64,000 nt of DNA, from positions 544,001 through 608,000 of the forward strand of contig CAWJEN010000006.1 in the NCBI GenBank assembly GCA_963841915.1, read 5' to 3'. The position numbers and the translations under genes were made by a program. The notes below the pieces were generated by a model. The model saw nothing but the letters and a program-made list of their open reading frames with translations, had not been told where the DNA came from and made no database searches. Source of the DNA: an uncultured Planctomycetota bacterium. GTDB taxonomy: Bacteria; Planctomycetota; Phycisphaerae; Tepidisphaerales; Tepidisphaeraceae. This document shows positions 1-64,000 of this stretch, piece by piece. Position 1 is the first letter of the stretch, and each line of letters starts with the position of its first letter.

Positions 1-951
1 TTCCCCGACCGCCGCGTCGCGATGGAAGCCGCGTTGGCCCTGGCCCAGGCGCTGCCCACCAAGGCGGTAGAGGGCGGTGAAAATGTCGTTCCGCTGCTCG
101 CCGACGCGTTGAGCCAGACCGGCGAGCCGACGGTGCTGCTGGTCATGGACAACGGCGACGAACGCAACGCCGCCAATGAAGCGTTGACCGAAGCCGGTTA
201 TCGCGTGCAGGACGCAACGAGCGTTCAGGACGTCGTCGCCAAGGCCGACGTGCTGGCAGGCGTCGACGTGCTTGTCATCGACGGCAAGCTGTCGAACCCG
301 AGGGCCATTCTGGAGGCCGCTCGTGGCACGCCCAAGCTTCGAAGCAGCGCCAAGCTGTTCCTGGTCGAGACGGCATCGAGCGAGTTCGGCCGTCTCAGTG
401 AAAGTGACCCGACCGCCGCCATCACGACCGCCCGCGCCAGTCAGGCGCTGGTCGACGCCATTGAGAAGGCTCGCGTCGATGCCGGCGGCCTGCCGCTCGA
501 CGAAGAGGGCGCAACCGCCCTCGCCACCCGGGCTGCCGATCTGCTGATGGATATCGGCCTCGACAGCAGCGTCTACTCGCTCGAAACTGCCCGGCAGCCT
601 TTGCTGGCGAGCCTCGATGACGAACGTCCCGAGATCCGCCAGATGGCGACCAAGATTGTTGCCCAGCTCAGCGGTGCCGAGCCGCAGCAAGCGTTGCTGT
701 CACTCGGTGATGACGCGTCGGCCCCGGACGAGGTGCGCGTGTCGGCCTTCGACGGGCTGGCCTCGAGTGCCAAGCGGTACGGCAACCTGCTCGGTCAGGC
801 TGAGGTCGACACGCTGCTGACCGCCGCGGCAGAGACCGAGTCGCCCGAGGTTCGCGCCGCCGCCGCCAAGGCCGTCGGTGCCTTGTCGCTGCCGGTCGAT
901 CAGGCCCGCCGCCTGATCATCGAAAGCACGCGGACGGCCGACGTGCCGTGA
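1..951 (+). CDS. HEAT-repeat protein with embedded receiver-like (REC) domain; 5' end outside the window
   Basis: Frame is open from base 1 (FPDRRVAMEAALALA). HEAT-like repeats LDDERPEIRQMA, PDEVRVSAFDGL, SPEVRAAAAKAVG; REC-like segment VLLVMDN...AGYRV...DVLVIDG. Confidence 0.6.
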   Translation, partial: FPDRRVAMEAALALAQALPTKAVEGGENVVPLLADALSQTGEPTVLLVMDNGDERNAANEALTEAGYRVQDATSVQDVVAKADVLAGVDVLVIDGKLSNPRAILEAARGTPKLRSSAKLFLVETASSEFGRLSESDPTAAITTARASQALVDAIEKARVDAGGLPLDEEGATALATRAADLLMDIGLDSSVYSLETARQPLLASLDDERPEIRQMATKIVAQLSGAEPQQALLSLGDDASAPDEVRVSAFDGLASSAKRYGNLLGQAEVDTLLTAAAETESPEVRAAAAKAVGALSLPVDQARRLIIESTRTADVP

Positions 952-1129
952 TTCCATCGCGATGCTGAACCGTCTCGAAGCGGGTCGAAGCATGTCGTTG
1001 CCACCTTGTGTGATGCGGCAGGTGCTTCGACCCGCTTCTGTTTCAAGAAGCTCGACGATTCGTCGGCGTCTTCGGCGAGTCGGCACCTTGTCGCCTTTGC
1101 CCGACGCCGATACGGTCAGCAGACCCGAC

Positions 1130-2761
1130 GTGCGCCACTTCAACCGACTCCTGCCGATGTTGGCGACCTTGCTGCTCCTGGCAGCCGGCTGCACGCCGTC
1201 GCACTCGGCCTACGCGGCCACGGATCGCCCGATCATCGACCGCCGCGGCATCGACTTCCCGGCCGGCCTGCAGCTCGAAGTCGCCGCCCGTGGCCTCACT
1301 GCCGCCACCGCTCTCGCCGTCGACGAGGTTGGTGGTTACGTCTTCGTCGGTGACCGCAGCGTCCGCGGCGAAGAGATTCGCGTCGTCCGCTTCGACCCGC
1401 AGTCGGGCCAGGAAGCCGAGATCTATCCGGCTCGCGATGCCGTCGTGAGCTGGTTCGACAAACGCGACCGGCTCTACGCACCCGTCGGTGGCCTGCTCTA
1501 CGACAAGGGCGAGCTCTACGTCACCGCGCGCGACGAAGACGGCCTGGGCGTCATCGTCGCCTTCGACTTGCGGACGTGGCAGCCCAGCGACAACAGGCCA
1601 CCCGTTCGCACTGTCGTCGGTGAACTTCCGGCCCGGGGAGATCACAGCGTCACGTCGCTTGCCCGGCATCCGCTCACCGGCCGTCTCTACTTCGGACTCG
1701 GCAGCGCCACCAACAGCGGCGTCGTCGGCCTCGACAACGCGGCCGGCGGCTGGCTCAAAGGGCACCGCACCTTCCACGACAAACCGCTCGTTCCGCTCAA
1801 ACTCTTCGGTTATCGCTTTGACACCGAGGATCCATTCGGCGGCCTGCTCACGCCCGACAAGGTCAACACGGCACCGTTCCACGCGTTCGGCGCAAGTGGC
1901 CAGCGGGTCGATGCGGCAGACAACTCGAAGCCGACCGCCGCCGTCTACAGCGTCGATCCGCGGGGTGGTGATCTGCGTGTCGAAGCGCATGGTCTGCGGC
2001 ATCCGACGGGTTTGGCGTTCAATGACTTTGCTGCGTTGTACGTGACGAATCAGGGCATGGAGCTGCGGGGCACGCGGCCGGTGCGGGACGATCCGGACGT
2101 GGTGGTCCGCCTGTTCGCCGCCGACGGCAGCGGGTCGGCGACGTGGTATGGGTGGCCCGACTATTCAGCCGATCTGCTGCCGGTGACGATGCGTCGATTC
2201 CAGCCGCCGCGTCAATTACTCGCGCGGACCGGCTACGCGGAATTGAGCTTCCTCATCGACCATGCCGCCAGCGGCAGCGACGACGGCGGCTTGGCAGAGC
2301 CGGACCCCGAGACGCTGCTGACCGCCAGATTCCCACCGCTGAGCGGCGCGTCGGGAACCGCCTTCGTTCCCGAAGACGTGCCGGGATTCGAAGCCTTTGC
2401 CGGTGAATTGGTCGTGGCCCTGCGAGGGGACAGGACGCCGTTCGCCAACAGCGACTATCTGCCGATCCGCGGCAAGCTCGGCCGCCAGGTAACGGCCGTC
2501 GACGTCAACGGCGGGCAGCAGCGCCCGCTCATCTACAACACGGCCGTCGACGGCAAGGGCGAACTGCCGACCGACACGCTCGACCGACCCGTTGCTGTTC
2601 ACTTCGGCCTCGGTGGCCTGTGGGTGCTCGATCAAGGCGTGGTCACCTACGATGACGGCCGCGCCCGCTTCAAGCCGGGCTCGGGCCGGTTGCTCCTGCT
2701 CAGCCAGCCGCAGGTAGCGGTCGAGGCCGAGCCGGTCGAGGCGACGACGCAGCCTCAGTGA
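1130..2761 (+). CDS. Lipoprotein, glucose/sorbosone dehydrogenase-like beta-propeller
   Basis: GTG start gives a signal peptide with lipobox LAAGC. Propeller motifs GRLYFGLGSATNSGVVG, AHGLRHPTGLAF, WYGWPD. Confidence 0.7.
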   Translation: MRHFNRLLPMLATLLLLAAGCTPSHSAYAATDRPIIDRRGIDFPAGLQLEVAARGLTAATALAVDEVGGYVFVGDRSVRGEEIRVVRFDPQSGQEAEIYPARDAVVSWFDKRDRLYAPVGGLLYDKGELYVTARDEDGLGVIVAFDLRTWQPSDNRPPVRTVVGELPARGDHSVTSLARHPLTGRLYFGLGSATNSGVVGLDNAAGGWLKGHRTFHDKPLVPLKLFGYRFDTEDPFGGLLTPDKVNTAPFHAFGASGQRVDAADNSKPTAAVYSVDPRGGDLRVEAHGLRHPTGLAFNDFAALYVTNQGMELRGTRPVRDDPDVVVRLFAADGSGSATWYGWPDYSADLLPVTMRRFQPPRQLLARTGYAELSFLIDHAASGSDDGGLAEPDPETLLTARFPPLSGASGTAFVPEDVPGFEAFAGELVVALRGDRTPFANSDYLPIRGKLGRQVTAVDVNGGQQRPLIYNTAVDGKGELPTDTLDRPVAVHFGLGGLWVLDQGVVTYDDGRARFKPGSGRLLLLSQPQVAVEAEPVEATTQPQ

Positions 2762-2780
2762 GATAGTCTGTAGCAGCAGT

Positions 2781-5291
2781 TCAGCGTTTGCTGCTTTTAC
2801 CAAAGCTGTTGGCCGTCCACAGCACCGGCGGCCTCGCCAGGTCGTCGACGCTCAAGAACGCTTCACCCGTGATGCGGAACTTGGCCGTTTCGCCAGGTAG
2901 TAGCGTCACGCACGCGTCGCTTACTTCCACGTCCTTGTCCAGCCGGTCGGCGAACACGCACAAGTCGCGGACCAGCGTCCCGGCGGTGACGGCGAAAATG
3001 TAGTGGCCGTCCTTCTCGTAACCGTCGTAAGCAAAGGCAGGCGGCGCGTAGTCGAGCTCCTTATCAGGGGCAAACCACCACCAGCCACGCTCGCCACCCG
3101 GCAGGCTTGCCACAAGGGCCGTGTCGCGACGGCCGTGCATGTCGCGGGGCACGAGGAACCGCCCGACGCCGCGTGGCTCGATCGTCATCGTCTCCTTGTG
3201 CACCGCGATCGGCTCGCCCCGCACATCGACCTGTTTCAGCACGCACTCGCCGCTCCAGAGGTCGTCGGTGTCGTTGACGCCGTAGACCGCCAGCGCGTCG
3301 GTGCTCCCGACCCGACGCGGCTTGATCGTGACGATGCGCGGGGCAAAGAACCGCCGCGTCGCGTGGTAGAGCGGCTTCTTGCCACCTTTTGAGTCGAGGG
3401 CTGACCAGGAGCTGACGGGGTAGCAGTCGTTGTACTGCCAGTAGACCGCGCCGCTGCACCAGGGCGACAATGCCCGGAACCACTCGATGCCCAACGACAG
3501 CGCCCGCGCCTGCATGACCTGGGCGAGGTAGCAGAACGCGTCGAAGTCGTGGTCAGGTGGCACGAAGTCGTCGGCCATCCGGTGCCGCGTCTGCACCTGA
3601 CCGTCACGGCCGTTCTTGTTGTGCAGGGTCATGACGACGCTGTGCCAATGCCGTTCCTCGGGCGGGATGGCCTCGCTGAGCGTCGGCCAGGTCGGCGGCC
3701 CGTGGTAGCCGAACTCGGTCGCCATCCGCGGGTAGTGGGCGAGGTAGTTGCGGTACTCGCCCGGGCCATGCCAGACGTCCCAGATGTGCCGGTTACCGAA
3801 CTCGTTGGCATTAGGGTGCCGTTGGGGCGTGCCGCTGTACGGGCTGCCGGGCCAGTAGGGCGTGGCCGGGTCGAGTTCGGCGACGATTTTTGGCAGCAGG
3901 TCGAAGTAGTACCCATCGCCCCAGCCGATGCCTTGCCCGCTGAGCTTTTGGTACTCAGGCTTGTCAGCGTGGAACCACAAGTTCTCGTTGTTGCCGTTCC
4001 AGACGACGACGCTCGGGTGCCTGCAGAGCCGGCTGACATTGTGCCGGGCCTCCCGTTCCACGTTGCTGCGGTACGGCTCGAGCTCTGGGTAGGTCGAGCA
4101 GGCGAACAGGAAGTCCTGCCAGACCATCACGCCCAGTTCGTCGCAGGTCTCGTAGAAAGCATCGTCTTCGTACAACCCACCGCCCCAGACGCGGAGCAGG
4201 TTCATGTGAACCTCGCACGCCGTCTCGATGCGATGGCGGTACCGTTCTGCCGTGACACGATGCGGGAAGCAGTCGTCGGGGATCCAGTTAGCACCCTTGG
4301 CAAAGACGCGACGTTCGTTGACGTAGATCGCCATCTGCTCGCCCATCTTGTCGGCGATGGGTTCGCCGACGGGTCCGGCATCGGGTGTGGTGTCGATGCG
4401 GACGGTGCGTAGGCCGACGCGGTGGCTTGTCGTGGTGCCGTCGGGCAGCGAGACGTCGAGCGTGTAGAGGTTGGAATTGCCGTAGCCGCGCGGGAACCAG
4501 CGGGCGGGGCGGTCGATGGTGAACGTGATCGGGCTGCTGCCTTCAAACTCGAGCGACTGGTCGAAGCCATGGCCGTAAAGTCTTGCCGTGATCGCAAGTC
4601 GCTCACCCTCGGCGTCGACAAGCACGTCGAGCACCGCCCGCTCGGCAGTGGCCTGTCGGACGATCGGGCGGACGAAGTCGATGCGGGTCTTGTCCCACGC
4701 CTCCAGCCGGATCGATCGCCAGACGCCGCTGGTGACGACCGTCGGCCCCCAGTCCCAGCCCATGTTGCACGCCATCTTCCGCAACATGTTGTGAGGCAAC
4801 GGCGTGCCACGCTGCCCGCCGTCCACCGGATATCCCGGATAGACGTCCCGCGCCAGCCGCTCGGCCTCGGGCACGGGGGCGAGGAAGTCGATCACGAGGT
4901 CGTTGCTGCCGGGCCGCAGGGCGGCTTTGGCATCGAAGCGGTGGGCGACGTGCATGTTGTCGCTCGTGCCGATGTGTGTGCCGTTGAGCGTGAGCGTCGC
5001 CAGCGTGTCAAGGCCGTCGCAGGCGAGATCGACGTGCTGGGCGGTGAAGTCGGCCGGCAGCTCGAAGGAGCAGGTGTACCGCCAATTCGTACGGCCGATC
5101 CAGAACTGGTGCAGCTCGTTGTCGCTGGAATACGGATCCTCCAACAGACCGGCGGCCATGAGATCTGTGTGGACGCAGCCGGGCACCGTGGCCGGAATGT
5201 CGCCCGCGTCACGGACGGCCTCTGGAACGTCGTGCAGATTGTCCGTCGGGCGGACGGTCCAGGTGGCGGCGGTGAGGTCGAGGATCGGCAT
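2781..5291 (-). CDS. Beta-mannosidase, glycoside hydrolase family 2
   Basis: GWDWGP, KGANWIPDD, MNLLRVWGGG, VWQDFLFAC, WNGNNEN (acid/base), TEFG (nucleophile). Confidence 0.9.
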   Translation of the reverse strand: MPILDLTAATWTVRPTDNLHDVPEAVRDAGDIPATVPGCVHTDLMAAGLLEDPYSSDNELHQFWIGRTNWRYTCSFELPADFTAQHVDLACDGLDTLATLTLNGTHIGTSDNMHVAHRFDAKAALRPGSNDLVIDFLAPVPEAERLARDVYPGYPVDGGQRGTPLPHNMLRKMACNMGWDWGPTVVTSGVWRSIRLEAWDKTRIDFVRPIVRQATAERAVLDVLVDAEGERLAITARLYGHGFDQSLEFEGSSPITFTIDRPARWFPRGYGNSNLYTLDVSLPDGTTTSHRVGLRTVRIDTTPDAGPVGEPIADKMGEQMAIYVNERRVFAKGANWIPDDCFPHRVTAERYRHRIETACEVHMNLLRVWGGGLYEDDAFYETCDELGVMVWQDFLFACSTYPELEPYRSNVEREARHNVSRLCRHPSVVVWNGNNENLWFHADKPEYQKLSGQGIGWGDGYYFDLLPKIVAELDPATPYWPGSPYSGTPQRHPNANEFGNRHIWDVWHGPGEYRNYLAHYPRMATEFGYHGPPTWPTLSEAIPPEERHWHSVVMTLHNKNGRDGQVQTRHRMADDFVPPDHDFDAFCYLAQVMQARALSLGIEWFRALSPWCSGAVYWQYNDCYPVSSWSALDSKGGKKPLYHATRRFFAPRIVTIKPRRVGSTDALAVYGVNDTDDLWSGECVLKQVDVRGEPIAVHKETMTIEPRGVGRFLVPRDMHGRRDTALVASLPGGERGWWWFAPDKELDYAPPAFAYDGYEKDGHYIFAVTAGTLVRDLCVFADRLDKDVEVSDACVTLLPGETAKFRITGEAFLSVDDLARPPVLWTANSFGKSSKR

Positions 5292-5574
5292 CGTCTGACG
5301 AGAGCTTAAACAAGCCGGCATGCGATCGTCACAGGAACGTGCTGCGTGAAGGTTAAGCTGGGCGGTTCAGGTGGCCGATGTTGTCTGGGCGACTTGGCGG
5401 CGCACGTTGTGCCGCGATAGGCTCTTCGGCTCGGCCGAATCCGCAGACGGTCGACGCTCGAACCCCACGCATCGGCCGCAGCCGACGTTTCCCACGTTCA
5501 CCAGTCGGCCTAATTTCACGGATCAAAGAGCCCATGAGCGTCAGCACGGATCAGCAGCAGGCGAGGCAGCTTCG

Positions 5575-6138
5575 ATGAAACAGATCTACACGACTGGTGA
5601 AGCCGCCGACGTCTGCAAGGTCAGTCAGCAAACCATCATCCGCTGCTTCGATGCAGGCCGCCTCAAAGGGTTTCGCGTTCCGGGTAGTAAGTTCCGCCGC
5701 ATCCCGCACGACGCCCTCGTCGAGTTCATGCGGACCAACGGCATCCCTGAAGATAATCTCAACGGCGGTAAACAACGCGTGCTCGTCGTCGACGACGACC
5801 CCGAAATCGTCGAGCTTTTCTGCGACGTCCTCGACCGGGACGGCCGCTTTGAAGTGCACTCGGCTGGCACCGGGTACGAAGCAGGCCTGCTCACCAGCGA
5901 GCTCAAGCCTGACCTGATTCTGCTCGACTACCTCTTGCCCGACATCAACGGCAATGCCGTCTGTGCCGCAATTCGCAGCAAGCCGGAACTGAGCGAAACC
6001 AAGATCATCGTCGTCAGCGGCGCGATCGAGTCGGCCGAGATCGAAGATCTGCTCGCTGCCGGTGCCAACGACTTCGTCCGTAAGCCGTTCGACATCGAAC
6101 AGCTTGTCGGCAAAGTGGCCGACATGCTGGGCGTTTAA
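5575..6138 (+). CDS. Response regulator with N-terminal excisionase/MerR-like HTH and C-terminal REC domain
   Basis: MKQIYTTGEAADVCKVSQQTIIRCFD...RVPGSKFRRIP, then VLVVDDD, LLDYLLPD, KPF. Confidence 0.88.
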   Translation: MKQIYTTGEAADVCKVSQQTIIRCFDAGRLKGFRVPGSKFRRIPHDALVEFMRTNGIPEDNLNGGKQRVLVVDDDPEIVELFCDVLDRDGRFEVHSAGTGYEAGLLTSELKPDLILLDYLLPDINGNAVCAAIRSKPELSETKIIVVSGAIESAEIEDLLAAGANDFVRKPFDIEQLVGKVADMLGV

Positions 6139-6158
6139 GGCCTTCATCAACGCAAGAC

Positions 6159-6189
6159 ACCGGCCCGAACGCGTCGCGTCCGGGCCGGT
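6159..6189. terminator. Hairpin between the convergent regulator and recA genes
   Basis: accggcccg...cgggccggt inverted repeat. Confidence 0.55.
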
Positions 6190-6219
6190 ATTCGTGCAGC
6201 GGCACTTTCTATCGGCGGC

Positions 6220-7350
<1,131 letters not shown>

Positions 7351-7631
7351 GTCTTGGGAATCTTTCGTGCCGGGTCTCTACCCGCTCGCGTCGGCATGGG
7401 AGCCGCGTCGGGTCAGCCGGCAGGATGTCGTGACTGTGGGGGATCGGCTGTGCATCCGGTTGCACGGGGCGGTCGCCGGGCGAGGACGCGCGAGACGCCT
7501 CTGCCGACGATGGCCCATACCGATGCCGAGCTGGGCGGAAGTCACGTCCGCCATCGCCCGGCCATCTCTGTACGGCGGAGGTTAGGGGGAAGATCGACCG
7601 AACGCAAGAAGAAAATCTATCGGGCGGAAAT

Positions 7632-7762
7632 CCAGAGGAACGCGAAGGCAAGGAGGAGCGAAGGTCCGCAAAGCAGGAGAAGAAGGGGTCAGAGTTTCTC
7701 TCTCTGATCCTTCTGGCATTCTTTGCGGACCTTCGCTCCTTCGCGCTTTCGCGTTCCTCTGG
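7632..7762. repeat. Palindromic element, copy 1 (GCGAAG-unit family)
   Basis: ccagaggaacgcgaa pairs with ttcgcgttcctctgg; aggagcgaaggtccgcaaag (7654-7673) is the exact reverse complement of 7721-7740; inner stem agaagg..tcagag/ctctga..ccttct. Confidence 0.85.
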
Positions 7763-7769
7763 GCGACAC

Positions 7770-9032
7770 TCACCGCACGCCGTTGTACAGGAACAGCATC
7801 CGTGGCGACGACGCCTCGTGCAGCAACTCCACGGCCAGCGACTTGGCCGACTCGGCGTCGAGCTTCAGCTCCGGTGCCGTCGCCAGGCCAAGTGCCTCCA
7901 AAGCCGTCGGTTGGCGGTCGTAGCGGACGATGTGCGGCTTGGTCAAACCGGCCGTTGTGGCGGCAAATCCTGTCGCGTCATCAAGAAAGCCCAACTGGTC
8001 GACCAACCCTAGATCAACCGCCCGCTGGCCGACGAAGACAGCGCCGCTGGCGACTTCGTCAAGTGTCGCGCCTGCCGACGTGATCTGCCCGCCGCGACCC
8101 GCTTCGACGACAGCGCGGAACAGGTCGTACTGCTCGTTCAACAATGCTTTGACGTCGCTCAAATCCTGTTCGTCGGGCTCGGCGAAGGTGTCGAGGAAGT
8201 CCTTCCGCGGCGAGCCGTCGGCGACGATCGTCTGCAGCTTGATGCCCGTTTTCTCCGCAAAACCGCTCAACTGCGGGTACTGGATCAACACGCCGATGCT
8301 GCCGGTGATGGTCGTCTCCTCGGCAAAGATGGTGTCGGCGGCGCAGGCGATGTAGTACCCGCCGCTGGCGGCAACGTCGTCGAAGTGGACGATGACCGGC
8401 ACTTGTTTGTCAGCCTTGAAGTCGAGCAACGCCTGGTACATCTGGTTGCTGTCGGTCACGGTGCCGCCCGGGCTGCTGACGTCGATGACGATCGCCTTGA
8501 CGTTGTTGTCCTTTGCCGCCGTCGCCAGGTGGCGGCGAAACAGCTTTTCCGTCTCGTCGACGATGAGGCCACGCACGGGAATGACGGCCACGGTTTCGGC
8601 GCGGTCACCGGTGGACACGACGTTTTGCACCACCGCGTCCGTGCTGCTCGAGCTGGCCGCGCCGACGACGGCGGCGATCAGAAACAGCCCGACGAGCACG
8701 ATGCCCACGAACGTTCCGACCGCCAGGAGCGTCAGCAGGATGGGTCGCCACTTGTTCGGCTTCTTGGGCGGCATGCCGTACCCGCCGGGCATCGGGGCAA
8801 ACCCCATCGGCGGAAACCCGGGTGGGGGCGGTGGCGGAAATCCTGGTGGACGCGGTGGCATCTGACCCGCCTGAGGTGGTGTCGGTGCACCGCGCGGCGG
8901 TGGGGCCTGGCCTGTAATCGGTGGCATCGGTGGTGAGCCCGGTGGACGCAACGCCCCACGCGGATCAACCGGTGGTTGCCCCGCACCCGGTGGCGGCGGA
9001 ACGGGTGCGCCTTCTTCGTGCTGCGTCGACAT
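7770..9032 (-). CDS. sppA: Signal peptide peptidase SppA (36K/S49 type) with Pro-rich N-terminal tail
   Basis: VSSPGG, AASGGYYIA, TGSIGV, GLVDQLG; single TM helix after a poly-Pro region. Confidence 0.88.
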   Translation of the reverse strand: MSTQHEEGAPVPPPPGAGQPPVDPRGALRPPGSPPMPPITGQAPPPRGAPTPPQAGQMPPRPPGFPPPPPPGFPPMGFAPMPGGYGMPPKKPNKWRPILLTLLAVGTFVGIVLVGLFLIAAVVGAASSSSTDAVVQNVVSTGDRAETVAVIPVRGLIVDETEKLFRRHLATAAKDNNVKAIVIDVSSPGGTVTDSNQMYQALLDFKADKQVPVIVHFDDVAASGGYYIACAADTIFAEETTITGSIGVLIQYPQLSGFAEKTGIKLQTIVADGSPRKDFLDTFAEPDEQDLSDVKALLNEQYDLFRAVVEAGRGGQITSAGATLDEVASGAVFVGQRAVDLGLVDQLGFLDDATGFAATTAGLTKPHIVRYDRQPTALEALGLATAPELKLDAESAKSLAVELLHEASSPRMLFLYNGVR

Positions 9033-9256
9033 CGCCTTCACGATAGCGCGCCCGCAATGCTCCTCTTCGTCATTAACAGGGCAGCGAAGCCGATCGACTT
9101 CGTCGGCGACGCACGACGGGGCGTTGGGCATGAACTGCGCCAGTGGGCAAGGTGCCTCGGCTGCGCCCGGGATGGCCGATAGTTACTTCGCGGTGTGTCC
9201 CGGGCGGGTGCGCACGCCGATCACCGACCCGGAGCACCGTCGAGACTGACGAGCCC

Positions 9257-10618
9257 TCAGCGTCGCAATTGCTCCAACAACGCCTGACCCGCGGCGGCGG
9301 CTCGCCAACCGCTCAGGACCGGAAGGTCCTCCATCGCCTCGCCCCGGCTCATCTGCCGCACGACCGTCTCGACGTCTCGGCGGCTGGCGAGCAGGTTCGG
9401 GTCGAGCCCTTTGGCGTACGCGATGCTTTGTAAGATCGCCCACGCGGCGTCCGTGTCGAACTTGTCCCGCAGCGTCGGCTCGTAAGGCTCATTCTCGTGG
9501 TCCTCGCGGTCGGCGTCCAATCCGCGAGCCACCGCATCGAGCATCATCTGCCCGTACTCCTCGGCAATCGGGCGTGGCATGTGCCGAATTTCGGCCAGCG
9601 ACTTGATCGACTTGGGCGGGTGACGGGCGATGCCGACCAGCACTTCGTCCTTGACCACCGCCCGCGGCGGCAGGTCCATCGCGCGGGCGGTCGTGTCTCG
9701 CCACGTCGCCAGTTCTCGAACGATCGGCCGCCCGTGACCGTTCAGCCCGCTGTACCCCTTGAGCCGCGCCCACGGTGCCTCGTTGACGTCGTGAAGCGCC
9801 TTGCGGCACCGACGCTCACACTCGGCGACCGCCCAGTCGTGTCGCTCGTCATCAAGCTGGCTCTCGATCCAGCTCAAGATGAGCGGCAAATACCGCACGT
9901 CGTCGGCGGCGTAGCTGAGCTGCTTGCCGCTGAGCGGCCGCTCGTCCCACTGGGTGAACGTGTAGCCCTTGCCCAGCTTGAGTCCGCCGTCCGGATCGAT
10001 GCCATCGATGGCGACGGTCGAGACGTACTCGACGAGCTTGCCGAGGCTCGCCGGGAAGGGCAGGCCGCAGAAGCCGGCAGCGATCTGCGTGTCCCAGACG
10101 TTGGCCGGGGCTTTGCCGGTCAGCCGTGCGACGGGACCCAGATCCTGCTCGCCGGCATGAACGATCTTTTCGATCGCCGGATCGACCATGAGCTGCCAGA
10201 ACGGCGTCAGGTCGATTTCGGCAAGCGGATCGATGAGTGCGACCTGCCGAGGCGTGGCGACCTGTATCAGGCAGAGCTTGGGGTCGTAGGTCGACTCACC
10301 GATGAATTCGGTGTCGAAGGCGAAGCGGGCCGGGCTGCCGTCGTCACCGGGTCTGGCGAGGTCTTCGAGCACGGCCGAAAGGGCCTCAGTGTCGCTGATC
10401 AGGCTGGCCTTGCCGGTCGGAACGAGTCTGTTTTCGCCGAGTTGCTTCTTGACGCCACGCCGTTTGAGTTCGTCAGCCGGGTTGCTGTGGGCTTCTTCGT
10501 GCCTGCCGCGGCGGTGTCGTGAGCGCACGCTGCGGAGTCGGTCGGCCACACGTTCCATGCTCGCATCGCTGGGCGATGAGACGTCGGATGGGCGAGGATC
10601 AAGTTTGGCTTCAGACAC
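9257..10618 (-). CDS. rnd: Ribonuclease D (3'-5' exonuclease plus HRDC domain)
   Basis: AFDTEF, LCLIQVAT, WDTQIAAG, WDERPLS, YAADDV, WRDTTARAMDLPP. Start (GTG 10618 or ATG 10558) uncertain. Confidence 0.88.
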   Translation of the reverse strand: MSEAKLDPRPSDVSSPSDASMERVADRLRSVRSRHRRGRHEEAHSNPADELKRRGVKKQLGENRLVPTGKASLISDTEALSAVLEDLARPGDDGSPARFAFDTEFIGESTYDPKLCLIQVATPRQVALIDPLAEIDLTPFWQLMVDPAIEKIVHAGEQDLGPVARLTGKAPANVWDTQIAAGFCGLPFPASLGKLVEYVSTVAIDGIDPDGGLKLGKGYTFTQWDERPLSGKQLSYAADDVRYLPLILSWIESQLDDERHDWAVAECERRCRKALHDVNEAPWARLKGYSGLNGHGRPIVRELATWRDTTARAMDLPPRAVVKDEVLVGIARHPPKSIKSLAEIRHMPRPIAEEYGQMMLDAVARGLDADREDHENEPYEPTLRDKFDTDAAWAILQSIAYAKGLDPNLLASRRDVETVVRQMSRGEAMEDLPVLSGWRAAAAGQALLEQLRR

Positions 10619-10751
10619 AGCAAAACAGGGCACAGCCGGCCGGGCCGCCGGCACCACGTCAGGAATGCCACGCCCGAGTGGGTGCAGCAGCTTTAACCTA
10701 ATCCCAATCTGCCCGATATGCAAACGGCCAAACGGGCCGCCAGCCGTGCCC

Positions 10752-10992
10752 AAGATGCCACGCCCCACAAGGTGCCACGGCCTAGAAGGTGCCACGGCCC
10801 ACAAGGTGCCACGGCTCGTGCCGCGTTCTGACGCGGCCGACCGGTGTCGGGGAGGGCGTTGGCCGAACACGGTCTCGGACACGGGTTGCCCGCCGCAGAC
10901 GGCGGCTCAATCCGTGGCACCAAGGCGGCCCAAACCGGGTCACCGGGGCGGCTCCATCCGTGGCACCAAGGCGGCTCAAACCGGGGCACCCC
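10752..10992. repeat. Two facing REP-like tandem arrays (4x17 bp and 4x23 bp)
   Basis: aaggtgccacggc-type units at 10752, 10769, 10786, 10803; ggcggctcaatccgtggcaccaa-type units at 10901, 10924, 10947, 10970. Core GGTGCCACGG is inverted to CCGTGGCACC. Confidence 0.85.
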
Positions 10993-11027
10993 GGCAGGAT
11001 CCGGGCGTCTGCAAGCCGTCCGGTGGG

Positions 11028-12137
11028 TCAGGCGGTCGCAGTTTCGATGACGTCGACGAGCCGCTTTTCGGGGCGGTCCTGCCACCGTTTGCCGTGCCAG
11101 GCGTAGCCGGCAACGAGCGGCATCGCAACCGTCGCCTCACTGAAGACCATTTGCTCTTCTGCCACGTCGACCTTGCCCCAGCTGCAGGCCTCCTTGAGCG
11201 TTGACGACGACAGGGCACCGTCGCGCACGTCGGCGACGGTGATCTGGACGGCGTATTTGTGCATCGTCGGCTCCTTGCCGAAAATGTCGGCCGCGACGGC
11301 GATGTCCTGGGCGTAGTTCTTGGGCACGCCTCCGCCGATCATGAAGAGGCCGGTCGAGGGGTTCTTGTCCTTGACGAGGCACAGCTCGTAGAAGTCGCGG
11401 ACGGCGTCGAGGGTGAACATGGAGCTTTCGCCCGCTTTCATGCGACGCATCTGGTGCTGGATCATGCCGAAGCCGGCCGAGCAGTCGGCACCGGCGGGCA
11501 GGAAGATCGGCACGCCTCTCTTGTAGGCGGTGTGGACGATCGATCGGCCGTCGCCCTTGACGCCGACCTTGTCGAGGTGTTTGCCGAGTTCGCCGAGGTA
11601 TTCGCGTGAGGAGTAGGGGCGTGGCTCGAGTTCGTCGCAGATCTCGCCGCACAGGTCGTCGCAGACGCGGAGTTCTTCCTCGTCGATGAAGGTGTCGTAG
11701 ATGCGGTCGATCATCAGCTCTCGGAGCTGGTCGTCCCAGACGCCCGACTTGTAGCGATCGTCGGCGACGTAGTGCTTGAAGCCGAGGGCCTCGAAGAAGT
11801 CCTGGTCGACGATGTTGGCGCCGGTCGAGACGATGGCATCGACCATGTTGGCCTCGAGCAGGTCGACGATGACGTGCTTCATTCCGGCCGAGATGAGGCT
11901 GCCGGCGAGCGTGAGGATGCAGGCGCACTCCGCGTCGCCGGTCATGTCATCGAGGATGCGTGCGGCCCGGGCAAGGTCACGGCCGCTGAAGGCGGTGTCG
12001 GCCATCTGGTCGACGACGGGCCGGATGTCGACCGTCTTCATGTCGAAGTGCTTGATCGGCCGGGCGAGCAGCTCCGAGCGTGGCGGCAGGGGGGACGGCG
12101 GACCAAAATCGGCGGCGGTTTCTTTGACGCGGGACAT
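11028..12137 (-). CDS. Deoxyhypusine synthase-like protein (polyamine aminobutyl transfer)
   Basis: AIVSTGANIVDQD, IDRIYDT, IGGGVPKN, DGALSSSTLKEACSWGKV. Confidence 0.9.
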   Translation of the reverse strand: MSRVKETAADFGPPSPLPPRSELLARPIKHFDMKTVDIRPVVDQMADTAFSGRDLARAARILDDMTGDAECACILTLAGSLISAGMKHVIVDLLEANMVDAIVSTGANIVDQDFFEALGFKHYVADDRYKSGVWDDQLRELMIDRIYDTFIDEEELRVCDDLCGEICDELEPRPYSSREYLGELGKHLDKVGVKGDGRSIVHTAYKRGVPIFLPAGADCSAGFGMIQHQMRRMKAGESSMFTLDAVRDFYELCLVKDKNPSTGLFMIGGGVPKNYAQDIAVAADIFGKEPTMHKYAVQITVADVRDGALSSSTLKEACSWGKVDVAEEQMVFSEATVAMPLVAGYAWHGKRWQDRPEKRLVDVIETATA

Positions 12138-12302
12138 GCGGCCGCACGATATGGCGGCCGCGGCGGCGCATGCGATCTGATACCGCAAAGGCTCGCTTCA
12201 CTGACGACCCGCCGCGTGCGGCGCATGCAGGATCAGGTTCAGTGGCGTTGCTTTCACCCGCAACGCCGACGACCCGCCAACGGAGTCGGCGGGTCGTAAA
12301 GC

Positions 12303-12318
12303 TGTTCCACGTGGAACA
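12303..12318. promoter_or_regulatory. parS-type palindrome
   Basis: TGTTCCACGTGGAACA matches the widespread ParB-binding consensus TGTTNCACGTGNAACA. Confidence 0.85.
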
Positions 12319-12375
12319 TTTCGAGGTGTCGGGAGAGCAGAAACCTTCGCCACGAACGGCAAACCGGGTCGAGAA

Positions 12376-12391
12376 TGTTCCACGTGGAACA
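12376..12391. promoter_or_regulatory. parS-type palindrome
   Basis: TGTTCCACGTGGAACA, 73 bp after the previous site. Confidence 0.85.
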
Positions 12392-12434
12392 TTTGCCCCT
12401 TGCCAAACCTCATGTGGCCGCCGCGGCGCAGCGC

Positions 12435-13424
12435 TTAAGCGAGCACGGCGACAAGTTCTTCCAGATCGCGACGTTGTGGATCGTGGGGCTCACGCTCGAG
12501 ATAGGCCGTCAGCCACCGGGCGGCTTGGCGTTGCTGACCGATGCGGGCGAGGACGAGGCCGAGATCGCGGCACAGGTGCGGCTGATCGGGCCACAGGAGC
12601 AGCTCGAGTTCGAGCATTGCGGCGACGTCTTCGTGCCGACCGTCAGCGGTGAAGGTCTGCAGGAGGTTCTGGATGAGTCGCGTGACCCAGTGGCGGTGCG
12701 TGACGGGTCGGAGCATGTCCTCGTCGAAGCCCGTCTCGGGGCCGGCACAGGCGGCGACACGTTCCATCGCATCGCGGTCGTCGAGCAGTCGGCCGCCGTC
12801 GTAGCAGTCGACCATCGTCCGGCCGCCGATGTCCAGGCCGGCGACGAAGTGGCCTGGTAGTCCAACGCCCCAGGCGTCGAGGCCGAGCCGACCGGCCACG
12901 AGCTTGTAGACCAACGCCAGCGTGATCGGCAGGCCGCGACGCGACTCCAACACGGCAGGCAGGCACGAGTTGTCCAGGTGGTAGTAATCTCCGGGATTAC
13001 CACGGAAACCGGCGACATCGAAGAGCGCCCGGTGAACGTGGGCGGCGACGGCCTGCGGGTTGATGGCGGCACGCTTGCGGGTGGCGTCGATCCCGCCGAA
13101 CGGCTCGGCGGCGTCGCGGCAAAGGGTTGCGAGCATCTCTTCGGATGAGGCGATGTCGGCACCAGGTCGAAGGTGCAGCGCGACGGCGTTCATGGCGGCG
13201 AGCAAGCCGTCGTCGCTGTCGAGCGGGCGACGGTCCTTGTCACCGCCGCACGCTTGGGCGGCCATGAGGTCGAAGGCGTCGGGCGCGCAGCACGTGGGTG
13301 CGAAAGGCGCGTTGGACTTGGAGCGGGCGGACGACTTGCGACGCGCCGGCTTGGCCGGTTGGTCGGCGGTCGTCGAGGCAGCGGTGTCGGCAGCGGCGGT
13401 ATCGGCTGGCTTGCGGCGGGGCAT
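12435..13424 (-). CDS. SirB1 / transglutaminase-like family protein with C-terminal TPR
   Basis: GFRGNPGDYYHLDNS, RRGLPITLALVY, GVGLPGHF, CRDLGLVLA. Confidence 0.85.
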   Translation of the reverse strand: MPRRKPADTAAADTAASTTADQPAKPARRKSSARSKSNAPFAPTCCAPDAFDLMAAQACGGDKDRRPLDSDDGLLAAMNAVALHLRPGADIASSEEMLATLCRDAAEPFGGIDATRKRAAINPQAVAAHVHRALFDVAGFRGNPGDYYHLDNSCLPAVLESRRGLPITLALVYKLVAGRLGLDAWGVGLPGHFVAGLDIGGRTMVDCYDGGRLLDDRDAMERVAACAGPETGFDEDMLRPVTHRHWVTRLIQNLLQTFTADGRHEDVAAMLELELLLWPDQPHLCRDLGLVLARIGQQRQAARWLTAYLEREPHDPQRRDLEELVAVLA

Positions 13425-13566
13425 AAGCGGCGGTCGTTTGGGCGGGCGGCCGGCCACACACATGGCCGTCTCCACACGCCATCGGCGTTTGGGCCGTCGT
13501 GCCTGCAGCACGACCGATAGCTGCGCTTGATTCGCCCGAAGAGGCCGCTAGCCTTGCCACCGCGAA

Positions 13567-13638
13567 TCGGCAGTAGCTCAGCGGTAGAGCAGTCGGCTGT
13601 TAACCGACCGGTCGAAGGTTCGAATCCTTCCTGCCGAG
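13567..13638 (+). tRNA. tRNA-Asn(GTT); CCA not encoded
   Basis: Cloverleaf: acceptor TCGGCAG/CTGCCGA, D-arm GCTC/GAGC, anticodon stem GTCGG/CCGAC with loop CT-GTT-AA, T-arm GAAGG-TTCGAAT-CCTTC. Confidence 0.97.
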
Positions 13639-13642
13639 TTTC

Positions 13643-13676
13643 AGGAGCGGCAACGCGAGTTCCCCTCGCCGCTCCT
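13643..13676 (+). terminator. Hairpin downstream of tRNA-Asn
   Basis: aggagcggc...gccgctcct. Confidence 0.5.
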
Positions 13677-13706
13677 CGAACCTCTTCAAGCACCAAAACA
13701 ACGACG

Positions 13707-13722
13707 CGTTCCACGTGGAACG
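13707..13722. promoter_or_regulatory. parS-type palindrome (variant ends)
   Basis: CGTTCCACGTGGAACG inside a perfect 20-bp palindrome at 13705-13724. Confidence 0.75.
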
Positions 13723-13755
13723 CGCCGCGTCTCTCGTCTGCTTGCAGCCCCGTCG

Positions 13756-14835
13756 CTACTCCGTCTCGGTGTTGGCCTGATCCACGAGGGCGGGTATGGC
13801 CGTCGGGTCGAACCAGCGTTGCCGTGCGACGATGGTGCCGTCGGGCTTGACGACGATGGCAAAATCACCCGCCTGACCGTCGGCGATGTGCTCCAGCAAA
13901 ACATCGTCCATCGTGTCGAGTACCACCGTCACGCCCGGGCGATTCGTCGGAAGCCGCTCGCGAACCACCCGGGCGGCGGCGACGCGATCATCGGCGGAGG
14001 CGTGCTGCGGGATTGAAATATTCTCCTCTTCGTTTCGGGCAACACCGCCGTCGGGGTGGCGCTCGCGGGTGTAGACGACCACGAGGTCTGCCTGCCGATC
14101 AGTCGAATCGCGAAGTTGATCGATCAGCCAAGGCAGGTCGGCCACCCGATCGCGGAACGACGGGGCCGACCAGGACCCCAAGACAAAGATCGTCGGCCGA
14201 TGCTCGGCCAACAGGTCACCGAGCGTGACGTCGTTACCTGTTCCGGTCAGAAGCGCCATGTCGGCCGGTAGCGGCTTCATCACGCCGCCACGGAGTCGGT
14301 CGGCAAAGCGGGACGGCATGGGTGCCTCGTCCACCGACGCTGCCTTATCGCCGAAGCCACCGCTGCCACGGACGTTCTCGGGCATCTTGGCTTCGTTGCC
14401 CTCGGGCATGTTCTGCCGGCGGTTGGGGTCCCGCCTGTCGCCTTGCTTGCGGGCGGCCTGCATCTTGGCTTGCAGCGCCTTCTGCTGGTTGGGCGTCAGG
14501 ATGTCGCCCAAATCGGTGCGAAAGCGGACGAACCGCTCGCGGGCGGCCTTGGTGCGGGCTCGGCGGTCGTCGCCGTGCGTGTCGTTGATGTTCTTGAGGT
14601 CGGCCTGAAGATCCTTAACCTTGCCGCGAAGCTCGACTTGCTGGTCCTCCGTGAGGTCAAGGCCTTGCACCAGCTCGATCACTTGTCGCAGATACCTGCC
14701 GCCTTGGCCCTGAAGGTTGGAACGACGCTGCTCGGCTGCGGGCCGTGTTGCCGGTTTCGTCGTCTGGGCTGACGCGACGCTTCCGGCAACGAGCGTGGCA
14801 GCGAGGGTGAGCGGTAAAAGCAGGTTGCGTGTCAT
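13756..14835 (-). CDS. Exported protein: Spy/CpxP-like helical region plus iodothyronine-deiodinase-like thioredoxin-fold domain
   Basis: Signal peptide (..VASAQ); LDLTEDQQ and ILTPNQQ motifs; VLGSWSAPSF, VVVYTRERHP, VVLDTMDD. Confidence 0.6.
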   Translation of the reverse strand: MTRNLLLPLTLAATLVAGSVASAQTTKPATRPAAEQRRSNLQGQGGRYLRQVIELVQGLDLTEDQQVELRGKVKDLQADLKNINDTHGDDRRARTKAARERFVRFRTDLGDILTPNQQKALQAKMQAARKQGDRRDPNRRQNMPEGNEAKMPENVRGSGGFGDKAASVDEAPMPSRFADRLRGGVMKPLPADMALLTGTGNDVTLGDLLAEHRPTIFVLGSWSAPSFRDRVADLPWLIDQLRDSTDRQADLVVVYTRERHPDGGVARNEEENISIPQHASADDRVAAARVVRERLPTNRPGVTVVLDTMDDVLLEHIADGQAGDFAIVVKPDGTIVARQRWFDPTAIPALVDQANTETE

Positions 14836-14918
14836 GAGCTTGAGGAGAAGGGCCACAACGCACAACGCCGAAGCGGCACGAGCTATTGCAGTCGATCATT
14901 CTTCTGCTGGTGCCGGTC

Positions 14919-15170
14919 AAAAAAAGTGCCGCCCGGGTGGGGGAAAAACCCGGGCGGCGGTAGGCCGAGGGCGCTGGACGGAAAGGGGAAATTCCGACCA
15001 GCGAGGGGGCATCCCTCGGCCGAATCTGAACAAGATGTCTCCGCTGCACCGTCTTGAGTTCCCGCCTTCTAAAGCTGCGTCTGACTGGGGCGACACAGTA
15101 CGGAGGTAATTCGTTTACTATCGATAATTCGTTCGTGATGGCTGAAACAGGGGATCGTTTTGCCATAGCA
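14919..15170 (-). ncRNA. Candidate structured small RNA or leader with C-rich loops and an intrinsic terminator
   Basis: Minus strand: stems ggccgaggg/ccctcggcc, cgctgg/ccagcg, cggaa/ttccg; terminator gccgcccgggt/acccgggcggc followed by U7. 5' end uncertain. Confidence 0.5.
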
Positions 15171-15341
15171 GCAGCAGGTGCAGGCGCAATGCGAAGCGGC
15201 GCAGGACTTCATCCGTGGGCGACCAACGTCGGCCTGATCCGACCGCTGCGACAAAGGAATACGATCTGTATGTCAAGCGATGCCGTACGACTTGCCAACG
15301 CATCGCCACAATCGCACGCCATAACCCTGTCACAGCCTGCC

Positions 15342-16487
15342 ATGACAAACCGAGCCGCCCGATCGATTACCCGTTCCGTCCGCCGTGTAGCACTGTCTGC
15401 CTTGGCGGCGGCGGCGGTGGTCTCTGCCTTTGCTGTCGCGCCGGTCCAGGCCGAGCCTCAAGCCGTTGGTGTCAACGCCGAGCAGGACGAAAGCACCCTG
15501 TTCATCCGTTTTCGTGACCTTCGCAATGGCGGCGTCCTCGAAACCAGCATCGTCACCTACGTCAACGACGCAGGCCAGGAGGTCGACCTCATCGGTGCCG
15601 TCCATGTCGGTGACGAGGCGTATTACGATCTGCTCGACGAGCGCTTTGCCGGGTATGACGTGCTGCTGTACGAGATGGTCAAGCCCAAGAACGTCGACAT
15701 GGCCGCCCGCAACCGGGCGACGGAGGAGCCGCCATTTGCGATGAAGCTCATCGGCGGGCTGCAGAAGGGCATGCAGCTCGCGCTCGAACTCGACTTCCAA
15801 ACCGAGGAAATCAACTACTCTGCTGCTAATTTTGTCCACGCCGATCTTGACCTTGAAACATTCATGCAGCTCCAGGAGGAGCGTGGCGAAAGCTTCCTTG
15901 ACCTCATGATCAAGCAGATGGTCAACGACATCATGCGACCGGCCGAGGCCAACGGGCGGGCTCAGCCGCAGGTGTCGCTGCTGGAGATCATGGATGCAAT
16001 GAACGCGCCCGACCGTGCCCGTCGACTCAAGCTGTTGTTCGCCCGTGAGCTGTCACGCATGGACGACCTGTCGGCCGTCTTCAACTCAGGCGAAGAGGGT
16101 TCGGTCATCCTCGATGTGCGAAACGAGAAGGCGGTCGAAGTGCTCGACAGCGAGCTGGCCAGGGCCGGCATCGACGAGATCGGCATCTTTTACGGGGCCG
16201 CTCACATGAAGGGCATCGCCGAACTGCTTGAAGAGCGTGGCTTCCGCCGCCAGGGCCAGCCGGAATATCTCGTGGCTTGGGACATGACGCTCGACAACCG
16301 CGGGCGTCGCGAGATGCAGGAACTGACGCGTCAGGCCATAATCGAGAATGCGGGTGGCGCGGCAGAAGGTGGCGCGGCAGCGGCGGCGATGAAGGCCGAG
16401 CTTGACGGACTGCGTCGTGAGAACGAAGCCCTTCGCCGCCAGGTGCAAGCCCTTCGTCAGCAGCTCGAAGCTGCCGACAAAGAGTAA
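15342..16487 (+). CDS. Exported conserved protein (TraB/GumN-like) with C-terminal coiled coil
   Basis: Signal peptide ..PVQA; VDLIGAVHVGD..YY, FVHADLD, RNEKAV, IFYGAAHM. Confidence 0.65.
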   Translation: MTNRAARSITRSVRRVALSALAAAAVVSAFAVAPVQAEPQAVGVNAEQDESTLFIRFRDLRNGGVLETSIVTYVNDAGQEVDLIGAVHVGDEAYYDLLDERFAGYDVLLYEMVKPKNVDMAARNRATEEPPFAMKLIGGLQKGMQLALELDFQTEEINYSAANFVHADLDLETFMQLQEERGESFLDLMIKQMVNDIMRPAEANGRAQPQVSLLEIMDAMNAPDRARRLKLLFARELSRMDDLSAVFNSGEEGSVILDVRNEKAVEVLDSELARAGIDEIGIFYGAAHMKGIAELLEERGFRRQGQPEYLVAWDMTLDNRGRREMQELTRQAIIENAGGAAEGGAAAAAMKAELDGLRRENEALRRQVQALRQQLEAADKE

Positions 16488-16538
16488 GCGACTGACTAGG
16501 AGTAAGCGACTGACGAGCGAGGCAGGGCCGCATCTTGC

Positions 16539-17726
16539 TCATGCGGCCATGGCGACATCGTCCTCAGTCTCGCCCTCAGGATCGCCACTGAGACGGGAGC
16601 AGATGTCTTGGAGTCGCTGAATGGCAACAGCGGCTTCTGCAACGCTCATTGTCGCGTCGAGGCTTACCACCGCCTCGGCGGCGGCTTCAGTGACGGGCGT
16701 GAAGCCGAAGCTCGTCCCGCCGCCACGCAGGCTCACGCACAGGGCCCGGCACTTGGCGAGATTATCACTCGTGACGGCCGACTGCAGGTCGCTGCACAGG
16801 CTGGCTGCGTTGTTGACGAAGTCGACGACCATCGGCCTCATTTCCGCTTGACTGCTGACGGTGCTGTGAATCTTCTCTCCGTCGCTGCTTGCTCCACCTG
16901 AATTGGCGAGCCAGCCTGCGACGCTGGCGATGAGCTTCTCTGCGTCGTAGGGCTTGCTGAGGATGCCACACGCACCGGCCTCGCGAACTCTGCGAAGCGT
17001 CTCCTGGTTCGACTCGGCGGTGCAGGCGGCGACCCGCGGGACGGCTACGTCCAGGACACGCCGCACGACCTCTTCGGCCGGAACGTCTGCTTCGTCACCG
17101 GCAAGGTTCAAGTCGACGATGGCCAGCACGAACGGGTTCTTCGCCGACTGGTTGGCAAGGGCCTCGCAGGCCTCGCTGAGCTTGGAGACGCCGGTCAGTT
17201 CGATTTTGGTCCGACGCAGGTGGTGCTGCATGAGACGTCGATCAAGCTCATTGTCGTCGAGCAGGAGCACGCGGCCGCTGACCGTCTGCGGGTTGCGGGC
17301 ATCAACCTCGAGCACGTTTGCGTTCTCGGGATCGAGGTAAAGCTTGGGAAAGATGCGCCGGTCAAACTTGACGCCGACGGTGTGCCACGAGCCAGCGATG
17401 TGGTCGCAATGCTGTACCTGTCCGCGGACGGTGTCTTCGCCACCGATGTAGCGGTTGAGGGTGACGTCGCAGCGGGTTCCAACGTGCAGGTAGCCGCCGT
17501 GGATGAAGCTCAGGCCACCAGCGGAGAGGTCACGGGTCAGAACGGTGCGTTCGGTGATGGAGCCGCCGGGGTGGTGGACCAGGAGTCCGACGCCGCTACG
17601 TCGGTAGGTGATTCGGGCGCTGCGGCGACCGCTTTTGCCGTTGTCGGCAGCGTCTTTGGCATCAAGACGGTCGAGGAGTGCTTGAAGCTGCTCCTCCTGC
17701 TTGCCGTTGCCGCTTTTTGGCTGCAT
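16539..17726 (-). CDS. PilZ-REC-Hpt-like signalling protein
   Basis: PilZ motifs RRSAR and DLSAGG; REC LLLDD..IVDLNL..KPY; C-terminal Hpt-like LRGGGTSFGF. Start 17726 or 17765. Confidence 0.8.
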   Translation of the reverse strand: MQPKSGNGKQEEQLQALLDRLDAKDAADNGKSGRRSARITYRRSGVGLLVHHPGGSITERTVLTRDLSAGGLSFIHGGYLHVGTRCDVTLNRYIGGEDTVRGQVQHCDHIAGSWHTVGVKFDRRIFPKLYLDPENANVLEVDARNPQTVSGRVLLLDDNELDRRLMQHHLRRTKIELTGVSKLSEACEALANQSAKNPFVLAIVDLNLAGDEADVPAEEVVRRVLDVAVPRVAACTAESNQETLRRVREAGACGILSKPYDAEKLIASVAGWLANSGGASSDGEKIHSTVSSQAEMRPMVVDFVNNAASLCSDLQSAVTSDNLAKCRALCVSLRGGGTSFGFTPVTEAAAEAVVSLDATMSVAEAAVAIQRLQDICSRLSGDPEGETEDDVAMAA

Positions 17727-18063
17727 GACGGCCTTGCCTGGCTGCTTGAGCGATCGCGATTGCATGATGAGGCGTTGGGTGACGTCGTCAGGTGTGGTGT
17801 TGCTGGTGGACGAAGGCGTCGTGCCTGCATCGCAGCCGGTGTTGGAACCCCCGCCCACGCCTACTTTGTCGACCGACTCAAGGGGACGGTTTAAGAGGTC
17901 TGACAGAAGATCGGCCCGATGAGCACGGAGCCCCTGCCGCATGTGGCTGCGAGCGCAGCTATGGAGGAACGATCATCGACGGGTTTAAGCTGCAGGCACG
18001 TTCAGGCCGACGCGTAGGTTCCTGCTCCGCTCGTTCAGGTCGCTCTCACCGCCTTTAGATGTC

Positions 18064-19329
18064 ATGACGCTCGCAGACCCTGCTTCGCCTACTTCTGTCA
18101 GTGTCCCGCAACAGCTGCCGTCGGTGCCGGCGGTGGCGGTGTTGGTGCCCGAGTTCCCGTCGCAGACGCACGTCTTCTTCTGGCGTGAGATTCTGGGCTG
18201 GCGGGGTGCGGGGGCGACGGTGGACCTGCTCAGCACGCGTCGTCCGCCCGACGACGCCTGCCGCCACGAGTTTGCCGACGAGGCTCGTCGGCAGACGCAC
18301 TATCTGTGGCCACCTGCCAAGCGCGACGTCTTTGCCGGGCTTCTCGTGTCGCCCAAGCGTTGGAAGCTCGGGCTGAAATATGTCGCCTCGCTGTCAGAAT
18401 CGTCTTTGAAGGGCCGCCTGAAGGTAAGTTTTTTGCTCGCCTCGGCGGCCGACCTGGTCGCTTGGGCTCGCAATCGCAACGTCCGGCATGTCCATTGTCA
18501 CAGCTTCGCCGATGCCGCCCATGTCTGCCGCATCGCCCGGTTGTTCGGCGGGCCGACCTACTCGCTGACACTTCACGGCGACCTGCCGGTCTACGGCACC
18601 GATCATAAGAAGAAGATTGCCGAATGCTCCGCCGTCGGATGCGACGGGCCGCACCTCGTCGAGCAGCTTGTCGGGCTCGGCTACCCGAAGGAGCGGGTGC
18701 TTCCAAACTGGATGGGCGTCAACACAGACGACTTCCAGCCGACTCCGCCCGATCCCACGCCTAAGCGACTCCGGCTGATCACGGTGGCCCGACTTGGCCC
18801 GAGCAAGGGCCACCGTTATGCCGTGCAGGCGGTCGGCAAGCTGGTGAGCGAGGGTCACGACATCACGTACAGCCTCGTCGGTGAGGGCGAGGAGCGGAAC
18901 AGCATCCGTGAAGAAGCCAAGGCCGCCGGTGTGGCCGACCGGGTGCACTTCTTCGGCACGTTGGGCGAAGGTGACGTGCGACGGCAGCTAGTCGAGCACG
19001 ACGCTTTCGTCCTGCCGAGCGTCGGACTCGGCGAGGCGGGGCCGATCAGCGTCATGGAAGCCATGGCCTGCGGATTACCGGTCGTTGCCAGCAAGATTGG
19101 AGCGACGACAACCATGATCCAAGATGGCAACACCGGCTTTCTCTGTGATCAGCAGGACGTCGACGGGCTGGCAGCTGCGCTCGGACAACTGTCGAGTGAC
19201 CCGGCGGTCCGGCAGCGTCTGGGTGAGGCGGCTCGGCGTCACGCGGTCGAGCACTTCGACAGCCGCCAAACGAGCCTTCGTCTGTTTGAGCACATCCGCC
19301 GCTGGACGCCTGAGACTTTCAAGATGTAG
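18064..19329 (+). CDS. Glycosyltransferase family 4 (exopolysaccharide type)
   Basis: EFPSQTHVFFWREI, HVHCHS, TVARLGPSKG, EAGPISVMEAMACG. Confidence 0.9.
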   Translation: MTLADPASPTSVSVPQQLPSVPAVAVLVPEFPSQTHVFFWREILGWRGAGATVDLLSTRRPPDDACRHEFADEARRQTHYLWPPAKRDVFAGLLVSPKRWKLGLKYVASLSESSLKGRLKVSFLLASAADLVAWARNRNVRHVHCHSFADAAHVCRIARLFGGPTYSLTLHGDLPVYGTDHKKKIAECSAVGCDGPHLVEQLVGLGYPKERVLPNWMGVNTDDFQPTPPDPTPKRLRLITVARLGPSKGHRYAVQAVGKLVSEGHDITYSLVGEGEERNSIREEAKAAGVADRVHFFGTLGEGDVRRQLVEHDAFVLPSVGLGEAGPISVMEAMACGLPVVASKIGATTTMIQDGNTGFLCDQQDVDGLAAALGQLSSDPAVRQRLGEAARRHAVEHFDSRQTSLRLFEHIRRWTPETFKM

Positions 19330-19398
19330 ATGCGACTTGACATTTAGCTGACGCATCGAGCTTCATCGACGCCTGCTGGCACCCGATGCACGGGTGTT

Positions 19399-22300
19399 GT
19401 GCCCACTAAACCTGCCGAAACTCGCAGAGCTGCAGCCAATCTGACTGAACCGTCCGATCAGACGGAGGCTCTGGCGTGTGCGGTACTCCAACAGCCCGCG
19501 CCGCAAACAACCGGCATCCTGACGTGGCTGCGCTGGCTGCATGCGACGAGCCTGTTGTTGATGATCGGCCTGATGCTGATCGGTGGGTACACGCTTTGGG
19601 AGGTCATTGCTGCTGCGAAGCCGGACGGTGAATTGGTCAATCGCGCTGGCCGCCAGCGGATGCTCAGCCAGCGGGTGGCACGCCTTGGTCTGGAGGTTGC
19701 TGTCGCGTCTGGTCCTCAAGCCGGTACGGTAACGCGGGATGCCTTACGGCAGGTGACGGATGTTTTTGAGCAGAACGGAAGTTGGCTCAAAGCCAACGGC
19801 GTCTTTGATCCTGAAGTCTCGGCCAACGTGCCGGCGAAGGCAGATCGACTCGTACACGTCGCTCGCGACCTTGCCGAAGCGACACCCGGCGAGTCGATGT
19901 CGGTGGCTCGTGCTGTTCTGGCTGCCAGCGACGAGTTTCTACCCGCGATGGAGCAAGCCGTTGCCGAAGCGGAGCGGCAGGCGACCGCACGCTTAAGTGC
20001 GGGTGAGCAACGCATCGTGATCCTGCTCTGCGCGAGTCTGGTGGTGTTAGCCGCACAAGTTCGATTCGTGTACCTGCCCGCACAGCGTCGGGTGCGTCGC
20101 GGGCTTGATGCCGAGCGAGAGGTTGGACTTGGATCACGTCGGTGGGCGTTGGCAGAGATGGGAGAACGCCGTGCGGTCGATGCGGTCCGGGCTTCGTTGC
20201 AAAAGGCGGTTGATCGTTATGCCGCCGCCGAAAAACGGGCCAGGGAAGAAGACGATAAACGGCGGGACATGGAGGTCCGCTACGACCTTGCCGTCAATGG
20301 GACGAATGATGGCTTCTGGGACTGGGACCTCCGCACCAATCAACTTTACTTCTCACCGGCGTACGGGCGACAACTCGGATACGAACAAGGAGAACTCGAG
20401 GCGAGCTTCGAGATTTGGAACGAAATCTGCCACCCTGACGACCTCGAATCGACGATGGCTGCTATGCAGGCACATCTCATGGATCCGAGCGTCGCTTACC
20501 GTGCGACCTTCCGGCTCAAGCATCGGTTCGGTGGGTGGCGCTGGATGGAAGCCCAGGGTCAGGCCGCGCGGAACGACAAGGGCGAGCTTATCCGTTTTGC
20601 CGGCTCTAATCGTGATGTGACCGACGAGCGTGAGCGACAAAGGCGACTGCGCGAACAGGGCCGCATCCTGGGTCAGTTCGTCACCCACACGCCGGCTGCG
20701 GTGGCGATGCTCGACAAGCACATGTGCTACCTCGCGGTCAGCAATCGCTGGCTAACCGACTACGGCCTTTCGGGTCGATTCGAAGCGGACGAGCTGGTTG
20801 GTCAATGTCACTACGACGTTTTCCCGGACATTCCCGACCGTTGGAAGGAACACCACAAGCGCGTGTTGGCCGGCGAGCACCTCGAGAGCGATCACGACAT
20901 CTTCGAGCGCGAAGACGGGCCGGACGTCCACCTTCGATACAAGCTGCATCCATTCTTCAACGACGACGGCAGTGTGGGCGGCATGCTCATGTTCACCGAG
21001 GTCATCACCGAGCGATACGAGGCCGAAGCGGCAATGGCCCGGCAGCAGGCGTTGCTGTCTGCCGTGTTGTCGGCGGTGCCGAACATGCTGTACTGGAAGA
21101 ATGCCCAAGGCCGCTACGAGGGCGCGAGCGAGGCCATGCTGAAGGCGTTGAACCTCAACGACCCCGTCGAACTCATCGGCCGCACTGACGCGCAGACGCC
21201 ACTGGCCGCTAGCAGTGAAGAGTTTGCCGCAGGCGAGCGTGAAGCCGTCGCCGCCGGCGGCAAGGTGGTCACCTCCGAGCACGACGTACCGCTCATCGGC
21301 CCGGACGGATCTGGCGCAGTCCGCACCTGGAATGCCTCGCGGATTGCAATTTCTGACGCAGAAGGCAACACGGTTGGCGTGGTCGGTGTGTTTGAAGACG
21401 TCACCGAACGCCGGCTTGCCGAAGTCGAGTTGCTCGACACGAATCAGCGGATGTTCCATCTGACGGGTGAACTCGAGGAGCGCGGCGAACAGCTCACGGC
21501 AATTGCTGCAGAGTCGGATCGCCTGCGGAAGGACGCGCTGGAACTCAAGGACCGCGCTGAACATGCCAGCCGTGCCAAGGGCGACTTCATCGCCGATGTG
21601 AGTCATGAAATTCGCACCCCGATGGCGGCCATCATGGGCTACGCCGAGGGTCTGGCGACGGACGATCCCGCGGCCGCCCGGGCCGCTGCACAAGCGATTG
21701 GTCGCAACGGCCGACACCTTCTCGCGCTGCTAAATGACGTCCTCGACGCCAGCAAGCTCGAAGCCGGCATGGCCAAGCCTGAGCTTGCGCCGTCCGATAT
21801 CCGCACGATTGTCGAAGACGTTGCCGTCGCAATGGGCGACACGTGCGCGAGTAAGAACATCGTTTTCGAGACGAAAGTCGACGCAGAGGTTCCTGCCGCA
21901 GTGCGAACGGATGGCCGACGCCTTCGCCAGATTCTCTTTAACCTTGCCGGCAATGCCGTCAAGTTCACGCGTCAGGGTTCAGTTAAGATCGACGTGGCGT
22001 GGAAGGACGAGCGACTCGACGTTGCAGTCACTGACACCGGCGTTGGTGTGCCGGCCGACAAACTTCATCTGCTGTTCGGTCGCTACGACCAGGCCGACAG
22101 AACAGTGGAACGCCAATTTGGTGGCACCGGGCTTGGCTTGTCGATCAGCCTCCAACTTGCAGAATTGCTTGGTGGCTCAATCACCGTCGACAGCACGCAC
22201 GGCGTCGGCTCCGTGTTCCGCGTCACGCTGGCAGCACCGGCAGTCGATCTCGTTACTGCTGAACCCGTGCGAGATGCCGCACCGGCCGCCACGTGCCCGC

Positions 22301-23019
22301 ACACACGCGTGTTGCTGGCAGAGGACAATGACGACCTGCGTCGACTTGCGATGCTGATGTTGAAAGGCAGCAACTTCGACATCACGGCCGCCAGTGACGG
22401 CGGCGAAGCATTGGAGCTTGCACAAGCGGCCAACGCGGCGAATCAACCCTTTGGCGTCGCGCTCATTGACCTGCACATGCCGGTCTACGACGGCCTCGAA
22501 GTGTGCCAACGCCTCCGCGTGATGGACCCGTCGATGCAGTTCATCGCTCTTACGGCCGCCGGTCACCAGGCCGCTAAGCAGTTTGCAGAGGTCGGATGCG
22601 ACACCATTCTGACGAAGCCGGTCGACCGTTCGGAACTTCGCGACGCAGTCACGCGCAAAGCGTCTGCTTGGCATGACGCCAATGCGGCCGTCAGAGCAAC
22701 CGTGTCGGCTGTCGAAGCTGACGAAGGCAATGCCGCCATGGCGGAATTGTCGGCGAGTTACGCAGCCAAGTTCGAGCAGACGGCGGTCGACCTGCGACGG
22801 GCGGGATCGGCCGGTGAAACGGCCGCAGTCCGTAAGATTGCGCACGACCTCAAGTCCGCCGCCTCATTCGGCTTCGCCGCCATCGGTCCCATAGCCGGCA
22901 CGGCAGAGGCGGAGGCGGATCGACTTCTGGCAGGTGAACTCGTCGACCTGCGTGAGCCGGTCGAGGCACTGGCGTCGGCATTGGAGGCGTCGATCGTGCC
23001 GACACGCCGGGCGGCGTGA
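19399..23019 (+). CDS. Hybrid sensor histidine kinase: NarX/PilJ-type sensor, 3 PAS, HisKA, HATPase, REC, Hpt
   Basis: NRAGRQRMLSQR; DGFWDWD; SHEIRTPM; NLAGNAVKFT; GGTGLGL; IDLHMP; AHDLKS. Start uncertain. Confidence 0.9.
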   Translation: MPTKPAETRRAAANLTEPSDQTEALACAVLQQPAPQTTGILTWLRWLHATSLLLMIGLMLIGGYTLWEVIAAAKPDGELVNRAGRQRMLSQRVARLGLEVAVASGPQAGTVTRDALRQVTDVFEQNGSWLKANGVFDPEVSANVPAKADRLVHVARDLAEATPGESMSVARAVLAASDEFLPAMEQAVAEAERQATARLSAGEQRIVILLCASLVVLAAQVRFVYLPAQRRVRRGLDAEREVGLGSRRWALAEMGERRAVDAVRASLQKAVDRYAAAEKRAREEDDKRRDMEVRYDLAVNGTNDGFWDWDLRTNQLYFSPAYGRQLGYEQGELEASFEIWNEICHPDDLESTMAAMQAHLMDPSVAYRATFRLKHRFGGWRWMEAQGQAARNDKGELIRFAGSNRDVTDERERQRRLREQGRILGQFVTHTPAAVAMLDKHMCYLAVSNRWLTDYGLSGRFEADELVGQCHYDVFPDIPDRWKEHHKRVLAGEHLESDHDIFEREDGPDVHLRYKLHPFFNDDGSVGGMLMFTEVITERYEAEAAMARQQALLSAVLSAVPNMLYWKNAQGRYEGASEAMLKALNLNDPVELIGRTDAQTPLAASSEEFAAGEREAVAAGGKVVTSEHDVPLIGPDGSGAVRTWNASRIAISDAEGNTVGVVGVFEDVTERRLAEVELLDTNQRMFHLTGELEERGEQLTAIAAESDRLRKDALELKDRAEHASRAKGDFIADVSHEIRTPMAAIMGYAEGLATDDPAAARAAAQAIGRNGRHLLALLNDVLDASKLEAGMAKPELAPSDIRTIVEDVAVAMGDTCASKNIVFETKVDAEVPAAVRTDGRRLRQILFNLAGNAVKFTRQGSVKIDVAWKDERLDVAVTDTGVGVPADKLHLLFGRYDQADRTVERQFGGTGLGLSISLQLAELLGGSITVDSTHGVGSVFRVTLAAPAVDLVTAEPVRDAAPAATCPHTRVLLAEDNDDLRRLAMLMLKGSNFDITAASDGGEALELAQAANAANQPFGVALIDLHMPVYDGLEVCQRLRVMDPSMQFIALTAAGHQAAKQFAEVGCDTILTKPVDRSELRDAVTRKASAWHDANAAVRATVSAVEADEGNAAMAELSASYAAKFEQTAVDLRRAGSAGETAAVRKIAHDLKSAASFGFAAIGPIAGTAEAEADRLLAGELVDLREPVEALASALEASIVPTRRAA

Positions 23020-23020
23020 A

Positions 23021-23599
23021 TCACGAACCGCGGAGAGCGAGGATCAGCTCGATTTCACCAGCAGGCCGCTTGACCTTGCGGGCGATCTGGTCGAGTGGTT
23101 CACCTGCGTCGGCCAAGTCGTAGATGTCGCGGTGGGCGGCGATGCCGGCCAGCCCGCTGTCGGCCGGGCCGCTCTTACCGGCTGATACGGCTTTGACCAA
23201 CTCGGCCGCCTTGGCCTTGGCGGCGTCGACTTGCGACACCGGTGCCGCTGACTGGGTCGCCCGTGACAACTGCTGAATCGCCACATCAGCCTCGGCCAGC
23301 AATGCCTCGAGCTTGGCCGCCTTGGCATCGAGCTCGCCGCCCATGCGACGCGACAGCGACTCGAGGTCGAGGACAAGCGACTGCATCGCCCGCTCCGTCG
23401 AGCGTTCGGCGGCCAGGCTTCGGCCCTGCGTCGCCGGCTTGTTCAGCGGGTCACGACGCTGCTTGCGTCGCTCCTTGGCCGGCCGGATGAGCAGCAGGTA
23501 AATCAGCGTCAGCGCACCAATCGCTAGTGCCGCGACGGCGTAAGGGTCGCTCGTGTCGAGCGACGAGTCGGACTGAGCTAGTAGAAAGGCGGTGGTCAT
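23021..23599 (-). CDS. Hypothetical membrane-anchored coiled-coil protein with C-terminal HTH-like segment
   Basis: One TM helix; IYDLADAG..DQIARKV..GEIELILALR. Confidence 0.6.
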   Translation of the reverse strand: MTTAFLLAQSDSSLDTSDPYAVAALAIGALTLIYLLLIRPAKERRKQRRDPLNKPATQGRSLAAERSTERAMQSLVLDLESLSRRMGGELDAKAAKLEALLAEADVAIQQLSRATQSAAPVSQVDAAKAKAAELVKAVSAGKSGPADSGLAGIAAHRDIYDLADAGEPLDQIARKVKRPAGEIELILALRGS

Positions 23600-23671
23600 G
23601 GCGTCACGTCCTGTGACTGTGGGGAGCGTCACGCGTCCTGCGCGACGTGTCAAATCCGGCTGTAGCTGGCC

Positions 23672-24841
23672 CTAAGAACGACTGCTGTTCAGCAGCACGT
23701 CTTCGAGCGCCTCGTTCAACGCGTTGCACGATCGCTCGACCTGGTCGGGTGTAATCGTGCTGAAGAATGGCAACGCCAGCGTCCGGTCGCTGACCCGCTC
23801 GCACACCGGGAAGTCGCCGACTTTGTGGCCCAGACGCTCAACCATGAACGGCTGCAAGTGGATCGGCGGGAAGTAGTTGTTGCAGCCGATGCCACGGAGC
23901 CGCAGGCGGCGGATGACCTCGTCGCGGTCACCTGGCTCGAACAGTTCATTCAGCCGTACGACGAAGACGAACCAGCTGGCCGCCTCGTCCTCGTCGAGCG
24001 TCGGAAGGATCAGGAAGCGGTTGTCCATCAGCCGCTCGGTGTACATCGCGGCAGCGTTCCGCCTGCCTTCGAGGATCTCGGGTAGCCGGTCGACCTGGAC
24101 GCAGCCCATGGCCGAGTTGATCTCGCTGAGCCGGTAGTTGTACCCGAGCCTCGCGTGGGCCAACCAGCCCATGCCGTCGCGGCCCTGGTTCCGCAGGCTC
24201 CGGCACATGTCTGCGAAGCGGTCGTCATCGGTGACGATCATGCCGCCCTCGCCGGTGGTGATCTGTTTGTTGGGATAGAAGCCGAAGACGCCCGCGCGGC
24301 CGAATGAGCCGATCGGGCGGTCGCCGAGACGTCCACCAAAGCCTTCGCAGCAGTCTTCGATGAGCGTGACTTCGTTGCGTCGGCAAACGCGCTCGAGGTC
24401 GTCCATGCCACCCGGATGGCCGAAGGTTTCAACGGCGACCATCGCCTTTGTCTTATTCGTGATGGCCGCTTCGGCCAAGGCCGGGTCCATGTTCAGCGTT
24501 TGGGGGTCAATGTCGGCGAAGACCGGCTTGGCGTCCACAAACAATGCGGCGTTCGCACTGGCGACGAAGGAGAAGGGCGTCGTGACCACTTCGTCACCCG
24601 CGTCGACGCCGGCTGCAATCATGCAGCAGTGCAGGCCGGCCGTCCCGCTGGAGACGGCGATCCCGAATTTGCGACCGGCGACGGCGGCACACTTCTCCTC
24701 AAACTCCTCGACCTTCGGGCCCAGCGACAGCGTGCCCGACTGCATGACGGCCACGACCGCATCGATCTCGGCCTGCGTGATGTCAGGGTTCGACAGCGGA
24801 ACGAGATTGGGCGTGGTTTTGGGCGGGTGGGTGGCACTCAT
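23672..24841 (-). CDS. DegT/DnrJ/EryC1/StrS family sugar aminotransferase
   Basis: VSSGTAGLH, IEDCCE, FYPNKQITTGEGG, GYNYRL. Confidence 0.93.
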   Translation of the reverse strand: MSATHPPKTTPNLVPLSNPDITQAEIDAVVAVMQSGTLSLGPKVEEFEEKCAAVAGRKFGIAVSSGTAGLHCCMIAAGVDAGDEVVTTPFSFVASANAALFVDAKPVFADIDPQTLNMDPALAEAAITNKTKAMVAVETFGHPGGMDDLERVCRRNEVTLIEDCCEGFGGRLGDRPIGSFGRAGVFGFYPNKQITTGEGGMIVTDDDRFADMCRSLRNQGRDGMGWLAHARLGYNYRLSEINSAMGCVQVDRLPEILEGRRNAAAMYTERLMDNRFLILPTLDEDEAASWFVFVVRLNELFEPGDRDEVIRRLRLRGIGCNNYFPPIHLQPFMVERLGHKVGDFPVCERVSDRTLALPFFSTITPDQVERSCNALNEALEDVLLNSSRS

Positions 24842-24941
24842 GCGAAAGGGCTGCGGGTCCGATAACTGTATCGGACACAACCAGAGCGACGCTTGAGGTG
24901 CCGTAGGGTGGTCCCCGGCTCACCAGAGACCAAACCACCGG

Positions 24942-27161
24942 ATGCCCGAGACCCTCGACTACCAATTCGCCCGCAAGCGCAAGAAGAACAAGACGCAGTA
25001 CGTCTGGCGGGCGGCGCGGTACCTCAAGCCGTACAAGCGGCTGGTGGTGGCGAGCATCGTCTGCGCGATCTTCGCCGGCGGCATCTTCTTCGGCGGCCTC
25101 GGGGCGGTGCTGCCGGTGATGAAGGTGCTGCTCGAAGGTGATACGCCGCAGATGTGGGTCAACCGGATGGTGGCGGAGGAGCGGTGGGGCATCGACCTGG
25201 CGGACGATCCGGATGAGGTTAAAGTTGTCGAAGCGACGGAGTGGCCGAAGGCGGATCACGTCAGTCCTCAGGTGGGTGCAGCTGAACCCGTTGTCTTCTC
25301 GTGGCCGAATCTTCCAAACACAGGTGTTGCCGATCAACTGCGGTACCTTGCTGATGCAGAGCGAGCCGACCTGCAGCCCGATTCTGGGCGTGAACCAGTT
25401 CAAGGGGCGATAACGGTGGGTTGGCTCCGGATGGAGCCGACGCCGCGAGATGTGGCACTTCATCTCCGCCTGCTTCGCCGCGGGGCCTACCTCCTGCCAT
25501 CGCATCCGGTCGGGGCCGTCCTCGGCATCATGGGCGTCATCTTCCTTTTGAGCGCCCTCGCCAACACGATCCGTTTTGTCCAAGAATTCCTCAGCAACAA
25601 GGCCAGCCTGTCGGCCGTCAACGACATCCGCCGCGACTTGTACGGCCATGCGCTGCGGGCGCCGCTGTCCTACTTCGGCAAGACCGGCACCGGCGACATC
25701 ACCAGCCGCATCGTCGGCGACTGCGGGCAGTTGCAAGAAGGCTTCCGCACGCTGCTCGGCAGGGCGGTGCAGGAGCCGATCCTGGCGTTCTTCGCGTTCA
25801 TGTTCGCCCTGTGGATCGACTGGCGGCTGACGCTGTTCATCATCGTGATGGCCCCATTCATGGTCGTCATCCTGCGGCGGTTCGGCAAAAAGATGCGCCG
25901 GGCCGGCCGGGCGACGCTGGCGGAGAACGCGGAGCTGCTCGGACAGATCGAGGGCACGCTGTCTGGCGTGCGCGTCGTCAAGGCCAACAACGCCGAGGCC
26001 GCAGAGGTCGGGCGGCTGCACGGCGTGCTCGATCGACTGCTGGGCCACCAGTTGCGGCTGGCGAAATACGACGCGATGAGCACGCCGGTCCTCGAAACGC
26101 TGGCGGTGCTGGCGCTGGGCCTCATCCTGGCGGTTGCGACATACTTCGTCCGTGTCGATGAATCGCTGTCAGCGACGGAGGGCATTCTGGTCCTCGTCGC
26201 CCTCGTCCAGATCGCCGAGTCATTGCGGAAGATCAGCAAGCTCAACATCGTCCTCCAGCGCACCAACGCGGCCGGGCAGCGCGTGTTTGAGGCAATAGAT
26301 GCCGAGACAGAAACGCGAAGCGGCGAAGAGGCGAAGTCAGAGCCAAGGGAGAGAGAAAGCTCCAAATTCGAGCCATCTCCCTCTTCTGCTCTTCGCTCTG
26401 ACTTCGCTCCTTCGCCCCTTCGCGTTTCAGATTCCGTCGCCTTTGAGGATGTGACCTTCTCCTACGCAGACGACCTGCCGCCAGCGCTTCAGGACGTGTC
26501 GCTGACGGTTGCCGCCGGCGAATCGATTGCTGTTGTCGGGCGGAACGGCAGTGGTAAGACGACGTTGCTGTCGCTCCTGCCGCTCTTCTTCAAACCGAGC
26601 TCGGGCCGCGTGACGATCGACGGCAAAGACATCCGCGACTTGCCGTTGCACGGCCTGCGGTCGCTCATCGGCGTTGTCACGCAGGACGCCCACGTCTTCC
26701 CCGGCACGATCGCCCACAATATCGCCTACGGCCGCCCGGAGGCGACGCGTGCCGAAGTCGAAGCCGCCGCCAAGCAAGCCGAAGCCCACGAGTTCATCCT
26801 TGCCAAGCCCGACGGCTACGACACCGTCCTGACTGGCCTCGGCGGCGGCCTGTCGGGCGGGCAACGCCAGCGCCTCAACATCGCCCGCGCCATCCTCCGC
26901 GACCCGCCAATCCTCATCCTCGACGAGGCCACCAGCCAGGTCGACGCAGAAAGCGAACATTTGATCCAGAACGCGATCAGCCGCCTGATGAAGGGCCGCA
27001 CGACGTTCGTCATCGCCCACCGCTTCAGCACGATCCTCGATTGCGACCGCATCGCCCTCATGGAGGCCGGAAAGCTTGAAGCCGTCGGCACACACGACGA
27101 GTTGCTCGCCACCAGCGACGTCTACCGCCAGCTCTACGAACGGCAACTTGTGGCCGCCTAG
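24942..27161 (+). CDS. ABC transporter, fused TMD-NBD (MsbA-like exporter)
   Basis: TM helices; GRNGSGKTT, LSGGQRQR, ILDEATS, IAHRFST. Confidence 0.92.
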   Translation: MPETLDYQFARKRKKNKTQYVWRAARYLKPYKRLVVASIVCAIFAGGIFFGGLGAVLPVMKVLLEGDTPQMWVNRMVAEERWGIDLADDPDEVKVVEATEWPKADHVSPQVGAAEPVVFSWPNLPNTGVADQLRYLADAERADLQPDSGREPVQGAITVGWLRMEPTPRDVALHLRLLRRGAYLLPSHPVGAVLGIMGVIFLLSALANTIRFVQEFLSNKASLSAVNDIRRDLYGHALRAPLSYFGKTGTGDITSRIVGDCGQLQEGFRTLLGRAVQEPILAFFAFMFALWIDWRLTLFIIVMAPFMVVILRRFGKKMRRAGRATLAENAELLGQIEGTLSGVRVVKANNAEAAEVGRLHGVLDRLLGHQLRLAKYDAMSTPVLETLAVLALGLILAVATYFVRVDESLSATEGILVLVALVQIAESLRKISKLNIVLQRTNAAGQRVFEAIDAETETRSGEEAKSEPRERESSKFEPSPSSALRSDFAPSPLRVSDSVAFEDVTFSYADDLPPALQDVSLTVAAGESIAVVGRNGSGKTTLLSLLPLFFKPSSGRVTIDGKDIRDLPLHGLRSLIGVVTQDAHVFPGTIAHNIAYGRPEATRAEVEAAAKQAEAHEFILAKPDGYDTVLTGLGGGLSGGQRQRLNIARAILRDPPILILDEATSQVDAESEHLIQNAISRLMKGRTTFVIAHRFSTILDCDRIALMEAGKLEAVGTHDELLATSDVYRQLYERQLVAA
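26310..26428. repeat. Palindromic element, copy 2, in frame inside the ABC transporter gene
   Basis: gaaacgcgaag/cttcgcgtttc and gcgaagtcagagc/gctctgacttcgc arms. Confidence 0.85.
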
Positions 27162-30160
27162 TCCTCGTAGAGCGAGTTCGAGTCGAACCTGAACAGAGGC
27201 ACGTCCGTCGGGGCGAACGTGAAGCGGATGCCGCGTTCCTCATCGATGCGGTCGAGGTAGACGCCGACGTTCAGGACGGCCTTCTCGAAGCGACGCGTGA
27301 CGTTGACAAAACTGCTGCGAAGGCGACCCGTGTCGAGGTCGAACCGCGAGCTGCCACGAAAGGCGTAGCGGTCGCTGACGTTGTAGTCGGCCCGTCCGCC
27401 GATGAGCGTTGCGTCGAACGGGGCGATGTAGCTTGCGTCGAATCGCATCGACAACCGTCCGCCGCGGTTCAGGTTGACCGCTGTTTCAGTGTAAAGAAGC
27501 TGTTCCGGATTCAGGCCGTAGGTGGCTGAACCTTCGAGTGCGACCGCGTCACTGACGGCCCAGCCGACGCTGGCTTCGGCGACGTCGGTCGGAATCGATG
27601 CCTCGGGCCGCGTCGCGTAGTAGACGCCGCGGAAAGGCCGATCGAGATCGTCGAACCCGCCGTCGAAGCGGTCTTCCGTCGCGGCTTCGAGGTCGCTGCC
27701 GGCACTGAAGAGGCTGGTCGAGACGTCGACGACGAAGAGGTCGACGCTTCGCTTGCCACCAGGTGGGCCGCGGTAGGTTTGCCAGCGTTGCCTCAGTCCG
27801 ACGCGTCCACCGACCATCGTGCCGTAGACGTCGACATCTTCATCGAAGATGTACGTTTCGGCGACCTCGCGTCCCGCGGACACGCCGGCGAAGGCGTCGG
27901 CGTACGGCTCGATGAGATGGCGCAATCGGTCAACGCCGAGAATGCGACTGAACGGCCGATCATCAATGCGGGCGAACACCGACGACAAGCTCACGCCCAC
28001 GCCGCCGAGGACGCGGGCGGCGGCATCACCGAGCGGCGTTTCACCCCAACCCGTCGCCCGTGCCACGACAAACGGCCGTGCCCGAACCGGCCCGAGCATG
28101 CCGGCAAATGCCAGTTCCTGACGCAAGTCAAGCCGCGGCACGACCTGCTCGCTTTGGCCCGTGTACCCGTAGCTCTGCACGCCGCGATAGCCGCGTTCGC
28201 CGGAGCGGAAATTGAAGTCGTCGTTAATGTCGTCGCTGAGCCGGTCGAACGCCATCGCGCCGAGGCGGGCTTCGCTGTTGAACGTGAAGGCCCCGATCCG
28301 CTGGCCATAGGTGCCGCCGGTGAGTTCGGGCAGTCGCTCGACGGCGGCGTTTTCCTGGATCTGGTCGGCGACGGTGGCAAAGTCCTCGGTCGACACGTTG
28401 AGCCGCAGCGTGCCATACGTGTTGCTGCCGCGTCGCGCGACGGCAAGGCTCAGGTCATGCGCCGGCCCGCGATAGAAGGCGTTTCGGTCGAAGATTTCGA
28501 GGTATGTCGGATCACTCAGGACGCCGTACCGGGCGAAGAGGGCGTAGTCCTCACCGCCGTAGGTCGCGCCGCCGGGGAAGAACTGCTCGTGCTCGTAGAA
28601 GAACCGCCCGCGGAGCAGGTCACGATCTTCGTCGACGCGTCGGCCCGGCAGGTTGTCGCGACCTTCATCGTCGAGGATTTCGAGCTTGGCGTCGCCGGAA
28701 AAGAGCGTCGGCCGCCCGCCGCCGACGTTGAGGAACAGGTCCGAGCCGTAGTTGAAGTCGGCCCCACCGTAGAGCCCGCGGTCGCCGTAGTAGGCGACGG
28801 TGTAGGTGGCGTCGAAGGCGTCGATCGGCTCAAGGCCGAGCGTCTCGCGCAAGCCCCACGTCGTGCTGATGAAGGTGCCGCGGGTCGAGTCGTCGCCGAA
28901 GTTGATGTCGCGCAACGGCAGGCGGTTCTCCGCCGTGCCGCCTCGCACGATCGGAAGGTAGAAGACCGGCACGCCGAACACCCGCGGCGTGACGTTGTCG
29001 GCCCCAAAGGTCTGCTGAATCAGCGCGTCGCCCCGGTCACGCACGTACACGCGACCTGCGTTGATCGACAGCATCGGCGTGCGGAACGAACTCGTCGACA
29101 GCTGCGCGTTGCGGGCCTCATACAGATCATCCGACACGCGGCGAATGGTCTTGGCCCGCACGGTCAGCGGCACTGTGAGCAGGCCCGAGCTGCGGGCGTG
29201 CAAGACGGCCTCACCCAACGTGGCCCGGCCGGTGCCAAAGTCGTAGTACGCCTGCTTGGCCCGCAGCCGACGGTCGAGGACCGGCAGAATCCGGTCGGCG
29301 TCCTTAGGCGTTTGCGTGACGCGGACGTCGCCCTCCAGATAGATGCCGTCGAGGTTCCGGACGAAGTCGGCAGGATCGGCCAGGTCTGCGGCGTCGTCGA
29401 GTCGCTCGAGCGCCGTGAAAAGTACCGCCCGGTCGGCTGACAGCTCGATCATGCCGCCGTCGGGCGTCTCGCGGATGACAAATACGCCGCCGGTTGCTTC
29501 GACGGCGAGCTTGCCGCGGTCGTCGATGGTCGTCTTGAGTTCGCTCGCCTGCAGCGCTGCTAGAGCGGTTGGTGGCAGCGTGGGTGCGACGGCCGAACCC
29601 TGTGGCGTGGCGTCGCGTGCTTGCGTCGTGGCCGGTGGTTTGTTGTCACCGTCGAGAGCGAGCGGCTCGATCTCGGCCCATTCTAAAGCGGCCGCGCCAC
29701 GGTCTAGCAGTGGCTGATCGGCCACGCCGCGTGGTCGCCGACGGTCGGCGTCAAGATCGAGCGGGCCGTCGGCGACAACGTTGACGACGAGCGAGTCGCC
29801 CTCACTCGAGGCGCCGGCCGCGTCCCAGCGTGCGTTGCCGAGCATCACGATGTCGAGTCGGCGACGGTTCGAGCCCGGTACTTTCCTTGACCGGACGATC
29901 ATCGCGTCGGCCCGAAGTGTCGCCTCGCCGGCGGTGATGAGGACCTGCGGCGTGTCTGCGTCGCCTTGCAGGAGCAGGATGGACGCGTCGCCGTCACGAT
30001 CGAGTGCCGCCGATGCGGCGGTGGCGGCGACGTCAAAGGCCGGCCGCAGTGTGTCGTCAGCCCGCGTGATGGAGCAGAGTGCCAGACAGGCGGCCAGCGC
30101 GAGGCTTACCAGCCGACGGCGGGGCGGGCGATGACTGATAAGAGGGGCGACCGTCGGCAA
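27158..30160 (-). CDS. lptD: LptD-like outer-membrane LPS assembly protein
   Basis: Signal peptide; jellyroll-like region (IYLEGDVRV, FGVPVFYLP); beta-barrel with alternating aromatics, LSDPTYLE, RHLIEP, QRWQTYRG. Confidence 0.65.
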   Translation of the reverse strand: MPTVAPLISHRPPRRRLVSLALAACLALCSITRADDTLRPAFDVAATAASAALDRDGDASILLLQGDADTPQVLITAGEATLRADAMIVRSRKVPGSNRRRLDIVMLGNARWDAAGASSEGDSLVVNVVADGPLDLDADRRRPRGVADQPLLDRGAAALEWAEIEPLALDGDNKPPATTQARDATPQGSAVAPTLPPTALAALQASELKTTIDDRGKLAVEATGGVFVIRETPDGGMIELSADRAVLFTALERLDDAADLADPADFVRNLDGIYLEGDVRVTQTPKDADRILPVLDRRLRAKQAYYDFGTGRATLGEAVLHARSSGLLTVPLTVRAKTIRRVSDDLYEARNAQLSTSSFRTPMLSINAGRVYVRDRGDALIQQTFGADNVTPRVFGVPVFYLPIVRGGTAENRLPLRDINFGDDSTRGTFISTTWGLRETLGLEPIDAFDATYTVAYYGDRGLYGGADFNYGSDLFLNVGGGRPTLFSGDAKLEILDDEGRDNLPGRRVDEDRDLLRGRFFYEHEQFFPGGATYGGEDYALFARYGVLSDPTYLEIFDRNAFYRGPAHDLSLAVARRGSNTYGTLRLNVSTEDFATVADQIQENAAVERLPELTGGTYGQRIGAFTFNSEARLGAMAFDRLSDDINDDFNFRSGERGYRGVQSYGYTGQSEQVVPRLDLRQELAFAGMLGPVRARPFVVARATGWGETPLGDAAARVLGGVGVSLSSVFARIDDRPFSRILGVDRLRHLIEPYADAFAGVSAGREVAETYIFDEDVDVYGTMVGGRVGLRQRWQTYRGPPGGKRSVDLFVVDVSTSLFSAGSDLEAATEDRFDGGFDDLDRPFRGVYYATRPEASIPTDVAEASVGWAVSDAVALEGSATYGLNPEQLLYTETAVNLNRGGRLSMRFDASYIAPFDATLIGGRADYNVSDRYAFRGSSRFDLDTGRLRSSFVNVTRRFEKAVLNVGVYLDRIDEERGIRFTFAPTDVPLFRFDSNSLYED

Positions 30161-30302
30161 CGTGGGGCGATTGTCGAAGGTTTGGCGGTGGCTGCAACAA
30201 CGCGTGGCACTGCGCGTAGGTATCCGCGAAGGAGGCGGTACAGTATCCCCGACCGCCGCGTGGCCGCGCCCGCCGTTTCAGTCCTTACTTACCACACAGC
30301 TC

Positions 30303-32282
30303 ATGTCGATGTTCGAACGCTCGTCCTTGTCTCACGCCGCCTTTGCGGCAGTTCTGTCTGCTGGCCTGATCGCCCCGATTGCACTGGCCGATGCACCGTC
30401 GACGCAGCCGTCGGAGGAGAAGGAGAACGAAGGCGACTCTGGCCGGCTGTCGGGCATCCTGAGCAAGATGAAGGAGGCCGTTGAGGCCGAGCCGACGACA
30501 AAGCCGTCTGGGGACGAGGCCGCCGAGGCGACGGCGAACCTCACGCCTGGCGAGCTCATCAAGCAGATGCGTGAAAAGGCCGACGCCGAGAAGGCGATGC
30601 CGCTCGTCGCGCAGATCGACCTGAGCGTCCCGCTGAGTGAGCGGCCTGTCGGGTTCAGCCTGTTCGGTGGCGGTGGCATGGACCTGCGAAGCGTCCTGGG
30701 TCGACTCGACGCCGCCGAAAAGGATCCGGAAGTCAAAGCCGTTCTGCTGACGTTCTTCAACGGCGGCATGATGAACCTTTCCCAAGCCCAGGAGATCCGC
30801 GACAAGCTCGACGCGCTCCGCCGCGCCGGCAAGCGGACCTTTGCCTACGCCGACACGTACGACACGACGAGCTACCTTGTTGCCAGTGCCTGCACCGACG
30901 TCGTCCTCATGGACGGCGGTGAAATGTTCATGCCCGGCATCGCCATCGAGCCCATGTTCTACCGCGGCGCGCTCGACAAGCTCGGGGTCAAGCCCGACTA
31001 CGTCCAGGTTGGCGAGTACAAGGGGGCCGAAGAGCCTTACACGCGGAGCACGCCGTCGCCTGAGCTGACGAAGGAGATGGAGAAGCTCGTCGAGTCGATG
31101 TACAGCCAAGTCATCGATGAGATCAGCGGGGGACGCTCGATGGCCAAGAGCAAGGTCGAGGAAGCTATTGACCGTGCCATGACACCTGCCGGTCAGGCAT
31201 TGCAGCAGGGCTTCGTCGACCACCTCGCCGACGCCGACGGCCTGCGGGAGCTTTTCGAAGAAGAGCTTGGTGCTGAGCCCCGCATCAACGCCGCCTACGC
31301 GACGGGTGACGCGCCGTCATTTGATCCTGATAACCCCTTTGCGATCTTCCAGCTGCTCAAGCCGCAGAACATCGATGCTGACAAACCGAGCGTCGCGATC
31401 GTCTATGCACAAGGTGCGATCGTTGACGGCACTGGTGGTGCGGGTGGGCTGCTGGGCGGCGGTGACAGCGTCAACACGGAGTACATCCGCCGCGCGATGC
31501 GTCTGGCGGCACGGGACGATGAGGTCAAGGCCGTCGTGCTCCGTATCGACTCACCGGGCGGCAGCGCGCTGGCCAGCGAGGCGATGTACCAGGCAATCAA
31601 GCGTGTGGCCGAGGACAAGCCCGTGATCGTCAGCATCGGTGGGATCGCCGCCAGCGGTGGCTACTACATCGCCGTGGCCGGTGACGAGATTTATGCCGAT
31701 CCGGCGGCCATTATTGGCTCGATCGGCGTCGTCGGTGGCAAGCTCGTGCTCGACGGCCTCTACGAGAAGGTCGGCCTGAGCACAACCATGTTCAAGCGTG
31801 GTGAGAACGCCGGACTGTTTAGCCAAACCGAGCCGTGGGACGATCGTCAGCGTCGCCTTGTTCGAAACTGGATGAAGAGCACCTACGACCAATTTACAGA
31901 TCGCGTCGCCACCGGTCGCGGCGACGCTGTTGCGGACGTGGACGACATCGCCCGTGGCCGCATCTTCCTGGCCGAAGAGGGCAAGAAGCTGGGCATGGTC
32001 GACCACCTCGGCGGCATCGACGACGCCCTCGCCGCCGCCGCCAAGCGGGCGGATCTCGGTGACGACTATGAGGTGATCGTCCTACCGGGCGAGCAGTCGA
32101 ACCCGTTCGCCGGTGCAGGTGGCGGCTTCCCGCTCGGATCGGCCGTCAGCCCGCTCAACGAGCTCATGCGCCTGCTACCGGCCGGCATCCGCGACAACGT
32201 CGGGCGGCTGATCGTGACGAGTGAACTGCTGGAGGATCGTCCCGTCATCCTGATGATGCCTTACGCCGTACGGATTCGCTAA
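30303..32282 (+). CDS. sppA: Signal peptide peptidase SppA, 67K type
   Basis: Tandem S49 domains: GEYKGAEEP, LRIDSPGGSALASE, AASGGYY, IIGSIGV. Confidence 0.92.
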   Translation: MSMFERSSLSHAAFAAVLSAGLIAPIALADAPSTQPSEEKENEGDSGRLSGILSKMKEAVEAEPTTKPSGDEAAEATANLTPGELIKQMREKADAEKAMPLVAQIDLSVPLSERPVGFSLFGGGGMDLRSVLGRLDAAEKDPEVKAVLLTFFNGGMMNLSQAQEIRDKLDALRRAGKRTFAYADTYDTTSYLVASACTDVVLMDGGEMFMPGIAIEPMFYRGALDKLGVKPDYVQVGEYKGAEEPYTRSTPSPELTKEMEKLVESMYSQVIDEISGGRSMAKSKVEEAIDRAMTPAGQALQQGFVDHLADADGLRELFEEELGAEPRINAAYATGDAPSFDPDNPFAIFQLLKPQNIDADKPSVAIVYAQGAIVDGTGGAGGLLGGGDSVNTEYIRRAMRLAARDDEVKAVVLRIDSPGGSALASEAMYQAIKRVAEDKPVIVSIGGIAASGGYYIAVAGDEIYADPAAIIGSIGVVGGKLVLDGLYEKVGLSTTMFKRGENAGLFSQTEPWDDRQRRLVRNWMKSTYDQFTDRVATGRGDAVADVDDIARGRIFLAEEGKKLGMVDHLGGIDDALAAAAKRADLGDDYEVIVLPGEQSNPFAGAGGGFPLGSAVSPLNELMRLLPAGIRDNVGRLIVTSELLEDRPVILMMPYAVRIR

Positions 32283-32308
32283 GTCAGGTCGAATTGGCTG
32301 TTTTCCAC

Positions 32309-32338
32309 GGACGCCTCGGCCAGTGAGCCGGGGCGTCT
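32309..32338 (+). terminator. Hairpin after sppA
   Basis: gacgcctcggc...gccggggcgtc followed by a T-rich tail. Confidence 0.5.
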
Positions 32339-32491
32339 ACTTGTTGCGAGCTTGCCGTGGCACAGCATCTCAGGGCTCGTCTTATAGAAGAACGACATTT
32401 TTAGGTACGAAGCTCGTAAATTAGCCACGTCTACCCGCGAGATCTGCCTGCCTCATTGGACAAGCGGCAGTCAGATGCCGAAGGTGTCATC

Positions 32492-34402
32492 ATGTGCGGA
32501 ATTGTTGCCTACGTCGGCCGCTCGATTGCCCAGCCTGTTCTGATTGAGGGACTTAAACGCCTCGAGTATCGCGGCTACGACTCGGCGGGCGTGGCCGTCG
32601 TCGGAACGGACGGGCAGCTTCATATCCGCCGCACGGTCGGACGAATCAGCGTTCTGGAAGCAGAAGTCGATCGCCGACGCGACATCGGCGAGCCGCTGCC
32701 CGAAACAGCCAACGTCGGCATGGCCCACACACGCTGGGCGACCCACGGTGCCGCCACCCGAGACAATGCTCATCCGCATACAGACTCTGCGGGCAAAATC
32801 GCCGTCGTTCACAACGGCATCATCGAGAACTACGCGGCGTTGAAGAAGTACCTGGCCCAACGCGGCCACTCGTTCGGCAGCGAGACGGATACCGAAGTGC
32901 TCGCTGTCCTCATCGGGCACGTGTACGACGAACTCAAGGCCGAGCAGGCCTCAGGCAACGGCACGCCGACCAAGTCCAATGACGACGGCTCACTTATCCG
33001 GAAGGCCGTCCAGATCGCGCTCGGTGAAGTCGACGGCACGTACGGCATTGCCGTCGTCTGCGGCGACGAGCCCGACACGCTGGTTGTCGCCCGCAAGGGT
33101 TCGCCGCTCATCATCGGTGTGGGCGACGACGAGTACGTCGTCGCCAGCGACGCAGCGGCCATCGTGGAGCACACGTCGCGGGTGATCTACCTCAACGACA
33201 ACGAGATGGCGTTGCTCAGGCCGGGCGCGTTCCGAACATTCACAATCGACGACGTGCCGGTCTCACCGGTCATCGAAGAGCTCGAAACGAGCCTTGAGGA
33301 GTACGAGCTGGGCGAGTACCCGCACTACATGCTCAAGGAGATTTTCGAGCAGCCCGACAGCGTGCAGAACTGTCTACGCGGCAGGGCAGACGGTCGCGAA
33401 GGCCGCATCGTCCTCGGCGGCCTGACACAGTACGAGCGCGTGCTGACGCGAGCTAAGCGTTACATTCTGACCGGCCAAGGCACCGCCTGGCACGCAGGCC
33501 TCATCGGCGACTATCTCATGGAAGACCTGGCCAAGGTCGTCACCGAATGCACCTACGCCAGCGAGTTCCGGTATCGCAACCCGCTCGTCGAGGACGACAC
33601 GGTGGTCGTGGCCATCAGCCAGAGCGGCGAGACGGCCGACACGCTCAGCGCGCTGCGTGAGGCTCGTATCAAGGGTGCGACTGCTATGGGCCTCGTCAAT
33701 GCGGTCGGCAGCTCGATCGCCCGTGAAACCGACTGCGGCGTCTATCTACACGCCGGTCCAGAAATCGGCGTCGCCAGCACGAAGGCTTTTACCTGTCAGT
33801 GCTGCGTGTTGACGATGCTGAGCCTCTATATCGGCCGTCGGCGGTTTATGGGGCAGGAGGAGCACTCGCACCTCATCGAGGCGTTGAACAACATTCCGGA
33901 TCAGATGCGGACGATCCTGAAGGAGAGCGACTTCATCAGAACGGTTGCCGATGAGTTCTGCAACAGGGAAAACTGGTTGTTCCTCGGGCGCGGTTACAAC
34001 TATCCGATCGCGCTCGAAGGTGCGTTGAAGCTCAAAGAGATCAGCTATATTCATGCCGAGGGCATGCCGGCCGCCGAGATGAAGCACGGGCCGATCGCCC
34101 TCATCAGCCAAGGCATGCCCGTTGTCTTCATTGCGACCAAGGGCAGCCAATACGAGAAGGTCATCAGCAACATCGAAGAGGTGCGAGCCCGCGGTGGCAG
34201 GATCATCGCCGTCGCCACCGAGGGTGACACCGATATCGACCGGTATAGCGACCACGTCATCCGGGTGCCCGATGTTCCCGAGCCGTTGCAGCCGCTATTG
34301 ACGGTGGTGCCGTTGCAACTTTTGGCGTATCACGCGGCTGTGCTTCGGGGGTGCAACGTCGACAAGCCGCGGAACCTGGCTAAGAGCGTGACGGTTGAGT
34401 GA
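32492..34402 (+). CDS. glmS: Glutamine--fructose-6-phosphate aminotransferase
   Basis: MCGIV, EYRGYDSAG, HTRWATHG, SQSGETADT, C-terminal PRNLAKSVTVE. Confidence 0.98.
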   Translation: MCGIVAYVGRSIAQPVLIEGLKRLEYRGYDSAGVAVVGTDGQLHIRRTVGRISVLEAEVDRRRDIGEPLPETANVGMAHTRWATHGAATRDNAHPHTDSAGKIAVVHNGIIENYAALKKYLAQRGHSFGSETDTEVLAVLIGHVYDELKAEQASGNGTPTKSNDDGSLIRKAVQIALGEVDGTYGIAVVCGDEPDTLVVARKGSPLIIGVGDDEYVVASDAAAIVEHTSRVIYLNDNEMALLRPGAFRTFTIDDVPVSPVIEELETSLEEYELGEYPHYMLKEIFEQPDSVQNCLRGRADGREGRIVLGGLTQYERVLTRAKRYILTGQGTAWHAGLIGDYLMEDLAKVVTECTYASEFRYRNPLVEDDTVVVAISQSGETADTLSALREARIKGATAMGLVNAVGSSIARETDCGVYLHAGPEIGVASTKAFTCQCCVLTMLSLYIGRRRFMGQEEHSHLIEALNNIPDQMRTILKESDFIRTVADEFCNRENWLFLGRGYNYPIALEGALKLKEISYIHAEGMPAAEMKHGPIALISQGMPVVFIATKGSQYEKVISNIEEVRARGGRIIAVATEGDTDIDRYSDHVIRVPDVPEPLQPLLTVVPLQLLAYHAAVLRGCNVDKPRNLAKSVTVE

Positions 34403-34678
34403 CATTGGCGGGCTCGCGACCGGTACGCCAACCGCACCGTGACCGAAGCAGACGGCGGCGTCTTCATGCAGTCGTTTGCGCTCGGCGGCTCCGGGCAGAA
34501 CTTCTTTACCATCGAGGCCATGTCGATCGATCCGCTGGCGAGCGTCGCGCTGACGACGACGCCCGGCCTCGTCAACGTTCAGCAGATCCGCATCGGTGGC
34601 GTGTCGATCCCAGAGCCGTCAGCCCTCCTGTCGCTTGCGACTGGAGGTCTGCTGGTGCTAAGTCGCCGACACAGCTAA
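34403..34678 (+). pseudogene. C-terminal remnant of a PEP-CTERM protein
   Basis: Ends IPEPSALLSLATGGLLVLSRRHS; no signal peptide and no room for a 5' part after glmS. Confidence 0.6.
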
Positions 34679-34712
34679 GCGACGATGGCCAGTGCGATAA
34701 GGTGACTCCGGA

Positions 34713-36089
34713 ATGATCCAGAGCACCCGCATTCGGCATCTGAACGACGGTGACATTCGCGAGAACGGCAAGTACGTTCTTTACTGGATGCAAGCCGCTC
34801 AGCGGACGCGTTACAACCACGCGCTCGAACATGCCATCGACAGGGCCAATGTACTTAACCTGCCGGTGGTGTGCTGCTTTGGACTGACCGATGGCTATCC
34901 CGAAGCCAACGCCCGGCACTATCAGTTCATGCTCGAAGGCCTTCGCGACGTCGGGGCCAATCTTAAGAAGCGGGGCATCGCCTTTGTGTTCGACAAGAAC
35001 GAGCCGAGCAAGGTCGCTATCAAGTGGGCCAGGGAAGCGGCAGAAGTGGTGGTCGACATGGGATACGTTCGGCCCTGCAGGCGTTGGCGGGACGAGGCGA
35101 GCGATGGGATCGACTGTCGGCTGACGCAAGTCGAAAGCGGCGTCGTGGTGCCTGTCGAGACCGTCAGTGATAAACGTGAGTACGCCGCCCGCACAATTCG
35201 GCCCAAGCTGCACAAGCTGTGGGACGAGTATCTCGAGCCGATGCAGGAGCTCGAGGCCAAGCACAAGTGCGACGGTCGACTGGCTAAGGGCGAACTGGAC
35301 GCAAGCGATCCGGCGACGCTGCTGGCGTCGCTGGACGTCGACGACAGTGTCCCCGGCAGCGAGCAATACGAAGGCGGCGAGAACAAGGCGCGGGCGATGC
35401 TCGACTCGTTCATGAAGCACAAGCTCGACGGTTACGCAGATGGTCGCAACGAGCCTTCATCTGACAAACACAGCTACATGAGCATGTACCTGCACTTCGG
35501 GCAGATCTCGCCGCTCGAGATCGCGCTGGAGGTGCGAGACGCCAAGGCGGGCGAAGACACGAAGAGTTACCTCGAAGAACTCATCATCCGCCGCGAGCTG
35601 GCGAAGAACTTCGTCTGGTTCGAGCCGGACTACGACAGCTACAAGTGCCTGCCAGACTGGGCCAAGAAAACGCTCGCCGAGCACCGCAATGACGAGCGGC
35701 CGACGGTCTACACCCGCGATGATCTTGAGAAGGCCAAGACCGACGACCCGTACTGGAATGCCGCGATGGATCAGCTTCGGCTGACCGGGTTCATGCACAA
35801 CTACATGCGGATGTACTGGGGCAAGAAGGTCCTGGAGTGGACCAACACGCCTGAGTACGGCTACGACACGCTTTTGTACCTGAACAACAAGTACTTCATC
35901 GACGGTCGGGATCCCAACAGCTACTCCAATGTCGCTTGGATCTTTGGCCTGCACGACCGGCCGTGGACCGAGCGAAGCGTCTTCGGCAAGGTGCGGTACA
36001 TGAATGCCAAGGGACTCGAACGCAAGTTCGACATGACGTCGTACGTGCGGCAGATCGACAAGCTGCGCAACGGCTCAGTCGCCAAGTAG
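34713..36089 (+). CDS. phr: Class II CPD (deoxyribodipyrimidine) photolyase
   Basis: YWMQAAQR..NHAL, EYAARTIRPK, YLHFGQIS, GFMHNYMRMYWGKK, DGRDPNSY. Confidence 0.93.
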   Translation: MIQSTRIRHLNDGDIRENGKYVLYWMQAAQRTRYNHALEHAIDRANVLNLPVVCCFGLTDGYPEANARHYQFMLEGLRDVGANLKKRGIAFVFDKNEPSKVAIKWAREAAEVVVDMGYVRPCRRWRDEASDGIDCRLTQVESGVVVPVETVSDKREYAARTIRPKLHKLWDEYLEPMQELEAKHKCDGRLAKGELDASDPATLLASLDVDDSVPGSEQYEGGENKARAMLDSFMKHKLDGYADGRNEPSSDKHSYMSMYLHFGQISPLEIALEVRDAKAGEDTKSYLEELIIRRELAKNFVWFEPDYDSYKCLPDWAKKTLAEHRNDERPTVYTRDDLEKAKTDDPYWNAAMDQLRLTGFMHNYMRMYWGKKVLEWTNTPEYGYDTLLYLNNKYFIDGRDPNSYSNVAWIFGLHDRPWTERSVFGKVRYMNAKGLERKFDMTSYVRQIDKLRNGSVAK

Positions 36090-37232
36090 CTCGACCAGGC
36101 GGTCGGCGTTTTTCTGCAGCCAGACAACTTTGCGCTGCACCATGTTCAAAAAGCCGTGTCCCTCGAGCTTGCCGAATTGGCCGGTCGCGGCGATCGGGTA
36201 GACGGCCTCCGCGATGAGCGCCTCGACCATCAGCCAAGGCGTCGCCTTCAGCTCCGCATCGCTCAGGAGCTGAACATCGTCGTAGCCTCGCAGGAATCGC
36301 TTGAAGCGCGACTCGTCGAGATAGTCAGGCCAAGAGGCGACGTCTTCGCCACCGCCGAGGATGGAGAATTGCAGCGCACCGTTAGCCGAATCGATAATGC
36401 GAGGTAAGCGTCGGGCCGAGTCGTAGTCGATGACGGCCACGACACGACCTTGACGGAAGAGCATGTTGCCCGGGTGCCAGTCGCCGTGCACGATTTGCGG
36501 CGGCCAGTCACCGAGGCCAGCGTCGTCGGCGCTGTCACGGGCGTGCAGGTAGCTGTCGCGCAGGAAGCGGCAGAGGTTGGCGACCTTCTTGTTGCCGACG
36601 AAATGGGCGATGATGCGCTCAAAGCCCTGCTCGACGGCGGCTGCGCCATGGAAGCTGCCGCTCGGTGTTTCGTAGGGAGAATCGAGGTCTTCGAGCAGCT
36701 TGTGGTACAGAGCCAGAATGCGGCCTGCGTCGAAGGTCGAGTCGAGGCTTTGACCGTAGGGCTCGCCGGGGATGTACTCGAACAGCTCGTAGATGCGGCC
36801 GTCGAGGACGAGCATCGTGCTGCCGCTGACACGCTCGGGAATGAGGTGCGGCAGCGGAAACTGTTTGGCGGCCAAGTGGTTCTGCAGGTCGTGGCAGAAG
36901 GCGACCTTGTTCTGGTCTTCGCCACCGCGCCCGCGAGCGCGGCGTTTGAGCAGGAACCGACCATTGGCCGTCTTGATGACGAGTTTGGGTGCCTTGCGAC
37001 TGCCGCGGTGAAAATCGTCAAGAGCGTCGATGACGCCGAGGTCGAAGTGGCTTAGCACGCGGGCCAGCTCATCACGATCGAAGGTGTCGTACCCGCCGGA
37101 GCTGGGGCTGGTTTCGCGGGACGCATTACGGGTGGCCATCGACGCTGCGGCGGTCGGCGAAGGGCGTACCCCCGGCTTGGCTTGGGCTGGATCGACCGTT
37201 GCGGTCGCGGGTTGGGCGGTCGGCTGCGTCAT
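36075..37232 (-). CDS. APH-family phosphotransferase (homoserine kinase type II-like)
   Basis: IVHGDWHPGNMLF, VIDYD. Confidence 0.8.
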   Translation of the reverse strand: MTQPTAQPATATVDPAQAKPGVRPSPTAAASMATRNASRETSPSSGGYDTFDRDELARVLSHFDLGVIDALDDFHRGSRKAPKLVIKTANGRFLLKRRARGRGGEDQNKVAFCHDLQNHLAAKQFPLPHLIPERVSGSTMLVLDGRIYELFEYIPGEPYGQSLDSTFDAGRILALYHKLLEDLDSPYETPSGSFHGAAAVEQGFERIIAHFVGNKKVANLCRFLRDSYLHARDSADDAGLGDWPPQIVHGDWHPGNMLFRQGRVVAVIDYDSARRLPRIIDSANGALQFSILGGGEDVASWPDYLDESRFKRFLRGYDDVQLLSDAELKATPWLMVEALIAEAVYPIAATGQFGKLEGHGFLNMVQRKVVWLQKNADRLVELLGD

Positions 37233-37315
37233 CGCGGTCGGGTGTCTGACCGTAGATCGGTTGGCGCGGGTCCGCAGCGTTATCGGGCTGTGAAAGCTGC
37301 GGCCTTGGCCGAGGG

Positions 37316-38431
37316 TTATTGCAGGTCAACGAAGGGCACTGCTGCCGGGACCAGTTCGACCTCCAGAGGCAGCGTGCCACCTGGGTCGCCGTCTATCTGC
37401 ACATCGACTGGCTTGCTCTGGGGCGTGGTGACGGCGACGCGGGTGCCGCTGACGCTGACGACGCCGGGGCCGTTGACGTGCCAGCCTGCTGTCGTGGTGA
37501 CGAGCAGCTTCAGCAGGTCCCCGGCATGTCGGCAGGGCAGGCAGACGACGTCGAGCCTGCCATCGTCGCTGCGGGCGTGCGGGACGATTGGAATGCCTGT
37601 CCCGTACTCGCTGACGTTGGCAATCATAACGAGTGCCGGTGCTGGGCCGAACACGTGTCGGCCATCGACATGCACGTCGATCAGGGGGAACCGGCCACTC
37701 ATCATGGCAGCGGCCGTCGGGAGGGCGTAGCTCGTCAGGCCGATCGCGCCACTTCCCGACGCCCGCCGGCGATCGAGCTCTGCTACGACGTGAGCGTCGA
37801 AGCCGACGCCCGCCATCAGTAGGAACAGACCATTCTTCGTCCGCCCGACGTCAAGCCGTCTTGCGTTGCCGCGAAGAAGCGATGCGACCGCTGAGGCGGC
37901 GACCTGCCGTGCCTGGCCTTGCCGAGTCGGCAGCCCTTGACGACCAAACCGCACTGCACGAAACGCCACACGCCTAGCCGTGCTGCCGAGCAGTGACGCA
38001 GCTCTGACCGTCGTCCGCTCCATCGTGTCGCGACGGGCCCCGACGACCTCCCGAGCACCGTCGAGTGCAATGTGGGCCAGTGTGCGACGCAGCCCGAGGT
38101 GCTGGCCCATGAGGTTGGCGGTGCCCATCGGGACCGGCAACACGGGCGGGACATCAAGGCCGTACAGCTCGACGAGTCGGTCGACAGCCACCCGCAGCGT
38201 CCCGTCGCCACCGATCACGATGACGCAGTGTGGTCGCCAGGGCGGGGTGGCGTGGGTGGCGTGCTCGTGTGAGACGGTGACGTCGATGTCGAGCCGGCGA
38301 AGCCGCTTCGTTAGTTGGCGTTCCACGTGGAGCGCGGTGCCGCGTCCTGCACGTGGGTTGACGAGCAGCCAAACCCGCTCTGCATGAAAGCTGACATGGC
38401 GTGACGGCTGATCGGGATAAAGCCGGCTCAC
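37316..38431 (-). CDS. Diacylglycerol/lipid kinase family protein
   Basis: VNPRAGRG, GGDGT, PMGTANL, AGVGFDA, QIDGDP. Start uncertain. Confidence 0.88.
   Translation of the reverse strand: MSRLYPDQPSRHVSFHAERVWLLVNPRAGRGTALHVERQLTKRLRRLDIDVTVSHEHATHATPPWRPHCVIVIGGDGTLRVAVDRLVELYGLDVPPVLPVPMGTANLMGQHLGLRRTLAHIALDGAREVVGARRDTMERTTVRAASLLGSTARRVAFRAVRFGRQGLPTRQGQARQVAASAVASLLRGNARRLDVGRTKNGLFLLMAGVGFDAHVVAELDRRRASGSGAIGLTSYALPTAAAMMSGRFPLIDVHVDGRHVFGPAPALVMIANVSEYGTGIPIVPHARSDDGRLDVVCLPCRHAGDLLKLLVTTTAGWHVNGPGVVSVSGTRVAVTTPQSKPVDVQIDGDPGGTLPLEVELVPAAVPFVDLQ
38319..38334. promoter_or_regulatory. Degenerate parS-type site within a CDS
   Basis: CGTTCCACGTGGAGCG, one mismatch from the 13707 site. 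Confidence 0.45.
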
Positions 38432-38457
38432 GGGCAGGACGATACCGCGGTAGACGC

Positions 38458-39849
38458 ATGACGGTGCCTTCCGACACAAATCGACCCAACGCCACCGCGG
38501 CGCCCGTGTTGAAGGCGCGGCCGTTCCGGGTGTCGCTGCGGGACAAGCTGCTGGCCAGCGTCTGCACGATCGTCATCGCGGCGGTGCTGCTGACGGCCGC
38601 GGCGGTGGCGACGCACACGGCCAACACACTCGCCGACGCCTCAGCCGGTTCAATGGACCCCGACCGGTGGGAGCAAGCAATGGACGCCGTCGCCCGGGCC
38701 GTCGGTGCCGCCGCGTTGGCAAGCCTCGCGTTCATCTTGCCGGTCGTGTACCTGCTGATCGCAAGGGCGTTCGAGCCGATCACGCGACTCCACGCCGCAG
38801 CGGCGGCAGTGGCGGAAGGGCATTACGCGACCGTCGACATCTGTCGTCCCGGCGAAGCTGTCGGCAAGCTTGCCGACACCTTCAACGCGATGGTGACGCG
38901 ACTCCGCGAGCAGAAAAAGATCGCCGACGACGCCAACGCCCGACTGCTGGCGACAAACCTGAACCTCGAAAAGCTCGTCGCCGATCGCACCCGCGATGCT
39001 GAGGCGACGAGCGACCGATTGGCCCGCGAGATCGACGAACGCGGCGACTTCTTCCGCGCGGTGAGCCACGATCTGGCAGCACCGCTTCGCAACATCGACG
39101 GCATGGTCGCCAGCGTCTTGCGCAAGCACGATCTACCCGAAGAAGCTGTCCGCCGACTCGAGCGGGTGCGTCACAACGTGGCCGTCGAGAGCGAGCTCAT
39201 CGGTGAGGTGCTGGAGCTGAGCCGCATCAAGAGCCGTCAAGGTGAGCGCGAGCCGGTGAACCTCGGTGAGATCGTTTACGACCTGCGCGGCGTCTTCGAC
39301 AACGACCTGCAGCAGCGGGGTATCGAGGTGCTCGTCGAGACGCAGCTGCCGACGATCATGGGCGAGCGTGCCCGGCTTCGGCAGGTCTTCCAGAACCTCA
39401 TCGACAACGCGATCAAGTACATGGGCGACGGACCTATCCGCGAGATCCGCATCGGATGTCTTGTCCGTCGCGACGTAGCCGACTTCTACGTCAAAGACAC
39501 CGGAATCGGCATCTCGCAGGACGAGGCGGAGAAGGTCTTCTACGCCTTCCGCCGCGGGACGAATCACACGGGCGTGGCCGGTAAAGGCGTGGGGCTGGCG
39601 GGGGTCAAGGCCATCATCGAGACCTACGACGGCGCGATCCGCTGTGAGCCCAACCCGACCCCGGAAAAGGGCACCACCTTCCGTTTCACGATGCACGCCA
39701 GGCACCTTGCTGGTGGCGGAGCGGGCGTGTTCCGTAAGCCGCTCATGGCCGAAGACATCCCCGCCGGCACCATCTCGGCCGACGGTGACGCGCTCTACGG
39801 CGGCGACCTCGTCAACGAGTCGCTGACTCCGATTAGCCACGCCGCCTGA
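38458..39849 (+). CDS. Sensor histidine kinase (2 TM, HAMP, HisKA, HATPase)
   Basis: VSHDLAAPLRNI, QNLIDNAIKY, DTGIGI, GVGLA. Confidence 0.92.
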   Translation: MTVPSDTNRPNATAAPVLKARPFRVSLRDKLLASVCTIVIAAVLLTAAAVATHTANTLADASAGSMDPDRWEQAMDAVARAVGAAALASLAFILPVVYLLIARAFEPITRLHAAAAAVAEGHYATVDICRPGEAVGKLADTFNAMVTRLREQKKIADDANARLLATNLNLEKLVADRTRDAEATSDRLAREIDERGDFFRAVSHDLAAPLRNIDGMVASVLRKHDLPEEAVRRLERVRHNVAVESELIGEVLELSRIKSRQGEREPVNLGEIVYDLRGVFDNDLQQRGIEVLVETQLPTIMGERARLRQVFQNLIDNAIKYMGDGPIREIRIGCLVRRDVADFYVKDTGIGISQDEAEKVFYAFRRGTNHTGVAGKGVGLAGVKAIIETYDGAIRCEPNPTPEKGTTFRFTMHARHLAGGGAGVFRKPLMAEDIPAGTISADGDALYGGDLVNESLTPISHAA

Positions 39850-39868
39850 ACTTTCTACTGCAGTATCA

Positions 39869-40372
39869 ATGTCTGCCCCTGGACCTCATCTTGCTCTCAG
39901 GCCGACCGTGCTGGTCGTTGATGACGATCCGGATTTGCGCATGCTCATCCGCGACGCCATCGAAGAGGCCGAAGCCCATCGCGGTGGCGGGACGACGCTC
40001 GACGTCGTCGAACTCTGCAGCGGCGAAGAGGCGACCGACTACATGATCCGGGCCAGTAGCGGCGAAGTTGACGCGCCCAAGCTGCCGAGCCTGATCTACA
40101 TGGACGTCGAGATGCCCGGTATCGGCGGGCTCGAGGCGGTTCGGCAGGTCAAAAGCGACCCACGCTGGCGTGACATTCCCATCGTCGTGCTCAGCGGCCT
40201 CAGCGACGCCGGTGCCATCGGCCGGGCCAGCCAATACGGCGCCAACAGCTACAACGTCAAACCCACCGACGCAGAGCAATTGGCCAAAACGGTCCTCTCG
40301 AGCACGGACTACTGGCTCAACGTTCACCAGACCCCGACGCACCATCGGCCCCAAGAGGAGTGCCGCCGATGA
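39869..40372 (+). CDS. Single-domain response regulator
   Basis: LVVDDD, YMDVEMP, GANSYNVKP. Confidence 0.9.
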   Translation: MSAPGPHLALRPTVLVVDDDPDLRMLIRDAIEEAEAHRGGGTTLDVVELCSGEEATDYMIRASSGEVDAPKLPSLIYMDVEMPGIGGLEAVRQVKSDPRWRDIPIVVLSGLSDAGAIGRASQYGANSYNVKPTDAEQLAKTVLSSTDYWLNVHQTPTHHRPQEECRR

Positions 40373-41496
40373 CAACGCCCACTTCGCCTGACCCGTCCGC
40401 ATTTCAATCGTATTCATTTGGTCACGACACACCCATGCCGCACGCTACCGCTTCAACGGGGGACGTTATGAGCCAGCAGTCTGAAAAGCAGCCCACAACT
40501 GTCAGCCTCCGCCTGCTTTTGGTGGAGGATGATCCGGATCAGCGCGAGCTCATCAGCGAGATGCTCGAAGACCACTTCGGGGTCGGCTGCGTCGACTACG
40601 CCGCAACCTGCAGGCAGGCCGATGAAGTCGAGCTGCCCGGGCCGTACGCGCTCGTGCTGTGCGACGTGAACCTGCCCGACGGCAGCGGGCTCGACGTGCT
40701 CAAGCGGATCCGCATGCGGGCTCCGTGTCTGCCGGTGATGATGCTGACGGGTGAGAATGACTCGACGATTGCCCGTGAGGCAATTAAGCGTGGTGCGTGT
40801 GACTATGCGGTTAAGGCCGGCGCGTACCTGGACACGATGCCGCTGACGGTCGAGAAGAACCTTGCCGCCGATGCCGAGGCGAGCGTGGCCCGGCAGCAAC
40901 ACGAGGCCGAGGCCGTCCGGTTGCAGGACGAGAACAAGCACCTCACGCAAACGCTCTCCGCCACCGAGATCGCCCGCAAGGAGGCCGAACGTGAAGCGAG
41001 CCTCGATGCGATGACCGGCTGCTACAACCGTCGTGCGTTCGAGCGGATCGGCGATCAGCTTTTCTCCGAGGCGTACCGCACCGGTGGCGAACTGTCGCTG
41101 GTCATGATCGACCTCGACAAGTTCAAGCAGGTCAACGACACGTTGGGCCATGCCGTGGGTGACGACCTCATCCGCTGTGCAGCCAAGAGCATTCAGGCGA
41201 ACCTGCGGGCGATGGACGTTGCCTGCCGGTACGGCGGTGACGAGTTCATTCTGCTGCTACCTAAGACCAGCACTACGCAAGCCACCGCCGTTGCCTCCCG
41301 CATCGCTGACGACTTCGGCACCGCCTCCATGCAGTTGCTCGGCACCGGTGAACGAAAGACGATGAGCCTCGGCGTTGCAGAGCTTCACGCCACCGATCCC
41401 GAACCGGCCAACGTGGAAGCGCTCATGGTCGCCTGCGACCGCGCCCTTTACCGCGCCAAAGAAGGCGGCCGAGCCCAGGTTTGCGCGGCCGCGTGA
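40369..41496 (+). CDS. REC-GGDEF diguanylate cyclase
   Basis: REC (LCDVNLPD); DLDKFKQVND, I-site RAMD, RYGGDEF. ATGA overlap with the upstream gene. Confidence 0.92.
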   Translation: MTTPTSPDPSAFQSYSFGHDTPMPHATASTGDVMSQQSEKQPTTVSLRLLLVEDDPDQRELISEMLEDHFGVGCVDYAATCRQADEVELPGPYALVLCDVNLPDGSGLDVLKRIRMRAPCLPVMMLTGENDSTIAREAIKRGACDYAVKAGAYLDTMPLTVEKNLAADAEASVARQQHEAEAVRLQDENKHLTQTLSATEIARKEAEREASLDAMTGCYNRRAFERIGDQLFSEAYRTGGELSLVMIDLDKFKQVNDTLGHAVGDDLIRCAAKSIQANLRAMDVACRYGGDEFILLLPKTSTTQATAVASRIADDFGTASMQLLGTGERKTMSLGVAELHATDPEPANVEALMVACDRALYRAKEGGRAQVCAAA

Positions 41497-41555
41497 GCTT
41501 CATCTGTTGCGCCGCGGCGGCCAAGTGGGGGGCGGCGGTGGGGCCGATCGACCAT

Positions 41556-41571
41556 TGTTCCACGTGGAACA
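41556..41571. promoter_or_regulatory. parS-type palindrome
   Basis: TGTTCCACGTGGAACA. Confidence 0.85.
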
Positions 41572-41630
41572 TTCGCCGACCCTCGCCACGCGTCGTGGCG
41601 AGGGTCGGCGACGTTGGCGAGACCTCAGAA

Positions 41631-41646
41631 TGTTCCACGTGGAACA
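41631..41646. promoter_or_regulatory. parS-type palindrome
   Basis: TGTTCCACGTGGAACA, 75 bp after the previous site. Confidence 0.85.
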
Positions 41647-41804
41647 TTTTGCAGCTCCCAATCACGTCGGCGGTCCGTCGGCCTTCATGACAACTCAAAT
41701 GGCAGCACGAGATGAAACGCGTCTCTATTTAAACACGTGTCGTCGCTCGTGCTGACGTTTCCGTCGCCGTACGCGCTGCGCCGCGGCGGCCGCCTTTGGC
41801 GTCG

Positions 41805-42500
41805 TCACAATCCGAACTCGAAGCCCAGCGACAGGATCACCATGATGACGCCGAAGGTCGCGATCCACTGCAGTGCGATGAAGATGATCGCAAAGATCTG
41901 AGCGTCGTTGCCGTCCATGTCGAGCATGACGTTCAGGCTGACCATGAGCACCAGGACGTAGATCGCAAAGCTGAAGATGCCGCCGATCCCGACAATCCAT
42001 TCCACCGTCCACTCGGCCGTCAACGCCATCGTGCTGGCGGCGCAGAGCTGCAGGATCGACATCCAGATCGTCCCACCGACCCCGACACCGATCGACGCGG
42101 CAATGAATGCGGCAATAACAGCCACGACGGTATAGACGACGGTCAGAACGAGAAAAACGACCGCGAACAAAGCCATTCCCGCCGGGCCGTCCGTCGTCAA
42201 GCCCATCAGCAGGAACAACACCGCACTGACGCCGATACCGATGACCGGGACAAGCCACTCCTTTCGTGCAACGTCGGCGGCGACGTCCTGCTCCCACTGC
42301 TGCTTGTCCCGTGCCGCCGCCAAACGGTCACGTTTCGATGCGGGACTCTTGGCGTTCCTGTAGTTGAGCGTCGGTGCACCCACGGCAGACGCACCAGCAT
42401 CGGCCGACGCAACGACCCTGCGACGCGGTTTCGGTTTCGGTTTCGGCGCAGGCGCGTCGTCTTCTGCAAAGTCGTACAGGTCAGCAGAGTCGTCAGCCAT
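41805..42500 (-). CDS. Hypothetical multi-TM membrane protein
   Basis: Disordered N-terminus (DLYDFAED) followed by about 5 hydrophobic helices. Confidence 0.65.
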   Translation of the reverse strand: MADDSADLYDFAEDDAPAPKPKPKPRRRVVASADAGASAVGAPTLNYRNAKSPASKRDRLAAARDKQQWEQDVAADVARKEWLVPVIGIGVSAVLFLLMGLTTDGPAGMALFAVVFLVLTVVYTVVAVIAAFIAASIGVGVGGTIWMSILQLCAASTMALTAEWTVEWIVGIGGIFSFAIYVLVLMVSLNVMLDMDGNDAQIFAIIFIALQWIATFGVIMVILSLGFEFGL

Positions 42501-42750
42501 AATCGGCCGCGAGTGTGACGCGTCGCCTCCTGCAATTCAAGAATGATCTATCGAAGCACGATCCGCCCAGCCGTTTCGGCGGCTTAATTGGCACGGACAA
42601 GCTTCTTTATCAAATCAGCTTTGACCGATCGTTACGCCCAGCCCGGCGGTTGACGCCAGGTGTGCGGCCGTGCCGCCTGACAGTGCAGACTGCGCCCCAC
42701 CAGGTTCAACACCCAAGGCCCCAGGGCGAACAACAGTCGTGGCATCAGGC

Positions 42751-43791
42751 TCATTGAGCGGCTCCTTCAAGCAGGCGTTGCCGACGCTTGTTCATCGGCG
42801 GAATCGGGTGAAATACAAACTCCACGCCCGCCGCCAGCGACGGGTCGGGCAGGTTGCGGGTGGCCAGCTCGTCGAGCATGGCGACGGCGTCGTCACGGCC
42901 GAGCTTGTCGGCGGCAAAGGCGTCGGCGGCGTAGATCTGCCACTTGCCCAGCGACGGCCAAAGCCCCAGCAAGCCCAGCCAGCACCACGTGCTCATCGTC
43001 GCCGCCAGCACGACGACCACGCCGGCCGCGCCAAGGTCGTCGGCCGCAAGCCAGCCTGCCAGCACGATGCCACCCACGATCCAGCCGGCCGTGCACAGCA
43101 TCGTCACGAGGCGATGCCTCAGCCGCAGGTGCCCGACCTCGCGGGCGATCAGGCCGGCTGCGACGCGTGGTTCGACCTGCGCCAGCGACGTCGCCAGGAA
43201 CAACCGCCGAAACGGCCCGACGCCGTTCCACCCACCGGCCAGCGACCGCTCGCCGTGGTCGTACCAGCTCACCGCCGGCACCGGCAGGTTCATCGCTCCA
43301 AGCTCCGCCTCGACCCGTTGCCACCAGTCGGCATCGGGCGCGGGTGCCCGCTTCGTCGGTGACAGCGGGTAGACGACGTGGAAGAACGACAGCCCCAGCA
43401 GCAACACCACCGCCGGGAGCCACCACCACGCGCCGGCGAGTGCGACGGCGATGCCGACGAGCAGGCCTGCCGAGGCGATCCCGCCGAGCCACTGCATGAC
43501 GTGCGTGAGGTAGCGACCGATCAGGCCGCCGGACTGTCGCTGGCCGTAGGCGAGTTCGGTTCTGGCGGCGTAGTAGTCAGGCCCGGCCTGCAGCAACGCT
43601 GCCCCAATGCCGAGCAGCAGCGCGGTGAAGAAGCCGGCGAGCACCGTCGGGAGCTTTTCGAAGAGTCCGTCTGCCGCCCGCGGCAGCCCGAGGCCGACGG
43701 CCACCCACAGAAGCACCAGGATCAAGCCGATGCCCGTGATGCCGCACCAGAGCCTGATCCGCTGATAAGTCGTCGCATCCGGCCGCGTCAT
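42751..43791 (-). CDS. Peptidase M48 (Ste24/HtpX)-like membrane protein with degenerate active site
   Basis: GVGPFRRLFL, IAREVGH (HExxH position), IYAAD, ELATRNL, RRQRL. Confidence 0.65.
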   Translation of the reverse strand: MTRPDATTYQRIRLWCGITGIGLILVLLWVAVGLGLPRAADGLFEKLPTVLAGFFTALLLGIGAALLQAGPDYYAARTELAYGQRQSGGLIGRYLTHVMQWLGGIASAGLLVGIAVALAGAWWWLPAVVLLLGLSFFHVVYPLSPTKRAPAPDADWWQRVEAELGAMNLPVPAVSWYDHGERSLAGGWNGVGPFRRLFLATSLAQVEPRVAAGLIAREVGHLRLRHRLVTMLCTAGWIVGGIVLAGWLAADDLGAAGVVVVLAATMSTWCWLGLLGLWPSLGKWQIYAADAFAADKLGRDDAVAMLDELATRNLPDPSLAAGVEFVFHPIPPMNKRRQRLLEGAAQ

Positions 43792-43843
43792 CGGGCGAGG
43801 GTAGTGAAGGCCTGCCCATCACGTTTCAGGAAGAGCGGAGAGC

Positions 43844-44045
43844 CGGAGGAACGCAAAGGAGCGAAGAGGCGAAGAGCCGCGAAGGTCAGAGAAAGAAGAA
43901 AGGGCGGCGTGGAATATGATGACCGGCCACGCCTTATCCAGGTCCTGCGACGGGGGTTTGACCCGCGGATCACGCACTTCCGCCACAAACGGTCATCTCT
44001 TTGCCTTCGCGCACCTTCGTCTCTTCGCTTCTTCGCGTTCCTCCG
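43844..44045. repeat. Palindromic element, copy 3, with a longer internal spacer
   Basis: cggaggaacgcaaaggagcgaagaggcgaag..cgcgaagg pairs with ccttcgcg..cttcgtctcttcgcttcttcgcgttcctccg. Confidence 0.85.
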
Positions 44046-44084
44046 CCTCTGTACCCGCCTAAAATCTGGATCGTGGCTGCCGTC

Positions 44085-45197
44085 ATGAACAACTCGATCG
44101 CCCACCTCGTGCAGGCGATGCAGGCCATCGCCCCCGAGCGGTTGGCCGAGCCTTGGGACAACGTTGGGTTGCTGATCGGCGACGAGCATCAGCCTTTGAC
44201 GGGCGTGATGTTGTGCATCGATCTGACGGTGCCGGTGATTGATGAAGCCGTCGCCGCCGGGGCGTCGGCGGTGGTGGCGTACCACCCGCCGATTTTCAAG
44301 GACGTCAAGCGACTCACGCCCGGCCGGCCCGAGTCGGTCGCGTACGAAGCTATGGTCGCGGGACTGGCTGTTTATTCGCCGCACACCGCGCTCGACGTCG
44401 TACCCGGCGGCACGAACGACGTGCTGGCCGACCTGATTTACCTGACCGACCGCCGCCCGCTCAAGCCGAAGTCGGCGTCGCTGGCCGACGTCTACAAGCT
44501 CGTGACGTACGTTCCCGGCGATAGCGTCGAGACCGTCGCCGACGCACTATTTGAAGCCGGCGCGGGACATACCGGTGGCTACGACCGGTGCAGCTTCCGT
44601 TCGACCGGCACCGGAACCTTTCGAGGCGGTGAAGGCACCAATCCGGCCGTCGGTGAGCCGGGACGCGAAGAGCGCGTCGGCGAGACGAAGCTCGAAGTCG
44701 TTGTGCCCAAGTCTGTCGCAGGCAATGTCGTGGCAGCCTTGCGGTCGGCACATCCCTACGAAGAAGTGGCTTTTGATCTGCTGCGCGTGGCCGACGATCC
44801 GGAGGACGAGATCGGTTTAGGTCGCATCGGCGAGTTCGAAGAGCCGGTGCCGCGAGACGTACTGTTCGGCCGAATCCGCCGGGAGCTGGGCGTGAGTGAT
44901 CTGCTCGTCGCCGGTCCGTTGGAGGGTGAGGTGAAGCGCGTTGCTTTGTGTGCCGGCTCGTGCGGTGAATTGCTCGACGATGCGGCCAGGCTGGGGGCGG
45001 AGTTTTACCTGACGGGTGAGCTTCGGCATCACGACGCGGTGCGGGCGGCTCGCATGGGCGTAACGGCCTGCTGCGTGCTGCACTCCAACAGCGAGCGGCC
45101 GACGCTGGAGGTGCTGCGTTACAAGCTGAGTGAGGCGTTGCCTGGCGTGTCGATCGAACGGGCGGTGTCGGATGTCGATCCGTTCAGCCTGCGTTAA
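44085..45197 (+). CDS. Nif3/YqfO-type dinuclear metal-centre protein
   Basis: WDNVGLL, AYHPPIF, HTALD, HPYEEVAFD, TGELRHH, HSNSE. Confidence 0.92.
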   Translation: MNNSIAHLVQAMQAIAPERLAEPWDNVGLLIGDEHQPLTGVMLCIDLTVPVIDEAVAAGASAVVAYHPPIFKDVKRLTPGRPESVAYEAMVAGLAVYSPHTALDVVPGGTNDVLADLIYLTDRRPLKPKSASLADVYKLVTYVPGDSVETVADALFEAGAGHTGGYDRCSFRSTGTGTFRGGEGTNPAVGEPGREERVGETKLEVVVPKSVAGNVVAALRSAHPYEEVAFDLLRVADDPEDEIGLGRIGEFEEPVPRDVLFGRIRRELGVSDLLVAGPLEGEVKRVALCAGSCGELLDDAARLGAEFYLTGELRHHDAVRAARMGVTACCVLHSNSERPTLEVLRYKLSEALPGVSIERAVSDVDPFSLR

Positions 45198-45282
45198 GTT
45201 CGATTTTGGTCGCGATCGGACTGTCAAACAGGCTGGAACCTGTTAGGGTTCGTACAACCACCGCCCAAACGGCGGAGTTCGT

Positions 45283-46824
45283 ATGACGACAAACATCCTT
45301 TCCCGAGAGAACGACATCAAGACACCCGACACCGCCGGCCGCAAGCCGGCCATGCGTATGGTGCGCGACGCTTCCATGTCTCAAGCTTCTATATCTACCA
45401 ACACGCCTCTGCGTCGCAAGAGCGACCCGATCCCGCAGATCATCGAGACGCCGCCTTTCGCTGATGCGCCGGCCGACGGTTATCGCGGGTACATCTGCAT
45501 GCTCAGCACGCACGGCTACGTGGCCTCGCAGCCGCAGCTGGGCCAGCCCGATACGGGCGGTCAGGTGGTGTACGTGCTGGAATGTGCCAAGGCCTTGCGC
45601 ATGCTCGGTTACCAGGTCGACGTCGTCACGCGTGGCTTTGCCGACCAGCCGGAAGTCGATGACATGGGCCACGGCTTGCGCGTGCTGCGGATCCGCTTCG
45701 GCGGCGACGATTTTGTCATCAAGGAAAACTTCCACGACATCGTCGATGAAGGGGCGACCAACTTCCTGAAGAAGATCAAGGCCGACGGCATCGAGTATGA
45801 CCTCGTCAGCAGCCACTACTGGGACGCGGGCGTGATCGGCCAGAAGGTTGCCGAGGCGATGGACATTCCGCACGTCCACACGCCGCACAGCATCGGCGCC
45901 TGGAAGCAGGAGCAGATGAACGGCGACAACACGCCGCCCGAGAAGATCAAGGAATACCGCTTCGAGGAGCGGATCGCCGCCGAGCAGCGGATGTTCGAGC
46001 AGTGCGCGCACCTGATTGCGACGACGCACCAGCAGGAGGACCGCTTCATGGAGTACTACGGGGTGGCCGACGAGAAGATTACGGTCATTCCTGCCGGTCT
46101 CGACGAGACGCGGTTCAAGCCGCTGGCCGACGAGAAGATCCCGGCGATCCGCGAGAAGTTCGGCTTCAAGGAGAAAGACATCATCGCGCTGGGTCGCATG
46201 GCCCGGAACAAGGGCTACGACCTGCTGATCGGAGCAATGCCGCGGCTGTTGGAGCTTGTGCCGGACGCGCGGCTCGTGCTGGCCGTCGGGCACAACGACT
46301 CAAAGCAGGATCAAAAGCAAATCGACGAGCTGCGTCGTTTGGCGGCGACGCTGGGCGTGACGCAATCCATCGTGTTCTACGGCTACGTGGCCGATGAAGA
46401 CCTGCCCGATGTCTATCGCGCCGCGGCCGTCTACGCACTGCCGAGCCGGTATGAACCGTTCGGCATGACGGCCGTCGAGGCGATGGCCTGCGGCACCGCC
46501 AGCGTCATCACGACCCGAGGCGGCCTCAAAGAAAGCGTTGAGTTCGGCCAGCACGCCTTGTGGGCCGACCCCGAACGCGAGGGCGAGCTGGCCTACTGCC
46601 TGGCGCTGCCGCTTTTGTATCAGCCGATCCGCGACACGCTCGAAGAAGAGGGCAGCAAGTGGGCCCGCAAGAACTTCGCCTGGCGGGGCATTGCCCGGCA
46701 GCAGCTTGATGTCTTCAGCCGCGACGACGTGCTCAACCGCAAGCTGCCGACCGGTGCGCCGAGGAAGGGTGCCAGCACCCGACTTCCTGCCAGCCGCAGC
46801 GGGGCTGGCGAGTTGCTGCGGTAG
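45283..46824 (+). CDS. mfpsA: GT4 sucrose-phosphate-synthase-like enzyme, probably mannosylfructose-phosphate synthase
   Basis: STHGYVA..LGQPDTGGQVVYVLE, SHYWDAG, HTPHS, SRYEPFGMTAVEAMACG. Start uncertain. Confidence 0.7.
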   Translation: MTTNILSRENDIKTPDTAGRKPAMRMVRDASMSQASISTNTPLRRKSDPIPQIIETPPFADAPADGYRGYICMLSTHGYVASQPQLGQPDTGGQVVYVLECAKALRMLGYQVDVVTRGFADQPEVDDMGHGLRVLRIRFGGDDFVIKENFHDIVDEGATNFLKKIKADGIEYDLVSSHYWDAGVIGQKVAEAMDIPHVHTPHSIGAWKQEQMNGDNTPPEKIKEYRFEERIAAEQRMFEQCAHLIATTHQQEDRFMEYYGVADEKITVIPAGLDETRFKPLADEKIPAIREKFGFKEKDIIALGRMARNKGYDLLIGAMPRLLELVPDARLVLAVGHNDSKQDQKQIDELRRLAATLGVTQSIVFYGYVADEDLPDVYRAAAVYALPSRYEPFGMTAVEAMACGTASVITTRGGLKESVEFGQHALWADPEREGELAYCLALPLLYQPIRDTLEEEGSKWARKNFAWRGIARQQLDVFSRDDVLNRKLPTGAPRKGASTRLPASRSGAGELLR

Positions 46825-46826
46825 CG

Positions 46827-48635
46827 TTACCGCGTGATGGCGACCACCGCCAGATCGGCGTGTCGATTGGGTTCGTCCGTCACGCGCTGGCCCGTCGCAG
46901 AATCGAGATAAACCGCTTCCCGAACCGCAATGCCGAGCACTCGGCACAGGTCGAGGAAGTCGTCGATGCTCGGATATCTGCGGTTGGGCGAGTCGTACCA
47001 CTCGTGGCTGAAGGGGCCCGGGGCCTTGGGGCTTCGTCCCTCGGTCGCGAGCATGTCGCGCAACGGCTGCCAGGCAAAGTTGGGAAAGCTGACAATGCCG
47101 ATGCGGCCGACGCGAAGGACTTCACGCATCACGTCGGCCGTACGTTCGACGCTCTGCAACGCCTGGCTGAGCACGACGACGTCGAATTGATCGTCGGCGA
47201 AAAAGGTCAGAGGCTTGTTGAGGTCGGCGTCGATGACGTCGAGCCCGCGTTGTGCTGCGGCAAGGACATTGGCCGTCCGCACGTCGACGCCCGCGATCTT
47301 GGCATGGCCGCGATGTCGAAGCCGGTCGAGCAGTCCGCCGTCGCCGCAGCCCAGATCGAGAACACTCGCCGCCGGATCGATGAGCGACAGAATCACATCA
47401 TGATCAAGCCGGCCGGCGTGGAAGATGCTCGTGCTGGCGTGTTCGAGAGATGAACCCTTCTCGGAAGTTTTAGACGCCTCTGTGTTCTCGTCGACACTGC
47501 AGATGGACTGCACGAACCGCCCATATTGGTCGGCCTCGGCCGGTAAAAGGAACGCGTCGTGCCCGCCGTCGCTGGCGATTTCGAGGTAGCTCACACGCCG
47601 ACCCGCGCGGCTGAGACCTTCGACCATCTGGCGCGAGCCTTCCGGCGGAAACAGCCAGTCGCTACTGAAACTGACGACGCCGAATCGCGTGCGGTGACTC
47701 GTTTTCTCGGCAAAGACGTTGGCCAGTTCGTCGGCACTGCCGCCGATGTCGAAGCGGTCCATGGCGCGGGTGAGGGTCAGGTAGCTGTTGGCGTCGAAGC
47801 GTTCGACGAATTTGTCGCCCTGATGGGCGAGGTAGCTGCCGACGCCGAAGTTGGCCTCGAAGGATCGGGCAAAGTCGCCGTCGAGGTCTCGCGGTTGGTC
47901 GCGTTGCGGATCAAACTTGGCGGTCATGCCGTCGCGTGACAGGTAAGTCACGTGGGCGAGCATGCGGGCCAGCGCCAGGCCGACGCGTGGCTGCTCCGGG
48001 CAATCGTGGTAGTCGCCACCGTTAAAATGCGGGTCGCGAAGAATGGCATTTCGGCCGACGACGTCGAAGGCAAGGGCTTGAGCTGTCAGGCGTGGCCCGG
48101 TGGCGACCAGGCAGCAGGCGTCGAGCATGTCGCCGTGATCGACCGCCCACTGCAGCGCCTGCTGGCCGCCCATGGATCCGCCGACGACGCCGGCGAGGCG
48201 TCGGATGCCGAGATGTTCGACGAGTTTTCGCTGAACCGCGACGGCGTCGCGCTGCAGGATGTCGGGGAACATCGCGCCGTAGCGCTTGCCTGTTGCCGGG
48301 TCGACGTCGCCCGGGCCGGTCGTGCCGCTGCAACCGCCGAGCGTGTTGGAGCAGAGGACAAAGAGCTTGTCCGTGTCGAGAAACTTGCCCGGCCCGATGA
48401 CCAGATCCCACCAACCGGCCTGATCGTCTGGGCCATGTCTGGCCGCGTGTGAGTCGCCGGTAAGGGCGTGGCAGATCAGGACGGCATTCGTGCGGCCGTC
48501 GTCGAAATGGCGAAGGGTGCCCCAGGTCTCGTACCGCACGACAAGGCGCTCGATCGTGCCCCCGAGATCCAGCGTGAGCGCCTCGTTGCTTTCGAACGTG
48601 TGTGCGTGCTTCGGCTCTCTGCAGGCGGCAGTCAT
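46827..48635 (-). CDS. metX: Homoserine O-acetyltransferase fused to MetW
   Basis: CHALTGD, GGSMGG, RFDANSY, GHDAFL; then VLDLGCGDG, VLSQALQ, IVSFPNF. Confidence 0.92.
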   Translation of the reverse strand: MTAACREPKHAHTFESNEALTLDLGGTIERLVVRYETWGTLRHFDDGRTNAVLICHALTGDSHAARHGPDDQAGWWDLVIGPGKFLDTDKLFVLCSNTLGGCSGTTGPGDVDPATGKRYGAMFPDILQRDAVAVQRKLVEHLGIRRLAGVVGGSMGGQQALQWAVDHGDMLDACCLVATGPRLTAQALAFDVVGRNAILRDPHFNGGDYHDCPEQPRVGLALARMLAHVTYLSRDGMTAKFDPQRDQPRDLDGDFARSFEANFGVGSYLAHQGDKFVERFDANSYLTLTRAMDRFDIGGSADELANVFAEKTSHRTRFGVVSFSSDWLFPPEGSRQMVEGLSRAGRRVSYLEIASDGGHDAFLLPAEADQYGRFVQSICSVDENTEASKTSEKGSSLEHASTSIFHAGRLDHDVILSLIDPAASVLDLGCGDGGLLDRLRHRGHAKIAGVDVRTANVLAAAQRGLDVIDADLNKPLTFFADDQFDVVVLSQALQSVERTADVMREVLRVGRIGIVSFPNFAWQPLRDMLATEGRSPKAPGPFSHEWYDSPNRRYPSIDDFLDLCRVLGIAVREAVYLDSATGQRVTDEPNRHADLAVVAITR

Positions 48636-48700
48636 CGGGGTCGTGAGGGTAGCCGATCAACCGCGTTCCTATGGCGTCAGCAGCAGATCATCCCGCGCGA

Positions 48701-49615
48701 CTACCCGTCAATGAACCGCCTCGTCAGGTCGCCGTACGCGTCGATCCGGCGGTCCCGCAGGAAAGGCCAGTGTGTGCGGCTGAACTCGACACGCGTCAAA
48801 TCACAAGGCACCACCAACGCCCCCGGCTCGTCGACGGCCGCCTCCGAGGCGACTTGGCCGTCGGGGCTGGCGACGAACGATTGGCCCCAGAACTTGATGC
48901 CTTCTTCCCCGAACGGCTTGCCCGCAGCGTCGAGCACGTGCTCGTGACCGATACGATTGGGCGCAACAACCCAACAGCCGTTGGCAATGGCGTGTGACTT
49001 CATCATCGTCTGCCACGAGGCGTGCTGGGCAACACCGAACTCCTCGCGTTCGCTCGGGTGCCAGCCGATAGCCGTCGGGTAAAACAGAATCTCGGCCCCG
49101 CCCATGGCCGTCAGACGGGCGGCCTCGGGGAACCACTGGTCCCAACAGATCAGCACACCAATCTTGGCGAACTTCGTGCGAAACGTCTTGAACCCAAGAT
49201 CGCCGGGCGTGAAGTAGAACTTCTCGTAGTAGAGCGGGTCATCGGGAATGTGCATCTTGCGGTACAGCCCCAGCACTTCACCACCGGCGTCGATGACGAC
49301 GGCCGTGTTGTGGTACAAGCCTGCCGCCCGCCGCTCGAAGAGGCTGCCGATCACGACGACATCGCGTTCCTTTGCCACCTCGATCAGCCGCCGCGTCGTC
49401 GGGCCGTCCGGCACCGGCTCGGCCAGATCGAAGAAGCGATGGTCTTCGCCCTGGCAAAAGTACTTGCTCGGAAACAGCTCCTGCGTGCAGACGATCTTGG
49501 CCCCCGCGTCGGCGGCGTCGTGGAGCAGCTTGATCTGCGCATCGACATTGGCCGCGACGTCATCGCCGCATGACATCTGCGTCAGGCCAATCTGAACAAT
49601 GCGGTCGGTTGGCAT
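48701..49615 (-). CDS. aguB: N-carbamoylputrescine amidohydrolase (carbon-nitrogen hydrolase)
   Basis: QELF, YRKMHIPDDPLYYEKFYFTPGD, ICWDQWFPEAAR, WPFLRDRR. Confidence 0.88.
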   Translation of the reverse strand: MPTDRIVQIGLTQMSCGDDVAANVDAQIKLLHDAADAGAKIVCTQELFPSKYFCQGEDHRFFDLAEPVPDGPTTRRLIEVAKERDVVVIGSLFERRAAGLYHNTAVVIDAGGEVLGLYRKMHIPDDPLYYEKFYFTPGDLGFKTFRTKFAKIGVLICWDQWFPEAARLTAMGGAEILFYPTAIGWHPSEREEFGVAQHASWQTMMKSHAIANGCWVVAPNRIGHEHVLDAAGKPFGEEGIKFWGQSFVASPDGQVASEAAVDEPGALVVPCDLTRVEFSRTHWPFLRDRRIDAYGDLTRRFIDG

Positions 49616-49647
49616 GGGCGAGGGTATGAAGCCAAAGACGCCTGACG

Positions 49648-49680
49648 AAAAACCGTCGCTCCGATGACTCGAAGCGACGG
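49648..49680 (-). terminator. Intrinsic terminator of the PEP-CTERM gene
   Basis: ccgtcgct/agcgacgg stem followed by U5 on the minus strand. Confidence 0.6.
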
Positions 49681-49711
49681 CCGGTTGTCAGAAGGTGTGC
49701 AGCCGATACGT

Positions 49712-50299
49712 TCAGCGACGACGCCGCAGCATGGCCAAGCCAACCAGTCCCAGTACCGAGGCCGAAGCCGGCTCGGGGACGTAGGTGGCAACGATGTTGT
49801 CCACCGTGAAGAAATCAACGATGGCCGGAGTGGCTACGAGATACGTGACCTCGGTGAAGGGTGTATCGCTCACGAAGCCTTGGAAGCCGTTGACCAGATT
49901 GAAGGTGGTTCCATCGATTTCAACGAAGATGCTCGGCGCCGGATTGGCCGCGACGGTCTCCGCCCCGTAAGCAAGCAGCGGCGAGTCGAACGTCAGCGTG
50001 ATGGCTGAAATGTCGCTGCCGGTGAGGAACAGGTCGAGCGCCTCGTCGTCGATGGCAAAGTCACCGCTGAACGTGGAGGAGCCGACCGCCGTTGCCGTTG
50101 CCGGCAGCGCCGGGTTCAGATCGACAGGTCCCGCACTCACGGCCGCCGTGTAGTCGACATCGGCGAACCCGGCAAAGTCCTGGAAGAAGTCGACGGAAAC
50201 GTCGGCCGGATCAAACGTCTGTGTCACAACGGCCGAAGCCGCGGCGGACAGACCAAGTACAACGGCAGTGGCCGCGAGTCCGAATTGAGTTGTCTGCAT
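49712..50299 (-). CDS. PEP-CTERM surface protein
   Basis: Signal peptide (..AAASA); C-terminal VPEPASASVLGLVGLAMLRRRR. Confidence 0.88.
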   Translation of the reverse strand: MQTTQFGLAATAVVLGLSAAASAVVTQTFDPADVSVDFFQDFAGFADVDYTAAVSAGPVDLNPALPATATAVGSSTFSGDFAIDDEALDLFLTGSDISAITLTFDSPLLAYGAETVAANPAPSIFVEIDGTTFNLVNGFQGFVSDTPFTEVTYLVATPAIVDFFTVDNIVATYVPEPASASVLGLVGLAMLRRRR

Positions 50300-50424
50300 G
50301 GATTCTCTATCCCCCGCTGTGGCCGGCGGGAAGTTTCTGAGCGCGGTCGCAGGCGACATTACAAAACGGAGCAGATGGTTACAAGTCCATCTGCTCCGTC
50401 AAATGACGAACTGCGTCCTTCGTG

Positions 50425-50949
50425 CTACTTGAGCTTCTCGAGGCCGGCTTCAGCAATCATGTGGTCGTTCTCGACGGTCGATCCGCTGACGCCGATCGCG
50501 CCGACGACGGTGCCGTCGGCTGCCTTGATCGGGATGCCGCCGGGGAAGGTGATGAGGCCGTCGTTGCTGGCCTCGATCATGTAGAGCGGCTGGCCGGGCT
50601 GGCTGAGCTCGCCGATGTTGCCGGTGGGCATGTCGAAGTAGCGGGCGGTCTTGGCCTTCTTGATGGCGATGTCGATCGAACCGAGCCACGCGCCGTCCAT
50701 GCGGGCAAAGGCCTTGAGGTTGCCACCGGCGTCGACGACGGCGATGTTCATCTTGAGATCGTTGTCCTCACAGGCGGCGACCGCAGCATCGACGGCGGCC
50801 TGGGCCTGGGCCAGACTCATGTCCATCGTCTCGAGCGGGGCGACCTTGCCGGACGACTGATCGGCGTTCTGAGCGGAAGCGAAAAAGCCACCACAGGCCA
50901 GAGCGGCGGCGGCGGCGACAACAACGGTCAATCGTGCGTGTGCGTTCAT
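50425..50949 (-). CDS. GlcG/HbpS family heme-binding protein, exported
   Basis: [33 protein letters not shown]. Confidence 0.9.
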
Positions 50950-51056
50950 GACGGGACAGCATGTCACGAACCTCACGCCGCCGCAGCGGGTGAAGTTTGT
51001 GGGCCGGATCATCAAGCCGGAGCGTCCACCGCACCGAAGTGCGGGGCAGCTCCAAA

Positions 51057-51437
51057 TCAACTCGAGCTGTTTAGCTCTCTAGCGAGCTTCATCGCGAGAC
51101 GGCCGTAGTTGCTGGGCAGACGCGCCAATCGCTCTCGCCGAAGGTCGAGCGTCTCGACGCCACCTGCGGCATCTGTCACGTAGACGAACGGCAACGCGAC
51201 GGCGCGCACCTTGTACGGAACACCTGCCATGCAGCTGAGCGTCGTCCAGGTCACCGTGGCAATGGAACCACCGTCGTACGGCCGTTCTTCAGCCGGGCCT
51301 CGGTAGGTTGTCTCGGAGACGGTGACCCAGATGCCGGGACGAATGTCTTCAGGACCGATGAGCCGGCTCACGCCGACGGGCGCCTTCTTCTTCTGTTTTG
51401 TCTTTAACGCAGTCATGTCGAATCTCGTCACCGCCAT
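51057..51437 (-). CDS. Hypothetical protein
   Basis: Coherent small ORF ([30 protein letters not shown]). Start 51437 or 51416. Confidence 0.6.
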
Positions 51438-51704
51438 GATGGCGGTTATTCAGGTTGATCAGAACGCAAAGCCGCAGGACGGCTCAACGTGGGTCAAGAT
51501 GAATGCAGATGACTCCGCATGACAAGCTCCGGCGGGCCGGCAAGATAGCGGTCGCTGTCTTGATGTCAAGCTGATTCTTGCCAGAGTTCCTCGAGAAGCT
51601 GATGAGTGGTCTGGCCATTCGTCAGCCGGTGGTCGAACCGCCGTTGGATCTGGCAGAACGCCGCCGACCACAATTGGCCGACGGCGATGGGGCATGACAG
51701 TCGT

Positions 51705-54317
<2,613 letters not shown>

Positions 54318-54442
54318 ACCAATTCAGAAACAACCAGCGTGCCGGGATGGAACCTTGATTCAGGCCAGCTAACACCGATGGGTCGAATTGCGGGCTGCCA
54401 AACTGGCATAGATGTTGGAGCACAGAGCTCACCGCTTGTGGC

Positions 54443-55576
54443 TCAGGACGAGAACACGTCGCCAAGCTGCAACACGGGCAGCAGCACCGCCAGGGCGATG
54501 AGCAACACGACGCCGCCGAGGATGACGACGATCGCCGGCTCGATCAGCGAGCCGAGTCGTTTGGCCGTGTCGTCGACGTCGGCCTCGTAGCGTTTGGCGA
54601 GTCGTAGCAGGGCGGTGTCGAGCGTGCCGGTCGTGGTGCCGACGTCGACGGTCTCAATCATCAACGGCGGCAGCGTGCCGGCGTGGCGGATCGCTTCGGC
54701 TGGGTCGTCGCCTGCGTCGACACTGGCGTGCCAACGAGCAAGCGCGTCGGCAATCTGCGTGTTGCGACACGCCTCGGCCGCTAGACCGATCGACTCAATG
54801 AGGTTCAGGCCGCACCGCACGCACGTCGCCAGCAACACCAGCGACTGAGCCAGCGCGTGTTTTTGTAGCAACGGCCCGACCACGGGGATGCTGCCTGTGA
54901 TGATGTCGAAAGAGCGCTTGCCCGAGGCCTTCCGCAGCCAGTACCGGCCGAGGAAGAAGCCGGCAACCGCGAGCAGTATCAACAGCCAGCCGTAGCTGAT
55001 CAGCAGCGTGCTGATGCCACTGACGATTACGGTCGGCAGCGGCAATGCCCGGTTCGCCTCGCGGATCGGGCCCAGAATCGTCGGCACCACGAAGGCGAAC
55101 AGCAAGAGCGTGACGACCAGCGCGATTGACAGCACCACCGCCGGGTAGGCCAAAGCCGACGTGGCCGCCTTCCGCAGCCGCGCAGCCGACTCGCGGCGAT
55201 CTGCGAGCTGGCCCAGCGCCTCTTCCATGACGCCCGCCCGCTCGGCGGCGCGTAGCGCCGCGACGTCTGCGACGCCGAACAGCGCCTCATGATCGGCCAA
55301 TGCGTCGGCCAGAGAATCACCTTCGCGAACCCGTCGAAGCAGGTCCGACAGCACGTCGGCGAATCGACCGGTAACCTGACCGGCGAGCGTGGCGATCGAA
55401 CGCCGCATGTCGATGCCAGCGTCGAGCTGCGTGGCCAACAGGCGGTAAAACTGCGCAATGTCGGCCGACTTCACGCCGCGACCACCCACGGCCGAGGCGG
55501 TGACGTCACCGATGCGCTCGCGGATGCCCGTTCGCTTGGCGTAGTCCAGCGGCGTTGGTGGAGGAAATGCGTTCAA
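54443..55576 (-). CDS. Type II secretion system F / PilC family protein
   Basis: LATQLDAGI, AAERAG, ALAYP, VGTTTGTLD, LIEPAIVV. Confidence 0.88.
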   Translation of the reverse strand: MNAFPPPTPLDYAKRTGIRERIGDVTASAVGGRGVKSADIAQFYRLLATQLDAGIDMRRSIATLAGQVTGRFADVLSDLLRRVREGDSLADALADHEALFGVADVAALRAAERAGVMEEALGQLADRRESAARLRKAATSALAYPAVVLSIALVVTLLLFAFVVPTILGPIREANRALPLPTVIVSGISTLLISYGWLLILLAVAGFFLGRYWLRKASGKRSFDIITGSIPVVGPLLQKHALAQSLVLLATCVRCGLNLIESIGLAAEACRNTQIADALARWHASVDAGDDPAEAIRHAGTLPPLMIETVDVGTTTGTLDTALLRLAKRYEADVDDTAKRLGSLIEPAIVVILGGVVLLIALAVLLPVLQLGDVFSS

Positions 55577-55652
55577 AGGTGTTTCACCCTACGAAGCGTC
55601 ACGCAATGGCAGCGACCCTCGCCTCCGGTGTCATGCCTCGTAACCTCGCGGC

Positions 55653-56633
55653 ATGGCCACTTCGCACTCCGTCGGCATCATCGGCGTCAGCGGCTACGGC
55701 GGGGGCGAAGCGCTTCGGCTGTTGGCACATCACCCGCAGTTCGAGATCACGCGCGTCTACGGCAGCGGCTCGACGGGCAAGCGGGTCGGCGAATTGCACC
55801 CGGCGTTGGCGAGCGTCGCGCCCGAGGTGGCGAAGCTACAGATCGAGGCGTTCGAGCCGGAGGCGTGTGATGTCGATGCACTCGTGGCTTCAATGCCGAC
55901 CGGCAAAAGCCGGGAAGCCTTGGCCGCGGTGCCGTCGGGCGTGAAGATCGTCGATGTCGGCGGCGACCATCGCTTCGTCGACGGCTGGACCTACGGCATG
56001 GCTGATCTGTGGCCGGAGCAGGTCGCGACCGCGACACGGATCAGCAATCCTGGCTGCTACCCGACGGCGACGCTGCTGGCACTGGCACCTTTGGCCGCGG
56101 CGAAATTGATCGAGAGCGGGCCGGTCATCGTCGATGCCAAGAGCGGCGTCAGCGGCGCCGGGCGTGGCGGCGGGGAGCAGCTCGGCTACGCCGACACGAA
56201 CGAGTCGATGCACGCTTACAAGCCGCTGGTTCATGGGCACGAGCCGGAGATGGCGAGCGGTCTCGCCGCGGCGGGAAGTGACGCGGGCGTGGCGTTCGTG
56301 CCGCATTTGGTGCCGATGACGCGGGGGTTGTTGGCGACGTGTTACGTTCGATCCGCGGCTGGCGCAGCGGCGTGTGCGGAGGCGGCACGTAAGACGTATG
56401 CGGCGTCGCCGTTTGTCGTGATTAGCGATCGGCCGCCGTTGACGAAGTGGGCGAGCGGGTCGAACTTCGCGTTCGTCCACTACGCGGCTGACGAGTCGCG
56501 CCGGTTGATTGTGGCGACGTGCGCGATCGACAATCTTGGCAAGGGCGCGGCCGGTCAGGCGGTGCAGAATCTCAACCTGATGTTCGGCCTCGACGCCGCG
56601 GCAGGTCTTGCGACACTGCCGCTGTGGCCGTGA
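55653..56633 (+). CDS. argC: N-acetyl-gamma-glutamyl-phosphate reductase
   Basis: GVSGYGG, NPGCYPT, DAKSGVSGAGR, IDNLGKGAAGQA. Confidence 0.95.
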   Translation: MATSHSVGIIGVSGYGGGEALRLLAHHPQFEITRVYGSGSTGKRVGELHPALASVAPEVAKLQIEAFEPEACDVDALVASMPTGKSREALAAVPSGVKIVDVGGDHRFVDGWTYGMADLWPEQVATATRISNPGCYPTATLLALAPLAAAKLIESGPVIVDAKSGVSGAGRGGGEQLGYADTNESMHAYKPLVHGHEPEMASGLAAAGSDAGVAFVPHLVPMTRGLLATCYVRSAAGAAACAEAARKTYAASPFVVISDRPPLTKWASGSNFAFVHYAADESRRLIVATCAIDNLGKGAAGQAVQNLNLMFGLDAAAGLATLPLWP

Positions 56634-56642
56634 TCGATCAAT

Positions 56643-57488
56643 TTACAGCAGTTCGGCGAGGCCTGCGTAGAAGTCGAGCCGGTCGAGGTCGACTGTGTCG
56701 GGGCCGTACCAGTTTCCAAAGACACGGATGACGTCTTCGCGGCCACCGTTGAAGCGGAGCGAGCGGTTGGCCGTCGCCAGATCCAGGTGTCGGTCGGCGA
56801 CGCAAAGCTCGCCCAGATCGATAAGCCCCGTGCGGTCGCCTAAGTCGGCCAACACGTTGGGCAGACAGTAATCGGCATGACTGACAACGTAGTCGGCGTC
56901 GGTCGGCACACGTTTCTGCAGCTTCGCAAGCAGCTTGGCCGCCGCCTTGGGATCGCCACCGACACGAAGGTTGCTGGAGTTGACAGACCCGTTGGCGACA
57001 CGCTTTTCGGCGGTTGCAATGAGATCATCAGGTGATTGCTTCGCCAGACCGTCGGTCGGGCGGCCGTGCAGCCAGCGGAGCGCGTTGCCCATGAGGCGAC
57101 CAACACGGATCGGCGTCTCGGCCATCGCCTCGTGCAACGGTCGCCCGGGAACAGCCGTGGTCAGCAGATACGACCACGTTCCGGCCACCAAGCCGGCTTT
57201 GCCAGCCTCTACACGGCGTTGTTCGAAGGCAAGGATCGACGGCACGTTCGGGTCAATGTCCGGATCCGTCCGGCTCACGAGCCAGCCGATGCGGTCACGT
57301 TCGTCGCACAACGGACAGTCTCTGCCCTCGGCCGCGAAAAACACCTTGAGAAATACGGGCCCGCTCTCGCCTTCGATGTGAAAGACGTCGGCACCCGAGC
57401 AGCCGTGGTGTCTGCGGCCGACGTCGGCCTTCAGGTGTGCACGGACCGACTCGGGAACATGACTCGGCAGGGGCGTCGGCAGCGGCAT
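56643..57488 (-). CDS. Aminoglycoside 3'-phosphotransferase-like kinase
   Basis: GCSGADVF, FLK, HADYCLPNVL, GLIDLG, ADRHLDLA, FYAGLAELL. Confidence 0.75.
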   Translation of the reverse strand: MPLPTPLPSHVPESVRAHLKADVGRRHHGCSGADVFHIEGESGPVFLKVFFAAEGRDCPLCDERDRIGWLVSRTDPDIDPNVPSILAFEQRRVEAGKAGLVAGTWSYLLTTAVPGRPLHEAMAETPIRVGRLMGNALRWLHGRPTDGLAKQSPDDLIATAEKRVANGSVNSSNLRVGGDPKAAAKLLAKLQKRVPTDADYVVSHADYCLPNVLADLGDRTGLIDLGELCVADRHLDLATANRSLRFNGGREDVIRVFGNWYGPDTVDLDRLDFYAGLAELL

Positions 57489-57664
57489 ACAGCGGGGCGC
57501 GTCGGTGGTGGAAAGACACGCGGCAGGTCGCCAGCACCGTAGGTCGTCCGTCGCCCGGCGACGAAACACCTGCCAACGCTGTCGGTCGAGTGTCGCACGC
57601 ACCCGCCGCCGTCGTTCGGGACGACTGGCAGACAAAACGTCGAATGGGTCCGGCAACAAGAACA

Positions 57665-57695
57665 CGCGCCCCGCTGCATCGGCAAGCGGGGCGCG
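57665..57695 (-). terminator. Terminator after the lipoprotein gene
   Basis: cgcgccccgct/agcggggcgcg followed by a T-rich tail on the minus strand. Confidence 0.6.
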
Positions 57696-57718
57696 CGACT
57701 TGATCAGCGAAGCTCAAG

Positions 57719-58141
57719 CTACTTCTGCAAGCCCCAACGGGCGTAGAAGGCGTCCTTCAACGCGTTGTCACCCAGGACCGTGATGCCGGGGATCGGGCTC
57801 TTGCTGCCCATAATCTTAAAGTCTTCGCCGCTGATCTTGCCGCTGTCGGCGACGGCGGCGAGGTCCTGGTCCTCGGGGATGACGACGAGCAGGCGGTTGC
57901 CCTCCGTGCTCTTGACCTCGGCGTAGCCAGGCGTCTCGTAGACGACCGCCCCGGCCTCTGCGTCAGTAAAGTCGCTGGGCTTGCCCATCTGCATGTCGAC
58001 GGCCATCTTGCCCTCGCTCAATTCCATCTCCTCGCCGTCGACGACGATCAGGTCGTCATTGTCGTTGGATGAGTTGGACGAACAGCCGGCGGTGACGAGA
58101 GCGGCGGCAAAGAGGGCGGCGGTGGTGAGGCGGTGGTTCAT
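57719..58141 (-). CDS. Hypothetical lipoprotein
   Basis: Lipobox VTAGC after a hydrophobic stretch. Confidence 0.7.
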   Translation of the reverse strand: MNHRLTTAALFAAALVTAGCSSNSSNDNDDLIVVDGEEMELSEGKMAVDMQMGKPSDFTDAEAGAVVYETPGYAEVKSTEGNRLLVVIPEDQDLAAVADSGKISGEDFKIMGSKSPIPGITVLGDNALKDAFYARWGLQK

Positions 58142-58406
58142 GTGCTGGTGGTGCAGGTGCTTGGCGACGGAATCGTTGGACAAGCGTCCGTCGCGGCCAG
58201 TGTTGTCAGGTCGTCGCTCGCTCGCCAGCACGCGATGTTAATGTTCCGTGAATCCGGCAATCGGGCCGACCAATTCACGCTTCGACCTAAACAAGCCTCA
58301 GCTCCAACGCTCATCAAACCCTAACGGGCCTGCTTCTACTCTGCGAACGTCCAAGGTTGCGGCACCTGTCGCCGCGACGCCTAGGCCGACCCTCGTTACG
58401 CAGATT

Positions 58407-59384
58407 ATGACCAACACCACCACGTTTAAGCGCATCACCACCGCCGCCCTGACGGCTGTGGCCACCCTCGCCGTCGGCGCCCACGCCGCCAGCGAGATCG
58501 ATCCCAACCTGCCCAAGTACGAACAAGCCAGCGGCGTCAGCGGTGACCTCCGCAGCGTCGGTAGCGACACGCTGTCCAACCTCATGACGCGGTGGGGCGA
58601 AAAGTTCTACGGCTATTACCCGCAGATCAGCTTCGAGGCCGAGTCTAAGGGCTCCAGCACCGCACCGCCCGCACTCATCGAAGGCATTGCCGAGATGGGT
58701 CCGATGAGCCGGCGGATGAAGGGCGAAGAGGAAGACAAGTTCCGCGACGAGTTCGGGTACGAGCCGACGCTTGTCCGCACCGGCATCGATGCCATCGCCG
58801 TCTTCGTCCACAAGGACAATCCGGTCGAGAGCCTTACTGTCGAAGACCTCAAGAGCATCTACAGCGTCGAAGGCGCAGAGGGCATCACGTGGGGCGACGT
58901 CGGTGTGACCGACGCCGCCTTCAAGGACCAACCGATCAGCCTCTACGGCCGCAACGCCGCCAGTGGCACCTACGGCTACTTCAAGGAAGCGGCCCTCGGC
59001 AAGATCGACTTCAAGCCGACCGTTAAAGAGCAGCCCGGCAGCTCCGCCGTCGTGCAAGGCACCGGTAGCGACCGCTTCGGAGTCGGTTATTCGGGTGTCG
59101 GCTATGCGACGCCGAACGTCAAGGCCGTTCCAATCATCGGTGCCGACGGCAACGCCTACGACCCGCTCAGCGAGGACGACGTCTACAGCGACAACTACCC
59201 GCTGGCACGGTTCCTGTACATCTACGTCAACAAGGCCCCGAACCAGCCGCTCGACCGCAACGTCGGCGAGTTCATGAAACTCATCCTCTCCCAGGAGGGC
59301 CAGGAAGTCGTCGCACAGGAGAACTTCTACCCGCTCTCGGCCTTTATCGCCGAGGAAGAGCTGGCCAAGCTCGGGCTGAAGTAG
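58407..59384 (+). CDS. pstS: Phosphate ABC transporter substrate-binding protein
   Basis: SVGSDTL, GSSTAPPAL, MSR, GRNAASGTYGYF, YPLARFLYIY. Confidence 0.95.
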   Translation: MTNTTTFKRITTAALTAVATLAVGAHAASEIDPNLPKYEQASGVSGDLRSVGSDTLSNLMTRWGEKFYGYYPQISFEAESKGSSTAPPALIEGIAEMGPMSRRMKGEEEDKFRDEFGYEPTLVRTGIDAIAVFVHKDNPVESLTVEDLKSIYSVEGAEGITWGDVGVTDAAFKDQPISLYGRNAASGTYGYFKEAALGKIDFKPTVKEQPGSSAVVQGTGSDRFGVGYSGVGYATPNVKAVPIIGADGNAYDPLSEDDVYSDNYPLARFLYIYVNKAPNQPLDRNVGEFMKLILSQEGQEVVAQENFYPLSAFIAEEELAKLGLK

Positions 59385-59460
59385 ATGTTGCTCTTTGTAC
59401 CTGAGCGTGGCGACGGTTAATGCCGTTGCCACGCCTTCTGGGAATGACCTGCTGCCGTCT

Positions 59461-62388
59461 ATGGCCGACACGAATCAAGACGAACAGACCAGCGGCTACG
59501 GCGGCGCCTTCACCGGGCGGCCGCGCAGGCGAACGACGCGCACCAGTGTCAAGGTCATCGACGCCGTCGCCAAGTACGGCATCACGGCAGGCGGGCTCGG
59601 CGTCATCGGCGCGCTCGCGCTCATCATGGTCTTTCTCGTGTCGGTTGTCGTGCCGTTGTTCGGCGACGCCGAGGTGGAAGGACAACTCGCGACGGACCTG
59701 CCGCCGAGCGATGGCAGACCCGTCGCCATGGCGCTCGATCGCAACCTCCGGGCGGCCTGGACGCTCAGCGCCGAGGGGAGCTTGCAATCGCTCATGGTCG
59801 AACCTGCCGACGACGAGGATGCACCGGGTCGCGTGACACCGGTCGCCACGCAAATGCTCGGTGGCGACGGGACGATCACCGCCAAGTCCGTAGACAAGGA
59901 CGCGATCGCCCTGGGCTTTGCCTCGGGCAAAGTGATGCTCGGCACGATCGGCTTTTCGCTGGACTACCTCAACGAGCGGCCGACGGAGCTGCGCCATCTG
60001 GAGTACGGCCAGGCGGTCAGCTACGACGGTGGCGTGGCCGACCTGACGCGGCAAGGCACGGTCCGCCTGACCAAGCTCGACGCACAGCTGGCCGACCCGA
60101 TTGATCTGCTCGAAGGTGGCCTGGTAGAGCAGCAGCCCATCACGCACATCGACTACGCGGGCGGAGCCGGCTACGGCGGCGGGACCGCGGTGCTCGCCGC
60201 ACGCCTGCAGGACGGCCGACTGTTCTGGGCGCAGTCGACGACCAAGCGGGACATGCGGACGGGTGAGCCGCGGACGACGCTGCGTCGCTATGAGCTGCCG
60301 TCGCCTCAGCGTCACGACGCCGACGCCGAAGTCGCCGGCCTCATGCTCGGCCGCGAGGGTGACTTTGTCTTCCTGCTTTTCGCCGACGGTCACCTTGTCT
60401 GGTACGACGCGACGGCCCTCAAGAAGGTGCGACGCGGGGTCGAGCCGCAAGCGATCATCGCCCAGGAGCTCGACACGCTCGACGCAAACTTGAGCGTCTC
60501 CGCCGCCGAGATGTTGGCCGGTGACTACACGCTGATTGTGGCCGACTCCGAAGGCGGCGTCAGCGGCTGGTTCCCAGCTGCGCCTGCCGAGGAGGGTGGC
60601 AGCTGGTCGGTCGAGCAGGTGCACGTCCTTGAACCTCAGCCGGCGCCGATCACGTCGATCAGCGTCAGCCAGCGCGACCGGCAGTTCCTCACCGGCGACG
60701 CCGATGGCAACGTGTGGCTGCGTCACATGACGAGCAATACGACGCAGGCGAAGCTCGATGGGGCTCGCGGCAACATCGTGGTCTCGGCAACGGCTCCGTC
60801 GATGGACGCAGCCGCAGTCATTACGGCCGACGGTCAGCTCGCGATGTGGCAGCTCGACAATCCGCACGCCGACGGCAAGCTGCGTCAGCTGTTTCTGCCG
60901 GTGCACTACGAAGGTCGGGCGGCTGAGAGCTTTGTGTACCAGTCGAGCAGTGCCGGTGACGACGCCGAGCCCAAGTACAGCCTCGTCCCGCTCGTGTGGG
61001 GCACGATGAAGGCGACCATCTACGCGATGTTGTTCGCAACGCCGATCGCGATCCTGGCGGCGATCTACTCCAGCGAGTTCATGCAGCCGGGCGTGCGGAG
61101 CGTGGTGAAACCGGGCATCGAGATGATGGCCGGCTTGCCGTCGGTCGTGCTCGGATACATCGCAGCTCAGGTGCTCGCGCCGTTCGCCGAAGACGTGCTG
61201 GGCGGCTTGCTGGTGACGTTCGCGGCAGTGCCGGTGGGCGTGATGGTATTTGGCTTCCTCTGGCAGCTCGTGCCACCGAGCGAGGTGAACAGGCAGGGCG
61301 GCTTCTGGGCGCTGGGCGGCCTCGGGCTCGTCGGCTTGGCCGGCCTTTTCTTCTTCGGCGGTACGGTGCCGATGCCAGTCGTGATTGTCTTCGTTGTACT
61401 CGCGGCGATTCTGGCCGGCTTTGTCTTCGGTATGGGCGAAGACGTTGGGCCGTTCATGCCGTTCATCGTGATGGCCGAGCTGGTGTTGGCGAGCATCCTC
61501 CTCGGTCTGGCGCTCGGCCCGGCGTTTGAGGCGATCCTCTTCGGTGGCGACCTGCGTGGCTGGCTGCGGGGCGACCCGAGCGGCTGGGTCGCACAGATGC
61601 CTTTGTGGTTCCAGGCCGTTCCCGGCTGGACGTTGCTGCTGACGCCGATCCTGACGGTAACGCTCGTGCTCGTCTTCAACCTCTACGTCCGTCCGAACAT
61701 GAAGCTGTTCGACGGCGTGAACCGGTCGCGGACGCAAATCGCCGTCATTGATCTCATTCGCTTCGTCGTCATCGGCATCGTCGGCCTGCTCGCCGCCGCC
61801 GCGGTTGGCAGCCTGTTCAGCCTCATCGGCGAGTGGACCGGTTACCGCTTCGACCTTCGAAGTGATCCGCTCGACCCGCTCACGGGCGGCGTCGTCGACT
61901 CCAACGGCGTCTTCGGCAGCTTCGACCCGCGCAACGCGCTCAACGTCGGCATGATCATGGGATTTGCTATCATCCCGATCATCTACACCGTCAGCGAAGA
62001 CGCCTTGACGGCCGTGCCCAACACGTTGCGGTCGGCGAGCCTCGGTGCCGGCGCGACGCCGTGGCAGACGGCCATTCGCGTCGTGCTGCCGGTGGCGATC
62101 AGCGGCATTTTCTCGGCCTGCATGATCGGCCTCGGCCGCGCGGTCGGTGAGACGATGATCGTCCTGATGGCTGCCGGTAATACGGCCACCATGAACCTCA
62201 ACGTCTTCGACGGCATGCGAACCCTCGCCGCCAACGTGGCGACGGAAATGCCCGAAGCGCCGCAGGGCGGCACGCACTATCGCATCCTGTTTCTCAGCGG
62301 CGTCGTGCTGTTCGCGATGACGTTCCTCGTGAACACGGCCGCGGAATTCGTTCGCATCCGCTTCAGAAAGAGGGCGTTTCAGCTGTAA
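59461..62388 (+). CDS. pstC: Phosphate ABC permease PstC, long form with a beta-propeller-like periplasmic domain
   Basis: PLVWGTMKA, KPGIEMMAGLPSVVLG, SEDAL..VP, GRAVGETMIV, RTLAAN. Confidence 0.92.
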   Translation: MADTNQDEQTSGYGGAFTGRPRRRTTRTSVKVIDAVAKYGITAGGLGVIGALALIMVFLVSVVVPLFGDAEVEGQLATDLPPSDGRPVAMALDRNLRAAWTLSAEGSLQSLMVEPADDEDAPGRVTPVATQMLGGDGTITAKSVDKDAIALGFASGKVMLGTIGFSLDYLNERPTELRHLEYGQAVSYDGGVADLTRQGTVRLTKLDAQLADPIDLLEGGLVEQQPITHIDYAGGAGYGGGTAVLAARLQDGRLFWAQSTTKRDMRTGEPRTTLRRYELPSPQRHDADAEVAGLMLGREGDFVFLLFADGHLVWYDATALKKVRRGVEPQAIIAQELDTLDANLSVSAAEMLAGDYTLIVADSEGGVSGWFPAAPAEEGGSWSVEQVHVLEPQPAPITSISVSQRDRQFLTGDADGNVWLRHMTSNTTQAKLDGARGNIVVSATAPSMDAAAVITADGQLAMWQLDNPHADGKLRQLFLPVHYEGRAAESFVYQSSSAGDDAEPKYSLVPLVWGTMKATIYAMLFATPIAILAAIYSSEFMQPGVRSVVKPGIEMMAGLPSVVLGYIAAQVLAPFAEDVLGGLLVTFAAVPVGVMVFGFLWQLVPPSEVNRQGGFWALGGLGLVGLAGLFFFGGTVPMPVVIVFVVLAAILAGFVFGMGEDVGPFMPFIVMAELVLASILLGLALGPAFEAILFGGDLRGWLRGDPSGWVAQMPLWFQAVPGWTLLLTPILTVTLVLVFNLYVRPNMKLFDGVNRSRTQIAVIDLIRFVVIGIVGLLAAAAVGSLFSLIGEWTGYRFDLRSDPLDPLTGGVVDSNGVFGSFDPRNALNVGMIMGFAIIPIIYTVSEDALTAVPNTLRSASLGAGATPWQTAIRVVLPVAISGIFSACMIGLGRAVGETMIVLMAAGNTATMNLNVFDGMRTLAANVATEMPEAPQGGTHYRILFLSGVVLFAMTFLVNTAAEFVRIRFRKRAFQL

Positions 62389-62391
62389 CCG

Positions 62392-64000
62392 ATGGCCAGG
62401 CAAGATCAGCAAACTTCGGGTGCGTCTACCGCCGCCGCTTTGGGTGGCAGGCGTCGTCGGACGTCACTCGCGGCGCGTGGTCAGCCGGCCGTCTGGCTCA
62501 CCGGCGGGGCGGCAGCATTGTCTGTGCTCATGATCGTCGGCCTGTTCGTCCTGGTCGGCGTCTACGGCTTCGGCACGTTCTGGCCGCAGCCGGTCGAACG
62601 CGTTACGTATGAGGCCAAAGGCATGAACGGCCCGGCCACCATCGTCGGCGAGGCGTTCCGTCACGACGTGCAGTTCGTCAACGAAGAACTTGCCGGCCCG
62701 AACGACAGCGACGGTCAGCCGACGCCACTCGATATCAACGACGACGGCCTCATCGAACCACAGGCCGCCATCGACCTGACGCTTTGGCGTACAGGTAATC
62801 GCGACCTTGACACCGGCACGAGCAACTTCGCCTGGGTCCCCGACTACGCGGTGAGCGGCAAGGAATTGCCGAACGACGTGCTCATCGTCGAGCGACAAGT
62901 CGACGGCCGGGCGATCGGTCGGCTCGACGCTGTTGCCATCGACGGGCGTTTGTACGAAGGCTTCGACGCGGCCTGGCCTGCGATGCAGAGCGTGCTCGGC
63001 GATGTCCGTGAGCTGGGCCGCCGCATCGAGGCTATCAAGTCGGAGCGCGGCAACATCGGCGAGGATCGGAAGGTCATTGAAGACCGCCTTGCTGCCGCGA
63101 CGGGTGAAGATCTTGACAATGACGCCGAGCGGCCGGACGTGAGTCAGGAAGATGTTGCCAGGGCTGTCGAACGATCTATCACGGAGACGGCAGAGCTGCA
63201 AGAGCGTGACCGCAATCTTGTCGCCGAGCAGACGACACTCGAGGCCGAGGTCAGCCGATACCGCTTGTTCCTTCGCGACGAATCAGGGCAGATTCTCAGC
63301 GCCAGTCGGACGGGGCGGACGTTCAATGTGTCGGCCCGAACCGTCCTGCCTGCCGACGTGGCTAGCAACGTCGTCGGCGTGAAGCTCATCGACTTCGACG
63401 GCAACACCACGCCCGCCGACCCGACGACGCCGATCATGGGGCTCGAGTCGATGGCGTCGCAGGCCCAGAAGCCGGGTGCCGTCGTCATCAAGCCCAAAGG
63501 CGACACACGGCCGGCGTTGCAGTTCGTCGATGCGTCCGGCAACGACGTCGGAGAACCGTACCTGCTTGCCCCGCGCGCGATCGTCGTTGTCACCGACGGT
63601 GAAGCAGTCGCCGCCGGAAAGCGGGTCGCGATCGAGCCGTTGGCGATGACCATCGGTCAAGTCGTCCACGCTTACCCGCCCAATCAGCTCGGCTTCTTCG
63701 GCAAGCTCGGCGTCTATGGCTCGCGGTGGTGGGAGTTTCTTACGGACAACCCGCGCGACGCCAACATGGAGGGCGGCGTCTGGCCGCACATCGTCGGCAC
63801 CGTGCTGCTGACGTTCATCATGATCGTGTTCGTCGTCCCGATCGGCGTGATCGCCGCGATCTACCTGCGTGAGTACGCGAGGCAGGGGCCGCTGGTAAGC
63901 CTCGTGCGAATCTGCGTCAACAACCTGGCAGGTGTGCCGAGCATCGTCTACGGCGTGTTTGGACTGGGCTTCTTCTGCTACGGCGTGGGCGGTTGGATCG
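62392..64000 (+). CDS. pstA: Phosphate ABC permease PstA, long form; runs off the window end (absent from the ORF track)
   Basis: Manual translation from ATG 62392: GQPAVWLTGG, FWPQP ... WEFLTDNPRDANMEGGV, AIYLREYA, NNLAGVPSIVYGVFGLGFF. Confidence 0.93.
   Translation, partial: MARQDQQTSGASTAAALGGRRRRTSLAARGQPAVWLTGGAAALSVLMIVGLFVLVGVYGFGTFWPQPVERVTYEAKGMNGPATIVGEAFRHDVQFVNEELAGPNDSDGQPTPLDINDDGLIEPQAAIDLTLWRTGNRDLDTGTSNFAWVPDYAVSGKELPNDVLIVERQVDGRAIGRLDAVAIDGRLYEGFDAAWPAMQSVLGDVRELGRRIEAIKSERGNIGEDRKVIEDRLAAATGEDLDNDAERPDVSQEDVARAVERSITETAELQERDRNLVAEQTTLEAEVSRYRLFLRDESGQILSASRTGRTFNVSARTVLPADVASNVVGVKLIDFDGNTTPADPTTPIMGLESMASQAQKPGAVVIKPKGDTRPALQFVDASGNDVGEPYLLAPRAIVVVTDGEAVAAGKRVAIEPLAMTIGQVVHAYPPNQLGFFGKLGVYGSRWWEFLTDNPRDANMEGGVWPHIVGTVLLTFIMIVFVVPIGVIAAIYLREYARQGPLVSLVRICVNNLAGVPSIVYGVFGLGFFCYGVGGWI

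Follow-up and report, generated by a model that had tools for sequence, protein, structure and literature searches.

The original survey of sandwich-barrel hybrid motifs (SBHMs) is reportedly that of Iyer, Koonin and Aravind. Lineage-specific insertions and duplications of SBHMs occur within RNA polymerase, where the motif enters loops as a compact unit, as described in PMC1586193, PMC2939025 and bioRxiv 2021.01.27.428476. These insertions presumably arose as the module was duplicated and moved repeatedly. The trigger-loop insertion SI3 (beta' i6) of RpoC consists of two such motifs, SBHMa and SBHMb, and in E. coli a Phe pocket sits where the two join (bioRxiv 2021.01.27.428476). In the phosphate permease subunit PstA of E. 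coli, the TM1-TM2 (P1) loop contacts the binding protein PstS and reaches into its cleft, according to PMC12976172. A long form of PstA (TIGR00974) is widespread in Planctomycetota and other phyla. Here we describe a long PstA from the planctomycete family Tepidisphaeraceae that carries a single RpoC-type SBHM in its TM1-TM2 loop. A full-text literature search, which had most subscription journals outside its scope and to which domain-architecture tables in supplements may still add, retrieved no description of an RpoC-derived domain in PstA.

The pst operon and the architecture of PstA

The window, i.e. the entire 64-kb stretch of DNA analysed, ends within a pst operon with the gene order pstS-pstC-pstA-pstB, and all four products score above the NCBIfam cut-offs. 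The gene for the phosphate-binding protein PstS (325 aa; 58407..59384, plus strand; PF12849, E 6e-30; TIGR02136, 229 bits) is the sole pstS that a profile search detected in this genome. It is followed on the same strand by a long pstC (59461..62388; TIGR02138, 205 bits) with a periplasmic WD40-like propeller region, for which the WD40 Pfam matches were weak and under their cut-offs, and by a long pstA (62392..64000). The pstA reading frame leaves the window, which probably explains its omission from the list of ORFs, and genome contigs place its end at window-equivalent position 64794. The resulting protein of 800 aa scores 255.5 bits against TIGR00974 (curated cut-off 193.45), and its residues Arg707 and Glu711 align with the Arg220/Glu224 region of the E. 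coli phosphate site. pstB (TIGR00972 match) lies beyond the window at window-equivalent 64806-65723. The operon is single-copy in the genome, which is 93.8% complete. On the opposite strand upstream of pstS (56643-57665), an APH(3')-like phosphotransferase gene was noted (147 bits, below the family cut-off of 205), and a similar gene also precedes pstS in a related genome (G077).

A hydropathy scan places TM1 of PstA at residues 32-66 (62485..62589, plus strand; AlphaFold helix 38-63), preceded by a basic N-terminus with six Lys/Arg within residues 1-34. The next membrane helix, TM2, with which the permease core begins, is predicted at residues 461-497 (63772..63882, plus strand), and E. coli PstA aligns from its residue 69 at this point. 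From the basic N-terminus and the positions of the two helices, residues 67-460 are probably periplasmic, which agrees with the location that the sequence-only reading had proposed for this loop. The loop contains a long helical hairpin native to long PstAs (residues 191-287; 62962..63252, plus strand; AlphaFold helices 191-237 and 252-287), whose structural matches were generic coiled coils only. A fold search with the full-length model yielded no clear match for the native periplasmic beta-domain. Past the window end, at residues ~540-630, PstA has two membrane helices that shorter PstAs lack, a feature common to Humisphaera and some other long forms.

The loop also contains an acidic DxNxDG pattern (62731..62754, plus strand), by which it would be a putative Ca-binding-like site. 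It occurs in seven of the 16 long PstAs of the family, namely those of six genomes with the same type of insert as the window and that of G029, and forms a tandem pair in several relatives. While the loop had been pointed out together with the RpoC-like stretch and is indeed present, the two are unlinked: G029 has the DxNxDG loop and no SBHM, and the Humisphaera protein (G095) has the SBHM and no DxNxDG loop. They are thus two independent features.

The insert is the second SBHM of RpoC SI3

It had originally been noted that some 110 extra residues, encoded by 63301-63639, resemble RpoC. The sequence was borne out and lies in frame within the ORF starting at 62392 on the plus strand; the borders of the insert could be narrowed. 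Empty-site relatives in the same family identify about five residues at the left end as host sequence and the final Glu-Pro as probably host, so that the insert comprises about residues 309-414 (~106 aa; 63316..63633, plus strand).

Several lines of sequence evidence connect this segment with RNA polymerase. When the PDB was searched with phmmer, all 36 distinct sequences found at E<=10 were RpoC, as the sequence-only reading had anticipated (best match 2auk, E 9.8e-6). A profile of nine inserts retrieved 51 matches at the same threshold, of which 49 were RpoC (best E 6e-9) and two were weak non-RpoC matches (E 0.17 and 0.28). Against 1.84 billion representative sequences, the profile gave 16 matches: two PstA, nine RpoC or RpoC-containing fragments and five repeat proteins. 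The latter (P0015, P0017-P0020) were dismissed as sums of weak repeats. A wider insert profile gave ten matches, six PstA and four RpoC, among the best 8000 candidates. Conversely, an RpoC SBHMb profile built without any insert sequence assigned 38.6 bits to the insert, compared with 6.7 bits for the best of 1000 shuffled controls and 4.4 bits for the reversed sequence. Among 193 PstA-like ORFs (including redundant loci) this profile matched only the PstAs of the seven insert-carrying genomes, and in the window's own genome it matched rpoC and pstA only. The corresponding SBHMa profile found rpoC alone in that genome, and SBHMb scored above SBHMa in nearly all groups. None of the Pfam and NCBIfam models, including those for biotinyl, lipoyl and membrane-fusion families, recognized the insert, and the ESM Atlas returned no usable match to it; the loop gave only PstA leads below 0.9.

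The structural comparison leads to the same assignment. Modelled with AlphaFold (pLDDT 89.4, pTM 0.82), the insert has its best SI3 match at Z 10.2 with an rmsd of 2.3 over 84 aligned residues and 33% identity; Z was 10.2 and 10.1 for 4IQZ and 2AUK, respectively, and 4.7-9.1 for cyanobacterial and plastid SI3. Foldseek gave TMq values of 0.56-0.58, and in the model of full-length PstA the SI3 match spans residues 308-418 with an rmsd of 2.0. In these models the SBHM fold extends over the whole insert domain. Since the SBHM fold is widespread (84 chains match the model at Z>=2), it could be argued that the insert is an SBHM of the lipoyl, biotinyl or membrane-fusion-protein type, or a product of convergence, and that its likeness to RpoC is incidental. 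This is very improbable: non-polymerase SBHM folds reach Z values of at most 4.4 (3.8-4.2 for lipoyl, biotinyl and HlyD-type folds) and mostly 9-19% identity, as opposed to Z 10 and 32-33% for SI3; all significant sequence matches outside PstA are RpoC or repeat-protein noise; and the insert of the Humisphaera PstA, introduced below, is 35-43% identical to its top RpoC matches in Phycisphaerae. We thus identify the insert as SBHMb, the second of the two SBHMs that make up SI3 in RpoC. It is a lone SBHM embedded in PstA sequence and not the tandem of SBHMa and SBHMb. The earlier assignment to SI3/beta' i6 holds in this more specific form, and sequence, structure, topology and empty-site relatives agree on an RNA polymerase-type SBHM within PstA. 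The database and structure searches proposed at the time, with AlphaFold, Foldseek and fold comparison, yielded the RpoC match in sequence as well as in structure.

Distribution of the insert among PstAs

A search with the region returned eight other proteins with the insert (47-65% identity) and four long PstAs without it. Among 141 genomes of the family, 17 matched at 1e-30, and 16 of these matches are long PstAs; G135 was dropped from the count, its PstA being of the short type. The insert is present in seven of the 16 (G000-G004, G077 and G095), while the other nine have kept an empty site, a pattern that answers the call for an orthologue survey. It occurs in all five genomes of the window's genus and is kept across at least three genera. 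Altogether, the collection comprises 14 distinct inserts, of which 12 belong to the window type and two to a shorter Humisphaera type. The PstA of G095 is identical to P0029, listed at NCBI under Humisphaera borealis, a cultured member of the Tepidisphaeraceae. Among the matches listed for loci fetched by PstA similarity, the insert was found in one of 80 genome loci and in none of 80 metagenome loci; a locus search with the single insert found none.

Some of the gene models deserve comment. In L007 of G001 and L008 of G002, and apparently also in P0014, the pstA frame is broken in its C-terminal half, by a run of N in G002 and likely by an indel error in G001. The database forms of the Humisphaera-type PstAs (P0029, P0030) have 478 aa and begin just before the insert; their frame is open over ~750 aa, and translation probably starts further upstream than annotated.

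An assembly chimera of rpoC and pstA would provide a trivial explanation for the domain, and the window is indeed a single assembly for which two 151-nt read records were retrieved, none of them crossing the 5' junction. However, the 14 distinct sequences come from several assembly collections, share the insertion site and include the single-contig genome G095. In addition, the own rpoC is intact and 460 kb away and gives no tblastn match to the insert, and one 151-nt record spans the 3' junction without mismatch, although this record may stem from the source sample. We consider the probability of a chimera practically negligible. Thus, neither of the two circumstances that would have spoken against the original proposal, a chimeric assembly or the lack of an RpoC match in profiles and structures, was encountered.

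The insert borders have no target-site repeat (longest shared word 5 nt), and GC3 is 0.85 in the insert and 0.80 in the rest of pstA. Five Pirellulaceae-type PstAs (L041, L047, L051, L052, L053) carry other inserts of ~50-70 residues without SBHM similarity at the same hairpin, which marks it as an insertion-tolerant site.

Donor of the domain and number of captures

The Humisphaera insert had matches in 366 of 401 Phycisphaerae, 53 of 81 Planctomycetia, 14 of 61 Verrucomicrobiota and four of 101 Pseudomonadota genomes; most of the matches listed lie in RpoC-sized frames, with RpoC motifs confirmed in the fetched loci only. The Phycisphaerae tally includes one unpublished genome (G006), on which no claim depends. 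Lineage-specific profiles scored the Humisphaera insert with 54 bits for other Phycisphaerae, 44 bits for its own family and 27 bits for proteobacteria, and in both maximum likelihood trees it is nested within Phycisphaerae SBHMb. By these sequence comparisons, the Humisphaera form clearly derives from a Phycisphaerae rpoC. The E. coli-like letters on which the sequence-only reading relied correctly indicated RpoC but do not identify the donor; it is the Humisphaera copy, the least diverged one, that points to Phycisphaerae.

The window form is more diverged than the Humisphaera form, and its donor lineage is ambiguous as judged by its sequence. In both maximum likelihood trees, the window-type inserts group with proteobacterial SBHMb, apart from the Humisphaera form, and a single insert clade was present in 0% of 200 bootstrap trees. 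This may indicate that the hairpin received an SBHMb twice and independently, the Humisphaera form coming from a Phycisphaerae rpoC and the window form, by horizontal transfer, from a proteobacterial rpoC. A profile-profile comparison of the window form likewise ranked a mostly gammaproteobacterial set first (71.8, versus 60.6 for the Humisphaera form and 45 for the family's RpoC), and this set also gave the best scores for four of the 12 window-type inserts, among them that of the window itself. Note that these RpoC reference sets consist of best matches to insert queries, not of random samples, and that the gamma set contains some alpha-type sequences. In the tree of the host PstA without the insert, the two insert groups were joined in 2% of the bootstraps, and this tree requires two changes.

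Against two captures, it has to be considered that the branch to the window-type clade is 1.0-1.6 substitutions per site long in an alignment of just 87-88 columns, as is typical of long-branch artefacts, and that AU tests did not reject one clade of all inserts (p-AU 0.062 and 0.147). A clade of inserts and Phycisphaerae was not rejected either (p-AU 0.39), nor was a single insert clade in the host tree (p-AU 0.18; 27 rows, leaving out G001 and G002 with their broken frames). Furthermore, seven of the 12 window-type inserts scored best against Planctomycetota groups (one near tie). Against the Humisphaera insert itself, seven of the 12 scored higher than any RpoC group median, one tied and four were lower. 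The insert does not have the 7-8 residue extension seen in gammaproteobacterial SBHMb in the alignment, and on the insert profile the best RpoC sequences of the family and of Pseudomonadota are about equal (34.1 and 32.6 bits). Both insert forms share a state that is rare in RpoC at four columns, and these shared columns together with the common site favour one capture. We therefore regard two captures as unlikely. A single origin may nevertheless need a loss, because G029 has the acidic loop of the window clade and no insert. It is quite improbable that two donor lineages contributed this RNA polymerase domain to one and the same hairpin and that it was kept both times; if true, this would point to a periplasmic role under selection, for instance the holding of PstS, and to SI3 modules that are mobile between genes and phyla.

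One further donor candidate was considered and rejected. A genome with a Singulisphaera title (G494) encodes a second, degenerate RpoC-like ORF (L366:6590-10594; 1334 aa; TIGR02386, 471 bits, below the cut-off), in which the catalytic aspartate motif is altered and which is located far from the normal rpoC, beside repeat-rich genes. Some unusual letters are common to its SBHMb and the Humisphaera-type insert, and the two were grouped with support of 98/92 in one tree, in which both are long branches. The Humisphaera form scored 111-114 against this paralogue, compared with medians of 118-135 for Phycisphaerae RpoC, and the window form scored 29-50, which is no match. A search for close relatives of this ORF found none. 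Other observations concern rpoC itself. In two Phycisphaerae genomes (G051:C13, G060:C2), rpoC and pstA are ~40 kb apart, which may be coincidence; the Humisphaera insert is matched best by the RpoC of these two, and their own PstA has no insert. Two RpoC-sized frames were seen in each of G133 (C102, C51) and G024 (C24, C26), perhaps reflecting duplication or bin contamination, and the RpoC P0016 (1701 aa) has more than two SBHM repeats in SI3.

Selection on the domain and possible functions

Nei-Gojobori dN/dS values for nine non-independent pairs, which are rough upper values as dS is near saturation, amounted to 0.32-0.70 for the insert, 0.33-0.87 for the native N-terminal loop, 0.45-0.82 for the hairpin and 0.08-0.28 for the membrane part. 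Among four genus members, the insert is 49-62% identical and the helical hairpin 37-45%. Six residues (A324, P374, G383, D402, G403 and A413) are invariant in 13 of 13 inserts, and each is also the commonest residue in RpoC; the main insert-specific conserved residues are G387, P394 and R411. This pattern is consistent with selection for the fold and loss of the polymerase constraints. Retention over at least three genera, taken together with the few insert-specific residues, agrees equally well with a genuine function and with a passenger status.

A role in trigger-loop folding or pausing is implausible if the domain is periplasmic, and without an SBHMa partner the junction Phe pocket cannot form. 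It is conceivable that the SBHM was co-opted as a docking module that enlarges the P1 domain to form a cage, which holds PstS or touches the propeller of PstC and thus improves phosphate capture at low concentration. This would fit the contact of the E. coli P1 loop with PstS reported in PMC12976172, the conservation of the insert, which equals that of the native loop and exceeds that of the helical hairpin, its retention throughout the window's genus and the presence of SBHM-type folds in periplasmic adaptor proteins (HlyD, CusB, EmrA). However, the nine long PstAs with an empty site work without it, insert-specific conserved residues are few, and in G000, G003 and G077 the inserts diverge far faster than the RpoC SBHMb of the same genomes (47-53% versus 78-88% identity). 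We therefore judge a docking function to be doubtful.

Instead, we lean towards the reading that the operon encodes an ordinary long PstSCAB importer, whose PstA captured an in-frame rpoC fragment for SBHMb once, in an ancestor within the Tepidisphaeraceae. By illegitimate recombination, the SBHMb-coding piece of a Phycisphaerae rpoC copy would have entered pstA in frame. The compactness of the SBHM, which makes it an insertable module, and the readiness of the hairpin to accept insertions would account for its toleration. The domain would then be exported along with the loop and, once in the periplasm, fold as an appendage to P1. Having lost its polymerase role, it would be conserved chiefly through the need to remain folded; benefits, if any, would be accessory, and phosphate transport would proceed as in other PstSCAB systems. 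The domain is dispensable in the family, where nine of the 16 long PstAs lack it.

Comparison with known systems

The case is a real, clade-restricted transfer of an RNA polymerase domain into a periplasmic transporter loop, resulting in a variant of long PstA. The direction is clear, from rpoC to an unrelated transporter, and there are both empty-site relatives and a cultured carrier, H. borealis. The SI3 module is thus movable and probably folds alone across the membrane. The case marks a permissive site in the uncharacterized periplasmic domain of long PstAs, and a domain of the transcription machinery appears to have been reused outside the cytoplasm in a small group of planctomycetes.

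With ordinary long PstAs, the protein shares the operon order, the permease core, the phosphate-site Arg and the large TM1-TM2 domain with its helical hairpin, and it differs from them by ~80-110 additional residues at one hairpin. The SBHMs of periplasmic adaptor, biotinyl and lipoyl proteins belong to the same fold class, and some of them are periplasmic, but they are far more distant (Z 3-4). The SBHMb of SI3 in 2AUK and 4IQZ closely resembles the insert in fold (Z 10.2-10.6, rmsd 2.0-2.7) and has the conserved P, DxxG, DG, G and A positions in common with it, at a sequence identity of 30-33%. In RpoC, SI3 is a tandem pair in the trigger loop, whereas PstA has a single SBHM in a periplasmic loop, and the PstA domain evolves much faster; the window form additionally has short helices. 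As in the SBHM insertions of RNA polymerase, a host protein has received the copy of an SBHM in one of its loops; those insertions stay within the polymerase, whereas the PstA copy moved to an unrelated membrane protein.
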